From the NCBI GenBank assembly GCA_000182565.2, contig KQ257457.1: DNA of 64,000 bases; one strand, given 5' to 3'. Position 1 is the first letter of the stretch; each line of letters begins with the position of its first letter. The DNA is from Spizellomyces punctatus DAOM BR117. Taxonomy: Eukaryota. A program made the position numbers and the translations under genes. Shown here piece by piece: positions 1 through 64,000 of this stretch. The notes beneath the pieces were generated by a model. It was given only the letters and a program-made list of their open reading frames with translations. It was not told the origin of the DNA and ran no database searches.

Positions 1-129
1 AGACATGTGGGTACAAATACCCCATCAATCGTTAACTTTCAATAGCAGTAACGTCAGTTCTGAGTGACTACATTACATTGACTTTCAAAGCAGTATGTTC
101 CCTTTCTAATCTAAAATCCATCCTGGTCG

Positions 130-1400
130 TATTGAACGTCGTTCGCACCCTAATCAGTTGCATCAGCAACCCACAACTTTTCGTTGTCAAACCTCGCATG
201 TCTAGAATCATGTCTAGAATGACTCTAGTACCAGAATCTCCCCCTCAGTGTTGCCTATGCGACCCTGACGACGAGGGAGCGCCAATATTTGTCTGTCCAT
301 CCGGCCCCTTCCAACTAGGTAAATATTGCTTTGAGAAATTCAGGTTCAAAAAGCAAGTGCTCGATATTCTACCGGGCTAAAATGAGAAAAAATCTGTAGA
401 ACAATTGGACTAGAGTATCCTCGACATGTAACCACTTGCGAACAGGTTTCAAAGCCATCGAGTCCAGCCTTACTGAATGGCAGCCTTGAATCCGATCCCC
501 GGGCAAACATAAAAAAACAGCCTTACTGAGCATACAGGATTCAAAGTTTGTGGTATTCGCGATTAGAAAGGAGATGAGGATACCCATCAACTACATAAAA
601 GATGGTGGAATACATCAAAATCATTTTGACGAGGAAAACTGGTCATGGCCTCTTTGACCTCTTCGATGTTCTAGAAGTACGTAGTGTGAGATTGTGGACC
701 ATGTTTGGCACTCTTCAGGACACTCTCATTAGTCTGGACTGGGTTGTCGAAGGTGATGACGCCAAGTGGTCATGTTGTGCCATATTGATGGCATTCATAT
801 TGGAAAGACCAGCACATGCAACAAGCCATAATTGTCAGATATAATAATAAATTCGGGAAATCCTCTTGGAGAACCCGATCTAGGTAAATAATTTCGCTAG
901 TTGAATTTGTTTTGGGAGGAAATCTCACAGACTATATTATCAAAGGCAGATATCCTTCTTTCGATGCTGCTATCAAGCTCATAGTCTGGATGCCCTCTAT
1001 GTGCAGGATTTACTAGATATCCTAGTCGCTTCTTGCTGTAGACGCCGATGAACAGGCACCAACCGAACCATAACCCAAAATCCCCTTCCATCTGTTGACG
1101 TCGGTATATTGGGCACCACAAAACTAGCCATTATTTCCCTATGGATTTTGCATATTCTACTGAACTGAACAAATGGACAAATCACAAATTAATTAAAAAA
1201 GGTCCACACATTTCGTCGATATAAAGCCTCCTTTACGCCTAGATGCCATTGTGTCGCACCTTGCCGTCCTCAATGTGGATCAAGAGATGCTTCCGTCGTC
1301 TATCATCAGTGATGACCACAGAACCTTTATTGCTCCTGATATGATGGAACGAGTATACATGAAAGTAACTGGATTTTCCCAAAAAGATCCCGCCAAGCTA
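130..1400 (-). mobile_element. Highly degenerate Ty3/Gypsy-type LTR-retrotransposon pol relic (RT-RNase H)
   Basis: Minus-strand fragments across shifting frames follow Gypsy RT/RNH motif order: ASFVVP..TDGRGFWVMV (~WASPVVLVPKKDG.RMCVD), LHIEGI (~LPRIEDI), GLFQYE..PST..RLM (~GLFEY..MPFG..APSTFQRLM), Y.DGILI (~YLDDILI), KPVRKW..LVQLFYRFF (~AVRDWP..LGL.NFYRRFI), ADATD*G (~TDASD.G). Many stops and frameshifts; boundaries approximate; no LTRs recognised. Confidence 0.55.
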
Positions 1401-1749
1401 CTAGTAATAGGTGGGGGGATGGCCCTTGTAAATATGACGAAACCTGTTTCTGTTCCAGCCGTCCTTTGATGCCTAGCATTCGCCATCCTGCCAATCGCTC
1501 TTTATTTCTCGCTATCTTTTACTCCCTTAATCCATAGACTATATTTACTTGATTGCAAAGTACAACCTTGGGAGAAAGGGTACAGAGCGCCCGATACTGC
1601 AGCCATTTGCGGATACTCGTGATGGACAGTGTGGAGGTATAGGACGACGCTGTGGGTTGACAAGAATATTGGGCGATTGCAAAAAATCGCAGGGAGACTA
1701 TAGATGATATTCATCCTCGTAAAACTCTGAGGCTCTGTCACTGTAACGA

Positions 1750-1822
1750 GGGCCTATGGCCCAATGGATAAGGCGCCTGACTACGGATCAGGAGATTCCA
1801 GGTTCGAATCCTGGTAGGCTCG
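1750..1822 (+). tRNA. tRNA-Arg(ACG)
   Basis: Acceptor stem GGGCCTA/TAGGCTC plus discriminator G, D-loop CAATGGATAA, anticodon loop CTACGGA, T-loop GGTTCGAATCC. 73 nt, intronless. Confidence 0.97.
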
Positions 1823-1846
1823 TGCATATGCTCCAAAGCGTCCAAA

Positions 1847-1854
1847 TTTTTTTT
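1847..1854 (+). terminator. Pol III oligo-T terminator of the tRNA gene
   Basis: Run of 8 T about 25 nt downstream of the tRNA 3' end. Confidence 0.7.
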
Positions 1855-2461
1855 AATAATCTCTGTTGGGTTCACACTTTTTGCCCGTTTCTGTACTTTG
1901 GTTTTCTGCGAGCCGGCGCATCAGATGGGAACGAAAAGAAAGCCAAGTGTTGTGATGGATGAGTTTTTTCATGGATATGCATATGTGTAGATGCGGATGC
2001 TTCGTAGTTTTATTTCTCAATACATGTAGAGAAGGATTTATTGGCATTGCTACCTATCCAAACTCGTGCGTTTTAGAGAGCGGTTTGAATGATTCTTTTT
2101 GATGAACCTTTGACGAAAAAGTCAATTCAAACATGGCAGTGAATAGGAACAAAACAAGTACGGTAAAGCTATTCAACTTTTTCAACTCTTTGTTTTTGTG
2201 ATTAGAGTTTGCGATGAGATGCAGTGCAGTTAGGGCAGTAACTAGTTGGCTACAACGACAACAAGAGTTTAGAAGTAGTTTACAAGAAAAATTGGAATTC
2301 TGAATTGTAAGAATTGTAAATGGACGGAGAGGAATATACTTGTTAAACTTGATCTGAACGGATAGAGTGTTTTTCTTTTTGTTTCTGCCGGTCATTTTAC
2401 AGAGTGTCGAGTTTCCAAAAATGCTTTTTTTGCAATGAACCTTTGAAATCGACCAAGGTAG

Positions 2462-2481
2462 CCCCCCCCCCCCCCCCCCCC
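2462..2481. repeat. Poly-C homopolymer (20 nt)
   Basis: Seen directly. Confidence 0.9.
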
Positions 2482-3934
2482 TCATCCGCCATCCCATCCA
2501 AACCCTATTTGATATCCTTATTTAATAATTAGAAAAAGGATATCCCTTAATCTCTCCGTTGGTCAACAGTTTAAAGTTTACCTATCCAACAAAACCGAAT
2601 CTGCGTAATATATTTGGACTGTACGAAAATCCAACCCCTGTCCCAACCTGCTTAAAAAGACTTTCGTACTTTTTGCCCATACATGGTCTCCTATTCAACT
2701 GTACCTATGCATAGCAAAAGGAAAAATAATGACCAAGAAACTTTTGAGAAATAATAATAGAAAAAGACCATTCAGTTTCAAAACTGAGTTGCCTATCACA
2801 TACAGCCTAGATTTGATTATAACCTAGATTCGTAAGACGATACCTTTCATTATTGCAAAAGACTATTTGGGCATTAACAGAGTCGACTAGTGATCACCAA
2901 AACAAAACTACGTTATTCAAAACTGTGCAAACACAAAAAACTTGGGTTTTAAAAAAGTATAGTCTATAAAGAACCAAGAACGGTTTTCCTTCTTCCCTAA
3001 TGCTTCGTGTTTCTTCAAGACTAGACGATTTGCGAATACGGTCAACCAAGAGAAAAAAGTACATGCGGACATCCTCCTTCAGGTAAAGAACAAGACACTG
3101 GTTGACGGACGGCGGGTTCTGCAGTCACTAGAGGGGTAGGAGGCGGGGGCTTCTTTGAATTACATGGCTGTTTATAGAGAGAGAGAATGTGTGAAGGTGA
3201 GTTCCGTCTTTTGTAGGTTTGCCTGGCGCACTAAAATAAACCAAATGTTAATGTTGTTTAAAAGATATTGATCGACCAGGCTGGAATAACAATGAACGAA
3301 CAGTACAACCTGAGGTGACAGTTAGCGATACATAGTTTATTTTTTTTTTTAGAACATGGTGAGTTTAACTCGATCAGAGCAGACATTTTATTTACAACTT
3401 ACAACAACAAGAAAACTCTCGACGTCAAATCGACACCGGATGACTATTTCATCGGAGCATTGGTAGGCATACCCAATGAATAGAATGCAGTCAGCGTCAA
3501 AATACGAACGTAAGTGTACTTGTAAAGACATGTCTGTTTCCACATTTGCAATATAAAGCACAGAACACTCAAATACGCACACAATATAATGGTAAAAAAA
3601 CATGATAATAAAATAAGATACAAGAATTATAAATCAAGAGTCTGTAAAACACCAAAGTAAAACAAGGAAAAAAAAAAAAGAATCATGTCCATGCTCATGT
3701 AAAGCCCCACTACACAAACTATCCATGCAAACGCCCGAAAAGCGAATGATAAAACACACTATTTGGAACAAAAAGTGTCCAAAAAAGAAAAAATTGCCCG
3801 TACCAGCCGGTCAAAAAAGTGAGAAAACACCGTCCCAATTTCCTCCCTCCTACATGGAGCTAAGGGTGTCGCAACAGAAAGTGTCCATTTAAATAATATA
3901 TAGATAAACCCAAATGTTGCCGTGTTCATGTGCA

Positions 3935-5785
3935 TCACTGCTCCGCGTCAAACGCTGGCAACGCATTCGGTGTACCCCGCACCATGCCCACAAACCCGTA
4001 AATATCCGGGCTGCTCATGCTCCTCCGCATCCAGCTGTTGCTCCGTTTGTGTCCGGGCATGGGATTTGGGGCTGGTGAAGAGATATCCGCCGCAGGAGGT
4101 AGAGACGCCATGTCCAGAATGGATGCGGGATGCTGCGAAAAGGTGCTGTATCCATTGAACAGTTCATCTTCGGTGATGGTCGTCAATTGGAGTTGTTCGA
4201 GCGAGTTTGTGGTAGAATTGAGGAGCTCATGGTCCAGGTTGAGCGGAGTAGAAAGAGTCAATTGGGTTTGCTGCTGGGTCTCCCATGTTGGGTGAGAGTA
4301 GGACGGGTTGGACAGCATGTCGGCCGGTGCGTCGGTAGACGTTACATACTCATCCATATGGAGCGGCTGGCAAAGAGTCGGAGCAGATTGGTTCGGATCG
4401 CTTTGAGCTTGTCCGTTAAAGTACTCGTTGGAATCACCAGGGAGAACAGACTGGATCAACGGCGGTGATTGTTGTTGCTGTTGTTGGATGTGGAGGAGAT
4501 GAAGGTCCAAAGCGCCAGGGTTTACGGCATCTTGCATGATGGTGCCCTCATGAATGTCTGATAGAGGAGATCCTGGAATTCTTCCTTCGCCATTTGGGTA
4601 TATGACGCGACCGGAAGGTACCTGCTCAAACACAGAGTGTCTTCTGCTCACCATCCGCGAAGGAAAGTACGGATGATGTGCATGCTTGACAGACGGACTC
4701 GATGTTCGAGGGGCGGCAAAGTAGGTTGTTTGCAGAGCCGGGGACGCATTTGGAGTTCGTAGTAAACTGGGACGGCGGGTAAAGGATGGAGAGGGCGGAT
4801 TGGAAAACGTGGGACTGGGCGGTATGGGAGGAACGTCCGTGATGCAGTCACCGCAGTCGATCGAGTTGTGGCGTGACATCATGTGCGGGAGCGGTAGCGA
4901 CACATGAGAGGAAGCTGGCGACGGATATCCCGGAGTCGCGGTGTCGGGATGATGAATATTTGGTAGGGAATTGTGTCGGGCAAGGTTGGGATTAGCAGCC
5001 ACGTTTTGCGGGCCAAGGTATCCGTTGTTGCTCGTCGTACGGAGCCGTTGCACTGACCGCGGCGCCTTTGTGCTGAGTGGGCTGCTAGCAACGATCGCAG
5101 CCTGCGAAGCCGGATCGTCGGATTCATCGTGCAGAGGGGCGTCGTTTGTTGGCGCCAGTTCCATTTTGACGGAAGCATCATCCGCGCTGTTCAAGACAGC
5201 AGAGGATAGAGGCGGGCTCTGCAAGAATGCAGTGCGTTCAAGCAAGCCAGCGGCCGAACCTCGCTTTTGGTCCAACTTCATCTTTGCACGACGATTCTGA
5301 AACCAAACCTGGACAGCCCTGCTTGTCATTCCAAGCTTTTCTGCAAGGGCCGTACGCACAGCGGCGCTTGGCATGGGATCCTGAGCAAACGCCTGTTGCA
5401 AAACGTTGAGCTGAGTCGTTGATGTCCGCACTCGTTTCTTTTTGGGCATTGTCTCTTCCCTAATGATTTGCTCTTTGACAGACTCGACAGTTGCATTAAT
5501 GAAGCGCATGCCGCCGCCTTCTTCAGCACCAGACTCGGGTGACGTGCTCTGAGGACGAACGATGCCTTCACGCCCATCCATATAGTATGCTACGCCATGG
5601 AGGGCCGGGTCCATTCCATACTCTGTCACCGCCGATAGAGGTGAGAGGAGATTGGGCGAGAGGGGCGATTGCACTGGCGAGTAAGCAACAGGAGCACTCA
5701 TGGGACCTGGCCCTTGGTTGACATTGTATGCAGGCAGGGCCAGGGTCATGGCGGGCCTATGGCGGCGCTCGTGGAGGTAGGCCAT
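3935..5785 (-). CDS. Homeodomain transcription factor (intronless)
   Basis: KKKRVRTSTTQLNVLQQAFAQDPMPSAAVRTALAEKLGMTSRAVQVWFQNRRAKMK, with helix-3 WFQNRR (Q50). Flanks are long S/P/Q-rich low-complexity sequence. First ATG at 5785. Confidence 0.93.
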   Translation of the reverse strand: MAYLHERRHRPAMTLALPAYNVNQGPGPMSAPVAYSPVQSPLSPNLLSPLSAVTEYGMDPALHGVAYYMDGREGIVRPQSTSPESGAEEGGGMRFINATVESVKEQIIREETMPKKKRVRTSTTQLNVLQQAFAQDPMPSAAVRTALAEKLGMTSRAVQVWFQNRRAKMKLDQKRGSAAGLLERTAFLQSPPLSSAVLNSADDASVKMELAPTNDAPLHDESDDPASQAAIVASSPLSTKAPRSVQRLRTTSNNGYLGPQNVAANPNLARHNSLPNIHHPDTATPGYPSPASSHVSLPLPHMMSRHNSIDCGDCITDVPPIPPSPTFSNPPSPSFTRRPSLLRTPNASPALQTTYFAAPRTSSPSVKHAHHPYFPSRMVSRRHSVFEQVPSGRVIYPNGEGRIPGSPLSDIHEGTIMQDAVNPGALDLHLLHIQQQQQQSPPLIQSVLPGDSNEYFNGQAQSDPNQSAPTLCQPLHMDEYVTSTDAPADMLSNPSYSHPTWETQQQTQLTLSTPLNLDHELLNSTTNSLEQLQLTTITEDELFNGYSTFSQHPASILDMASLPPAADISSPAPNPMPGHKRSNSWMRRSMSSPDIYGFVGMVRGTPNALPAFDAEQ

Positions 5786-5874
5786 GGTTTTTGTGTGTAT
5801 CAATAATCCACCACTACGGGAAATGAAAGCAGCCTAGGGACCGTTGATAATGCAAAGAGAAATGTTGCGTTTTG

Positions 5875-5912
5875 CGTGCGTGTAGCGTGTGTGTGTGTGT
5901 GTGCGTGCGTAC
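5875..5912. repeat. (GT)n/(GCGT)n microsatellite upstream of the homeobox CDS
   Basis: gcgtgcgtgtagcgtgtgtgtgtgtgtgtgcgtgcgt seen directly. Confidence 0.8.
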
Positions 5913-7816
5913 ACAATGCGTGCTTTTCCTGGAGGCGTTCCTTGATGCGTGAAGAAAACAAAAAAACCCAATCTCGAAAAAGGGGAGCCCAGCAGTGCAA
6001 AACGGCGGGAGGGGACGGCAAGCGGCGGCAGCGTGTGTGAGTGTGCAAAAGCGACCAGCGCTAAAAAAAATTGAACAAGCCGTGAACAAGACTAGGATGA
6101 AAAGGACGATGCGTGCGGGGGTTGATGCTGTGACGACGACAAACGACAAACGACGAACGACGACGACAAGAAAACGAGGGGGAAGGAGGCAGAAAGCTGT
6201 TCTAAAATAAAAAACAGGCGGAAACGACGACGAAAAAGACGCAAGGCGAGCCGTGGCTAAAGGTTGCACTTTACATTGCATTCCATTCCATTGTGTGATT
6301 CGAGTCATAGTACTGCAAGTGTAGAATGGTGTGAATGCATGAGTACCATTAGAATGCAATAGAATGCAATGTGATGAAACCTCTGCAGCCAAAATCTACA
6401 ACAAAAGAGCCAAATTTGAATGTCCATCAAATCACAAGACGAGACAAAAAAAAGTTGGAAATCTGTTCAACTTGCCGTTTGCGTTAAAATGTTTTTTTTT
6501 CACTTTTGGACAGAGCTTTGGGGGTAAGATATGAGCATTTGGGATATTTGAGATATGCGAATATAATGCATGGAATGGATATGCGAATGGAATTAATGTT
6601 GATGTGTCGTATGGCTGCCATATGGGCTGCCATATGGATGTCGTATTGCGTATTATATGGATTAATGTTATTCTTCTTGGTGATGGTCTCATCCGCATCA
6701 AAGGGCGGTTGTAATTGGTTGGATAGACTGTTTGTAGTCGTTTCTGAATCTGTCGATACGTTCAACCCATTTTGACCACTCGCTCCGTCTCTCTGCATCC
6801 TCTCCAATGGCATTACTCGCTATTGCATGCACCATTTGCAATGCATCATGTCTTTTATCGCATATTTCATCCATATTTTTTTGCATCCAAAATATCCCTT
6901 TTTATTATTCCCTCCTTGTTTTTGCCGTGTGGATGAGCGGCGCGGCAAGGCTTGTCGCTGAGGAGGTTTTGGGCGCACAAAACGGAACTTTTCCCTCCCC
7001 CCAGCCGGGCCACAGGCGGGGCCACAGGCTGCCACGTGTTTATCAATACTCACGTGGATCTGCTTACGCAAAAGCGGAGGTTTGGTTCTTTTGAACAAGG
7101 CTCCGCAGATATCCCGCGGGACAGGTTTTTAACAAGGTTAACACTCGTCAAAGGCATCCTTTGTTCCTTGGAAATCTTTTGTTGAGAACGGTTTGGGACG
7201 AGGTCCAACGTTCAATTGGCTGCACCTTTCCAGAAATGAAAAGTCATCCTTTTTTTCCTTGCTCATCCGCAGAGGAAAAATAAACAAAAACATACATGAC
7301 AACAAAATGTCACCTAGAATAGATGTCCGATCATCATAAAATCCAATGGCTCAATTCCAAGAATAGAAACATCGAGTCATCAACTACCAACACGATCCAT
7401 CTGTCGCGACTATAAATACGCGCAACAACGCGTTCATAATAAACAATAGCGATCGCTTAGAAGGGGGCTTTCCAGATGGCACATCCAATCGCCTTTCTTC
7501 GTTTACCCAAACAATGAGCGTCCAGACAAACATCCTATTGGTCAGAATGGTTAGAAACGCAACGAAACCCGCAAGCAGACGAGGCCCAACAATGCGACGA
7601 AAATAACAACAATTATGTTTTTGCCACTCTTGTTTTTCTGCTTGGCCCCTCCCATGACAATAGACCTATATAAGCTCTTGGCCCACCATCCCTGTCCCTC
7701 TTTTGGTTTCGCGCTCGTGTTGTTTCGTAAGTTTTACGGGGAATAACCTTCTATAGAGAGAGAGAGAGAGAAAGCCCAATACCCCATACCATACCGGGCT
7801 GTTCTTTAACGCAAAA

Positions 7817-10800
7817 ATGCCGTCCTTCCGCACTGGCTGGGGGTTGGCCCTCACCGCCCTCCTAGCCCTTCAAACAGTAACAACCACAGTCAATGCCGCT
7901 AGTACTACTTCCACCAAGGCTGCCGCCACGACCACTGCCGCCGCCTCTGGCTGTACCACCCGTGAGGTGCAGCGATATACCTCGACCGACTTTCTCTTTT
8001 TGATCGATGCTAGTGGTTCCATGTGTCCCTACATTGACCAAATCACGGGTCGCATGCAAAGCTTTGTGACTGCTCTTAAAAACAAAAACGTTACCGACGC
8101 ACGGTTTGCCGTTGCAGCTTTTGGTGATCAGCCTATCCTGTTGCAACCTTTTACGGTATGTTATCTAGTCTGATGTTTTTGAGAATACGCTGCATCAAAT
8201 TGCTCACTCTTCTTGTTTTCAACTGACAGTCTGATACCGCCGCAACAACAGCCACGCTGGGCAACATTGGTTGTAAGCGTGGTGGTCAGGAAGCCAGTTT
8301 CGAAGCGTTGCGTATGGCGTTTGCTGGCAACGATGGTGCAGACTTTTTGTCGGGATGTGCATCCGGTACAACATGCAAACTGACCTGGCGATCCGGCGTG
8401 ACCAAATCCGTCATCATGGCTACGGACGAAGACAGTGACCTTCCGACTCTGGCCAAATACCGGATGACGGGCCAGTCAAGCTCCAACTCGCTTTGTGCTA
8501 ACGGATACTGGTGGTACATGTGCGGTGCTCAATTTGAGCCCAACTTTAGTCCCAAGAGTTTCTGGACTCGGTACAGTCAGTACTACCGTACATCGAACGC
8601 TTCAATCACCATGGAAGACACATACCAGGCTGAAATTGATGCAACTGCCGACCTCCTTCTCGCGAACCAGGTCCAGCTGAACGTGCTGATAAAGTCTGAT
8701 GCCAACGCCAACACTCAGGGATCCATGTCCAGCTACGACAGCAACAGCTTGTACTACACCGAGAACAACAAAAAGGACTTTGACCCCCTTCACACCCACA
8801 CGACCATCATGCAATTCGGTCACCCCGACCTGAACATTCAAAACAAAACTACTTTCCAAAACTTTGACCAACAAGCTACCTACGCTTCCCTCGTTGCAAA
8901 CGGAATGCGCCAGACGCTTCAGGCTCAGATTTTGGAAGGGAACGGTATGATGCGATTGTACAAGCTCCAAGATATCATTGACCCTATCTTGGGGAACAAG
9001 GTTACGGACAGTTTCTTCCAGGCTACAGTAGACATGGTTCAATATTGTCCTCCTGTTGTGTCGGTCATTCCTAGTACTACTTCCAGTGTCAGCACGTCGA
9101 CTTCAGTTGTCCCTGTGGCTACCACCACGACCACGAAGGTGCCTACAACTACCACTACGACAACGACCACAAAGGTGCCCACTACTACCACGACAACGAC
9201 CACAGTTGCTACCACTACTACTACTACGACCAAGGTTCCTACCACGACCACTACTACGACAACGGTCCCAACGACTACTACGACAACCAAGGTTCCTACC
9301 ACGACCACTACTACGACAACGGTCCCAACGACTACTACGACAACCAAGGTTCCTACCACGACCACTACTACGACAACGGTCCCAACGACTACTACGACAA
9401 CCAAGGTTCCTACCACGACCACTACTACGACAACGGTCCCAACGACTACTACGACAACCAAGGTTCCTACCACGACCACTACTACGACAACGGTCCCAAC
9501 GACTACTACGACAACCAAGGTTCCTACCACGACCACTACCACAACAACGGTTCCTACCACAACAACGACTACTACTACAACAACGGTTCCTACCATGACA
9601 ACCACCACTACAACAACGGTTCCCACAACAACTACAACGACGACCACAGTAGAAACCACTACAACGGTGCCCACAACAACAACTACTACTACCACTACAG
9701 TAGAGCCCACCACAACTGTTGAGACCACCACAACGACTCTGGAGACAACAACAACCACAACAACCGTTCCAGAAACGACAACCACAACCACAACAGTTGA
9801 GGAAACGACCACTACGACCACTGTGGAGGAGACTACCACTACTACTACTACCGTTGAGCCCACTACAACCGTCGAGGAAACTACCACGACTACTACTGTT
9901 GAGCCCACTACCACTGTTGAAGAGACTACCACTACTACAACAGTTGAGGAGACCACTACTACAGTTGAACCTACCACGACCGTTGAGGAGACCACTACTA
10001 CCACTACAGTTGAACCCACCACAACCGTTGAAGAGACCACCACAACAACCACTGTGGAGGAGACAACTACTACTACCGTTGAGCCAACCACAACCGTAGC
10101 TGAGACCACAACTGTTGAACCTACAACGACTGTCGAAGAGACCACCACTACCACAGTTGAGCCAACAACAACCGTGGAGGATACTACCACTACTGTCGAG
10201 GAGACCACGACGAAACGGTTGAACCTACTACAACTGTCGAGGAGACACTACCACATCGTTGAACCTACACCACTGAGAAGAGACCACTACTACAACGTTG
10301 AGGAGACACTACACAGTGTGAACCTACTACAACCGTTGAGGAGACGCTACACGACTGTTGAACCTACGACATCGTCGAATAGACTACCACACTACGTGCG
10401 AGGCTGACAACACTGTCGANNNNNNNNNNNNNNNNNNNNNNNNNNNNNNNNNNNNNNNNNNNNNNNNNNNNNNNNNNNNNNNNNNNNNNNNNNNNNNNNN
10501 NNNNNNNNNNNNNNNNNNNNNNNNNNNNNNNNNNNNNNNNNNNNNNNNNNNNNNNNNNNNNNNNNNNNNNTGTTGAGCCAACCACACACGGTGAAGAAAC
10601 TACCACCAACTGTTGAGCCCCCCACAAACGTTGGAGAGACTACCACCACAGTAGAGCCTACTACGACCGTTGAGGAGACAACCACCACAACCGTTGAGCC
10701 AACAACAACAGTTGAAGAGACCACCACTACAACAGTCGAGGAGACCACAACCGTTGAGCCAACAACAACAGTCGAGGAGACCACCACCACAGTCGAACCC

Positions 10801-12390
10801 ACCACAACAGTAGCTGAAACAACAATCTCAACCGTCATCGATGAGACCACCATCATCTCCACTATTGAACCTACTACAACAGTCGAGCCCACTACTACGG
10901 TCGCTGAAACAACAACCGTCGTTGATGAGACCACCATCATCACAACCGTGGAACCTACCACAACCGTTGAGGAGACTACCACTACGACTGTTGAAGAGAC
11001 TACTACCGTTGAGCCAACCACAACCGTTGAGCCCACAACTACTGTAGCTGAGACCACAACTGTTGAGCCCACTACGACTGTTGAGGAGACCACAACCGTT
11101 GAGGAGACTACTACCGTTGAGCCAACCACGACCGTAGCTGAGACTACTACCACGACTGTTGAGGAGACCACGACGGTTGAGCCAACCACAACTGTTGCTG
11201 AGACCACAACTACCACCGTAGAGGAGACCACAACTGTTGAGCCCACAACTACAGTTGCTGAGACCACCACAGTTGAGCCCACCACGACTGTTGAGGAGAC
11301 TACAACTACAGTTGCTGAGACCACAACCGTTGAGCCAACCACGACCGTAGCCGAGACTACTACCACGACTGTTGAGGAGACTACCACCGTCGAGCCAACC
11401 ACAACCGTGGAGCCCACAACTACCGTAGCTGAGACCACAACTGTTGAGCCCACTACGACTGTTGAGGAGACCACAACTGTTGAAGAAACCACCACCGTTG
11501 AGCCTACTACCACAGTAGCCGAGACCACCACGGTTGAGCCCACTACGACTGTTGCTGAGACCACCACTGTTGAGGAGACTACTACCGTTGAGCCCACTAC
11601 CACAGTAGCTGAGACCACAACTGTTGCTGAGACTACCACGGTTGAGCCCACCACAACGGTTGAAGAGACCACCACGGTTGAGCCCACTACCACAGTAGCT
11701 GAGACTACCACAGTTGCCGAGACCACCACCGTTGAGCCCACCACAACTGTTGAAGAGACCACCACGGTTGAGCCCACTACCACAGTAGCTGAGACCACCA
11801 CGGTTGCCGAGACCACCACCGTTGAGCCCACCACAACTGTTGAAGAGACTACTACTGTTGAGCCTACTACCACAGTAGCTGAGACCACCACGGTTGAGCC
11901 CTCCACAACTGTTGAGCCCACTACGACTGTTGAAGAGACTACCACAGTTGAAGAGACCACCACCGTTGCTGAGACTACAAGCGTTGAGCCCACAACAACC
12001 GTCGACGTCCCAAGCACAACAGTTCAACCCACAAGCACAATGGACGCAACAACAACCTCAGCACTCCCGAGCCCCGCCGAAACCAACAGCCCAACTCCCT
12101 CCTCTGAACCAAGCCCATCCACCTCCCCAACCCCAGAACCAAGCGGAACTCCAACAGGAACCTACATTGGAGCCGGAGTAGGAGCAGTAGCAGCCCTAGG
12201 AGCAGCCGGAGCAGGTGCCTTCTTTTACAAATCCCGAACATTCTCGAGTGCAGTCTCGAATGCTGCGGCCGGTGGTAACGCTTTCACGAACGCTCAAGCC
12301 AACCCTCTCTATGCTTCGCCTCACACAATGTACGAGAACCCGCTCTACCAGCCCAGAATTGATGTAGATGCAACGGATGGGGCGATTTGA
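7817..12390 (+). CDS. Type I membrane protein: signal peptide, vWA (MIDAS) domain, Thr-rich mucin-like stalk, TM helix, tail with two NPxY motifs (integrin-beta/Sib-like adhesion receptor candidate)
   Basis: Exon 1 7817-8155, GT-AG intron 8156-8229, exon 2 from 8230 in frame with ORF 8308. Hydrophobic N-terminus; DFLFLIDASGSM (DxSxS); EASFEAL..WRSGVTKSVIMATD; KVPT/VEPT/VEET/VAET repeats across the N-gap; YIGAGVGAVAALGAAGAGAFFY; NPLY at 12301 and 12337. Joining across the gap is inferred from the same repeat family on both sides. Confidence 0.85.
9229..9540 (+). repeat. Coding tandem repeat, 57-bp unit (KVPTTTTTTTTVPTTTTTT), about 5 near-identical copies
   Basis: accaaggttcctaccacgaccactactacgacaacggtcccaacgactactacgaca recurs with a 57-nt period. 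Confidence 0.93.
9640..12005 (+). repeat. Coding minisatellite of 18-24-bp units (VEPTTT/VEETTT/VAETTT), interrupted by an assembly gap
   Basis: Seen directly in the translations of ORFs 8308 and 10573; N-gap at 10420-10570. Confidence 0.9.
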
Positions 12391-12718
12391 TCAAGTAAGG
12401 GTTTAGATAGATTGGTAGTTTTTAGTTTTCGTTAGGTTTTTTTCTTTTTGTTTTCTTTCTAGTTTTTGTTTGTTTTTTTTTGGTGGGGAGGTTCTTTTTT
12501 TTTTTAGTATAGGGTAATGGATATTTAGGACATTTTTTCGATAGAGCTGTTTCTTTGGGATTGTTTATTATCATTTTTAGGTACTTTATGGAATAACATT
12601 TGTTCCTCATTTTGAGGAGTTGTCCATATGCTTTGATTCCTTTGCGTTGTTTGTGGTTTTTATATGGTGCGTTGTTTGTGGTTTTTATATGGTTTTTGGG
12701 ATTTAAGAGATGGCACTG

Positions 12719-13065
12719 TGAGGTGGTCGATTGAACGTGGATCATCTTGAACTGAATGGACTGCAGAGCCATCCGCCTCCTCAAGCACGTAGAAACGACA
12801 AAAGCACTGTACTGCAAGTGGGCAATTTGGATTTGCAGAGATATGCAGGCGGAGGGTGGGCTGGTTCTGCATCTCGTTCTTCCGTCATGAGGTGATCGAT
12901 TGAACGGGATAATCTTGGATTGGATGGACTGCACACTCTTGCCAGGGATGTTACCGCGTCGTCAAGCACGTAGAAACGGCAAAAGCACCATGCTGCAAGT
13001 GGGCAATTTGGATTGCCGAGATATGCAAAAGGGGGGTGGACAGGTTCTACATCTCAGTTCTTCCG
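12719..13065. repeat. Diverged direct tandem duplication, two ~170-bp copies (12719-12884, 12888-13065)
   Basis: Both copies start tgaggtg.tcgattgaacg, share tcaagcacgtagaaacg.caaaagcac and ctgcaagtgggcaatttggatt, and end catctc.gttcttccg. Confidence 0.88.
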
Positions 13066-13411
13066 CCAAGGTCTTTTAAGCATCAAACGGCGAAAGGCAA
13101 CGGTGATAGAGGTGGTAAATTATCCAAGTGGAACGAACGAGGAGACATTTGGTATTCATCGTTATTTCAGTCTTTCAGCCAAGATAGCCTACAGTAAATA
13201 CTTGTTCCCAGAAAACCCAGGAGAGAAAATGGCCAGTTCAAAATACCGATAAATCCATTAGACAAACTATATTGAATTCCTAGCGCAACAGGGTAAACGC
13301 TCCCCCAATTCAACAAAAAAATAAAATAAAAAAGAACAAAACCAGCCCTCAAAGAGCCGAAAAAGCCCAATTTCTGCAAAAGAAAGAGAACGAAATCAAC
13401 TACACAAAGAT

Positions 13412-13904
13412 TTATTCAGATTCATCTTCTTCGTCCTCATCATCGGCTGCAGCAGTTTCGCCAGCCTGATACGCCCTCAGATCCTTTTCATATCGGATCT
13501 TGTCATTTTCAGCCTTCTTTTCGTAGAGCTGGTTGGTAGTTGATAAAAGCAGAAGTCATCAGCATTCCTTTTGTAACATTGTAATAGTCAAACACTACAT
13601 ACCTGCTTGTCAGATTGACTAATCTCTTTCCATTCTTGACCCAACAACTTGCCGATCTGGCCTGAATGGAATTTGCAGCATGAGGAAACAATTTGCCATC
13701 GTCCTGCAGTATCAAAAACAATCACATACCAAAAGTAGCGTCCGGGTTCTCCTCCTTTATTCTTGCCCTGTTCTCCTGCGAGAAGAAGAAAAAGGCGGAA
13801 AGAGGTTTCTTGGGTGCATTGGGATCCTTCTTTGCCCGTGTCTTCCGACCGGTCGCAGCCTTCTTGGAGGCCTTTTGGTCCTTTGCTTTAGCTTCCTTGG
13901 GCAT
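13412..13904 (-). CDS. NHP6: Nhp6-like single HMG-box chromatin protein
   Basis: Exons 13904-13730, 13661-13603, 13528-13412. [70 protein letters not shown], then an acidic tail. Confidence 0.93.
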
Positions 13905-14206
13905 ACTAGAGTGTGTATACAAGCCTTGTCTTGTTGTCTGTGCGCGATCACGCGGTGGATCTTGGCCGATGCGAGATGTACAGTCTGGTTGAAGTTGGCC
14001 GTGTGGGAAACGCGTTTCTCGTAGGAGAGCAGCAAGCAAGCAACGCAGTGGGCGAGGAGTGAAAGGGGGGGCCGTGCGTGGGCGCTTCTGCGTGAGAAAA
14101 CGAAAGGCCATTGGACCATTTCCATAAATAGACAAAAGGCGCATTTTCATATATCTTTATATGGATATATTGTATTAGGTAAGCATTCGGACTTTTGGAC
14201 TTACGA

Positions 14207-14256
14207 GATGACGGTTGGGATGATGACGGTTGGGATGATGACGGTTGGGATGATGG
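14207..14256. repeat. 15-bp tandem repeat (gatgacggttgggat) x3
   Basis: Seen directly, in the NHP6/RGS divergent intergenic region. Confidence 0.85.
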
Positions 14257-14937
14257 GGTTATGGCACAATGCAAGGATAATGGAACAATAACAATGCAAG
14301 GATGGGGAATGGATTCAAGTAGAACTGGCCTTTTGCCATGCTGGTAAACAGTGGCAGGATGCGTAAGGTTCATGTCTAGCTTGTATGTCTCACACATACA
14401 ACACATACGGCAGCTGGTTGGTGACCGGACGCCTTTGACATTGAAGCAGAGTTAACCTTTTGTATTTTGGCGTTATGCATGCTGTAAAATATACAAGAGG
14501 TTTTTGGATCGGATAGAGTTCCATTGATATAGGCCCCCCGTTTCCGGACAACTGCATGCATGTTAAAACATCCTGAATAATGGGATCTGTCGAAGCGTGG
14601 AGCCGAGGCAAAATCCCAGCGGCCAATTCGGGCTCTTTCTAGATCCTAGGCTGAGAAGCCATAACAAACGCTCCAATTTTAGGTACAGAAATCCCTGGGC
14701 GACTCCATCGAGCTTTGCATTCATAATGTACCTATATTTGACTTGGACCTTACATCGTGTTGGTTTTTGGCGCTTCCACCCAAGCAAAAGTTCCGGTGGC
14801 TCCTATTCCTCGTAGACAAGTCGACCATATTAAAAGCTGGTTTAACAGCGCTTGCTCAAGGTCCTGTGTGACCATAACCCAACAAGGTTCAAAAGCACTC
14901 TTCCGACTTTAGAGCCAGCCGCCCAAATTGAGACAGA

Positions 14938-15921
14938 ATGATGCACCCTCAGACCAAGAACAAGTACAAAATCTCGTTAACAGCGGTGTTGAACGATGAG
15001 TACGAGAGTCCTTTCTCCCTATCAGATTTTGAGAAATTCGTTCAAAAGGAACATTCAGAGGTATTTATCAGGCTGGAAAGGCGGGTTAGGCTGGATATAG
15101 ACATACGAGCTCGCAAGGACCAAGGAGGAGAACGTTATGGCAAACGCGGAACGGGAGTGTTTGGTATAGACAGAATCGGAGGTCCATACTCTATAGATTT
15201 GACGTGGACGTGGGGTTCCACGTCGGGTAAAATGAACAAAAGTCGCTATCAACCAAAAAACTCATCAAAAATACTCCTCATCATTAGGAAAACCTCGCAT
15301 TCTGGCACTCTATAATGCGATACCGGGAAAACGCCTCAAAGGTCTTTCAAAACTGTCCCAGTACCCTTCGCACCCGTCGAACGGGCTCCCACAGCTCAGT
15401 ACGAAGCATGTCCTCTGTCTTCAACTCAACGGCATCCCTCCAAAACCGAACAGCAACAGGCAGTGTACACGGATCTGAAGAACCACTTTCAGAGGACAAG
15501 GAAAGGGAACTAGCCGCCCTCAAAGATGAGATTGAAATGATTGTAACATTGTACATGATGCCTGGAAGTGATAAGGAAGTGAACCTGCCAGCTGCAATTC
15601 GCAAAAAGGTGCTGGTAGATATCAACGAAAAGAAAAACTATCATCCAGATGTTTTTAAACATGTCTTGGAACATACATACATGATGGTGAGTTTTTTCAA
15701 TGATTGTGATTCCCTTTCAAATATATTCCAGTTTCTCATACATTCTTATTTGTTTACAGATGAAAACATCAACGTATCCAAACTTTTATCGGCACGCTTG
15801 TCACTACCTTCAGCAAAAGAACCTTCCATTCCCCGAGAAACGCCCTCAAGAGAGGGAGTCTGCTGCAGCGGTAGCAAAGGACGTACCAGCACCGCAAAGA
15901 GATAGTGCTACGGCTCAGTAA
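14938..15921 (+). CDS. Small RGS-domain (regulator of G-protein signalling) protein
   Basis: Exons 14938-15060, 15288-15686, 15760-15921 join in frame. DFEKFVQKEHSEENLAFW...EVNLPAAIRKKV...HPDVFKHVLEHTYMMMKTSTYPNF matches RGS signatures; the domain is split by a Ser-rich insert. Confidence 0.88.
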
Positions 15922-16271
15922 CATGGTGAGAGAAAGGGAATATCTGTGTCGAATAGCAAATATCCATAGTTGATGATGCCCTGAACCCATCGATCCAATC
16001 TATTTCGTGAAATGTGATTTTGGGTTGCTAGAGGTAGATGAGCGGGCCCTTTTTTTTTGTTTACACATAGTGCAACACTCTAGAAAATAAGAGTGAAGTT
16101 GTTGCAACACGACTCTGTTGGTGAACAGCAGGTTTTGACAGCACTTGCAAAAAGAAGATACTCTCCAAGTTTCTTGGTCATGATACATATACATGTTGGG
16201 GACTTTCAAAAAAGTGATCAACAAGGATTTTTCCGTTTAAATACATTTTTTCCCAAAATCTTTATACAGTT

Positions 16272-19200
16272 TTACAGTTCACGATGGCCCGAGTCACCAA
16301 CTCCTTCCGGATCAAAGACCATCACTTGTGTTTCCACCGCCTCCGATGCCATGTTATTACTTGCCGTTACAGTGACGGTCACAGTGGCAGTGGCCGCTGG
16401 AGATGCACATACCGGACATGGTGGGCAGAACACAAGGGGACATTGCTGCTTATTCGTTGGAACCGGTGGGAGTTTGGAGGGAACAGGGCAGATTGATGTG
16501 CTAGGAAATGTCGAGAATGGATCTACGACAAACAACCGGAGGATAGCGCCAGTCAAAAAGGCGATGGTGCCGCACAGGAACAGAAAGGTCAGACTGTAGG
16601 TAGTAGACGTCCATTGTTCACTGTGTTCATGTGCTGTCAAGGGCGTTCGTGACGGCGAATCTTCCACAGAGTGATTTTTTGCGCCAGGTTGATTATGCGG
16701 TGAGTCGACTTCATCGCTTCTGAAAGGGGGCGGTGTTTCCATCTTCATCTCACGTTGAGAACGCAATGATTCCGTCTTTGGACTTGACGCTTCCTGTGTC
16801 GGGAAGACGGTGGCAACGGAAGCCCTTCGTTTTCCAGCAGCGGCTAGATTACTTCGCGGAGACAGTAGGCCAAACGTCCCCCCGGTAGGTAGCTGCTTTA
16901 GTATATCTGGGGACGGCGACGATGATGATGCTGGTAGGCTCGATATGCGCAATGGATGCTGGCAAAGAAAACGTGCCGCAACATAAGACAAGAGAAGAAC
17001 GCTACCGCATTACTAATGCACAGTATACCTTCATTTCGATACCTCCTTCTTCTCCACTGACTAGTGAATGAGAAGATTTTGGGCGTCTGCGACTAAACAA
17101 GAAACTCCCGTTGAGAATGTTTTTGGCGGATGCAAGAGGAGTTTGGCCCGCAGACCCCGCCGCCTCGGCCGTAGCCCCTCCAGTGACACTCGATCGAGCC
17201 GTTCCAAAGGACCCTCGACTACAGAGAAAACGTAAGGGTTCGACATATTTCAAAAAGCAGCGCAGGACAATGGCCAACCAACCTAATCTTCTTTCTAAGC
17301 CTCTCCTTTTCCCTCGCACGCAAATCCGCATCGCCGTGCTTGCCTATATGTACTCGTTTGTTGTTTACCATGACCGTAAAAGTATTCTCGCCTCCAACAG
17401 CAGACGACAGCATGCCAGCCACACCAATCTTCTTGGAGCTGGACGCCACAACACGAATCGCACCCGCAAAAGCACAAATGTCCGACGCCGGAACTGGAGA
17501 GTGTCCACGCCGATGCACAGATTCCCACTGACGTATAGCAGACCGAAGCACTCGGACCTTGATCGAATGCTTCGTCACCTTGTTCTTTGGTGTAACCTTT
17601 GTCGTGGCATTACGGGCTCCTAATCCATCTCTCTTTCCTTTCGCATGTAGCCCAGCCCCTCCAGCGGATTCACTTCCAGATTCATACCCGGTACTCTCAG
17701 TCCCGCCATTAGAGCTACCAACGCTATCAGACAATGATGTTGGAAAATGCGTTGCGGAGTGAGTTGGTGGTGGTAAGATTTCGGCAATGTCAATTTTGAA
17801 GATTCTGNNNNNNNNNNNNNNNNNNNNNNNNNNNNNNNNNNNNNNNNNNNNNNNNNNNNNNNNNNNNNNNNNNNNNNNNNNNNNNNNNNNNNNNNNNNNN
17901 NNNNNNNAGGCACAGACTTTACGCCAGCTTCAGACAATTTGGCAGTTTCCCACTTGACGTGATAGCCTGAAGGGTATCTGACAAGATCCACGATAATTTC
18001 CAGCATGAGCGGCGGCTCTTCCAGGTCTTCGGATTCAGATTCTGTGCCTGTACCAGGAGCATCCATCTCCATGTGAAACGTTTCGCTTCTTTGTGGGTGA
18101 TCCGCCAACCTCCCACCTCTTTTCGCGCGACTGGTTTCCGTCCAACCAGATCCAAACTCGAATTCAGCAACAAACTCGTTGCTGCCGTGATCAAAGTCCT
18201 GACTAATCACCCGCAACTTTTCGTGCCGCTGCTCTCCATGTGAGATTTCATCTCGAGCGAGTAATCCAAGAACGTATGGTGGGATTCCATGGCTCTTCAA
18301 ATACGCCTCCACATTTGCGGGATCTTTGGGTGCGCTTCCGACCATGAAGCCATAAATAGCCTGCGGAACCGAACCCCCCAGGTCTACTTGGTAGTACACA
18401 GTGGCTCTTGTAGACGGTATTGGGTGCTGCTGCGTGGCTTCGTACGGATCTATGGGTTCAAGAATCCATCCACCGATTGCAAGTGTCCCTCTAACCTTGG
18501 ACCCTGCCTCTGCAGCAACGGCAGAAAGTATCTCAGGGGATAAGAGTGATTCAGGGACGCTAGTAGCCGCAGTGGCAATCGTAGGTGATGATGTGTTTGG
18601 ATGGATGGAAATGACTTTATCAGCTGATATTGTAAGGAGATCCCGTCGGCTTGTTTCAACGATTAGAAAGTATCAGCGGCCGGCACGCAGATCATATGGC
18701 GTACATGTACTAGTAATTACCTCATGGGGAAAAATCCTTTCATCGTCAAGTATGCCACACGGGTACTCTCTCCACAATACTGCATCTGTTTTCCGTCTTC
18801 CAACAAGTCGTCCCCTAAAATGACAAACTCTTATTAACCAATCGCGCAAAGAATATGAATTCATTTTCATACATACAAATCTTGCGACACCCAAACGCTT
18901 TGATCACGGAAAAGACTTCCTCTGGAGCGAACCCTTCAACCACCTTGGTTCCTCGCATGATAGGCATTTGACCAATTGCCGTGGGTGTCTTGCGGTGAAT
19001 AGATAGTCCAGAGCGTAGTGCCGATACCAGCGTCCAATCACGCGTGGATTTATGCAGCTGCAATAGCTTCCCCAAAGCAGCGTTGCCAGCCCCTCTGAGC
19101 TCCTTATCCTTATCAACCGTCGGTATTGGTTCAGGCACTACAGCAGGGCTGAGAACGCTTGGCATTTCTGCCGAGAGCCCTTCTTCAGCTTCCGCGTTAT

Positions 19201-22142
19201 CTTGCGCCTGCGCCAAGTCAGTTAATGAAGACCAATTCCCTAGTCCTCCTGGTACGAGGGCTGACATCGAAAGACGTCCTGCTGGAGATTCCCACCCCAG
19301 ACTTTTGGTGGGGAAGCCCACCGGTGAATGGGAACGCGGTGTCGGAATGGATACGGGAAGTGAGCCCACAACCAGCCCTCCAGTATCAAAAGCCTCTGAA
19401 AATTCATTGACTTCTACCGATTGTCCATTAACCAGTATTCCGCTTCCTGGCAGCCCCTTTCGAACTTTTACGACAGTTTCTGCGTCTTGGGGGCGTTTGA
19501 CACAAAGGATTGCCCCGTCATCCCCGTACTTTCCGCTTTTCCGAACGCTGACATCAACCTTGCACGTTCCCGAAACAGCTTCGACGTCGACATTGCCCCC
19601 AGACCATGTCTTGAGGTCTACTCTGATTCTCAGATATCGATCTTGGTCTAAATCCGCGGTGTTTACGTCTCGCTGTTTGGGGGTTACCGCGAGTTCATAT
19701 TGGCCCTTCTCATGTGAATAATGTACCCGGCTGATCTCACAACTTCCCAATCCTCCAATCACATAAGGTGGAGACCCAAATCGCTTCAAATAATCTACAA
19801 CAGCTGCAACCGTTAACGGAAGCTGGGTTGACACTGCGCTGATGAGTGATGATGGTATCCACCCTTTCGGATCAAACTAAAAAACCCATGAGACCGAGGA
19901 CTTATAACTAGTAATCTGCGAGTCTATTACCTGGATAATGTGTGTAACTTTGATTGTCTCATCAGATAGAGCTTCAATATCCCATCCAGCAATATCAACG
20001 TGCGCCCGAACATTTCCATTCTTAACAGGCGGCAGGATGGGATCATCCGTAACTGATCGTACAAGGCTCTGTATTCGGCTGTCTCCTGTAACAATTGTAC
20101 TCACTACCGTTGCATCTCGAGGGCTTGAAAAGACCAATAAACAGAGATAGTCAATATATGATTTCCTTTAGGCGCGTCTTTGTCAAGCGACCAACAGAAC
20201 AACACTAACCTTGTTGGCCATACTCCCTTGTTCATGGCATGGATTATAAAGGAATTTGCAGAGAGCTGCTCAACAATGGTATCATTTTCAAAGTTGGTAT
20301 CCCCTGTGCATAAGGATGTTGGTAATTAACGCAGAAAAACATGCCCTGAGATCCGTCTGACGTACAGATTTTGCGAGCCCCGGCCGTCTGCACTACAGCA
20401 ATGATGTCCCATATACTCTTAACATCTGTGACAGGGTAGATTCCAACCCCTTTCAGAATTCCAGTGGGATGGTCAGGAAGGTCAGGGACGTCTTTCTTGA
20501 ATATGGAGACATCCTTTTGGGTCGAAACGTGTTTGAACGATTCATCGAAAAGAAGATTATTGAATAGGTCAAATGCTCGAATCACAGACTCCCCAAACCG
20601 GTGAGGATATATGGGAAGCGAGATGCCTGACGTTTGAGACACGTGCGTTGGAACACATGAAACTTCGCCCTCCAGTATCAAACTCGCGGACCTCCGGAGT
20701 AACTCTGCTCCCATCGAAGCTGAAGAGACCAATTGGTCGTCGCTCCCACCATCAAGATCACCATTCTCATCAAGGTCATCTGCCTGTCCATGCCGGATGA
20801 TGCCCTCTTCTATAGGGGCAGGGTTCATTTCAATAACAGAAATGGCAGCTCCATTGACTGTGACACCAGGCACCTCCGTATGTGAGAGACGTAAACTAAA
20901 TGCTGCGTGTACCCGGTCGTCATCACCCGCACATGATATCTTCCATCCACCCTCACTGTCAATGGCGACCTCAACGGATATTTCACTTGTCGATCGCCCG
21001 TTTGCCTCAAACTTCAAGTCCAGGCCCTCTCCCGCTTTGACCCATCTGCGATAATCTATTCGAATCTCGACCATGGGCTGCACAAATGAGCTACCGCTTG
21101 ACACAATAGATGTGCCTGATTGCCCCAGATGAGAGAAGTTTGGCTCGCTTGGAGTTGATGCATCCAGTACCTCCCATTGTAAGCCATACGTCCCATTTTT
21201 AAGGTCATAGGTTTCTCCCAGTGGCCTAACATAGGAAGCGTAATCTAGGATATACGGAAGAAACCCTTTATTTCGAAGATGATCTGCGGCAGCTCCCACT
21301 GAACGCGGTATCTGGTTGACTACAATCTCGCAATCACTGGCAGGACCAAAGCCGGTGTCGGGTGTCGTATCCAGCATACAAGTGATCTTTAGCCCGTCCC
21401 ATTCTGCGGCTCGCTCTACCACCCATGCAAATAGGTTGATCTGGCCACGGATGTAAGGAAGGACCGCCTTCATCCAAGCTGGAGAGTCTACCGAGAATGG
21501 AACAGACGTTGATAGAGAAACAAAGGTAGTGGAAGTTGCGACTGTTTGTGTGATTACGATAAAATCGCGAGCGCTGTATGTATCAAATCTGTTCATGATA
21601 CGCACAACCTTGACAAGAAAAATATTTGGCTCAAGTTCAAACCTGGATAGCATCTTACTCATCGTCAATCGTTGCAAGGACGTTCGCGCATCTAAGCGTT
21701 CCATGACTTCAACTTCATCAAAAATGGAATCCCCTGTAGATAGCAAAATCAGGCTTGAGCGCGTTACTTCTTTTTTCCAGTTGCCACTTACAAGGTCTTC
21801 CCGAGGATCCACTGAGAACGGCACCAAAATTGCGAGGTCGTAGGGCGATTCCATCTTTACCATCCAATACTCGTGCGACTACTTTGAACGACACACTAGA
21901 TGTACTCGCTCGTCGATATACTCGGAAGCTCTGGAGGCCTTCCACTGCCTCTTGGCCATCTACAGCCTGCTGTTGCCAATTTGAAGCCGAAATGAGCGTC
22001 CGATAGAGATCATGGGCACGTCCAAGAAGGTCAGCATGCGTTCTGGATGGTGAACTGAGGCCAAGGGCATCACGTAAAATAAACAAACACAAGGTCAACG
22101 CAAGTTCAATTGGGAGTTATAATATACATTAACCTACGACAT
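16272..22142 (-). CDS. Large multi-exon protein with three START-like lipid-binding domains and a C-terminal TM helix
   Basis: 5-nt first exon ATGTC|gtaggt at 22142-22138 splices to give MSSPSRTHAD. Three repeats of a W/FD...RD...VRG/A.....GW..E...qvD.gG START pattern, each followed by G.(P/L)PY(V/I). TM segment SLTFLFLCGTIAFLTGAILRLFVV near the C-terminus. Spans the N-gap 17808-17907. Confidence 0.75.
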
Positions 22143-23401
22143 TTGCGATAAACGATCAAAGAGGTTATATTATAGACAAGAGTAAAATAGCTGTGACAAC
22201 AAAGTGGAAACGCCGGCAGCAGGCAGCATGGCGGAACTCGGACGCAGCCAAATGAAAATGTTAAAGTGCCCTATCCTCACAGCGAAGCGCGAACAGCTCT
22301 GGCAACTTTCATCATCAACAACACGTGAGTTCATGTACCAGATTGTTGGTTTACTAGTGTGAGCTTGAAGATGCAACAAGTGATATCTCATGTCTCCATG
22401 CACTGTATTATGTGAACTTTGGTAAAAAGTCATATAACAAGTATCTTCAAATCAGTGCAAGATGTCACTTGGGGAACTTAAAGTCATTGTTTGAGTTATT
22501 GGAGGAATTATCATGGCACATTGAGGCACAATCAAAAGACATCTTCAAGTTATGCGCAATCCATTCCTGGAAGAGTTTGGGGCTCATGTCACTTTACTCT
22601 TCCTGCGATCAAATGACGCAGAATTCACTTGGATAGGAGAATGGCCAAACAGATCGATCTTCGTAAGAATTAGCTCAGAAAACTAACCAGTGTTCAAAAC
22701 ATATGCAACCCATTGTCCTTTTGGAGATACGTGGTTATTGCACCTTCATCCAAGAGATTCCAATCTTGAAATGAGTTTACATGGATGAGGGCTTTTTAGT
22801 TTAGAGGACATGTCTCCGCCCAGTGTTACATTCACTGATTTTCAATTAGACCATGGTCATGGTTTCCAATATCTTTGAAGCTGAGATGGTATAAAGACCA
22901 TGACTATTCCTCCAAGGGCCTATGACACCTTAGCCAGTCCTGATGGTGGCACTTGGTACCGATAAACCTAGGACTGCCCGTGTGCAGGCGGTCTCAGATG
23001 CAAACATGACCTGTAGAGTCCAGGGTACAGGCAAGGCAAGTGTATGATGTGATTCCAATCTCCAGAGCTTTAGCCTCATGTCTCTGCAGACCACTCTGAA
23101 AAAGGTGGGAGATCAGGATGCACACATAAGTGTGTCCTAGTGCAAGTGCATCGCATGCCAACAGCAATTACCGACGCCCTGAAGAGTACGATATCCACAG
23201 TGCTACGGGTAGCCCGTGATGGATCATCAACCAAAAAATACGAATGATAAGTTGGCACTGACATTCATTGTCGCCCACATACTATGATCACAAACCGCCT
23301 CTGTTCCGCAGCAACAAAATTAACGGACCACATGCGACTACGGTAAATATAATACAGGTGCAGTCCATCACCCCACGCATGACCCCTTAAAATTGAACCG
23401 C

Positions 23402-24445
23402 TTAACGAGAGGTAGCCTTGACCTTGGGTGCGGCACCCTTCACTTGTTGCTTGCTGAACTTGGGCTTGGGTTGCGCGGCGCGGGTAGAAGAGGACTGAAG
23501 TGAGAGTAAAATATTAGGTATACAGCTGGAAAATCAACTTCATTCCTCGGATGCAAACCTTGGCCTTCTCAACCTTCTTCTTCTGCTCGTCAGCTTGCTT
23601 CTTCTCCTTGGCTTGACGAAGGGCTTGTTGACGCTGTGCTGCACGGACCTCAGGCTTTTGGGCACGCTTGGCCTTGATGGCTTCCAAAGAGGCACCAACA
23701 ACAGCACGTTGGGCCTTGACGGTACGACGGGTCCTCTTCTTGGAGACCTCTTCAGTGATACCCTTCTTGTGGAGACGACGGAACACTACCGTCCAGTCAA
23801 GCTTGGAAGGCTTCAAGCGCTGCATGAAGTACGACTCGCACTTGCCGTTAATGAAACGGTAGGTCTAAAAAGTGGTGCCACCCGTTAATCATCCCGGGTC
23901 CCGAAGGAAATCAAGATCATCAAAACATACGCGGCTGTCGCCCTTCACGAAAACCTTCCCATGACCTGGGTAGATCTTGAACCCGGAGAAGTTGCAGAGC
24001 TCGATCCTGTTGTTGGCAACATCATGGATCAGTACCATTGCACACATCATGCTCCAAACATCTACCCAAAGTATAGCTCAGTAGTTCCATCTCCAACCAA
24101 TTTCCTCTCTCATCCCCTTGGTACAGCATGTCCGTACACCATTCGTTTACCGTCCGCTCGACTCCGTGCAAGATGAATCGTCCACGACATCCACCTCGAT
24201 GTACCCTACTAGTCGCCACAGCTCCAGTGCTCCAGCCATTGGGAAACTTGCGCTCGTGGACATCGTGCAAAGACCGTCCCCGGGCTATTCAACATGGGCC
24301 GCCATGTTCTACCGCCACCTCCACCATTCATCCCATCCATCATCCATCCATCCATCCGAAATCCCATCTGCATCCCCAAAAACCAATCGTCCTCGTCTCT
24401 ACACACGCAAACGCTGCCGCCCGCAAGAGAGATGACTTACTTCAT
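23402..24445 (-). CDS. RPL24: 60S ribosomal protein L24 (eL24)
   Basis: Exons 24445-24441, 24006-23931, 23864-23559, 23494-23402. [19 protein letters not shown]...[12 protein letters not shown]...[23 protein letters not shown]. Confidence 0.96.
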
Positions 24446-24783
24446 GATGGATGTGCAGAACGAAGCTGGTCGAACGTGTGCACGATTGCCAATGTCCCAA
24501 ACAGCACGCGCAGCAACTTCTCAAAGCGGAAGGACGAAAATGATCACATGACCTCAACACGATCATGCCCATGTAATCACTGTGCCGCCGCCGACTTGCG
24601 CGGACGAGGACGAGGACGATGACATTTGCTGCGATTCCTACTTGAGTTTTCTAGGAACATTCTTGTCAACAGTGGCATAACCTCGCCTTTTGTTTCCTTT
24701 CTGACGACTTGATTTCCGATAACTCATCGGCCCGTCCGCACACTGGACGCGTTTGGAAAGATTGCCTCGCTGCATCCAGGGCA

Positions 24784-27700
24784 ATGGTGAACATTGCTAC
24801 AACAGTGAAAGGGCAGACTTCGTCACGACCGCAAAGTGCAATTTATAGCAGGGAGAGTGAAAGTGAAGACCTCCACGGAAAGATACTGCCGCATGAAAGA
24901 GCTCGCACACTCGTACAAACGGACAACAATAGGTTAGTTCATCAGGCCGTGGGAGAGTGTAAACAAATGAATGGGCATGTGCTCAAGCTTTGCGGTTGGG
25001 CGAGCTAGTATAGCAAGACATAGAGAATAGAAGGTTGTGGAAAACCTTTGTTGAAACCTAGCTAATGTCATACTTACTTGCAGAGATGTTGGCCGTCCAT
25101 CCAAAACCCGCTCGCTCTATGATCACCCGCCCCTTGGCCCTAATGAGGAGAAGAAGAGGGAGGCAAAAAAGCGCACCTCAATAGCATCCCCGTCACTAGA
25201 ACATACATCAGAGTCGAAAGGTGGGAAGTCTGCAACGCACCAACCTCCGGCGACTCGAAGTTCTTTAGCCAAGCATCGTCTCTCTGCCCCGCCGGCGGCC
25301 GAGCCGTCCCCGCAGATAGCAGGGATTGAGTCTGATCTACCTCCCGAAACGTTAGAAAGCGCAACAGAGGCTCGATTGAGAAATTTAACAATTGACACGC
25401 AATCAATAGTTTCTTCCATGAGATCATTTTCGGCTAGCGCCACGTCCACCTTGCGGAGTGAATCAGGATCGTCGCGAGCGAGTCTTTCGTCAGACGATAT
25501 AATTTATATTGTCTCTAGTGACTCCTTGGAGAATTCTGTGGTTTCTGATACATCGGACATGCGGGAATCGCCAGATGCTGTTAATGCTATGATTGCCATA
25601 GATGGCTCATCGCCTGTATCGAATGACGTCAGCCCGGCTTCCCCGATTGTTGATACAAAAAAGCGCGAAAATATTGCCCGAGAGATACTTGACAGCGAGC
25701 GACGCTATGTGGACAGTCTCCTGTTATTGCAAACGGTAGGTCTTTGTCCGGCTCTTCAGAGAGATTGCATTCTCACTTGAGACCGTCATCGCCGCAGCTT
25801 TTCCTGAATCCTCTAATGGCAGCAGTTGGTACAACATCTGAGGTTATCCCTAAAAAAATTGTTCAGAGTATTTTCTCTGAGCTGGCCGGAATCATCAATG
25901 TGAATATGGAATTGAGAAAGCAGCTTGAAGCTCGACTCGAGGAGCATCCATGGAACCCCGTAGACGGCTGCCTAGGCGACATTTTCCTGAATTTGGTACG
26001 ATTCGCGAACGTCTGAGTGGCCCCATACAAGTGTGATTGTGACAATGGTTCCTACAGGCACCCTTCTTGAAGATGTATTCTTCGTACGTCAAGAACTTCA
26101 ACACTGCACTGTCAGTCGTGTCGGAGCAGATAAGCAAAAATCCCGCATTTGCTCAGTTTGTAACGGTATGTATTCAAAATGGACAAATTATGTCTTCCTG
26201 TCGAACTCACAAAACTAGATAGAAACAAAACGCCAATCCTGATCTCAAAGGGCTTGGATTTCAAGCTTATCTCATCATGCCCGTCCAGAGAATTCCACGG
26301 TAAGCACTTTTCCAAGTTGAATAATTGCATGAGCTAATATAATTGTCTTCGACCAGATATAAAATGCTTGTGGAGGTTTGGTGGTTACCGGTTTTGTCAC
26401 AACGCATACTGGTAGTAGCTGATAGTCACTCTGTAGGACTTACTGAAACACACCGAAGTTGATCACCCTGACCACTCCACCTTGCAAAAATCCCTCGAAA
26501 CTATTGCCGAAGGTTGGTTCTGGTTCGCGATCGCTCGCATTTCCACTTCGCTTAGATCCAATGCCTTCGTAGTTGCGGTTTTCGTAAACGAAACAATCCG
26601 GCATCATGAAATGATGCAGGAACTTATTGAGATGCAAAAGTGTATTCGCGGTCTGCAAGAAGTAGGTACAGATGTGAATTTTCCGATTAGAATTCAAGAG
26701 CTGAGTCACCTGTACATTACAGGACCTGGTAACCCCTGGTCGACGGCTGATACGTCGGGGCAAAGTACAAAAGGTATATGTTTATGCAATTGGGTAAATG
26801 TGAGCACGGCAATTCATGTGCTTGGTGCTAGATATGCCGCAGAAGACACCAAACCCGATACCTTATTCTTCTGTCCGATTTCTTGATTTATACCAGGTCA
26901 GTCTCCGTTTATCTCATACTGTTGGCCCAAAATTGTATGATTAATTTCTCTTTTTCACCAGTCCCGGTATTCTGGAGGATCAATACGTATTCCATCGAAA
27001 GCTAGACCTAGAGCTATGTCAAGTCATTGACGTTCCCGACACCCAAGGTATAAAGGAGGTTTTGCAACGTGTATTAAAAATATTCTCGCTAAGCCAATAT
27101 GGTTTAGATCTTCAGCACATATTTCAGATTGTCAGCCCCGAAAAATCTTTTGCAATGTATGCAGGTAAGACGTCGTTTTCGTTTACATCAGATCAATAAT
27201 ATCATCAAACTAAAAAAAAAAAATTATACATGCAAGACTCGCAACAGGAAAAGGAGGACTGGATTAAAGCTATTGATGGAGCCATCCGGGAACTGAGAAG
27301 CAACAAGAGTACTCTCCGAAGTGGTAAGCATCATTTGCGGCATCGAAACATATGACACGTACCAAGGATAATTCAACAACAGAACATGGAGACAACTGGT
27401 ATGCAAATGAGAAGAAGAAAAAGATGCATCATTACAGTGCACCAGTTTGGGTATGTTTGCCAATTTTGCTCCCGTTCACGAACAGCTATAGCCTGACGTT
27501 CTTACCTGCATTGTTCAGGTACCAGACAATTGTGCCAACAGCTGTATGCTCTGCTCCCAAGAATTCAACATCATCAAACGAAAGGTATAACCCCTGTCCT
27601 TTCTCTGGGTCTTACGTATGTCTTTGGTACTGAATTGTATACACAGCATCATTGCAGGTACATGGACATTACCAATGAAGGGCGTTGGTATTCCTATTAA

Positions 27701-28443
27701 CAGACTTTCACCACAGAGCGTGCGGCAAGGTCGTCTGTCATGCCTGTTCAAGTCGGGTACATATCTTATATTTCGCTACACTCGTTGGTTCGGTTCGCTA
27801 ACGGTTTGCCTTAAAGTATTTCATCATCCCAGGGCTCGACGAAGATAGACCTGCGCGAGCATGCAATCCATGCTATGACCGCATCTCTAAAGAGGGAAAA
27901 CTTCAAGTGGTGCAGGCAGACCAAGGCAGCGAGTCGCCCATGACCCCTGCTGATGCCAATATCAACGTACCTCTTCCTCGACCGAGACAGATGCCACGAC
28001 GGGTGCGTCCTGTCTCTATGGCCCCTCAAGTTTGGAGCATGCTCGGACGCAACTTTGTTGAGGATCCATCGACGTTCAGAGACCCGGTGACACCCCAACG
28101 ACCTGGAAGCGAGATTGGCGTGGCCAACTCGCCACTCGCGGCTGCAAGAGAATGTTCACTTTGTAAAGATCCCTTCTCGATTATGAAGTGGAAGGTAGGT
28201 AGAATTTGGTCTGCGTAGATCGTGTTAAGTATTCACCCATGGTTCCTTAAGTACCAATGCTCAAAATGCGATCGCATCGTATGTGGCGGATGTGCCCCTA
28301 AAAAACCACAATTTGATGTATGTGACCCATGCCATCGAGGAATCGACCCTTCTGACGTTGTGGTAGATGAAGAAGGGGGAGGTTGGAGCGCCCGTTATGT
28401 CCCAGACGACGAAACTGTTGAGGAGACACCAGCGATACTATGA
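24784..28443 (+). CDS. DH-PH-FYVE RhoGEF (FGD/Don1-like) with a second, degenerate FYVE-like zinc finger
   Basis: DH: KRENIAREILDSERRYVDSL...APFLKMYSSYVKNF...[81 protein letters not shown]...RACNPC. Second finger: CSLC..YQCSKCDRIVCGGC..CDPC. Many short exons; exon 1 (24784-24931) is inferred. Confidence 0.88.
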
Positions 28444-28687
28444 TACGACTTTTACGACATTTAAATACCCCCAGAATCATCATTTCCTGAAGCGCTAATG
28501 CTCGCATATGTAGATAGTAAATCGTAGAGTTTCAAATAAATAGAAGGACTGTAAAACCGTGCTGTATCTGCGTTGGATAAAATGGATCGGCCACTCTCTA
28601 GAATCATAATAACGGCAAAAAAGTGATAAAAAAAGAGAAGATTGTGCTGAAGACTCCTATTATTTATACAACGCCCACAGATACCCT

Positions 28688-29627
28688 TTACGCCTTGACT
28701 GCGTACCTAGTGATGATAAAAGACTTCTATTAGCAGTAGCCCCAATTAGCAACTGGAATCAGTATTACATACTTGCGGAGAGGGAAGTGAGTTTCCCGCT
28801 TCTGCTGCCTCACAGTCTTACGGGTAGCCTCGAAAGCAGTCAAACGGCGACGAATAGCACGGGTCTTCTTGGGGCGGAGGTCCAAAGGAATGTACTTCTT
28901 GCCTTTGTAGAAAATGCGGAGTTGGTCGCGCTGGGTCTGGCTGATGACGGTGTTCACACGGGCAATGGACTTCCGCACATCGTGGCTGAATAAGGAGAAA
29001 CGATTCCACTAGTCAGTAACTTGCAATGCATCCACGCATTCCGTAGCTACCATGTCCACCACCAGCATAGCCATAGTTCGGGGAAGCACCCACTGCCTGC
29101 CTCGTCTCCTTACACCCGTCAAACCATGTCTTATTCCAAATCGCCCTATTCGCCTAGTGACACTTGTCGTCCACCTCGCAATAATTCTGATCTCGACAAT
29201 TTCTTTCGATTGCGCTTTGTCCAACTCTGTTCCTCCTCTCGCCCTAATCTACTACCCACAACCGAAAATAATGCTTACATCTTTGCCAACTTTGATGCAG
29301 CACCACCGGCAACCTTTTGGACACGGAGTGAAGCGAGCTCCTGCTTCAGCTCGTCCAGCTGCTTCGTCAAGTCAGCCTTGGTTTTGTTCCGGAGCTCGTA
29401 GGTCTTGACCTTAGCCTACGTACAATAAGAAGCGGGTAGTCAGCTTTTGTCGAAACATACGGTAGGTGCCCAAGGATCAAATGTCCGTAATGCCATGTTC
29501 CCCAACCCTCCTTCCGACATGCTCATTCGCTCCAACTCATCCCTCCACTCAAACGTCCCATCCACATCAATCATTGCCTCTACAAATCGACGGTTGGATG
29601 GATGGATGGATTCCGTTTACTTACCAT
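28688..29627 (-). CDS. RPL35: 60S ribosomal protein L35 (uL29)
   Basis: ATG-only exon 29627-29625, then 29415-29279, 28985-28773, 28706-28688. [34 protein letters not shown]...VRKSIARV...[17 protein letters not shown]...FPLRKYAVKA. Confidence 0.96.
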
Positions 29628-29935
29628 TGCTGCTTTACTCTCCTGATTACACGCAAAGGGTAAGCAGAAATACGAGTACTGGGGGATTAATTCTTTCCAC
29701 CGCCTGCTGTTGGACAAAGTCGATCTGCGAGGCCCTCCAAAAATGCGCTTAGTATCTCACGTGATATGAGCGACTAAGCACAGGTCGGGATTCAAGCAAC
29801 TGCATCTCACCTCAGCGCCAGGCATTTCCAAAAGGCCACCACCATCTTGAAAAACTCTCAAGGAATTAGGAACTAGCAGCTGAACAGCGGGGGCAATACG
29901 GGCTCATTGACCCAAGGAAGGGAGCATCACACATC

Positions 29936-32059
29936 ATGGTGCAGGTAATTTTCGAACGTTCTTGGCTTGTCTGCATTCCAGTATTGTTTACATTGGTGTT
30001 ACAACGCCTAGGCCATGGGCGCTGGTCGGAGCGCAGGTTCGCAACAACCACTTTTCTGCTAAATGATGATGATACTGATATCTTCTCAGATGTAACTCCT
30101 CCTCCAGCGCTCATCTTGCACCTCTACCCGACTCATTTTGCTTTAGGAGACTATGTAGGCCACGCGTGCGATATATTGCACCGACTTGACCATTCACCAG
30201 TTTGTTGCTTGCTTTATCTAGGATACAACATATCAATACAATGGACCTTTGAAGGTCAGATCCATATATCTGGAAGTTGGTGAATGGGACATATCAATCT
30301 GATTCTCGTTCGATGTGATAGGATTTCCTAGAGGCAGTCAACAGACAAGAACTTCCAGCAAACGCATCGGATTTGTTTAAAGAGTCTGATTTTCATGATG
30401 GTGCGTTCGTTCTCAAGCACCCATAGTCTGTCATCTGTTTATATAATATGTTGACTTGAATTGCAAATATAGGTCGGATATACGTCCAAGTCCGCGATTA
30501 CCGTGTCAATTATCATGCAAATGTCCAATTATCAGAGAGAAGTTTATCCAAAGATATGTTGACATCACCAAGCGACACTGGGAAGAGCTTTTCGGGAACG
30601 GCAACACCGGACATCAGAACGTTGGTCTTACGCCCGACACCAGCCTCTCTGTGGGCAGATATTCAGTCTCTCAGTGCCACTGCAATACCTTCTGGGCCTC
30701 CGCTGGCAGAAGATACTGCACTTGAAGCAGAGGCCAAAATTTTGGTGCGCCTTTATGACTGTGAAATGGAACGCTGATAGCGTGGACGCTTACATTGTCC
30801 ATAGGTGGCGACTCAGGAGCCGTTATGCCTAGACCCTGATCCAACAGTTGCTCGGACAGCAAATATCAAGGCATACAATGACGCAAAGTATCGTGTCCCA
30901 AGAAAGCGACCGAGAAATTGGGCCGCAAAGGAAGAAGATGATGAGCAGAAGAGGGAAAGCGATAGACTGATGTTGATCATGGATGAGGTATGCTTCTATG
31001 GATGTATCCTTTGCTATTGTGTGATTCAGTATTGATCGGTGTTTTGACTTCGCAGCGACGAAAGGGTGAATTTCATCCAAAGTACGTAACTGTCGCAATT
31101 TGGTGTGAGCCGCGGAATGACCTCATGTCATTGTTCCTGCAGGTTTGCAAAGTTTTCCTTTGTTGAAGATTGGAGAAAGAAGAAAGCCGCATTTGATGCA
31201 GAAGCCTTGCTTACCATTCAAGAAAAGCGAAACATTAAAGGTGATCATTTTGTAGCATAGGCATCCGGTACTCGCTCGTTCTAAACCCCTTTCTTCGATA
31301 GTGCCCACAAAGAAGACACAGGATACTCGTTTCCACCTGAATTCCGACGCAGGAACAATTGTGCGAACCCTGAACTTTCAGCAGACTTATGAACGGATTG
31401 GGGGTAATTTCAAACCGATTTTTCAAAATCCGTTTACGATTCAATATCTAACTTGCCCATAGTAACGATGTACACAACTCTAAACATACATTCCATGGGG
31501 GGCGGCCAATATTCTTGTACGCTGCGATGGGGTCAGACACCTGGCACTGGGATCGGTAAAGGTAACCTGCGAGGCAATACCTTGAGGTACGTTTACACAC
31601 AAGACTTTAGGAAATCGGACACTTTGTTAATGTCGTTATGATAGATTTCCTTTGGGAAATCTGGCCGCTGCCTGGTGGTATATTCAACAATTCAAAATCC
31701 ACTACACTCTGTCTAATAAGCTTATTGAGGATATTGACTCTTCAATGCAAAGGGCAGCAGGTACGTCCCTACACCGCAACAACCTGTATGCTCGCGTCTT
31801 GTTCACTGATTTCTATCACGTAGTGCAACCAATAGGAGTTTCGCAAGCTCAGGGTGTCACTGCTACCATTGCGCCACAACTTATGAACGGCACAACAGCA
31901 ATACACCCTATACAGCTACAGCAACTTCAGCACCAACAACAAGCTGCTTCCCAACTGCTACATCATCCACATGCAGCAGCGCTTGGTCGTGGAGTAATAC
32001 GCGGCAACGTTAGAGGGAAGTTCCGCGGGATGAGGGGTAGAGGCGCCCCAAGTAAATAG
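29936..32059 (+). CDS. SPT20: Spt20-like SAGA complex subunit (multi-exon; 5' end uncertain)
   Basis: LILHLYPTHF..YNGPLKDFLEAV..FHDG.IYVQVRDYR..LVLRPTPASLWADI..EAKILVATQEPLCLDP..MLIMDER..F.PKF matches the fungal Spt20 (SEP) pattern as I recall it. Q-rich and RG-rich C-terminus. Confidence 0.75.
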
Positions 32060-32120
32060 AGGGCACAAATTTGCCACGGAGGTCGAACGTTGGTCGCAAA
32101 AGCGTCGCAAATTGTACATA

Positions 32121-33042
32121 TCATAGATTGAGTATTGGTGCAGATTGGTAAATTGGTATTTCGGTAGATGGGCTTTTTGACGTTTGCAGCACTGCTGCCA
32201 GTAAAGCTTCAGGGCATGGCGTGCCGGCCTCGGCAGATACTTTTACTTGCTCGTCTTGCAGCCGGCGACTTGTCGTGGGCCCAATAGATGCACATCGCAC
32301 CTTGCTCCACCATGTCATTTCTCTCAGACTTGCAAGGGCCACGTCAACACCCGACGGGCTGAAAAACACCACCCAATCGATATCAGTGTCTCTGGAACAG
32401 CCTGCGATTTGGGCAGCTAACACGGCTTCAAAATCCGGCAAAGGACCCGTCCGATATACCATAACCTTTTCCAAAGGAATATTCGCGGCGGACAGACGTT
32501 GCGGAAGAACATCTCTGGCTTTATCACCAGCCAAGAAAAGCAATGGTGCAGAAGGACGGCCTTCGTTAATTATGATATCCGAAAGTACGTCAGCCGTTCC
32601 CGCACACTCGCCTACAGGCTTAAATCCTGCGTCGCGTGCTGCGGCACCAGTTGCTTTACCCACTACATAGAAAGGTTTGTTACGCCAATTTCCGCCCGCG
32701 GTTTGCTCGAAATCTGCAAAAGGAACGCATTTAACGGTTCAAGAAAGTTACTAAATCGCTCAGTGCACATTCAAATCAACCTTTTACAGTATCTACTGCT
32801 CGACCCCAGCATATCTTCAACGCTTCGAGTGCTCTCTTACTAGTGGCAATGAACCCTCCATATTCATGTTCTCTTTCTGTCAGAATGACAGTCAGTTCGT
32901 CCAAGTTCGTGCAGACATGCCCCAGTACTGGAACAAATATACATTGAAACCCGCTAGCGGCAAATAGAGTTTCATATGCATTTTGGACGTTCTCGGCATC
33001 TTCGTCGGATCTTCCCCGACAAAATAGGATGGTTGGGGTCAT
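32121..33042 (-). CDS. HEM4: Uroporphyrinogen-III synthase
   Basis: Exons 33042-32781 and 32713-32121. YGGFIATSKRALEAL, FYVVGKATG, LLFLAGDKARDVLPQRL, VYRT, VFFSPSGV, SIGPTT. Confidence 0.92.
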
Positions 33043-33249
33043 CCCTCATTTGTAGGGTTGAATGGTTGAGGGTTGCATCGTCTGGTTGATCTGGTTAGGT
33101 ACTAAGCCGTTTCGTCATTGCTTACATAAGAAGTTCGGTGCCCACCGATCAGGATCTTTCCTCTTGACTGCTCTTGCACCGTGCAGGCGGATAGCTCAGC
33201 ATTTGTGGCGAACCTGATAACATCCGAATACTTAAAGCGAATATTGCCT

Positions 33250-36200
33250 ATGGCTCTCTTCCGGCCGACATTCGATGATGCGGTTGTTGAGCCACTTCTT
33301 CCGGACCCTGACCCGTCGTGTCCTTTAGATGAACCATGGGAGGGATCTTTTCGCTATGTGCGCAATGAACTCATCAACTACGTTCGCACATTGATCTGCA
33401 ATTCGGTGGTTGTGCCAGTAAAGGTTAGTCGAAAGGATTTGTTGAAAGGGTTAAGCAGCATCATTGACAGGTTTCCTTTTTTCTGCGACCAGCTCTCGCA
33501 CATTTTGAGGTCTACTGAGAAGGCGGAGGAAATCACTCGGAATGTCATTGAACGTGCAGGACGAGCCTCTGTGTAAGGAAAATCTGAAAACCATTTGCTA
33601 TACGATCGTGCTCTGAAGCGGCTTCACATTAGATATGTCACATTACTTGTATGCAAACAATTCCGGACGGAAGCAAAGTCGGATCACGTCAACCGCACAC
33701 TGGTATGACGTGGCCCTTGTAATATCAGGTCATTTAGCTTATCTTTATTTCATAGTTGGAATCCCGGGGAACGTACGCGGAAGTTCTCGCCATCTTGCTT
33801 CTTGCCCAACACAGCAGTGACAGCCTCGATATCCTAAAGGAGGTAAGACTTCAGGTAAAGGAATTGTATATCTTTTGTGAATAAATGTTATCAATGTCGC
33901 GCATCGTTACCCCCACAAAATGTGCCTGCGTTGAACTCTCTCTCCTGCTTTAGATTCTCACCTGCCAATGGGACGAGGGAAGACGGTCGGATGAACCTAT
34001 CGAAAATGGCACGCATTGATCTCTGATCCTTTCTTTCAAAGTATGGTCACTGACTCGTCAAGTTTAGCTCTCACAGTAGCAATTGAAGCCCGGGCAACGC
34101 ATTTCATTTCGGATGGTAGAGTCAACAACACCTTGATGGCAATGTATGCTTATAGTCAGTGGGGATGGCAGTTTACTGAATTTTGCCGCTAACAACGAAA
34201 CGATCAGTTGGCGTGGAAGCTACGTTTACGACTCACGTCTGACCCAAGGATTACAACGATACCCGAGTCGTATACAAGCGCGGCAAATGACTGAAGGACG
34301 CGAAGAGAGAGGGCACGAGGGAGGAAAGCTTCAATTTAGGTGGTGGAAGCTGAGAGTGCCACGTTACCAGTAAGCCATCATCATTTTATTCAGCTTTCGT
34401 GAACCTCTTGTTGACAATAACTGTTGATAAGGTACTACACGTCCGTCTTTATTTACTTTATCTTCTTGGGATTGTACACCGTGGTTGTTAACGGGCGGAC
34501 GATTACACCTGCGCCGGCAGAGATTGCAATGTATATAATGGTGTTCTCCTTTTTAGGTTGGTTTTATTCTTGCAAAAGTCTTATCTGACGTGCCCTAACG
34601 TTATTGTCAATGCAGCTGAGGACGTGAAGAGCGTAAGACCTGTTCATTCCCTATGACCATGATTTCGAGTAATGACAAAATGTGATTCTTTGTAGATTTT
34701 CTTAGCTCACCGTCGATTTGATGCACTGGGCATGTGGAATTGGTGAGTCGAAACTCTTTCCATTACGTCCTCGTTTGACATTACGCATCTGATACACCAT
34801 AATGGATTTCATATAGGATTGACTATGTGTCTTACTTTATTTTTATCGTGGCATTCACCTTTCGCTTGCTGTCATATATGGAACCAAACCAAGAGCGACA
34901 ACGGGAGCTCACTGATATTGGTAAATAGAGTGACCGATTGTTGACTTTCTCCATTTTCTAACTTGATGTCGGTAGCCTTCAACATTCTATCCTGTTCGGC
35001 GGTTTTCGTCTGGTTCCGGACTTTGGAACTCTTGGGTATGAGTTTGACGTTTGCTTTAAAACAATTGGGTATGCTGACCAGACGTACATTTGGTAGACAC
35101 ATTCCGTAATTTTGGCTATCTCCTTGTTACCGTTCGGTAGGCGTCGCTAGATGTCGATTTCCGTTGCACGGATCACCAAATTTTCGATTCACAGACGAAT
35201 GCTTCAAGATGCATTGCATTTCTTTGCACTGATTGCTATTTTGATACTCGGATTCACCCAAGCCTTCCACGGGCTAGCTCTTGGATACGGCGGGGGAAAG
35301 CCTTTAGAAGATCCTGATAGGTCATCTCGAGCAAATCTGCCTTTCATACTTAATATGCTGGGGAGAAGTCTGATGTCGGTAAGCTTTCAAGAATTAGAGT
35401 GTTTAGGAGGGAGCTATATGGCTCAAGTGGACTCTGTAGGATCCCGCGTACGATGAAGCTGGGTATATTCACAAATTCTATGGCACAATTTTGATGCATA
35501 TCTTTTTGTTTATTTCGTAAGTGCGTTTGTAGTACTCACAATAGCTGTGTAGTACTACGACGCTAATTTGGCTTTGGTATTTTCAGATACCTTGTCTTCA
35601 TGAATTTGCTGATAGCTGTATTTAACAACTCGTACGACGAGGTCCGAGAGAAAAGCGAGGTACAGTTGATAGCCAATCACAGCCTCAATTTACGCTGGCA
35701 GGTCCACCAGGGTTACTGATTATTTCCATAGGCAGAGTACCAAATACTCTTGGCTGAAAAAATTCTGGAGCACATTCAGCGTTCATATGAAGTTCCATTC
35801 TTGCCTCCAGCGAACCTGATTGAACTCATTTTCCTACCTGGCCTACCAGTGATTGGCAAAACGCGCGGGCGCGTAGCCCTGGAATACATTTGCGCCGCAT
35901 TGTTTATTCCTGAAATGTTGGCGATTGGGGTCTACGAATATTTTTGTCCTCCTCAGATAAGCGACCGAATGCAGCCCTTGACACAAACCAACGTGGCTTT
36001 TGAGACGTGGCGGTTAGACATTGAGGTTCTAGGCGAGCGAAGTGGCGGAGGGGATGTTGGTGATGGTGTTGAGGCGGCGCATGCAAAGGCAGTTGATCCC
36101 CGGCGCCGGTTGTCAGCAGCGGACAACGGCAGAGCACCCAAGGATGCCATGGATAGGATTTTGAAGGCAGTAGATGGACTTGACAAAAGAATTGCTAGGC

Positions 36201-36307
36201 TAGAGCATGATAGAAATGAAGAAGGGGGATGTCATTTGAGACGGGAGGATTTGGAACTGATTGCAGACCTCGTAGTGCAGAAGTTTAAGATGTCGACGGA
36301 GGGTTAA
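33250..36307 (+). CDS. YVC1: TRP-family cation channel, Yvc1/TRPY1-like (many exons)
   Basis: KLRVPRYQ..FLGLYTVVVN, WNWIDY, FNILSCSAVFVWFRTL, LGFTQAFHGL, MNLLIAVFNNSYDEV, PFLPPANLIEL, C-terminal coiled coil. Several TM segments. Confidence 0.87.
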
Positions 36308-37228
36308 AACAGCGCACAGCACGTGTTTTAATTTTGGCACGCTGGGAGACATAGACCCTGAATTGTGGTAAACAGCAAGAAATTCAAACACCCTTGTCCC
36401 ACTCCCTTGGTAGCATGTTTGTGACTGTTCTGGGTACGAATTGTTTTCACCTTGGGTCACTTCTGGGGTCAGATACCCTGGCATTTTCTTGCTCGTGCAG
36501 GGGACGCCAGTTTTAGATGTTTTGCAATGGAACTGGACATTTGCCAATGTAAATCACTCTGTTGACAGTTGCGATGATTCGAAACAGGTTTAGGTGCAGG
36601 GGACACCGCTATGTTTATCAGAATGTTTAACGCTCATCAGAGGGGTTTCTCGAGTGTCTCGAACCTTGGGCAGTTGGAAACTAAACAAGGACATTTCTCG
36701 ACACCAAAGTGTGCACTCTTTGTGTTGACGAGGCTTTTCTTGTCTTTGCCCCGTGAAAGAAGGTTGCTTCGTTGCTCGCCGCAGCAAAACGGCCAAGTCT
36801 CGCCATCTATGGCTTTTGGATGAACTGTTTTTGACAAAGACGCACCCCATCGTACACCCACTTGCTGAGCAGCTGGCCGTTTCTTTGACCAAACAAAAAA
36901 AAAAAAAGAAAACATGCTTTGGTCGTTTGAAAATCCGTAAAAAATCGCGCCTCGATCCCCAAATGGCACTGTCCGACCCGCACAGATCCTTTGTGGAATC
37001 CACGTAGCTAAGCCTCTCGGATTTTACCAATATCGCTAAACAAGTTAGATCTTTTGTTTATCGTTTTAAGCAGTAAAAAGACTTACGCAAAAGAGCCGGT
37101 GCCAGAAAGAAAAAATGGATATAAAAGGGACCCCCTTGCTGTTGGCCCTTTCTCGCATCAACAACACGCAGCAAATCTCAAAGCACACCTCAACCAAGTT
37201 ATTTGTTTGATCCTTCAACATCTCAAAC

Positions 37229-37945
37229 ATGTTCAAGATTGTCCTTACGACCCTTGCCTTGACCGTGTTGACGGGGGCAAACGCCCAAGACAACGACCTT
37301 GGCGCTCTTCCTGCTGCTATTCTCCCACCAGCAGGATATGTACCCAAGGAAAAGCTATACGCTGTCGGAACTCAGAACTATGTCTGTAGCGCTGGCGCTG
37401 CGACTCCTTGGACCCTAGTTACTCCAAAAGCGACCTTGTACAAGGAGGAGGCTCATACGACGGAAGTAGCAAAGCATTTCTTTACGACTCCGGATGCTAC
37501 GGGCGCCAAAGTTATTTGGGAGGATGTAAACGGATCTGGATCACACGTCCGCGCTGCACCGAATGCGACATCCCCGTCTCCAGATGGTCCCCAAAACGTC
37601 CCGTGGGTCATATTGAAGGCTACCGAATCGACCGGAGAGCTCTTTGGAAATATTGGATATGTTTTACGAATCCACACTTTGGGTGGTGTTGCCCCGAATG
37701 CGACCGAGTGTACAGCTGCAAAGAATGGTACAGAAGTGGATGTCGACTACACCGCTCTCTATGTCTTTTACACGAATAAAGGTGCGACAAACACCCCCGA
37801 GACGCCTGCCACTACCTCCCAACCGGTGGAAGCAACGAAAACTCCTGTTCCTACTGGCCCGCTATCGGACGCAACCCGATCAACTGTGACGATGGCCATG
37901 TCAGTTGTTCTTTCCGCGGTCGGGTCGGCTATTTTCTGGCTTTAG
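37229..37945 (+). CDS. Secreted DUF3455-family protein, probably GPI-anchored
   Basis: Signal peptide; AVGTQNYVC, KHFF, NVPWVILKA, YVLRIHTLGGVAP, YTALYVFY; Thr/Pro linker and hydrophobic C-terminus. TATAAAA near 37120. Confidence 0.85.
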   Translation: MFKIVLTTLALTVLTGANAQDNDLGALPAAILPPAGYVPKEKLYAVGTQNYVCSAGAATPWTLVTPKATLYKEEAHTTEVAKHFFTTPDATGAKVIWEDVNGSGSHVRAAPNATSPSPDGPQNVPWVILKATESTGELFGNIGYVLRIHTLGGVAPNATECTAAKNGTEVDVDYTALYVFYTNKGATNTPETPATTSQPVEATKTPVPTGPLSDATRSTVTMAMSVVLSAVGSAIFWL

Positions 37946-38140
37946 ATACTTTTCTCTCTGGGCTGCTGGACCGGCCGTTATATTTATATATGTTTAGATA
38001 GTTGTAGAATTACTTTTTACATGTAATGATTTTCTATGAATAAAGGTGTGATTGAACTGATATTCATATTAATTGACAATGCATAAATCTGGGTGGTTAC
38101 TTTCAGCTATCTAGCGCAACAAAGTTCCAATTGAACAATC

Positions 38141-39400
38141 TCATTTTCCAGTCAACTTTTGTGAAACTTTCATAATCCCGCCAATCCCCCACAACATCCA
38201 ATTCCGCACTCCCGAAAAAGTTCCCTGAGCATGTATCATATCCGTACTCTGTTTGCTGGCCTTCACAGCCTTGATGCCCCGCTGCATCATCTTCTCATTA
38301 TACTGTTTTATCGCTTCTTTGATGTCACCGTCCGCTTGCAACGCCGCAGCGAGATCAGAGGCGTCTTGAAATGCAGTGTTGGCGCCCATACCACGGTGAG
38401 TGGTCATAGCATGAGCAGCATCGCCGAGGAGAATTACACTCAGGGGGCCAGTTTCGAGGGGGTTACCCTTTGGCGGAACTGTGGAAAAAAGGCCTCGAGG
38501 TGTGAAAATCACGTCCGAAGGGGCAGTCAAGGAGATCAATTGAGCAATATCGGGGTTGGATGGAAAACCAGATTGACAACATTGTACTGCATATTCAATT
38601 GTTTTTGCGGGATCGGAGAGTGTTTCTGAAAGCTCTGACGTGGGCGTTGGAAAGGAGAGAGCCCATACGACACGCTTGCCGGTCACCACGTCGGATGGAG
38701 CGTCAGGACGGGGTTCGGCCACGTACGGAAGAATTAAAAGTGTTTTGCCCTCTTTGCCGAGAACTCTTATACAGCCTTGGTCAAGAAGTGTTCTTATAGT
38801 GGGTGCCTTGTCAAGGACGTCCGTGCCAACGGTAGCCGCAATCGACGTGATATGCACATCTTCAACCACGAGATTCGGACACCGCTGAGCTCTGACTTTT
38901 GACCTTGAACCATCGGCTCCCACAAGAATGTCAGCCGTGATGGATGTCCCATCCTCAAAGTAGGCACGGATACCGCCGTCAGGCAACTCCTCGTAATGGT
39001 CATACTTTTTTCCCCACTCGATCGGAGCACCCTTTGCCAGCATTTGACGAAGTGCCCACCGCTCAACCGAGACGCTTCTTCCATACCCGGGTGACCCAAC
39101 AATTTTCATCAAAACGTTGAGCTGGTGGTCAACCATTAGGAACGTCATAGTGTCAGAACCTTTAAACAAGGTGTCAAGGTCCGACTGGGAAATAGCCGAT
39201 GCGAGAGCCTGATAGCCATCTGGATTGATACCCAGAACATATCCTTGGTTTCGTGCCGAGAGCGATGCGTCCCTTTCGTAGATTGTTACGGAAAATCTGG
39301 AATTTTTGGAGAGCCCCTGGTAGAGAAGGAGCCCACCAAGTCCTCCTCCAATGATGGCTACACGGAGTTGGTTTGGAGTTTCGGATGCTTCTTGCGACAT
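38141..39400 (-). CDS. FAD-dependent monooxygenase (FAD_binding_3/UbiH-like), intronless
   Basis: IIGGGLGG (GxGxxG), LVGADGSRSKVR (DG motif), LLGDAAHAMTTHRGMGANTAFQDA (GD motif). Confidence 0.93.
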   Translation of the reverse strand: MSQEASETPNQLRVAIIGGGLGGLLLYQGLSKNSRFSVTIYERDASLSARNQGYVLGINPDGYQALASAISQSDLDTLFKGSDTMTFLMVDHQLNVLMKIVGSPGYGRSVSVERWALRQMLAKGAPIEWGKKYDHYEELPDGGIRAYFEDGTSITADILVGADGSRSKVRAQRCPNLVVEDVHITSIAATVGTDVLDKAPTIRTLLDQGCIRVLGKEGKTLLILPYVAEPRPDAPSDVVTGKRVVWALSFPTPTSELSETLSDPAKTIEYAVQCCQSGFPSNPDIAQLISLTAPSDVIFTPRGLFSTVPPKGNPLETGPLSVILLGDAAHAMTTHRGMGANTAFQDASDLAAALQADGDIKEAIKQYNEKMMQRGIKAVKASKQSTDMIHAQGTFSGVRNWMLWGIGGIMKVSQKLTGK

Positions 39401-39870
39401 TATAATATGTTGCAATCTGTTTATTGGGCGACAGAGGGCGTATTTGGAGAAACCCGTCCTATTTATGATCCTGCAGAGGGTATACGTGGATGAGCCCGAA
39501 TTTGGCCACTTGGAAGCATTTCATTGGCAGCTCGCCCTTTGTGAACGCGTGCTGCAAAAAGCGTGCTTTTTGGGGGTTGATTTCCTTCCTGAACTCGCAC
39601 GATGGAAGCTGACTTGCTTTTTGCAAAGGGCTTGTCGTCGTCAAAACGATACTCTGAAATCAGCGAGAGTTCACAGCAAATCCATTTGACATGCTTCAAG
39701 TAATGAAAAAAGTATTAATCGAATCGAAAAAAAAGAATTAGAGAATTTTACAAGATGTATGCGAGTTATTCCCTTCCCCCCCTCTAGTCCCACGCTTCTT
39801 GTGAAAGCAATCATAGAAAGTTCCCATTCAGATTACCGGCCCACCATCCTTTTTTAAAACCCACACGCTT

Positions 39871-41680
39871 TTAAGCTGAGAGCAACGAATCCATGTCATC
39901 TGGCCGCATGCGGGCGCCTCCAAACTGAGGTCGAGATTGACATCTATTTGACCCGTAATAATTCGTCGTCATTGGCATTGGATTTTCAAGTAGGACATAC
40001 GGATCGTCCAAATAAGCGTGAGTAGGTGTGTCCACCACAGGTCGCATGACGATGCTTAGCCGCCGAGCTTTCATGTCCTTATCTCCTTCCGTATGAGGTT
40101 CGTTCTTGTTGGGTATAGAATTACAGGCACCTGAGCTGCTAGAAGACTTTGACGAGGATGATGACCGAGAGACATCAGAGCCCGATGACATAGAGCTCCG
40201 ACTAGCACGCGAACGTTTGCCAACTTTAACAGTCATGGGAACACTTGTAACTGCCATAGAGCCATTCGCTGCTTGCTGAGAATGGCTGTTCAACGATGAG
40301 AATGTATCTCCCTGACTACTGGCAAGAGTCTTGCCAAGAGCACTGCGACTTTCCTTGCGTATCAGATCACGGCGAGCTGTAGCTTCGGCATCTGCACAGT
40401 TGACTTGGTCAATCACGCATTCCGTAAGCTTGATACAGGAATTTCCTTACCTCGGGCTTGTGCCTCGTCAATGATGTGCGCAGGAGTCTCATATTCTGCT
40501 GCCTTCTTTCCGTCACCGACCATCTGCTGGATCGTAGCACAGATCCGAGCAAACGCAATCTCCACGTGCTCGTCTTCCTTGATGAGTGAATCAATATCCA
40601 CTACCGCGGGTTCCGAGCGAGAATCTTCTACTGGAGCGGGACTCTTGGTCGTGGACCCGTTAGCGAGGATAGCAACCGTTTCGGCATTGACGGAGCTTAG
40701 CCCTTTCAGACTATACAGAATATATCATTAGCACAGAAAACAATTATGCAGCCATCCAACCACGTTGCTCACCGTTCAATCTCTTGTCTCAGTTCATCCA
40801 GTTCTTGAGCCTGCTGACGAATGGTATTTTCCAAAGAAGAATTGACAGCGAGCAGTGAAGTGTTTGAAATCTCTAGGTCCATTATCTAAAACCGGGCGGT
40901 TAGTTCGTAATGCTTGTTTACGGCGATCAGTTCTTCCTACCTTGCGCAAGGCCTTGTCGTTTGCTTGAATTTCCATCGCGACAGGGTCGAGTATGGGACT
41001 ACGCAACTGGCAACTTTTACACTTTTCTAACGTGCCTTCAGCAGCAGGCGCCAAGTTGGTTGTGTCGATATCAGCGATACCAGAGTCTGGGCGAGCCTTG
41101 CTACCAGGAATCTTGACCTAACCCAAAGTGATCAATTAGTACAAGTTCAATTTGGAGGCAGCTTCTCCGGAAAAGCGTCAGGCGATGCCTTCTTGCAAAA
41201 TTCTGTTCTCACCTTTATGTTTCCAGTAGTCTTCCCAGTAAGAGTCGTGCGTTTAGGAGTAATGCGAGGCGCCTCAACTGGAGGAGCGATCACAGCACGC
41301 TGGAGCTTCCCCAGGCTGCTAGATCTGCCACTTCCAGGAGAGGAACCGTTACTACCGTCCGACGACGAGCCCGAAGAGAGTCGATTTTTGGTTGCAGCGA
41401 CAGGCTTTCTAGGTGCAGGTCGGGTCGAGATCGGACTCGGCGATTGGCTTTTCGGTCGAGGAGTCGTAACAGGAGTAGGTGTAGTAGACCTCAACGTCGT
41501 TTTAGGAGTCAGCGTGCGCACGCTTGTTTTCACTTCTGCTAGAGGTTTGGCAGTCGTCCTGACGGAACCCAGAGGACGAGTCGTAGCAGTCTGAGACGTC
41601 AAGCGCTTAGGGGCGGAAGTCGGGCGCCTATCATTCAATGCACGCGGAGTCGAGAATTTGTCTTGCGGTTTATCAAACAT
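39871..41680 (-). CDS. Hypothetical S/T/P/R-rich protein (about 4 exons)
   Basis: ORF segments 41680-41213, ~41117-40773, ~40709-40452 and ~40392-39871 are linked by GT-AG introns. One helical block (DIDSLIKEDEHVEIAFARICATIQQMVGDGKKAAE); no recognisable domain. Confidence 0.6.
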
Positions 41681-42189
41681 CAAGAAGCACAGTGAGTGTA
41701 AAAGGGGGGAAGTATGAGGTTCGGAAAAGGTTACAATCTAAAAAGTATATCACGGGGATTTTGTGGGGGGGGACGGAGTTCAAGGGTAGAGGGTAAATCT
41801 ATGCGGGTATTAAGGATAGAGGCAAAAAACTGCCTTAATGCAGAGATGAAAGCGTTGGACCGCCCATGGTTAGACGGTTCGGTTGGACGAAACCTAAAAG
41901 CAACGTCCGAGTGCAGTTTGTTGTTTTGTCGGTGACAAAGAGTGGAGGGTCGTCCCGGTTGCTTTTTGCGTTGAGGGAGGACCAAGCGACCAAAGTAACG
42001 GTCTGGTAGATGAAATCAGATGAAAAACAGATGAGAAAGTGTAATGAGCAAAAGGCCACCAGAGGGGCTTTCTTGTAATAAAGCCGTTGGTTGTCGCACA
42101 CACTGGGCGCAGATGGAGGGCTTAGCAAACGGGACTTTTTGAAAAACGGCCGTCCCAAAAAAAAGCTTTTTTGCCAAGCAAACGAACAA

Positions 42190-42243
42190 ACGACGACAAC
42201 GATAACGACGACGACGACGACGACGACGACGAGGATGATGATG
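42190..42243. repeat. (ACG)n/(GAT)n trinucleotide microsatellite
   Basis: acgacgacgacgacgacgacgacg seen directly. Confidence 0.85.
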
Positions 42244-42469
42244 GGGATAGCAGACTGTTGTCTAGAGTCATATTCCAACGATAGCTTCTGAGGTGTTATT
42301 TTCAATGGAATTGGCAATTTCCAATGGCTTCTTGAACAGTCGTCTTGTCACGTGTGCCAAAGCGAGGCTTTCCTGGGAGGCAATTCTTTGTTTTCCAATC
42401 GCAATCGTTCAAAGGAACTGCTGAATGCGTCCATTGCAAGTGCTTTATCCGCTACGGTTTCTATCAGAC

Positions 42470-43740
42470 ATGGCATGGCGTTGCAGCGGAACGAGCAACG
42501 CCCAACTCGTATCAAACTTGAAAAGTGATCTACTTTTGAGCTTGCTGTCCAAGAAACGGGGGACTAGATTGACCATACTCTATACCAGACGCAGGGCTCA
42601 TTGCCCATCCCCGAGTAGAAAGTGTAAATGCTTTTGAGAGCAACATTTGGTTGAAAAGAATTGAATAGTAGAGCACTGTTGAACAGGCAATGATGGCGGT
42701 CGATCGTGGACACTATGCGGCGATTAATCCGTATCAGGACAGCCCACAAGTGATTGGACATGGTGAGCGGTCGCTGATTGCATAACGCCATGCGTTTTCA
42801 CTAGACCATCCTTGTGTGTGGGATTAAAGGAGCTACCATCAGTGCACCGCATATGCATGCATATGCATTGGAAGCATTAGAGCCTTTTCTTAAACCAGGA
42901 TCTCGTGCTCTTGGTAAGCGATTCATTCCAGCCATAATCCACCATTCGCAGCCCTCAAAGGAAGGAATGTCCCAGATGTCGGCAGTGGCTCGGGCTATCT
43001 TGTCGCTTGCATGGTACAATAGCACTCTAAACCACGTTTGCTCTATTCAAACTCTGAGAATGAACACAATCTGCAAAAGGCACACATGGTTGGACCAACC
43101 GGCAAAGTCGTCGGGATTGAGCATATCCCGGAACTTGTATGTCTGGACACCAACCCCAAAGTCATCCATGAAGCTGATTTTTAGATTTCTATTGGCTAGT
43201 CGGCGTTGGGTAAAAAGAACATTGAAAGGGATCAGCCTGACTATCTCAAAGGTGGTCAAGTGGAGCTCGTTGGTCTGTATCTTGTGAGCTGTAGTCTGTA
43301 GTGCTCTGTTGCGTTTACTCAGTAGGATCCCTAGTTGGCGACGGACGAGAAGGCCACGCTGCCCAAGGTCCTTACGACGCCATCCACGTTGGTAAGGATC
43401 AAGAAAAGCAAACTTTGTCGTGCGGATACATCGTCTTCATCACCAACTTGGCGTTTTGTTTCTTGAATCTCAGGTGCTGCCGCGTATCCCGTCCCGGACA
43501 AGGTACATGACTGTTACCGTAGGAAACCCACAAAATTCCTTCAGTTAACACTACATTTCCCAGCTGATTGCGCAGCTGAAAGCCCCTGGGCGTATGGTCA
43601 TCCCGGTCGGCCCAAGCTTTGGCGAACAAGCGCTCTATCAATATGATAAGGACTCGGAGGGGAATGTGAAAAAGAAGGAATTGATGGGGGTCATGTATGT
43701 CCCATTAACGAGTAAAGAAAATCAGCTAGGCCCTGGGTAA
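42470..43740 (+). CDS. PCM1: Protein-L-isoaspartate O-methyltransferase (PIMT)
   Basis: About 10 short exons: [87 protein letters not shown]. Confidence 0.95.
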
Positions 43741-44014
43741 AGATATTGTACTAGCCCTTGGTTTTTTGAATGCATTCAATGAAGCTATGAAGATCGTTAC
43801 TTTTTGCAAAACCATTTGATGGTAAAAATATCACACAAACTACAGCCTGGCAGATCTTCTTGCAAGCCCTGCTCGTGTGATGATTCCCTGGACACGTGTG
43901 CGGTTATGGAGGTTTTCAATAGTCATCTTGTCATGATCTGTGGCGTGTGAATCAACAACCACTGGCTTCCATCGTCAGCAGAAAGCAAACGGAGGTCTAG
44001 CGCAAAACCAAACT

Positions 44015-45417
44015 ATGGACCAGGATGCCAACGAGACATTCCAGGCTGCACTAAAGACGGCTCCATGGGCACCATTTCAGCTTCCTACTGCAGACGGCAC
44101 AATCCTCCAGACTTTCATAAAAGCCGTCTTTAAAGATCAAGGCTACGCAATCCTTGTTTCTGATTTCAAAAGAGTCTGGCTCGAAATAGCCACTGACGAA
44201 AAAGTAGAAAGAAAGTTAAAGGTATGAAAACGTGTCGGCTTGAGATCACCGTTGCACTAGCCAACAACAAGGTAACGTTTTGACATAGTCTTATGCCAAA
44301 AACTTTAGCGAAACACCAGTGTCCGGTATGCTCCCATATATTGAAAGCTATGTGCATAGCCAAAAGCCAAATGTTCGGTATATGAGCTTTTTCGAGCCCG
44401 ACGAAACGGGTGAGGTGAGGTAGGAAACCTTATCCCGCAACGAAAATAATACTGGGCTGCAAATCTCATTATTGAGAAACGATAGCTGAGGATCCACGCA
44501 ACGGGAACTGTAGGAACTGTCACCTTCAGATGGGTGTTTGAATGTGCCCAGCTTCATACGGATGTTTTACCGCCACGTCCGGTTCCCGGAGATGTTCTTT
44601 ACTCTCATCTGTCCGTACCGCTTCTTATGGTGGTTATGGAGCAAGATCGCCGGATACAAAAACTTTTAACCCTTTTGGGAGTAAAAGAACGTGAATTGCA
44701 CGAGTGTCATGACACAATGACCTTTAATGGTCTGAAATTTCCACCCAGTATGTGCAAGGCCTTCGGCACCGCGATTACCAAAGTGATGGCTAACGGCCTG
44801 TTTATAGAGCGCTCGGATCCTATTACGGCAGAGGCGTTTTCAAGTGTGGCCGATGAGGTACTTTTGTGCCCGAATCGTCTGAGCAGCTGTTCATCTCCTG
44901 ACTTTTGGGCTCCACAAGGAATTCAGATCGATGCATGTCACAAAAGAATCGCTGCCTAAAGCCTTTCTCGAAAATCAGCTATACAGACTGGTATTGGGCA
45001 AGTCAGACAATGCGACTGCGGTTGCTAAAGGTAAAAAAGGACGCAATTTCGAGCATTTGGTCCGTCATTTTTGATTTTCGCTCACTATTTCAAACCGAAA
45101 AGATACGAGGTCCATATCACCGCCTGCCAACCTTGAAAGGGTCCCAACTTTGCCTGCCGGACCCATTACCTCTTCCGGGATATTTGCAAGCTTGGACGGA
45201 TCGTCACCTACGGGTCCCGACGACGCGTCGTCATCTGTAAGTAGCCAAATTACCTTACCTGGCTGACAGCCGTTTACATTTTAAAACACAGCAGGCACCA
45301 TCAAAGAAGGAGATTGAAAAGTCATTGGAGATGCAACGGAGACAGGAACGAGAAGAACGGTTACAGAAATTGCAAGCTGAGCAACAACAAAAGAAGAAAC
45401 GGCGTAAAATCTTGTAA
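44015..45417 (+). CDS. XLF/Cernunnos (NHEJ1/Nej1)-like non-homologous end-joining factor
   Basis: PW..F...FIKAVF...YAILVSDFKRVWLE head domain, FRWVFE, HLSVPLL..RIQKLLTLLGVKERE coiled coil, basic C-terminus KKKRRKIL. Multi-exon. Confidence 0.72.
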
Positions 45418-46486
45418 TAATTGATCTGAACCTACAAAATCGTGCGTCTCCCAAATAGAATGAGTTGGGCCAAAAGTTCCAAAGTGTGTTTAGAGTGTGT
45501 ATTCAAACAATGCGACTCTCGTATATGTTGATCATAAGTCGTTGGATTCATTGTCTCAACAATGTACGTTGCTCTTCTCTACTTTACATGACATTATCCA
45601 CACACATTGCACCTAGTATCTCCTGATAAAACGCTCGTTGTTTGCAAACGATACCAACCAAATGTCCGTTCGTGGAGCATCTTAAATCCTCGACTAAAAA
45701 GTTCAAAACTCAGTCATGTCACACAAAATGTGGCTGGATGCCGCCACACGTGACCATGAGTCAAATTCCAACTCCGATTTCACGAGAGCCGCTTACTGTA
45801 ACACCTCCAACAGTGTGCAGCATTTCTATGAGCTTTCTGGCATCTCCGGCCTGCAATATATACGACAATTTAACCTCAACTGAAACCTACGTAAACACAC
45901 AGCAGAGGAAACAATAATCATTTTGGGCTATGGTAAGTGTATTGTGTGCAAACGACAGTAGGCGTTTAGCGCCCGTGTTTGGCAACAAAATAGACAATAG
46001 CGAGCAAAACACGCTGCTGACTTCCGAAAATAGAATCGATAGGCGGAATATACCTTACATGCGCACGGTGTTTTCTGAGTTTTCCTTCTTATTTGAACGA
46101 TCCTTTCAAAACAAAGCAAACCGATATTCAATATCAGAGCTTGAGTTTCTCGTAACGAGATAGCTTTCACTCTGCAACTCGGTCATAGCAGCTTTCGCAG
46201 CTTCCTACATTTGACCAACAGTCGATTCCATTCCTTTGCGATTCCGAAAACGACCTCTGTATCGCTTCGGACCTTTTTCGACGTGTTAGGGGGGGACATA
46301 ACCTTGCGTTTTTTCCACAAACTGCTCCGTGTCTCGAACGCTAGCATCCGACCGCGCAAACGTCCTGTTTGTTCACTTTGGAACCGTTGCGCATTCGGAG
46401 CAGGTATCGAGAATTTTACCTACATCCTCCGGCAACGAACCTACCCTTTTGTCCATTTGAACTGGCTCCGCTAACACCTCGCAGCA

Positions 46487-48487
46487 ATGGGGATCGCTTG
46501 TTGCAAGGAGGAAGAAATAGACTTTACTCAAGAAGGTGCGCAACTTGCATTATGCACATGCATGCTGTGTACAATTATTAACATGATGGTATCCACGATG
46601 TTCACAGTGGAGTTGAATCACTTTCACCTGCTAAGATCTGTCGGGAAGGGTGCCTTTGGCAAGGTACCGTTTTCCATTACCAGTGTCCCACATTACCGGA
46701 ACCATTACCCGTCACTCATACCCAAAAATAACTCGTTTGGGAAAAACAGGTCCGCGTCGTTCAACACAAGGGAACTCAACAAATTTATGCCCTAAAATAT
46801 ATCAACAAAGCAAAATGCATAAAGATGCGTGCGGTCGAAAACATTATTCAGGAGCGACGGCTACTAGAAGAAGTCGAATGCCCATTCGTTTGGTACAGAC
46901 AAGCAATGCGTTCCATGTCATTATCATGCATCTCACCTCTTCTTTCATTATACAGTAATTTACGATACGCATTTCAAGACGACGAGAACCTCTTTATGGT
47001 CATTGACCTGATGTTGGGAGGAGACCTTCGGTTCCACCTGGACCGTATGGGAATGATGAAGGAGGATATGATCCGGTTCTATACTGCAGAGGTGGCATGC
47101 GGATTAGCGTACCTACATGGTAGAAGAATCGTGCACAGGGATTTAAAGCCAGACAATGGTTTGTAGCTTGGTTGCGTTACAATGTTTTTAGCCGTGGTGT
47201 AGGTATTGATCCACTTCTCGATTAAACAGTACTTCTCGACGAAAAAGGACACGCACATTTGACTGACTTTAATATTGCCGTACACTATCGTGAAGAGAAG
47301 CCTTTGACGGCTGTAGCGGGGAGTATGGCATACATGGGTAAGTCATTTTGTGCCATCGTTCGCATGTGGAGTCAAATGATAACATTTTCAATCATGCAGC
47401 GCCAGAGATTCTGGCAAAAAAAGGTTACTTTTCTTCTGTTGACTGGTGGAGTCTCGGTGTGATGGCCTACGAGCTGGCCTTTGGAAAGGTAACATCCCGT
47501 TTCGTTGCTTTTTGCAGTATCTGGACCATAATGACTTACCACTCTCCCTGGAACACTAGCGACCATTCCGAGCAAAGACCAACGAAGCCTTACAGCAGTC
47601 CATTTTGCATGATGACCTCGAGTTTCCTTCCAACACGTCGGACCTTGTCAGCTCTGAATGCGTTGATTGTATCAAACTGGTAATACCGAGTTTAAAGCAT
47701 GTGATTGACCTTGAGGATTCGGGATATTTATCCCACTGTGTGTGTTATTTCAGCTTTTGACCCGTGACATCACAAAAAGATTGGGCACCAAAGAGTCTGG
47801 TGGTCTAGACCGATTCCGGGCGCATCCGTGGTTCAAAGGGTACGATTGGGAAATTATTGGAAAAAAGGAGGGAAATCCGCCGTTTACCCCAGATGTGAGT
47901 ATGCATGCCATTAATCATATGCCTGCTATCCATAAACTTACCGCGTATCCAGTCCAAACGTGCCAACTTTGACGCAACACATGAATTGGAGGAACTGTTA
48001 CTAGAGGACAATCCACTCAAAGCCAAGCCCCGCAAGAAGAAGAAGGAAGGCGAAGAAGACAAACGTATGTACTCTTCCAACGGTAAAACTCATTCTACCG
48101 ACCCAAACTCACCTAGAAAAATATATAGCAAAAGAAGGCGAAGACCCAGCGATAACAAAAGAAATGCGAATAATGGAAGATAAATTCACCGTATACGACT
48201 ACACCAAAACCCGCAAAGGCCTTGGATCCCTTCAAGGCAATCAACCCGGCTCCCAGTCCAGCATGACTGCCGTCCAAAAGATACCGAATGCAGCCCCGTG
48301 CACTACAGGCAGAGCTGACCGACAAGACTATTCAATTCACAAGGATGTGATGGAGGGTCGGGATGCGGAAGTGAATATGACGGGTGTGGCGTCGATGGAG
48401 AGTTCGCCAAACAAGTCGCGGAGGGAGAGTGAGAAACCTCAATTGGATCCTCCCCCTGTTCCGTCACCAATAATGGAGAGACCGTAG
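46487..48487 (+). CDS. AGC-family YANK/STK32-type Ser/Thr kinase
   Basis: MGIACCKEEEIDFTQEVELNHFHLLRSVGKGAFGKV, NLRYAFQDDENLFMVIDLMLGGDLRFHL, HRDLKPDN, TDFNIA, AGSMAYMAPE, NFDATHELEELLLEDNPL. Confidence 0.93.
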
Positions 48488-49026
48488 AATGAAAGCTAAT
48501 CATACTTTTTTGGTGGGAAGGAAATAGTTTTTTGGAAAGCTGTTGTGTCTTTCTCCTCTCTGCTGTGTTTTTTTGGAGGCAAGGCGGATGGAGGGAAGGA
48601 GGGAAGGGAGCGAGAAAGAGAAACGGCACATGTAGGTTGTTGCCAGTTCCCGCCGGAACCTCGTCGACTTGTTTATTTCCCGCCCTTTATTGTTGTGTTC
48701 TTCTTCTGTGTTTCTTTTTGGGGTGGGAGAGGGAAAGTGTTTGGCTTTTTTTTTTGGGTTAGCCGGTACTGTTTTTTTGCATGTGATATCACACATGGTT
48801 ACCCCGATTAGCGGCATCTTGACTGTAGCAATCCACTTCAGACCTTTGAAAGAAAGGTTTTAATCGATGTTAAAAGTATTTGCGTGTGTGAACCGACAGT
48901 CCCTCTCAAGTATTTGTGCTAATTCACAAAACCAATTCATTAAGTTTCACAATGCAGAAATGTACATGTGATGACCGTGAGGCAACATGCAGAGCCCTTC
49001 CTATGCATTTGTGCATAATATGTAAA

Positions 49027-51533
49027 CTACCGCGCGAAATCTGCTGGTAACACCTCCTCCTCCGCCTCCGACATATCCTCTTCATCTTCCTCATCTTCCT
49101 CGGTGTCCAAGCCACTATCCGTCAACACAATGTCCTCCTTCCTCTTCAACATCCGAGTCTGTCCCAAAAAGGACAATGTGACTGTACATGGCCCCTTTTG
49201 CAACCACGGTTCGCCGTCGACTTGCATGGCCACTTCCGATGCATCAATCTCAATTTTCACAGATTTGGCTTGACCGAGGACTGCAGGAGAGGATAATCCC
49301 ACCACGCTGGCACCCAGGTGTAACGGTGATGCCACAGCCAACACTTCCAGTTTTCCATCATTGAACCGGGACAGGGGGTATCCTTCCGCTTCGGCTGCTG
49401 CATAAATCTTGCCTCCCCCGCCGTATGAAGGGATGTTGAGGATAATGAGTGCACCCATGTCAGTCAAATCAATGGATTCAGTGCTCGAGTCGAGATAGAG
49501 ACTGGACGCGGAGAGGGGTTCATGAGCACCTGGTGAGGGCATGGGTGCATCTTCTCTTTGGCGGTCCGTGGGCGAGTTTTCGTCATCAAGGACGGAAGCA
49601 GACGGCTGGACGTTGCGGACAATGCCCAGTAGGGAAAGAATGTTTTTAAATTGGTGTTTTCCTCCAAATAGGGCGTACCAGACTTTGTTTAACAGTCTAA
49701 AGTATCCACGTCAGAATAGGGTAGTGAAAAGCAACCATATGCCCGTATTACCTGTTGCGAAAAAACTGGGGCTGTCGCAATCGGGTGATGTGAAAATCTA
49801 TATAGCATTTAGTGAGCTCAAAATGAAAGGATACTGCCTTATGAATTCATTCGCACCTAGAGCTACAAATGAAAGAGACAAGGTGAGCATCACAAAATCA
49901 TACACATACGACATACGACCCAAAGGCAAAAGACTCACCAACAGAAGCATCCGTCCCAACGCTAAAATAGTTATTCATGACCATCATTTTCGGCTCCTTC
50001 TTGGAAGTGAGATACAAAGCACGTCCCACTTTTTCAGTAGATGATAAGGGAAATTCCTTTTCTGTAATCGTCACTGTCCACCGATCCAATTCAACTTCAC
50101 GCGCACTATCCACATCTCGTACGATATCCCGAACTTCTTCTCCAGCCCATCCGCCACCCCATCCGAGCACACGGGCAAGGTCGTTTCCTGTTCCGAGGGG
50201 CTACAGGCATAATCAGTACATGTAGTGCATGTGAAAAACTCATGTGCGCACATACCAAAACTCCGACAGGCGGTTTCTTCTTCCCAGGTGGTACGACCTT
50301 GTCCAGAATGGAGATGACCCATTGAATGGTACCGTCCCCGCCGCAAACCAGAACCCTACACCGATCAATGACAGGCTCAAAGGCTCTTATCAATGCTTCG
50401 GGATTTTCTCGTGACGTATCCACGACCTAGCCAACATGATGCTTTAATTGCCACCATGGGCCTATTTCTTGCCATGTGAAGCATACCTGAACTGGATTCA
50501 GTAAGGCAAAGAGACCCCGAAGCAATGCAGCAGAGTTTTGCGCCCCCGACGCAGGATTTACGATACACAGCAACGGTCTGGATCCCTCATCTGGCAATCG
50601 AGTCACACTGAACCGCGGGTCACTTTTTTGAGTTGATCCTCTGGAGGCTTTCGAAATCCGTGTGACGAGGTCCGGGGGAACAACGAGATCGGGAAATGGT
50701 CCCAGAGGACATTTGGTTCTATACTGTGTGAAACAGGTTGTATGGACTGTCACGTCGCACCAGATGCATCGCATGTCTTTTAGGGTTGGCTCGCTTCCCG
50801 CTGATGCATAGCATACTTGACATCGGGCTCCCAATGACAGATTTCCTTCGACCCATTGATGAGCATAGTCTCCTGGTGGTGATGGTAATTCTTGGCTATC
50901 TGCTCGCGTACAGTCCTCATTGGATCCTGTGGAATGGATCGAGTCTTTGCTGTGTTGTCGTTTGACGCCCAGAATGCTAGGTAACGCTGTTGTTGTGTAC
51001 AATCGCTTGCACGGCTAGAGTTGCAAAAATGAGTTAAATCATGCTACAGTAATAATGGCATGCAACGGAACGCACCATGTCTTCCACAAGATTGTGATGT
51101 TCCTTGTGCGCACACCGTCGGCACACCAGGCATGTAATACCTTGAACCACCAACCCGCTACACGCCTACAAAGTCGTCAGTTGCTGGTGCTACTCAAAAT
51201 TCTCTTTGAACCTCTTCTTACATTACAATAAGCCGGTCCCTGTCCATGGTCCAGCAACAGCATATCCCCTCTCACCCACACATGTTCGAAATTTCGTTGT
51301 TTGGCGGACGCCGTCCATCGCGCTGTCGCAGGGGTATACGAAGATATTTTGGGAAAATATAAATAGACAAACAAGTAGACACCGGTTGCGATGCCTAGAG
51401 AGATGGCCCACAAGGCGCCCGTGTAGCCGACAAGGGAACTAACGCTTGTAAAGAGGGCCGCGCCAAGTGTTCGCACGGCTGAGAGGATATTGAAACATGC
51501 GGCGAGGAGGTCAATGAATATGGAGAATATCAT
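49027..51533 (-). CDS. ATP-dependent diacylglycerol kinase, DGK-epsilon-like (N-terminal TM, two C1 domains, DAGKc/DAGKa)
   Basis: N-terminal hydrophobic helix; C1a HVW..CNACSG..CLVCRRCAH; C1b HQWVEGN..CQVC..CIWCDVTVHTTC; VNPASG, CGGDGT, PLGTGNDLAR, MNNYFSVGTDA, NIPSYGGG, DGKLEV, MQVDGEPW; acidic tail. Confidence 0.92.
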
Positions 51534-52447
51534 GGTGAGGATGTTTGGGTGTGTTTGTGTGGAGGAAATATGGAGTATAAATGTCCTTTCATGAGCAATG
51601 AACGTTGCGAAATTGTAAGATCTGGGGAAAAGCAAGAGCTGATACGACCGCGACTGTTCAGCGGATTACGCGTTGGTTGGAACATGGTTGGAATGTCGCA
51701 TGACATCAACGGAGTGTCGTCGCTTTTGGGCATCGCCATTAACAATCGGGTTTTACACACACACACACACACAAACAGTCAAGGGAAAAGATCATGTAGG
51801 AGAAGAAAGTAATACGCTCTCGAAGCCGTTTACAGCAAGCCAAGCACACATCTGAGACAAGCTACGTTGGGGACATGTGCTGTTCAAGATCATCATATCT
51901 CGGAACGCTACATGCACGCCGTCGCGCAACAGAATGGCCCATGTTAAGCCCACGGTAGGCCCATTGGGTTAAACTTTCATGTTTTAACGTTGTTCAAACA
52001 TTGGGCTTTCACGAAAGGAACACTTGTCATAGTCGTCTCCTGGTTCAAATGAGGTTCCATCCACTCAGAATGTCCATAAATGCCGTTGCCATAGGCAACA
52101 AAATTATAACTCTGATGATAAACTCGCCCTTTGGAAAGCAGCAGCAGCGCTGCGAAGACGCTGTTGGGGAGAAGCTGGCTGATGTGGGTTCGCATCTCTT
52201 CTGCATAGTTTTTTCCGTGTTTCCATTTTGCTCTCGATCCGTGCGTCTCGTTACCATCCTATCGAATACGTACCTCAGAGTTATCAAAAGAAAGCAAAGT
52301 TACTACTCTTTCTGTTGTGGGATTTTCAGTTTTGTGTAAACGAGATTATTGCTGACCCCTGCGATTCTACACCCCCTCCTGCACACACACATACACTCAA
52401 AACGCACGCTGATTCGACCTGTCTTACTCGTTTGAACGCTGTAAAAC

Positions 52448-55250
<2,803 letters not shown>

Positions 55251-55596
55251 TGTGTATATATTATTTTTTTTTTCGTTTTTATTTGAACATAGGTTTGTGG
55301 TGTCGTGGGATTGTGTTTGTGTTTTGAGATATCACTTTATTTGTGGTATGGAAGGACGGGAATCCCATTGGCGAGTTTTCTATGCGTATGGTCCAATCAT
55401 TGCGGTATGCAAGCGTAATTGTGCATGTTCTCGAATCAATGGTCCTGGGGGCTTTGTGACGTACTGCGCTAAAAAGGAAAAAGATGTGTCCTATGCAATC
55501 GGATCGGGTCGTATATATTAATAGGGTGGACAGGTATACAAAAAGCAAAAAGAAAAATATAATGTGTACCACAAAATACAGTCCATCATTAAACTA

Positions 55597-57279
55597 TCAT
55601 CTTCCACGCTTAACCTGCTTAATCCATCCCATCTCAACAAAAAAATCATAAATTCGACTTGTCTTATTGACATCAATTTTAATCAACTCGCGACACTGTC
55701 GACGACGTAGTGACCCCGTTTTTGCGTATTCTTTTAGAATTGTTTCTTTGATGACGAGGTAGGATTTGGGGAAGAGGCGGAGGTGGGTGCAGAGTTGTTG
55801 TTCGGTAGGTGTGAGAAGGTCTAGCCCTTCTGCATGGGAAATGTCGAGTGGTGCGGCGGGTTTGCGTGCGAGGGTGGTGGGTGTGGGTGTGGGTGGGGGT
55901 TTGGTGATGGGTGTGCGGGGGAGAGGGGTTTCGTCGCGGTGGCGGTTGGAGAAGCGGGCAGCGGTGAGGCGCGGGACGTCACGATCGCGTTTGTCGCGTT
56001 CAAAAGGTTCAATGTCTCGGCGGGAGGTGAGGCCCATTCGACGATATTCTTGGAGTTGGGCGATTTCGTCGCGGAGTTTCATTTCGTCTATAATGAGTGG
56101 TGTTAGCATTGATGATTACCATGGCATATACAATAGGATGGACGTTGCCGCGCGCATACGTACTGAGTAGCCCAGCCATGAGATCTTCAAAATCCTGCTT
56201 GGTCTGCATTTTTGAAAAGACGCGCATACGCTGATAAACTTCCTTTTCCTCCTTGGACCGTTTCTTTTCAAGTTGCTGAAGTTTACGAAAGTCTGTCAAT
56301 TCCCGCTCAAACACAAACTGCTTCCGTTCGGCCCGCCGATCGAGTGCAGCATTGTAAATCCCAAACATGGCCATTTTGAGTGCGGTGTCCTGTTGCGTGT
56401 CCGTTTCAAGGAATTCAAGGTCTTTGATAAGTTGCTCTGCGTCGTTTTCGCATTCGATTTCGAATTCGCGCCGGCCGGGCATGTAGCCGTGGATCTCGTG
56501 GTTCCCGGGAACGCTGGAAGGTGGGCGCTCGGTTTTGGGGATTTTTTTCGGCGGGCCTCTGTTGTGCGACAGACGTTTTGTGTGATCTAGCTGAACCGAC
56601 ATATTCTGTTCAGAGTGAGATGTGCATTTGTGAGTGAGTGAACTCTGGGCGATCATCGAATCGCACACAAATACGTGCTCGCCGCACGGCAGCAGGCATA
56701 GCCAGAGCTGTACAAGCGCTACTCACAGGGATAGGAAAAGTATCACTCTTGAGATAGACCCTCTCATAATGACCAGCGCACTCTCGTCTATTCTTTGTCC
56801 CAATTTGCTCGGCCACCTGTTCCCAGTTCCCGAGCCCGTACTGTTCAATGGCTGTCACCAATTTAAGCTCTTCGTCTGCGCCCCAGTCTGCTTCAAAGAT
56901 GGGAAAATCAAGCATTTCCTAAATGATGGTTAAAACATATGCATATTTGTAACGGCCGCTCAGAAGAGCATACCATGACACGATAGCTGTGGTTCGCCAA
57001 GTGCGACGATCCAGGTGGCTCGGCACCATGGCCAAAACAAGCGACGCACAAGTCAAAATCGGGACATTCGGCGCAGCGTATGCGAACAAGGTTGCTAATA
57101 TCCTTTGTGCATGCGTCGCAGTGAAACTGTTGGCCAAATTCCTTTTCCACTACAAGTGTGTTTTGCTTCCAACGTTAGATTCATCATGTCTCGGGTCAAA
57201 AGTCAAAGGTACACATACCCTGTCTCGCCACAGAGTCTTCCTCTGTTCCCTTGTCTCTGTCCTCTCCCAATGTCCTCAT
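55597..57279 (-). CDS. ADA2: Transcriptional adaptor Ada2 (ZZ-SANT-SWIRM)
   Basis: CDACTKDISNLVRIRCAECPDFDLCVACF (ZZ); WGADEELKLV..GLGNWEQVAEQIG (SANT); GYMPGRREFE; IKIDVNKTSRIYDFFVEMGW (SWIRM). First exon 57279-57219 is inferred. Confidence 0.95.
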
Positions 57280-58152
57280 GGTTCAACCTCAAGCACACTC
57301 ATGTGTGTCTATGGATGGAGGCGGAAAGCAAGAGATGGAATGCAGTGGATGACCTCTGCAGATGTGTCAGCATGAATGTCATGTGACTCATGTCCACGTG
57401 ATGCTCATCAGAGAGGATCTTTTTCTAAGGCAAATACGACGGCCTTTTTCATGCCATCGCATGGCTTGTGTTCAAGTAGCACATCTGGATTGGGGGGTAG
57501 GACTGAATAAGAGTTTTGTATTGCTGATGCTTTTGTCAAAATCAAGATTCCTTCCATGTCCTGCATTGTGAGAAACCAACATGGGCGATCAACCATCTTG
57601 TAATCCAGTCGAGAGTCAATGGATACTCACAGGAGAACTCGGCCCACCTCAAATTGCCTACTGAAATAGCGCATTGAACATTGTTCCGTCCTATGGACGA
57701 CCATCGGACCAGGAGATGTTGTCCGAATACAATGCCTGGTCATGTGACTGCTAGTCAATACACAGCCTCGTCGCAGCGATGCGCCGACAGCACACACACA
57801 ACTTGTCACTGCCCATGCATGCAGGTTCACCACCAGCCCCCCGCCAGATGCTTTGCATACGGTGCTCCCGATAGCCTATTGAGTATGCAATTAAGATCCA
57901 CACTTGGTTTTTTGGGAAGATTCAGCGTAGTGTGCAATAGAACACTCCTCCATTCGATACCATCCTTTGCCTGTGTATCTGATGCATATAAACGAAAATC
58001 ACCTTTTTGCATAGCCCCCCATCGTTTATCATCATCATTGTGAAGCATCGTTCCAAAACGTCTCCCCATTCTGCCGTTCGAACGTGGTGTGGAATTCCCT
58101 TGCCATGGGGAGATCGTCCACCCAAAGGGCGTTGCTCAGCCCAATCATCTCT

Positions 58153-58225
58153 CCATATATGGCTATATTACCAATGCACAGCAATCTCTCTCCTTGACTC
58201 TGCCACCTCATATAGCCATATATGG
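58153..58225. promoter_or_regulatory. Perfect 16-bp inverted repeat containing two CArG boxes (CCATATATGG) upstream of tyrosinase
   Basis: ccatatatggctatat (58153-58168) and atatagccatatatgg (58210-58225). CC(A/T)6GG is the MADS-box consensus. Function is inferred. Confidence 0.5.
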
Positions 58226-58511
58226 AACAGATTGCACAGTTTGTCCGATTCGGACAGCCACAAGGCACAAGAAAAACGACGACGACGACGGGGGAGGAAG
58301 GGGCGAAGTCAAAAGGGAGGCTTTGCGCCATTGCACCCAGGATTTTTTATAAAGGACGGGACGGGTCGGCTTTTCTTTGGTTTTTTTAACGCACGACTCG
58401 AGAACAGGTTTATCTTTTTTTTTTGCACGTCACTGGCTGACGCTCAAACGGCATACATACACATAACAAGGGCTCAGCCATTCATACCCACGGAACGACC
58501 GTTCAACAGAC

Positions 58512-60284
58512 ATGGTCAAGATTGCGGCTCTCTTACTTGTGTTGACGGCGTCGCTGGTGGCCGCTCAAGACCAGCGCCCGCCGAGAAACGGGGAAGGAGG
58601 GAACCAACGCTCTCCTCAACGAAGTGAAAACGGTGGTGGCAGCAGAAATGGTGGTGGCGGTGGAAATAATCGAAACACTGAAGGCCCAGAGCCAAAACTC
58701 TCGGGTCTCGGTCAGTGCACCAACCCCATCGTTCGAAAAGAGTTTCGAGAGCTTACGGAACAAGAGCGTCAGGAATACATTGAAGCAACTCTCTGTCTCC
58801 GCGACCCGGTCCGATCGCCCTCGCGTCTCCCAGGGACCGGAAGTCCCTCTCTTTGGGACGACCTTGTCTATGTCCACTGGCAAGCGACACCCCAGTCCCA
58901 CGGAACTGCCTCCTTTTTGCCCTGGCACAGGCGATTCCTCGGAGTCTACGAATGGCTCTTGAGGTCAAATTGCGGCTACAGAGGTGCTCTTGTTTACTGG
59001 GACTGGTCCTACGACTCACAAGCTCCCGAACGCTCAGAAATCTTTTCACCCCAGTACTTTGGCGGCAACGGTGACCCTTCCAACAATTGGTGCCTTCGTG
59101 ACGGTCACTACAAGGACTGGAAAGCCGTCTTTCCTCCGGAACGTCCTCGCCCTTGCATCTCGCGCAACTGGCGCGGCCCCAACCGGCTGCCAGCTCTCCT
59201 TTCCGACATTGAAATTGAAGAAATCCTTGAAAGTTCCAAGGATTCCTACAACTCCTTTAGGGAGAATGTTGAAGGTCTTCCCCATGACCAAGTCCACGTC
59301 TCAATTGGTGGGGACATGTCCTCCACATCCAGTTCCACCAACGACCCAGTCTTTTTCTTGCACCACTGCAACATTGACCGTCTTTGGGACAAATGGCAGC
59401 GTGAAAATCCCGAATTGGCCAACACCTTTGAAGGCCCTCGTGACCGAAGCGCTCCCGAAGACTTGAACGCCCTCGACACGGACCCAATGGAAATGATCCG
59501 TCTCTACCCCGACGCCCCCGTCCGTGACATGTTTTCTACGACCGCGGGCGACATTTTCTGCTACACGTACTCCAACAGCATTGTCCCCAACTCTGTTTCA
59601 CCCGGCCAAGCCCGCGTGTCACGGCCCAGTCGCCGCAGCCTTGCCGAAGGCTTCCGTGCATGGCGCAACGAGCGTATCGCAAACTTCAACGCTTATTCAT
59701 ACGCTTCCTACCAATCCGCTACAGGTGACTCCCAACGCGGTTCCCCCAATAACCCCAAAACGCCCGACGTCTACGACCGTACGGACCTGTACAATATCCG
59801 CTACCATGAACCCATTCCCGATGACTTTTTACGTGTCCAAATGGGCTACCCCGAATCCCGTGTCCAGGAAATCCGGAACCAAGAAGCTTATTTCACCGAA
59901 TTTGTCGATTACGTCAATATGGCATCTGGCTGGATTTCTCATACCGCCTTGGTGTACATTGAACAAAAGACGGGATGGCGTGCATGTTCAGATGAAGAGT
60001 CGCAGTTGAACACCATGTTGCGCAAAATGTTTTGTCAGAGCATTCATAACGTGTTGGGCAAGCTGCATGTTAAGGCCAAGGATGTTGTCAAGGTGTTGGA
60101 CACTATTGGTGATGTTGTTAGGAATGGTGGGCGTGGCCGTGGATCGCAACAGTATCCTCAGCAATACCCTCAACAGTATCCTCAGCAGTACCCTCAGCAC
60201 GGGGGTAGCGGATACCCACCTCAAAGTCCAAACTACCCTGCCTTACACCCGAGCTTTTATTCGAGTGAGGCGACGCACTGGTAA
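58512..60284 (+). CDS. Secreted tyrosinase (type-3 di-copper protein), intronless
   Basis: Signal peptide; VRKEFRELT; CuA VH..SHGTASFLPWHR; YWDW; CuB PHDQVH..GGDM..DPVFFLHHCNIDRLW; CYTY motif; C-terminal extension with QQYP x4. Confidence 0.95.
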   Translation: MVKIAALLLVLTASLVAAQDQRPPRNGEGGNQRSPQRSENGGGSRNGGGGGNNRNTEGPEPKLSGLGQCTNPIVRKEFRELTEQERQEYIEATLCLRDPVRSPSRLPGTGSPSLWDDLVYVHWQATPQSHGTASFLPWHRRFLGVYEWLLRSNCGYRGALVYWDWSYDSQAPERSEIFSPQYFGGNGDPSNNWCLRDGHYKDWKAVFPPERPRPCISRNWRGPNRLPALLSDIEIEEILESSKDSYNSFRENVEGLPHDQVHVSIGGDMSSTSSSTNDPVFFLHHCNIDRLWDKWQRENPELANTFEGPRDRSAPEDLNALDTDPMEMIRLYPDAPVRDMFSTTAGDIFCYTYSNSIVPNSVSPGQARVSRPSRRSLAEGFRAWRNERIANFNAYSYASYQSATGDSQRGSPNNPKTPDVYDRTDLYNIRYHEPIPDDFLRVQMGYPESRVQEIRNQEAYFTEFVDYVNMASGWISHTALVYIEQKTGWRACSDEESQLNTMLRKMFCQSIHNVLGKLHVKAKDVVKVLDTIGDVVRNGGRGRGSQQYPQQYPQQYPQQYPQHGGSGYPPQSPNYPALHPSFYSSEATHW

Positions 60285-61039
60285 ATGATGGTTCTGATTC
60301 GCAAAAGGAGGCTGTATTCGCGGAGATGGCGCTCGGGATGGGAACGTACATTCGATTGTTGATGTGTGTATATATGTACGTAAGGACGTTGTAAAAGTGG
60401 ATGATATATTTTTGTTTTTCGAATACATGGAAGAGTTTCTTCAGTACAATGGGTTGTTTTTTTTGCTGCCAATGTTTTCTGTGGATGAATGAAAGGATTT
60501 GAGGACTTGGAAAAAGAATGAAGGGACATTGCAATTTCATGTCCAGATGCATTCGGATTTTGCGTTGCGTTGCATATCTCTCTCAAGCGATCAAGACTGC
60601 TCAATCAATTCAAAGCTGCGCTGGTTTATTTCCGAGATTTCGGCCAAGAGTAGGGACTGTGGGTTTGTTGAGAGGTGTGTTTGATTTCCTCTACAAAAAA
60701 AGTCCAGTAGACGCAGTCTTTTGATGGAAAGGATACCGAGTTCTGAGTAGATTTTTCGTCCGCGGATGGGTACTCCACTAGAAAGGCATCGTACACTTCT
60801 GTAAAGTTTTAATGTAGGAGCTTTCTCGCTTGTGGTCAGAAAGATCAGTTACGCTCGTTTTATTTCCTTCACACTGTGCAATAAAAGTAGCTAGATCACG
60901 CAAGATTCGTTGTCGGATGCTTTCTAACTATGGTAAAGGCCCACAGTACTGCCACATAATATTTGCAATCAAACTCCCCACTCTGCACTGAATGGCAAAT
61001 CGTCCATACGAAGCATGGTACAGCAAGAAACCTGATATC

Positions 61040-61830
61040 AGCCACCTACGCGTATGGAGATGCATCGCATACCGCATGCGTCCATATTCCGAAAGAAGTC
61101 AGGGAAAAAGGTAAACTTGGCCCACATGGTCGAAAAGTTCCCTTTGTAGGCTATGACGGCGGCGTGAAAGGTTATGGCATGTGGGACTGCATCTCCAACA
61201 AGATTTAAACCACATGAGATATCAAATTCGACGAAACTCGCACCCACCACCACCTTCCCCACCCCGTCAAAACCTCCTGTCATCCGTTGCTGAACTAAGA
61301 GGGGGACAACAAGACATTTGGCTCCACGATCAGCCCATCACTTTTTCAATAATTGCCTGAAAATCTTCCCGCACTGGCCACTGAAGAACCTGATGATTTC
61401 ATTTTCGAGAAATACATCCATTTCGACGCAACGCCTGGCGAATGGGCAGGCTTAACTCTGCTGCCGTACACTGTCATAGATGTAGTCTCGTTCAAGTCCG
61501 AGTTCAGAAAAGCTGTGACAACGTCAACTTGATGAACTTTAAAAGCTTTGCTGGCTGCGTAAGCGAAAAGAGTCTGAACGCTGGTCATCCTGGCAGCAGC
61601 GATCAACAACTCTTGCTTTGAAGGGTTGAATTGAAAAGTCTGCGTTCCGCTTGACCTTGTAAACCAGTCAACAGGAGATGGGATTTTCTACCTTGAGCTT
61701 ATTTTCATCGACAAGTTCCCATGCTTTATTGTCTTCAGCGCCTGAAATTCAGCGAGTGTGGCCTGTTTCCATTCACCGGCGTGTGGATCTTGTTTCCGGG
61801 TCAGACGAAACGAGGTTGTGCGTTCCGCGT
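61040..61830. mobile_element. Degenerate Ty1/Copia retrotransposon relic with integrase C-terminus (+) and RT (-) in opposite orientations
   Basis: Plus strand: VHIPKEVREKGKLGPHGRKVPFVGYDGGVKGYGMWD..KI..DIKFDE. Minus strand: EWKQATLAEFQALK, VYKVKRNAD, ARMTSVQTLFAYAASKAFKVHQVDVVTAFLNSDLNE. Confidence 0.88.
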
Positions 61831-62244
61831 CTGAAAGATCCGAGGCTGGTTGGTGGGTTAGCAGATCAGGATGAACGTTCGCAAGTACATGTCGCTGAGC
61901 TTGATTGTTTGGGATGGAATGCCAACCCAATGAGGTTCATATCGTTCATCTTGGGTTTTCATGTTAACACAGCAAAGAACACCACCTTCACACTTGTGAT
62001 GACATAAGCAGATCATAAGCCAGGGGGCGACGCACAATTTTCGGACAGCCCTTCCTGCAGGGCAACCGCTTTTTGCAAGGGGACGGACCTTGCGCGCGGG
62101 CTTGTTTTTTCGCTGTCGATTTGAGTTTGCCAAACGACCATTGTCGTTTCTTTCCCGCCCTTGTCTAGTTTTTTGGTGGAAATCCGTGTGTTTTGAATAA
62201 ATAATCGGCGGGCTTCTCCTTTGTCCTCCTTATCCTTTCGAACC

Positions 62245-62784
62245 ATGGAAGGCCCACACGTGCCCCTCAAACCCCGTAAATCCATATCCTTCCCAATTTT
62301 GACCTCGTCGTCGGCTCCTTCCGCACCGATGCCCCCGCCACGTTCAGGACGTAAAGGATTCCTACGGTCTTTTGCGTCCTTGCTGGATTTAAGGCCCTTC
62401 AAACATGTTGGAGTTGCCTCAGCGCCGTCACCACAACCACCCGCTGGAGCGCCGCCACCGTTACCCCCGAAAGAACACCCTCCCAAACATCGCCTCCGCA
62501 CCATGCTCAGCACGCCCATGCTCAATAAATTTCGTTCCCCCAAACCCGCCCCTACGCACCATATAGACCCGTCGCCTCCAATCCGCACCAAAATGTCGCT
62601 TGACCTGGATCGCCGAATGGCGTGGAAAGTACTACGAGATGTACCAATGATTGAGACAGTACAGGAAACTGAGGAGGAAGATGAAGAATTGCCGGATTTT
62701 GAAGACATGATTCGAGGAGATGCGACTATCAAGGTTTGTTTAACGCCAGAAGAGTTGGATGGTGTACCTGTGGCTGCCTGTTGA
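62245..62784 (+). CDS. Hypothetical Pro-rich protein
   Basis: ATG in accATGg context, PPPLPPK motif, acidic patch and C-terminal DFEDMIRGDATIKVCLTP. No known domain recognised. Confidence 0.6.
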   Translation: MEGPHVPLKPRKSISFPILTSSSAPSAPMPPPRSGRKGFLRSFASLLDLRPFKHVGVASAPSPQPPAGAPPPLPPKEHPPKHRLRTMLSTPMLNKFRSPKPAPTHHIDPSPPIRTKMSLDLDRRMAWKVLRDVPMIETVQETEEEDEELPDFEDMIRGDATIKVCLTPEELDGVPVAAC

Positions 62785-63277
62785 ATAGTCATGGCATACG
62801 CTGTTGGTTGTAAATTGGACGAGGACGGGTACATATCCATTATCAAACAACCAGATGGATATTGTGAAACCTCGAGAAAGAGTCTGGGGACGTAATATGG
62901 TGGAAGGTGTTGCAAACCTCTGCTGAGAGCTTGCATGCACTCATCGTCTTGATGGACGGGATACCCGCGATACGTACCATTTTTATGACACTACTTGTTA
63001 GATCTGTTTAATGTATGATGATTAGACATTGATTAGAGTATGTAGAAATCCGTTTTGTAGTTTTTTAGTGGTATAATTGTTGGTAATGTTTTAATAAGTC
63101 GTCGTAGTTGTCTTGACCTTTGTCCATCGTCGTCGTTTCTCCAGCAGTTCTACACGTGACTTTGAGCCGTGATGGCTTAGTAGACAAAGGGAATTGCTTT
63201 GACAAGCGCGGAGTCGACGTTTGGTTTTTTGTTTTGCGAACGTTCGGCATTCGTTTTCCATGCATTCCAGTCGCACC

Positions 63278-64000
63278 ATGCCGCGCGTGAAGCGCCTTGT
63301 GCTCACTCTCTACCGGTTCCTTCACCGACATCGTCTCCCACTCCTTCTCGCCGTCTTCCTTCCCCCGCTCCTCCTCTACCCTCTTCTTGTGAGCGCACGA
63401 GGCAGTCCCGCACTCGTTCCGCATGAGCTACGCACGGCGCAACGGCCGTTACTGGTGGTTGCGCATCCTGATGACGAGTGTTTGTTTTTTTCGCCAACAA
63501 TGAATGCGTTGGGTGGTGTAAAGGGGATTTTGGTGCTTTCCACTGGTATGTTTGTGTTTGGTGTTTTGCTTTTTGCTGTAGTTGTGGGTGCTGATATTTT
63601 TCTGCGCTTTGGTAGGAAATAATTATGGAATTGGGGATACCCGACGACGAGAGTTGATGGGGAGTTGTCGAGAGCTGGGTGTGGATGAGCAGCATTGTAC
63701 CGTGTTGGATTTACCGTACGTTGATTTGGTTTATCTGTGATTTTCGGTTTTCTTTGTTGAGCTCATGTCATGTATTGTTGCAAGTGATATTCAAGATAAT
63801 CCACGGGAATGGTGGCCCGCTGATCGGGTTCTTGAAATTGTTACGGAGCATGTTAAAAAGACGAATGCAGATGTGGTGAGTGCAAATGTCCTTTCTGTCC
63901 TCATCTCCTTTGCCATATCTGATATTTTCATAGATTGTCACATTCGATTCAGGCGGCACGTCGGGGCACCTTAACCACCGCTCCGTTCACCGTGCCCTCC
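63278..64000 (+). CDS. GPI12: N-acetylglucosaminyl-PI de-N-acetylase (PIG-L), 5' part; runs off the window
   Basis: N-terminal TM; LLVVAHPDDECLFFSPT, LSTGNNYGIGDTRRREL, IQDNPREWW, VTFDSGGTSGHLNH. Multi-exon. Confidence 0.93.

Follow-up and report, generated by a model that had tools for sequence, protein, structure and literature searches.

The question raised by this locus is what a single-pass membrane protein of a fungus does with a short cytoplasmic tail that carries two NPLY motifs, the spacing of which a sequence-only reading had described as exactly that of integrin beta subunits. In the window, i.e., the whole 64,000-nucleotide stretch of DNA that was analysed, the tail is the C-terminus of a single spliced, transcribed gene. 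The encoded protein opens with a signal peptide, followed by a VWA head that carries the metal ion-dependent adhesion site (MIDAS) motif DASGS, and then by a Thr-rich mucin stalk, a transmembrane (TM) helix and a tail of 53 residues. The features are as follows.

7817..12390, plus strand: the whole gene, ending in the NPLY tail.
7817..8155, plus strand: exon 1 of 113 codons, with the ATG at 7817, a signal-peptide-like hydrophobic N-terminus, and the opening strand and helix of the VWA fold.
8006..8020, plus strand: MIDAS motif DASGS (DxSxS), then Met, from the translation and family alignment A1.
8156..8229, plus strand: intron of 74 nt, GT..AG.
8230..9054, plus strand: rest of the globular head, a VWA core with insertions whose last residues are QYCPP.
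8284..8295, plus strand: GQEA, with a conserved Glu at the MIDAS Glu/Thr position, from the family alignment.
8422..8439, plus strand: TDEDSD, the MIDAS Asp region, which follows strand beta-4 and is preceded by a conserved WR, from the family alignment.
9055..12165, plus strand: mucin-like stalk of Thr-rich tandem repeats, TTTTTTKVP and then TTTVEE / TTTVEP / TTTVAE.
10210..10570, plus strand: assembly defect within the stalk, with the frame lost from about 10210 and 151 N at 10420-10570.
12166..12228, plus strand: Gly/Ala-rich TM helix, IGAGVGAVAALGAAGAGAFFY, from the translation.
12229..12387, plus strand: cytoplasmic tail of 53 residues, KSRTF...DGAI, from the translation, with the stop codon at 12388-12390.
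12301..12312, plus strand: membrane-proximal NPLY, 24 residues on from the first basic residue that follows the TM helix.
12337..12348, plus strand: membrane-distal NPLY, with Y-E before it and Q after it.

RNA contigs span exon 1, and the intron is absent from the RNA-seq contigs of two runs (X1 and X2) from one study; the resulting exon junction is collinear with the closest ortholog, P0147, which is itself intron-less. The signal peptide was called by eye from the hydrophobic N-terminus MPSFRTGWGLALTALLALQ. Because the same repeat types occur on both sides of the assembly defect and the ortholog is uninterrupted, we infer from sequence that the gene runs on across 10210..10570. Duplicated DNA located 3' of the gene gave no match in Rfam.

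The globular head, an integrin-beta-like part of the protein that the sequence-only reading of the tail had not taken in, is that of a VWA protein with a conserved metal site. Exon 1 alone matched Pfam VWA_2 (E 6.6e-5), and VWA was recognized by Pfam in 30 of 42 family members. An AF2 model of 8230-9069 had a mean pLDDT of 89.7 and a pTM of 0.89; the model of P0147, for which the ESM Atlas gave no usable match, has residues 40-385 at a pLDDT of about 90 or more. The closest fold matches of the head were integrin beta I-domains. With respect to the metal site, the DxSxS motif in alignment A1 has D in 31/31, the first S in 29/31 and the second in 26/31 sequences, followed by M in 30/34. The Glu of GQEA, the counterpart of which is a ligand of the MIDAS metal in integrins, is conserved in 34 of 38 sequences. 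The TDEDSD columns (n=40) are occupied by T in 37, D in 35, E in 36, D in 37, S in 39 and D in 39, and the WR ahead of them by W in 33/39 and R in 34/39. The DxSxS...E...D metal-site signature is complete and conserved in the head. All eight Cys of the protein lie within the 413 residues of this domain.

The stalk is made up, over its 866 readable residues, of T (56%), E (15%), V (14%) and P (8%), and its length of at least 860 residues is a lower bound, with the assembly defect inside it. O-glycosylation of the stalk is predicted from this composition. The stalk is dispensable for the family, since the stalk of P0147 has about 190 residues and a Polychytrium member carries an adhesive beta-helix domain where the stalk would be.

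The short tail has a composition biased to A, N, S and G, and its membrane-proximal segment, YKSRTFSSAV, is without a charged motif of the HDR(K/R)E type. Translation of 11989-12390 finishes TYIGAGVGAVAALGAAGAGAFFYKSRTFSSAVSNAAAGGNAFTNAQANPLYASPHTMYENPLYQPRIDVDATDGAI, followed by the stop, and places the two NPLY motifs after the TM helix at the same coordinates as in the sequence-only reading, separated by eight residues. The spacer, ASPHTMYE, had been said to contain Ser/Thr and holds one of each; likewise, the several small-xxx-small motifs seen earlier in the TM helix amount to nine overlapping pairs in a segment that is 67% Gly+Ala. In a six-frame translation of the whole window, NPxY was found 10 times in about 128,000 codons, and the only pair spaced 4-14 residues apart was that at 12301/12337. 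At the window rate, about 0.004 NPxY motifs are expected per 53-residue tail, and the probability of two is about 1e-5.

The head family is small, with 141 matches among 1.84 billion representatives, and its named members are all from zoosporic fungi or aphelids, annotated as 'hypothetical' or 'VWFA domain-containing'. A crude filter for a C-terminal TM helix was passed by 50 of the 141 homologues, 25 of which have a double NPx[Y/F], 9 a single motif and 16 none; the other 91 are fragments, models stopping in repeats, or multi-domain proteins with no C-terminal TM helix detected. Many of the deposited models run out of frame at their ends. Inspection by eye of the 9 'single' cases revealed 7 in which a degenerate second motif lies 7-8 residues from the canonical one, and 2 false TM calls. 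The 16 'none' cases, likewise judged by eye, were mostly false TM calls in truncated models and also include P0003, a derailed model of the ortholog. Real TM tails that lack the motif are present in P0129 and P0138, and C-terminal PEP-CTERM-like anchors in P0102, P0141 and P0142. Two proteins with long tails, P0061 (194 residues) and P0063 (177 residues), have the double motif and were excluded from the tail alignment, A2. Across the 141 homologues, the density of NPx[YF] in the last 60 residues is 20 times that elsewhere.

Among the 25 aligned tails, whose source proteins are 18-62% identical over TM helix plus tail, both motifs keep their N and P without exception (25/25), and the proximal motif always lies 21-27 residues from the TM helix. 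Of the 25 residues directly ahead of the distal motif, 18 are E and 3 are D; of those directly behind it, 15 are E and 6 are Q. Richness in small-xxx-small pairs is common, not universal, in the family, as at least five pairs occur in 15/25 TM helices; an aromatic residue within 12 residues upstream of the proximal NPxY was also found in only 15/25 tails. The upper end of the identity range is P0147, which at 62% retains NPLY-x8-NPLY-QPR despite an altered spacer sequence (NPLY-QNPHQVFD-NPLY). Conservation had been named as the check on the earlier claim, and the double motif is indeed kept, in P0147 as in the 25 homologues with a TM helix, but a fixed spacing of eight residues is not. The 'exact integrin spacing' is no constant of the family: 12 tails have a spacer of 7 residues, 10 one of 8, 2 one of 10 and 1 one of 11, so that the module is conserved while its eight-residue spacing is no rule for the family. 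The reading of the double NPxY as a conserved module of the cytoplasmic side, as opposed to a chance pair, is supported. A search with the single tail sequence matched only P0147, and a search with a profile of the 25 tails gave nine proteins among the 8000 candidates scored, all with this tail type. The same type of tail is also attached to other ectodomains, i.e., those of multi-VWA proteins and of the LRR protein P0150.

What such a module might do is suggested by analogy. The reading that we put forward, and consider about evenly balanced between right and wrong, is that of an adhesion receptor resembling Sib proteins and integrin beta, the tail of which docks talin or another FERM/PTB adaptor. 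The protein would be a receptor of type-I topology on the surface of a zoosporic (chytrid-type) fungus, built like a single-chain integrin beta or a Sib protein, in which the head would hold its ligand via a metal-coordinated acidic group and the glycosylated stalk would lift the head clear of the coat or wall of the cell. The PTB-like F3 lobe of talin would dock on the proximal NPLY in the fashion of SibA and integrin beta, and this docking would link the receptor with actin when zoospores crawl or attach; the distal [FY]-E/D-NPLY could serve a second FERM/PTB adaptor, or recycling. One preprint describes talin as conserved in most chytrids and lost in Rhizoclosmatium globosum, and proposes that talin serves the crawling of chytrid zoospores (bioRxiv 10.1101/2020.06.12.142943). 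Both integrin subunits, alpha and beta, are reported to be absent from basal fungi (PMC5042518). Among the 28 neighbouring ORFs within the 64,000-nt window, none encodes a FERM/PTB domain. That result speaks against the docking reading, as do the sub-threshold Integrin_b_cyt match of the tail, the absence of a charged membrane-proximal motif and of the Trp that precedes the proximal NPxY in integrins, the presence of an upstream aromatic residue in only 15/25 tails, the lack of significance of the tail stretch when it is aligned by itself with integrin beta-6, and the endocytic-type context of the distal motif, all detailed above or below. The sequence-only reading had stated that the distal motif of integrins binds kindlin; kindlins are not known from fungi, and the assignment is unlikely to transfer to this protein.

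NPxY is also the classical internalisation signal of the LDL-receptor type. The two NPLY motifs could thus be sorting signals for clathrin adaptors or for PTB/FERM-like endosomal recycling factors that set the surface level of a mucin-type adhesin, with no link to talin or actin, which we consider possible and somewhat unlikely. The context of the distal motif, YENPLY in the window and FDNPLY in P0147, fits the [FY]xNPxY endocytic consensus in both proteins, and on this sequence context an endocytic role for the distal motif would be slightly favoured. In addition, Phe replaces Tyr in 4/25 proximal and 3/25 distal motifs, and phosphorylation is therefore not required. SibA itself offers a precedent, in that its TM helix plus tail is reported to control sorting in the endocytic pathway (PMC3279395). 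However, an aromatic residue at -2 does not characterise the family, being found in only 5/25 distal and 2/25 proximal motifs, and the spacing of 7-8 residues together with the membrane distance of 21-27 exceeds what one signal needs and mirrors the tails of integrin beta and Sib proteins. Two motifs at a fixed spacing and an unrelated ectodomain likewise set the protein apart from the LDL-receptor type, and the adhesin-type VWA head suits an adhesion receptor. Docking and sorting are, moreover, mutually compatible functions.

Yeast Wsc1, Mid2 and Msb2 are the models of the fungal sensor or signalling mucin, and the polarity of Wsc1 depends on an NPFxD endocytic signal. A protein of that kind, with its head on a wall-spanning glycosylated Ser/Thr stalk and a short signalling tail that is recycled by endocytosis, would fit the stalk of at least 866 residues with 56% Thr, the one TM helix, the short tail and the fungal source. 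We regard this as decidedly unlikely: the head is of the VWA/MIDAS adhesin type and resembles neither WSC nor any other sensor domain, the stalk is dispensable in the family as judged from P0147 and Polychytrium, and the tail motif is NPx[YF], unlike NPFxD.

The resemblance to integrin beta extends further, and the protein might be a true integrin beta subunit, strongly derived in sequence, with an alpha subunit as its partner. The family profile matched integrin beta-6 (E 4e-7) in two collinear stretches, head and tail. In the head stretch, DASGS-M is paired with DLSASM, the Glu of GQEA with that of PEGG, and WR...TDEDSD with WRNDS...SDADSH; the acidic DDD that follows DLSASM in beta-6, residues that may contribute to the ADMIDAS and SyMBS sites, stands opposite C-P-Y in the family. 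The second stretch aligns the TM helix and the NPLY...NxxY tail and by itself, at 10.2 bits (i-E 2.1), is not significant. The likeness thus comprises a VWA (beta-I) head with MIDAS DxSxSM, second-ligand Glu and WR...[ST]DxDS, the beta I-domains being the top fold matches, and then a single TM helix and a tail with NPLY and a second NxxY-type motif eight residues on. Pfam Integrin_beta (PF00362) gave sub-threshold matches in 7/42 members (best E 0.0045; two of the scores are 17.2 and 15.1 bits against a cut-off of 24.8), and P0002, a multi-VWA protein with 10 repeats, exceeds the threshold with a whole-protein sum of 43.1 bits in which no single stretch passes. The window tail likewise matched Integrin_b_cyt (PF08725) below threshold (E 0.0026, 17.9 bits against 23.4), and none of 36 homologues did so when scanned singly.

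Against this stands the architecture. There is no PSI, hybrid or Cys-rich I-EGF region, the stalk being a Thr/Glu/Val/Pro repeat and the eight Cys being confined to the head; PSI and EGF families of Pfam had no match in the window exons or in P0147, and neither had Integrin_beta at E up to 1. The charged membrane-proximal motif of the HDR(K/R)E type, named for integrin beta (Kang preprint), is absent from the tail, and no alpha partner is known. Basal fungi are reported to have neither the alpha nor the beta subunit of integrins (PMC5042518). Family members have a spacer of 7 residues as often as one of 8, and 21-27 residues separate their first NPxY from the TM helix. This distance is about 28 residues in beta-1 and beta-3, and in integrins a Trp precedes the proximal NPxY; that Trp is absent from the tail analysed here. 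We consider a true integrin beta subunit very improbable. A functionless chance pairing of two tetrapeptides in a low-complexity tail has practically nothing left to it, for although the tail is short and of biased composition (A, N, S and G), the expected probability of about 1e-5 and the invariance of N and P in both motifs in 25/25 tails from such divergent proteins led us to reject it.

If the Sib- or integrin-beta-like adhesion receptor is the correct reading, it supplies a candidate for the membrane anchor that talin lacks in integrin-free fungi, and one that is concrete, with a defined tail of 53 residues and two motifs that can be changed by point mutation. A further step, which we offer as speculation and consider unlikely, is that zoosporic fungi and aphelids, the textbook examples of integrin loss, keep a single-chain descendant of an ancestral talin-coupled VWA receptor that has one origin with Sib and integrin beta. 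Were the origin shared, the ancestor of Amorphea would have had a beta-I-type MIDAS head, a Gly-rich TM helix and a double-NPxY tail, and the receptor would tie the talin-vinculin-paxillin scaffold, an orphan in chytrids, to the membrane while zoospores crawl and attach. The finding is also relevant to the question whether receptors of the Sib type arose within dictyostelids, as concluded in a preprint (10.1101/2020.04.29.069435), or are older or convergent. No description of such a receptor in chytrids or aphelids was found in full-text literature that includes few subscription journals, and an aphelid origin-of-fungi preprint does not mention integrin, talin or adhesion.

Among known systems, the bacterial VWA adhesins Mfa5, PitA, PilB and SpaC are unlike this protein in being pilus- or wall-anchored, with no eukaryotic TM helix and no NPxY tail. 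The comparison with Sib proteins is drawn from their descriptions and from Pfam PF24909. That Pfam family (vWA_SIBA-E) had no match at E up to 1 in the window exons; it matched 1/42 family members at E 0.029, and P0002 reached 22.3 bits against a cut-off of 27. The profile of the 25 tails retrieved no Dictyostelium Sib among the 8000 candidates scored, a number that makes this weak evidence of absence. As judged by these profiles, the family lies outside both Pfam-defined groups, sequence membership having failed for integrin beta and for Sib alike. The Sib proteins also belong to Amoebozoa, whereas the present family belongs to Holomycota with, in this case, a Thr-rich mucin as the stalk, and the preprint cited above reports no Sib proteins outside Dictyostelia (10.1101/2020.04.29.069435). 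In architecture, however, SibA-E of Dictyostelium discoideum ('similar to integrin beta') share the type-I topology, the extracellular VWA domain, the Gly-rich TM helix and the short conserved cytosolic tail with two NPxY motifs. For SibA, a VWA domain, a Gly-rich TM helix and two NPxY motifs are reported, with the proximal NPxY needed for binding of talin A (PMC9197732, PMC3279395), and so is a requirement of SibA for force across talin (PMC12686525). Dictyostelium is, like the source species if talin is assumed for it, an organism with talin and without canonical integrin.

Translation of the plus-strand frame up to the TGA at 12388-12390 gives ...TYIGAGVGAVAALGAAGAGAFFY KSRTFSSAVSNAAAGGNAFTNAQA NPLY ASPHTMYE NPLY QPRIDVDATDGAI followed by the stop, and places the transmembrane (TM) helix before both NPLY motifs, whose positions are exactly those given by the sequence-only reading. 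Six-frame translation of the 64-kb window yields ten NPxY tetrapeptides, among which a single pair lies 4-14 residues apart, namely the NPLY pair of this tail; from that density, our own arithmetic gives a probability of about 1e-5 for two NPxY in a 53-residue tail. The double NPLY is a genuine, non-chance pair, and a coincidence of two tetrapeptides is improbable in the extreme. The features of the gene are as follows:

8156-8229, plus strand: intron of 74 nt (GT..AG), which splits the VWA domain and is spliced out in RNA-seq contigs
12166-12228, plus strand: TM helix, from translation
12301-12312 and 12337-12348, plus strand: proximal and distal NPLY, from translation

The ATG at 7817, upstream of the tail in the same orientation, starts a hydrophobic, signal-peptide-like N-terminus, after which ...DFLFLIDASGSMCPY... 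begins a VWA domain with the DxSxS motif of the MIDAS, the metal site of VWA and integrin beta-I heads. Exon 1 alone matches Pfam VWA_2 (E 6.6e-5). In RNA-seq contigs from root metatranscriptomes (two runs, one study), position 8155 is joined precisely to 8230 and both exons are covered at at least 99% identity, which confirms transcription of the gene and the modelled splicing. Immediately before the start codon is a (GA)n run (7746-7783) that was skipped as a repeat in read placement; the RNA contigs seem to break off at this run. The globular head ends near 9054 and gives way, from about that point to 12165, to Thr-rich tandem repeats (T 56%, E 15%, V 14%, P 8% over 866 readable residues, the assembly being defective inside). 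Within them the frame is no longer kept past about 10210, being interrupted several times, and a gap of 151 N spans 10420-10570. The pattern suggests assembly collapse in the Thr repeats at 10210-10570, and the stalk length is thus not fixed by the window. The 5' and 3' halves around the defect probably form one gene, because the repeat types are identical on both sides and the full-length closest ortholog, P0147 (659 aa), is continuous over its whole length, with signal peptide, VWA head, TTTVEE/TTTVEP stalk and TM in that order and ...NAFSNAQANPLYQNPHQVFDNPLYQPRA as its end. Shortly after the gene come a perfect tandem duplication of 25 nt and two tandem copies of a ~180-nt unit (12643-12692 and 12739-13055); pieces of the ~180-nt repeat are 81-90% identical to each other, and an Rfam search with the duplicated DNA gave no match.

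Elsewhere in the window, the minus-strand ORFs at 49030-51014 encode a C1 domain and the accessory domain of diacylglycerol kinases, which identifies a eukaryotic-type DAG kinase, a gene type not known to be usual in higher fungi. A FERM or PTB domain was found in none of the 28 neighbouring ORFs of the window. Its further features are:

1750-1822, plus strand: tRNA-Arg(ACG)
3938-5833, minus strand: homeodomain ORF
13412-14156, minus strand: intron-split HMG-box gene
17808-17907: second N run, 100 N
58467-60281, plus strand: secreted-looking tyrosinase ORF

In the AlphaFold model of P0147, built on an alignment of 42 family members, pLDDT is about 90 or more over residues 40-385, and stalk, TM and tail are disordered; the exon-2 part of the window's head is modelled at a mean pLDDT of 89.7 with the same order of secondary structure. 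When this exon-2 part was searched by phmmer against 1.84 billion representatives, 141 head homologues were returned at E <=1e-3, including 85 at 1e-10 or better, which is a small family for a VWA-containing query. All organism-named members, labelled hypothetical or 'VWFA domain-containing', come from zoosporic Holomycota: Chytridiomycota, with Geranomyces variabilis (54% identity to P0147), Rhizophlyctis rosea (48-49% to the window's head and to P0147), Irineochytrium, Phlyctochytrium, Podochytrium, Chytriomyces, Polychytrium, Blyttiomyces and two Synchytrium species; Neocallimastigomycota, with Pecoramyces; and Aphelida, with Amoeboaphelidium occidentale. The eukaryotic DNA of the window therefore most likely comes from a chytrid. 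Across the family the residues of DxSxSM are strongly conserved (D in 31/31, S in 29/31, S in 26/31, M in 30/34), as are the other head positions that align with integrin beta-6 (E 34/38, W 33/39, R 34/39, and T/D/E/D/S/D 35-39/40). Four deposited chytrid models (P0153, P0154, P0036, P0013) end in odd His/Tyr/Asp/Asn-rich C-termini, as if the Thr repeats had been read in the wrong frame; in that case the real TM and NPxY tails are absent from annotation and the family is under-counted. A bacterial appearance, with a PEP-CTERM-like anchor at the C-terminus (...PEPxxLxLLxxGLLGLxxRRxxx), marks the homologues P0102, P0141 and P0142, and also P0115 and P0117, judged by their C-termini; a stretch with an SLQAQVL-like motif is common to the homologues with this ending. 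Relatives of this type of head may exist in bacteria.

Lack of conservation among homologues had been named in the sequence-only reading as an outcome that would refute its proposed docking module; instead, two NPx[Y/F] motifs were present in 25 of 50 homologues, the subset of the 141 in which a rough screen placed a TM near the C-terminus and 15-230 residues of tail after it. Nine others have one canonical motif, and by eye seven of these have a degenerate partner (NxLY, NAIF, SPVF, NPLD etc.) 7 or 8 residues away; the 16 with no motif are by eye mostly false TM calls in truncated models, three having bacterial-looking PEP-CTERM anchors. The window's tail and P0147, like P0148-P0150 (found by the tail profile), have a spacer of 8, but exact integrin spacing is no rule, since a second spacing is also common (7 residues in 12 tails, 8 in 10, 10 in 2 and 11 in 1). 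When 25 segments of TM plus tail were aligned (P0061 and P0063 were omitted for their very long tails), the N and the P showed no variation in either motif, and the NPLY form occurred in 20/25 at the proximal and 20/25 at the distal site. The distal motif is preceded by E (18/25) or D (3/25) and followed by E (15/25) or Q (6/25), and the proximal motif is placed 21-27 residues beyond the first basic residue that follows the TM. Over the 141 homologues, NPx[YF] density is 20 times higher in the last 60 residues than in the remaining sequence. Three proteins of one organism, P0148, P0149 and P0150, share the nearly identical tail ...NVFE[DE]NVGMENPLYEGxxGQNENPLYEAN... on ectodomains that are multi-VWA with an adhesive beta-helix domain or leucine-rich-repeat (P0150), which identifies the tail as a portable cytoplasmic module.

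In Dictyostelium, binding of talin A by the 'similar to integrin beta' protein SibA requires its proximal NPxY (PMC9197732), and force through talin depends on SibA (PMC12686525); a preprint reports talin in most chytrids, with a proposed role in zoospore crawling (10.1101/2020.06.12.142943). Taken together, these findings give about an even chance, by analogy, that the window gene encodes a Sib/integrin-beta-like adhesion receptor. What the data show directly is the gene and its expression, the order of its domains, the conserved residues of the metal site and the conserved geometry of the tail; we infer its ligand binding, glycosylation and protein-protein contacts as follows: substrate would be bound by the MIDAS head, carried by a long glycosylated stalk, the proximal NPLY of the tail would dock talin or another FERM/PTB adaptor, and the distal NPLY might serve a second adaptor or recycling. 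The strongest rival, compatible with adhesion, takes the motifs for sorting or endocytic signals, a reading that we consider possible, if somewhat unlikely: the distal motif fits [FY]xNPxY (YENPLY in the window, FDNPLY in P0147), and endocytic sorting of SibA is likewise governed by TM and tail (PMC3279395), but the aromatic residue is present in only 5/25 family tails. The same paper has TM9 proteins acting on the Gly-rich TM for SibA surface delivery (PMC3279395), so the dimerisation suggested in the sequence-only reading would be only one possible reading of such a helix. Against a fungal mucin-type wall sensor, which is possible but improbable, stand the adhesin-type VWA of the head and the relatives with a short stalk or with another part in its place.

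The family profile aligns with integrin beta-6 (E 4e-7) in two collinear stretches. In the head, DaSgSM pairs with DLSASM, the conserved GQEA Glu with that of PEGG, and WR...TDEDSD with WRNDS...SDADSH; in the second, alone not significant (10.2 bits, i-E 2.1), the TM and ...NPLY-x7-NPLY are aligned with ...NPLYRGSTSTFKNVTY. By the usual criteria, membership of integrin beta is rejected. Pfam Integrin_beta is reached by neither the window nor P0147 and matches 7/42 members (best E 0.0045, the two scores examined lying below the cut-off); the window family has no PSI, hybrid or EGF stalk; the charged membrane-proximal motif is absent from the tail; and Integrin_b_cyt gives a sub-cut-off match to the window tail only (17.9 bits vs 23.4), with 0/36 homologues matching when scanned singly. 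A true heterodimeric integrin beta is very unlikely.

A full-text literature search, whose scope excluded most subscription journals and bioRxiv supplements, including the integrin-beta motif tables of the Kang preprint, where a listing is possible, turned up no account of any chytrid or aphelid receptor resembling Sib or integrin. A preprint survey of >100 amoebozoans reports no Sib proteins outside Dictyostelia (10.1101/2020.04.29.069435). What we class as new is the lineage in which a VWA-headed, talin-type NPxY receptor occurs, and the different stalk on which its head sits. Sib membership by sequence is rejected, as Pfam vWA_SIBA-E finds nothing for the window and 1/42 members at E 0.029. 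Compared by description only, with two reports (PMC3279395, PMC9197732), the window family has every descriptive Sib feature, i.e., type-I topology, VWA, glycine-rich TM and a conserved two-NPxY tail, and homology to Sib and integrin beta as against convergence is the most interesting question that the window receptor raises.
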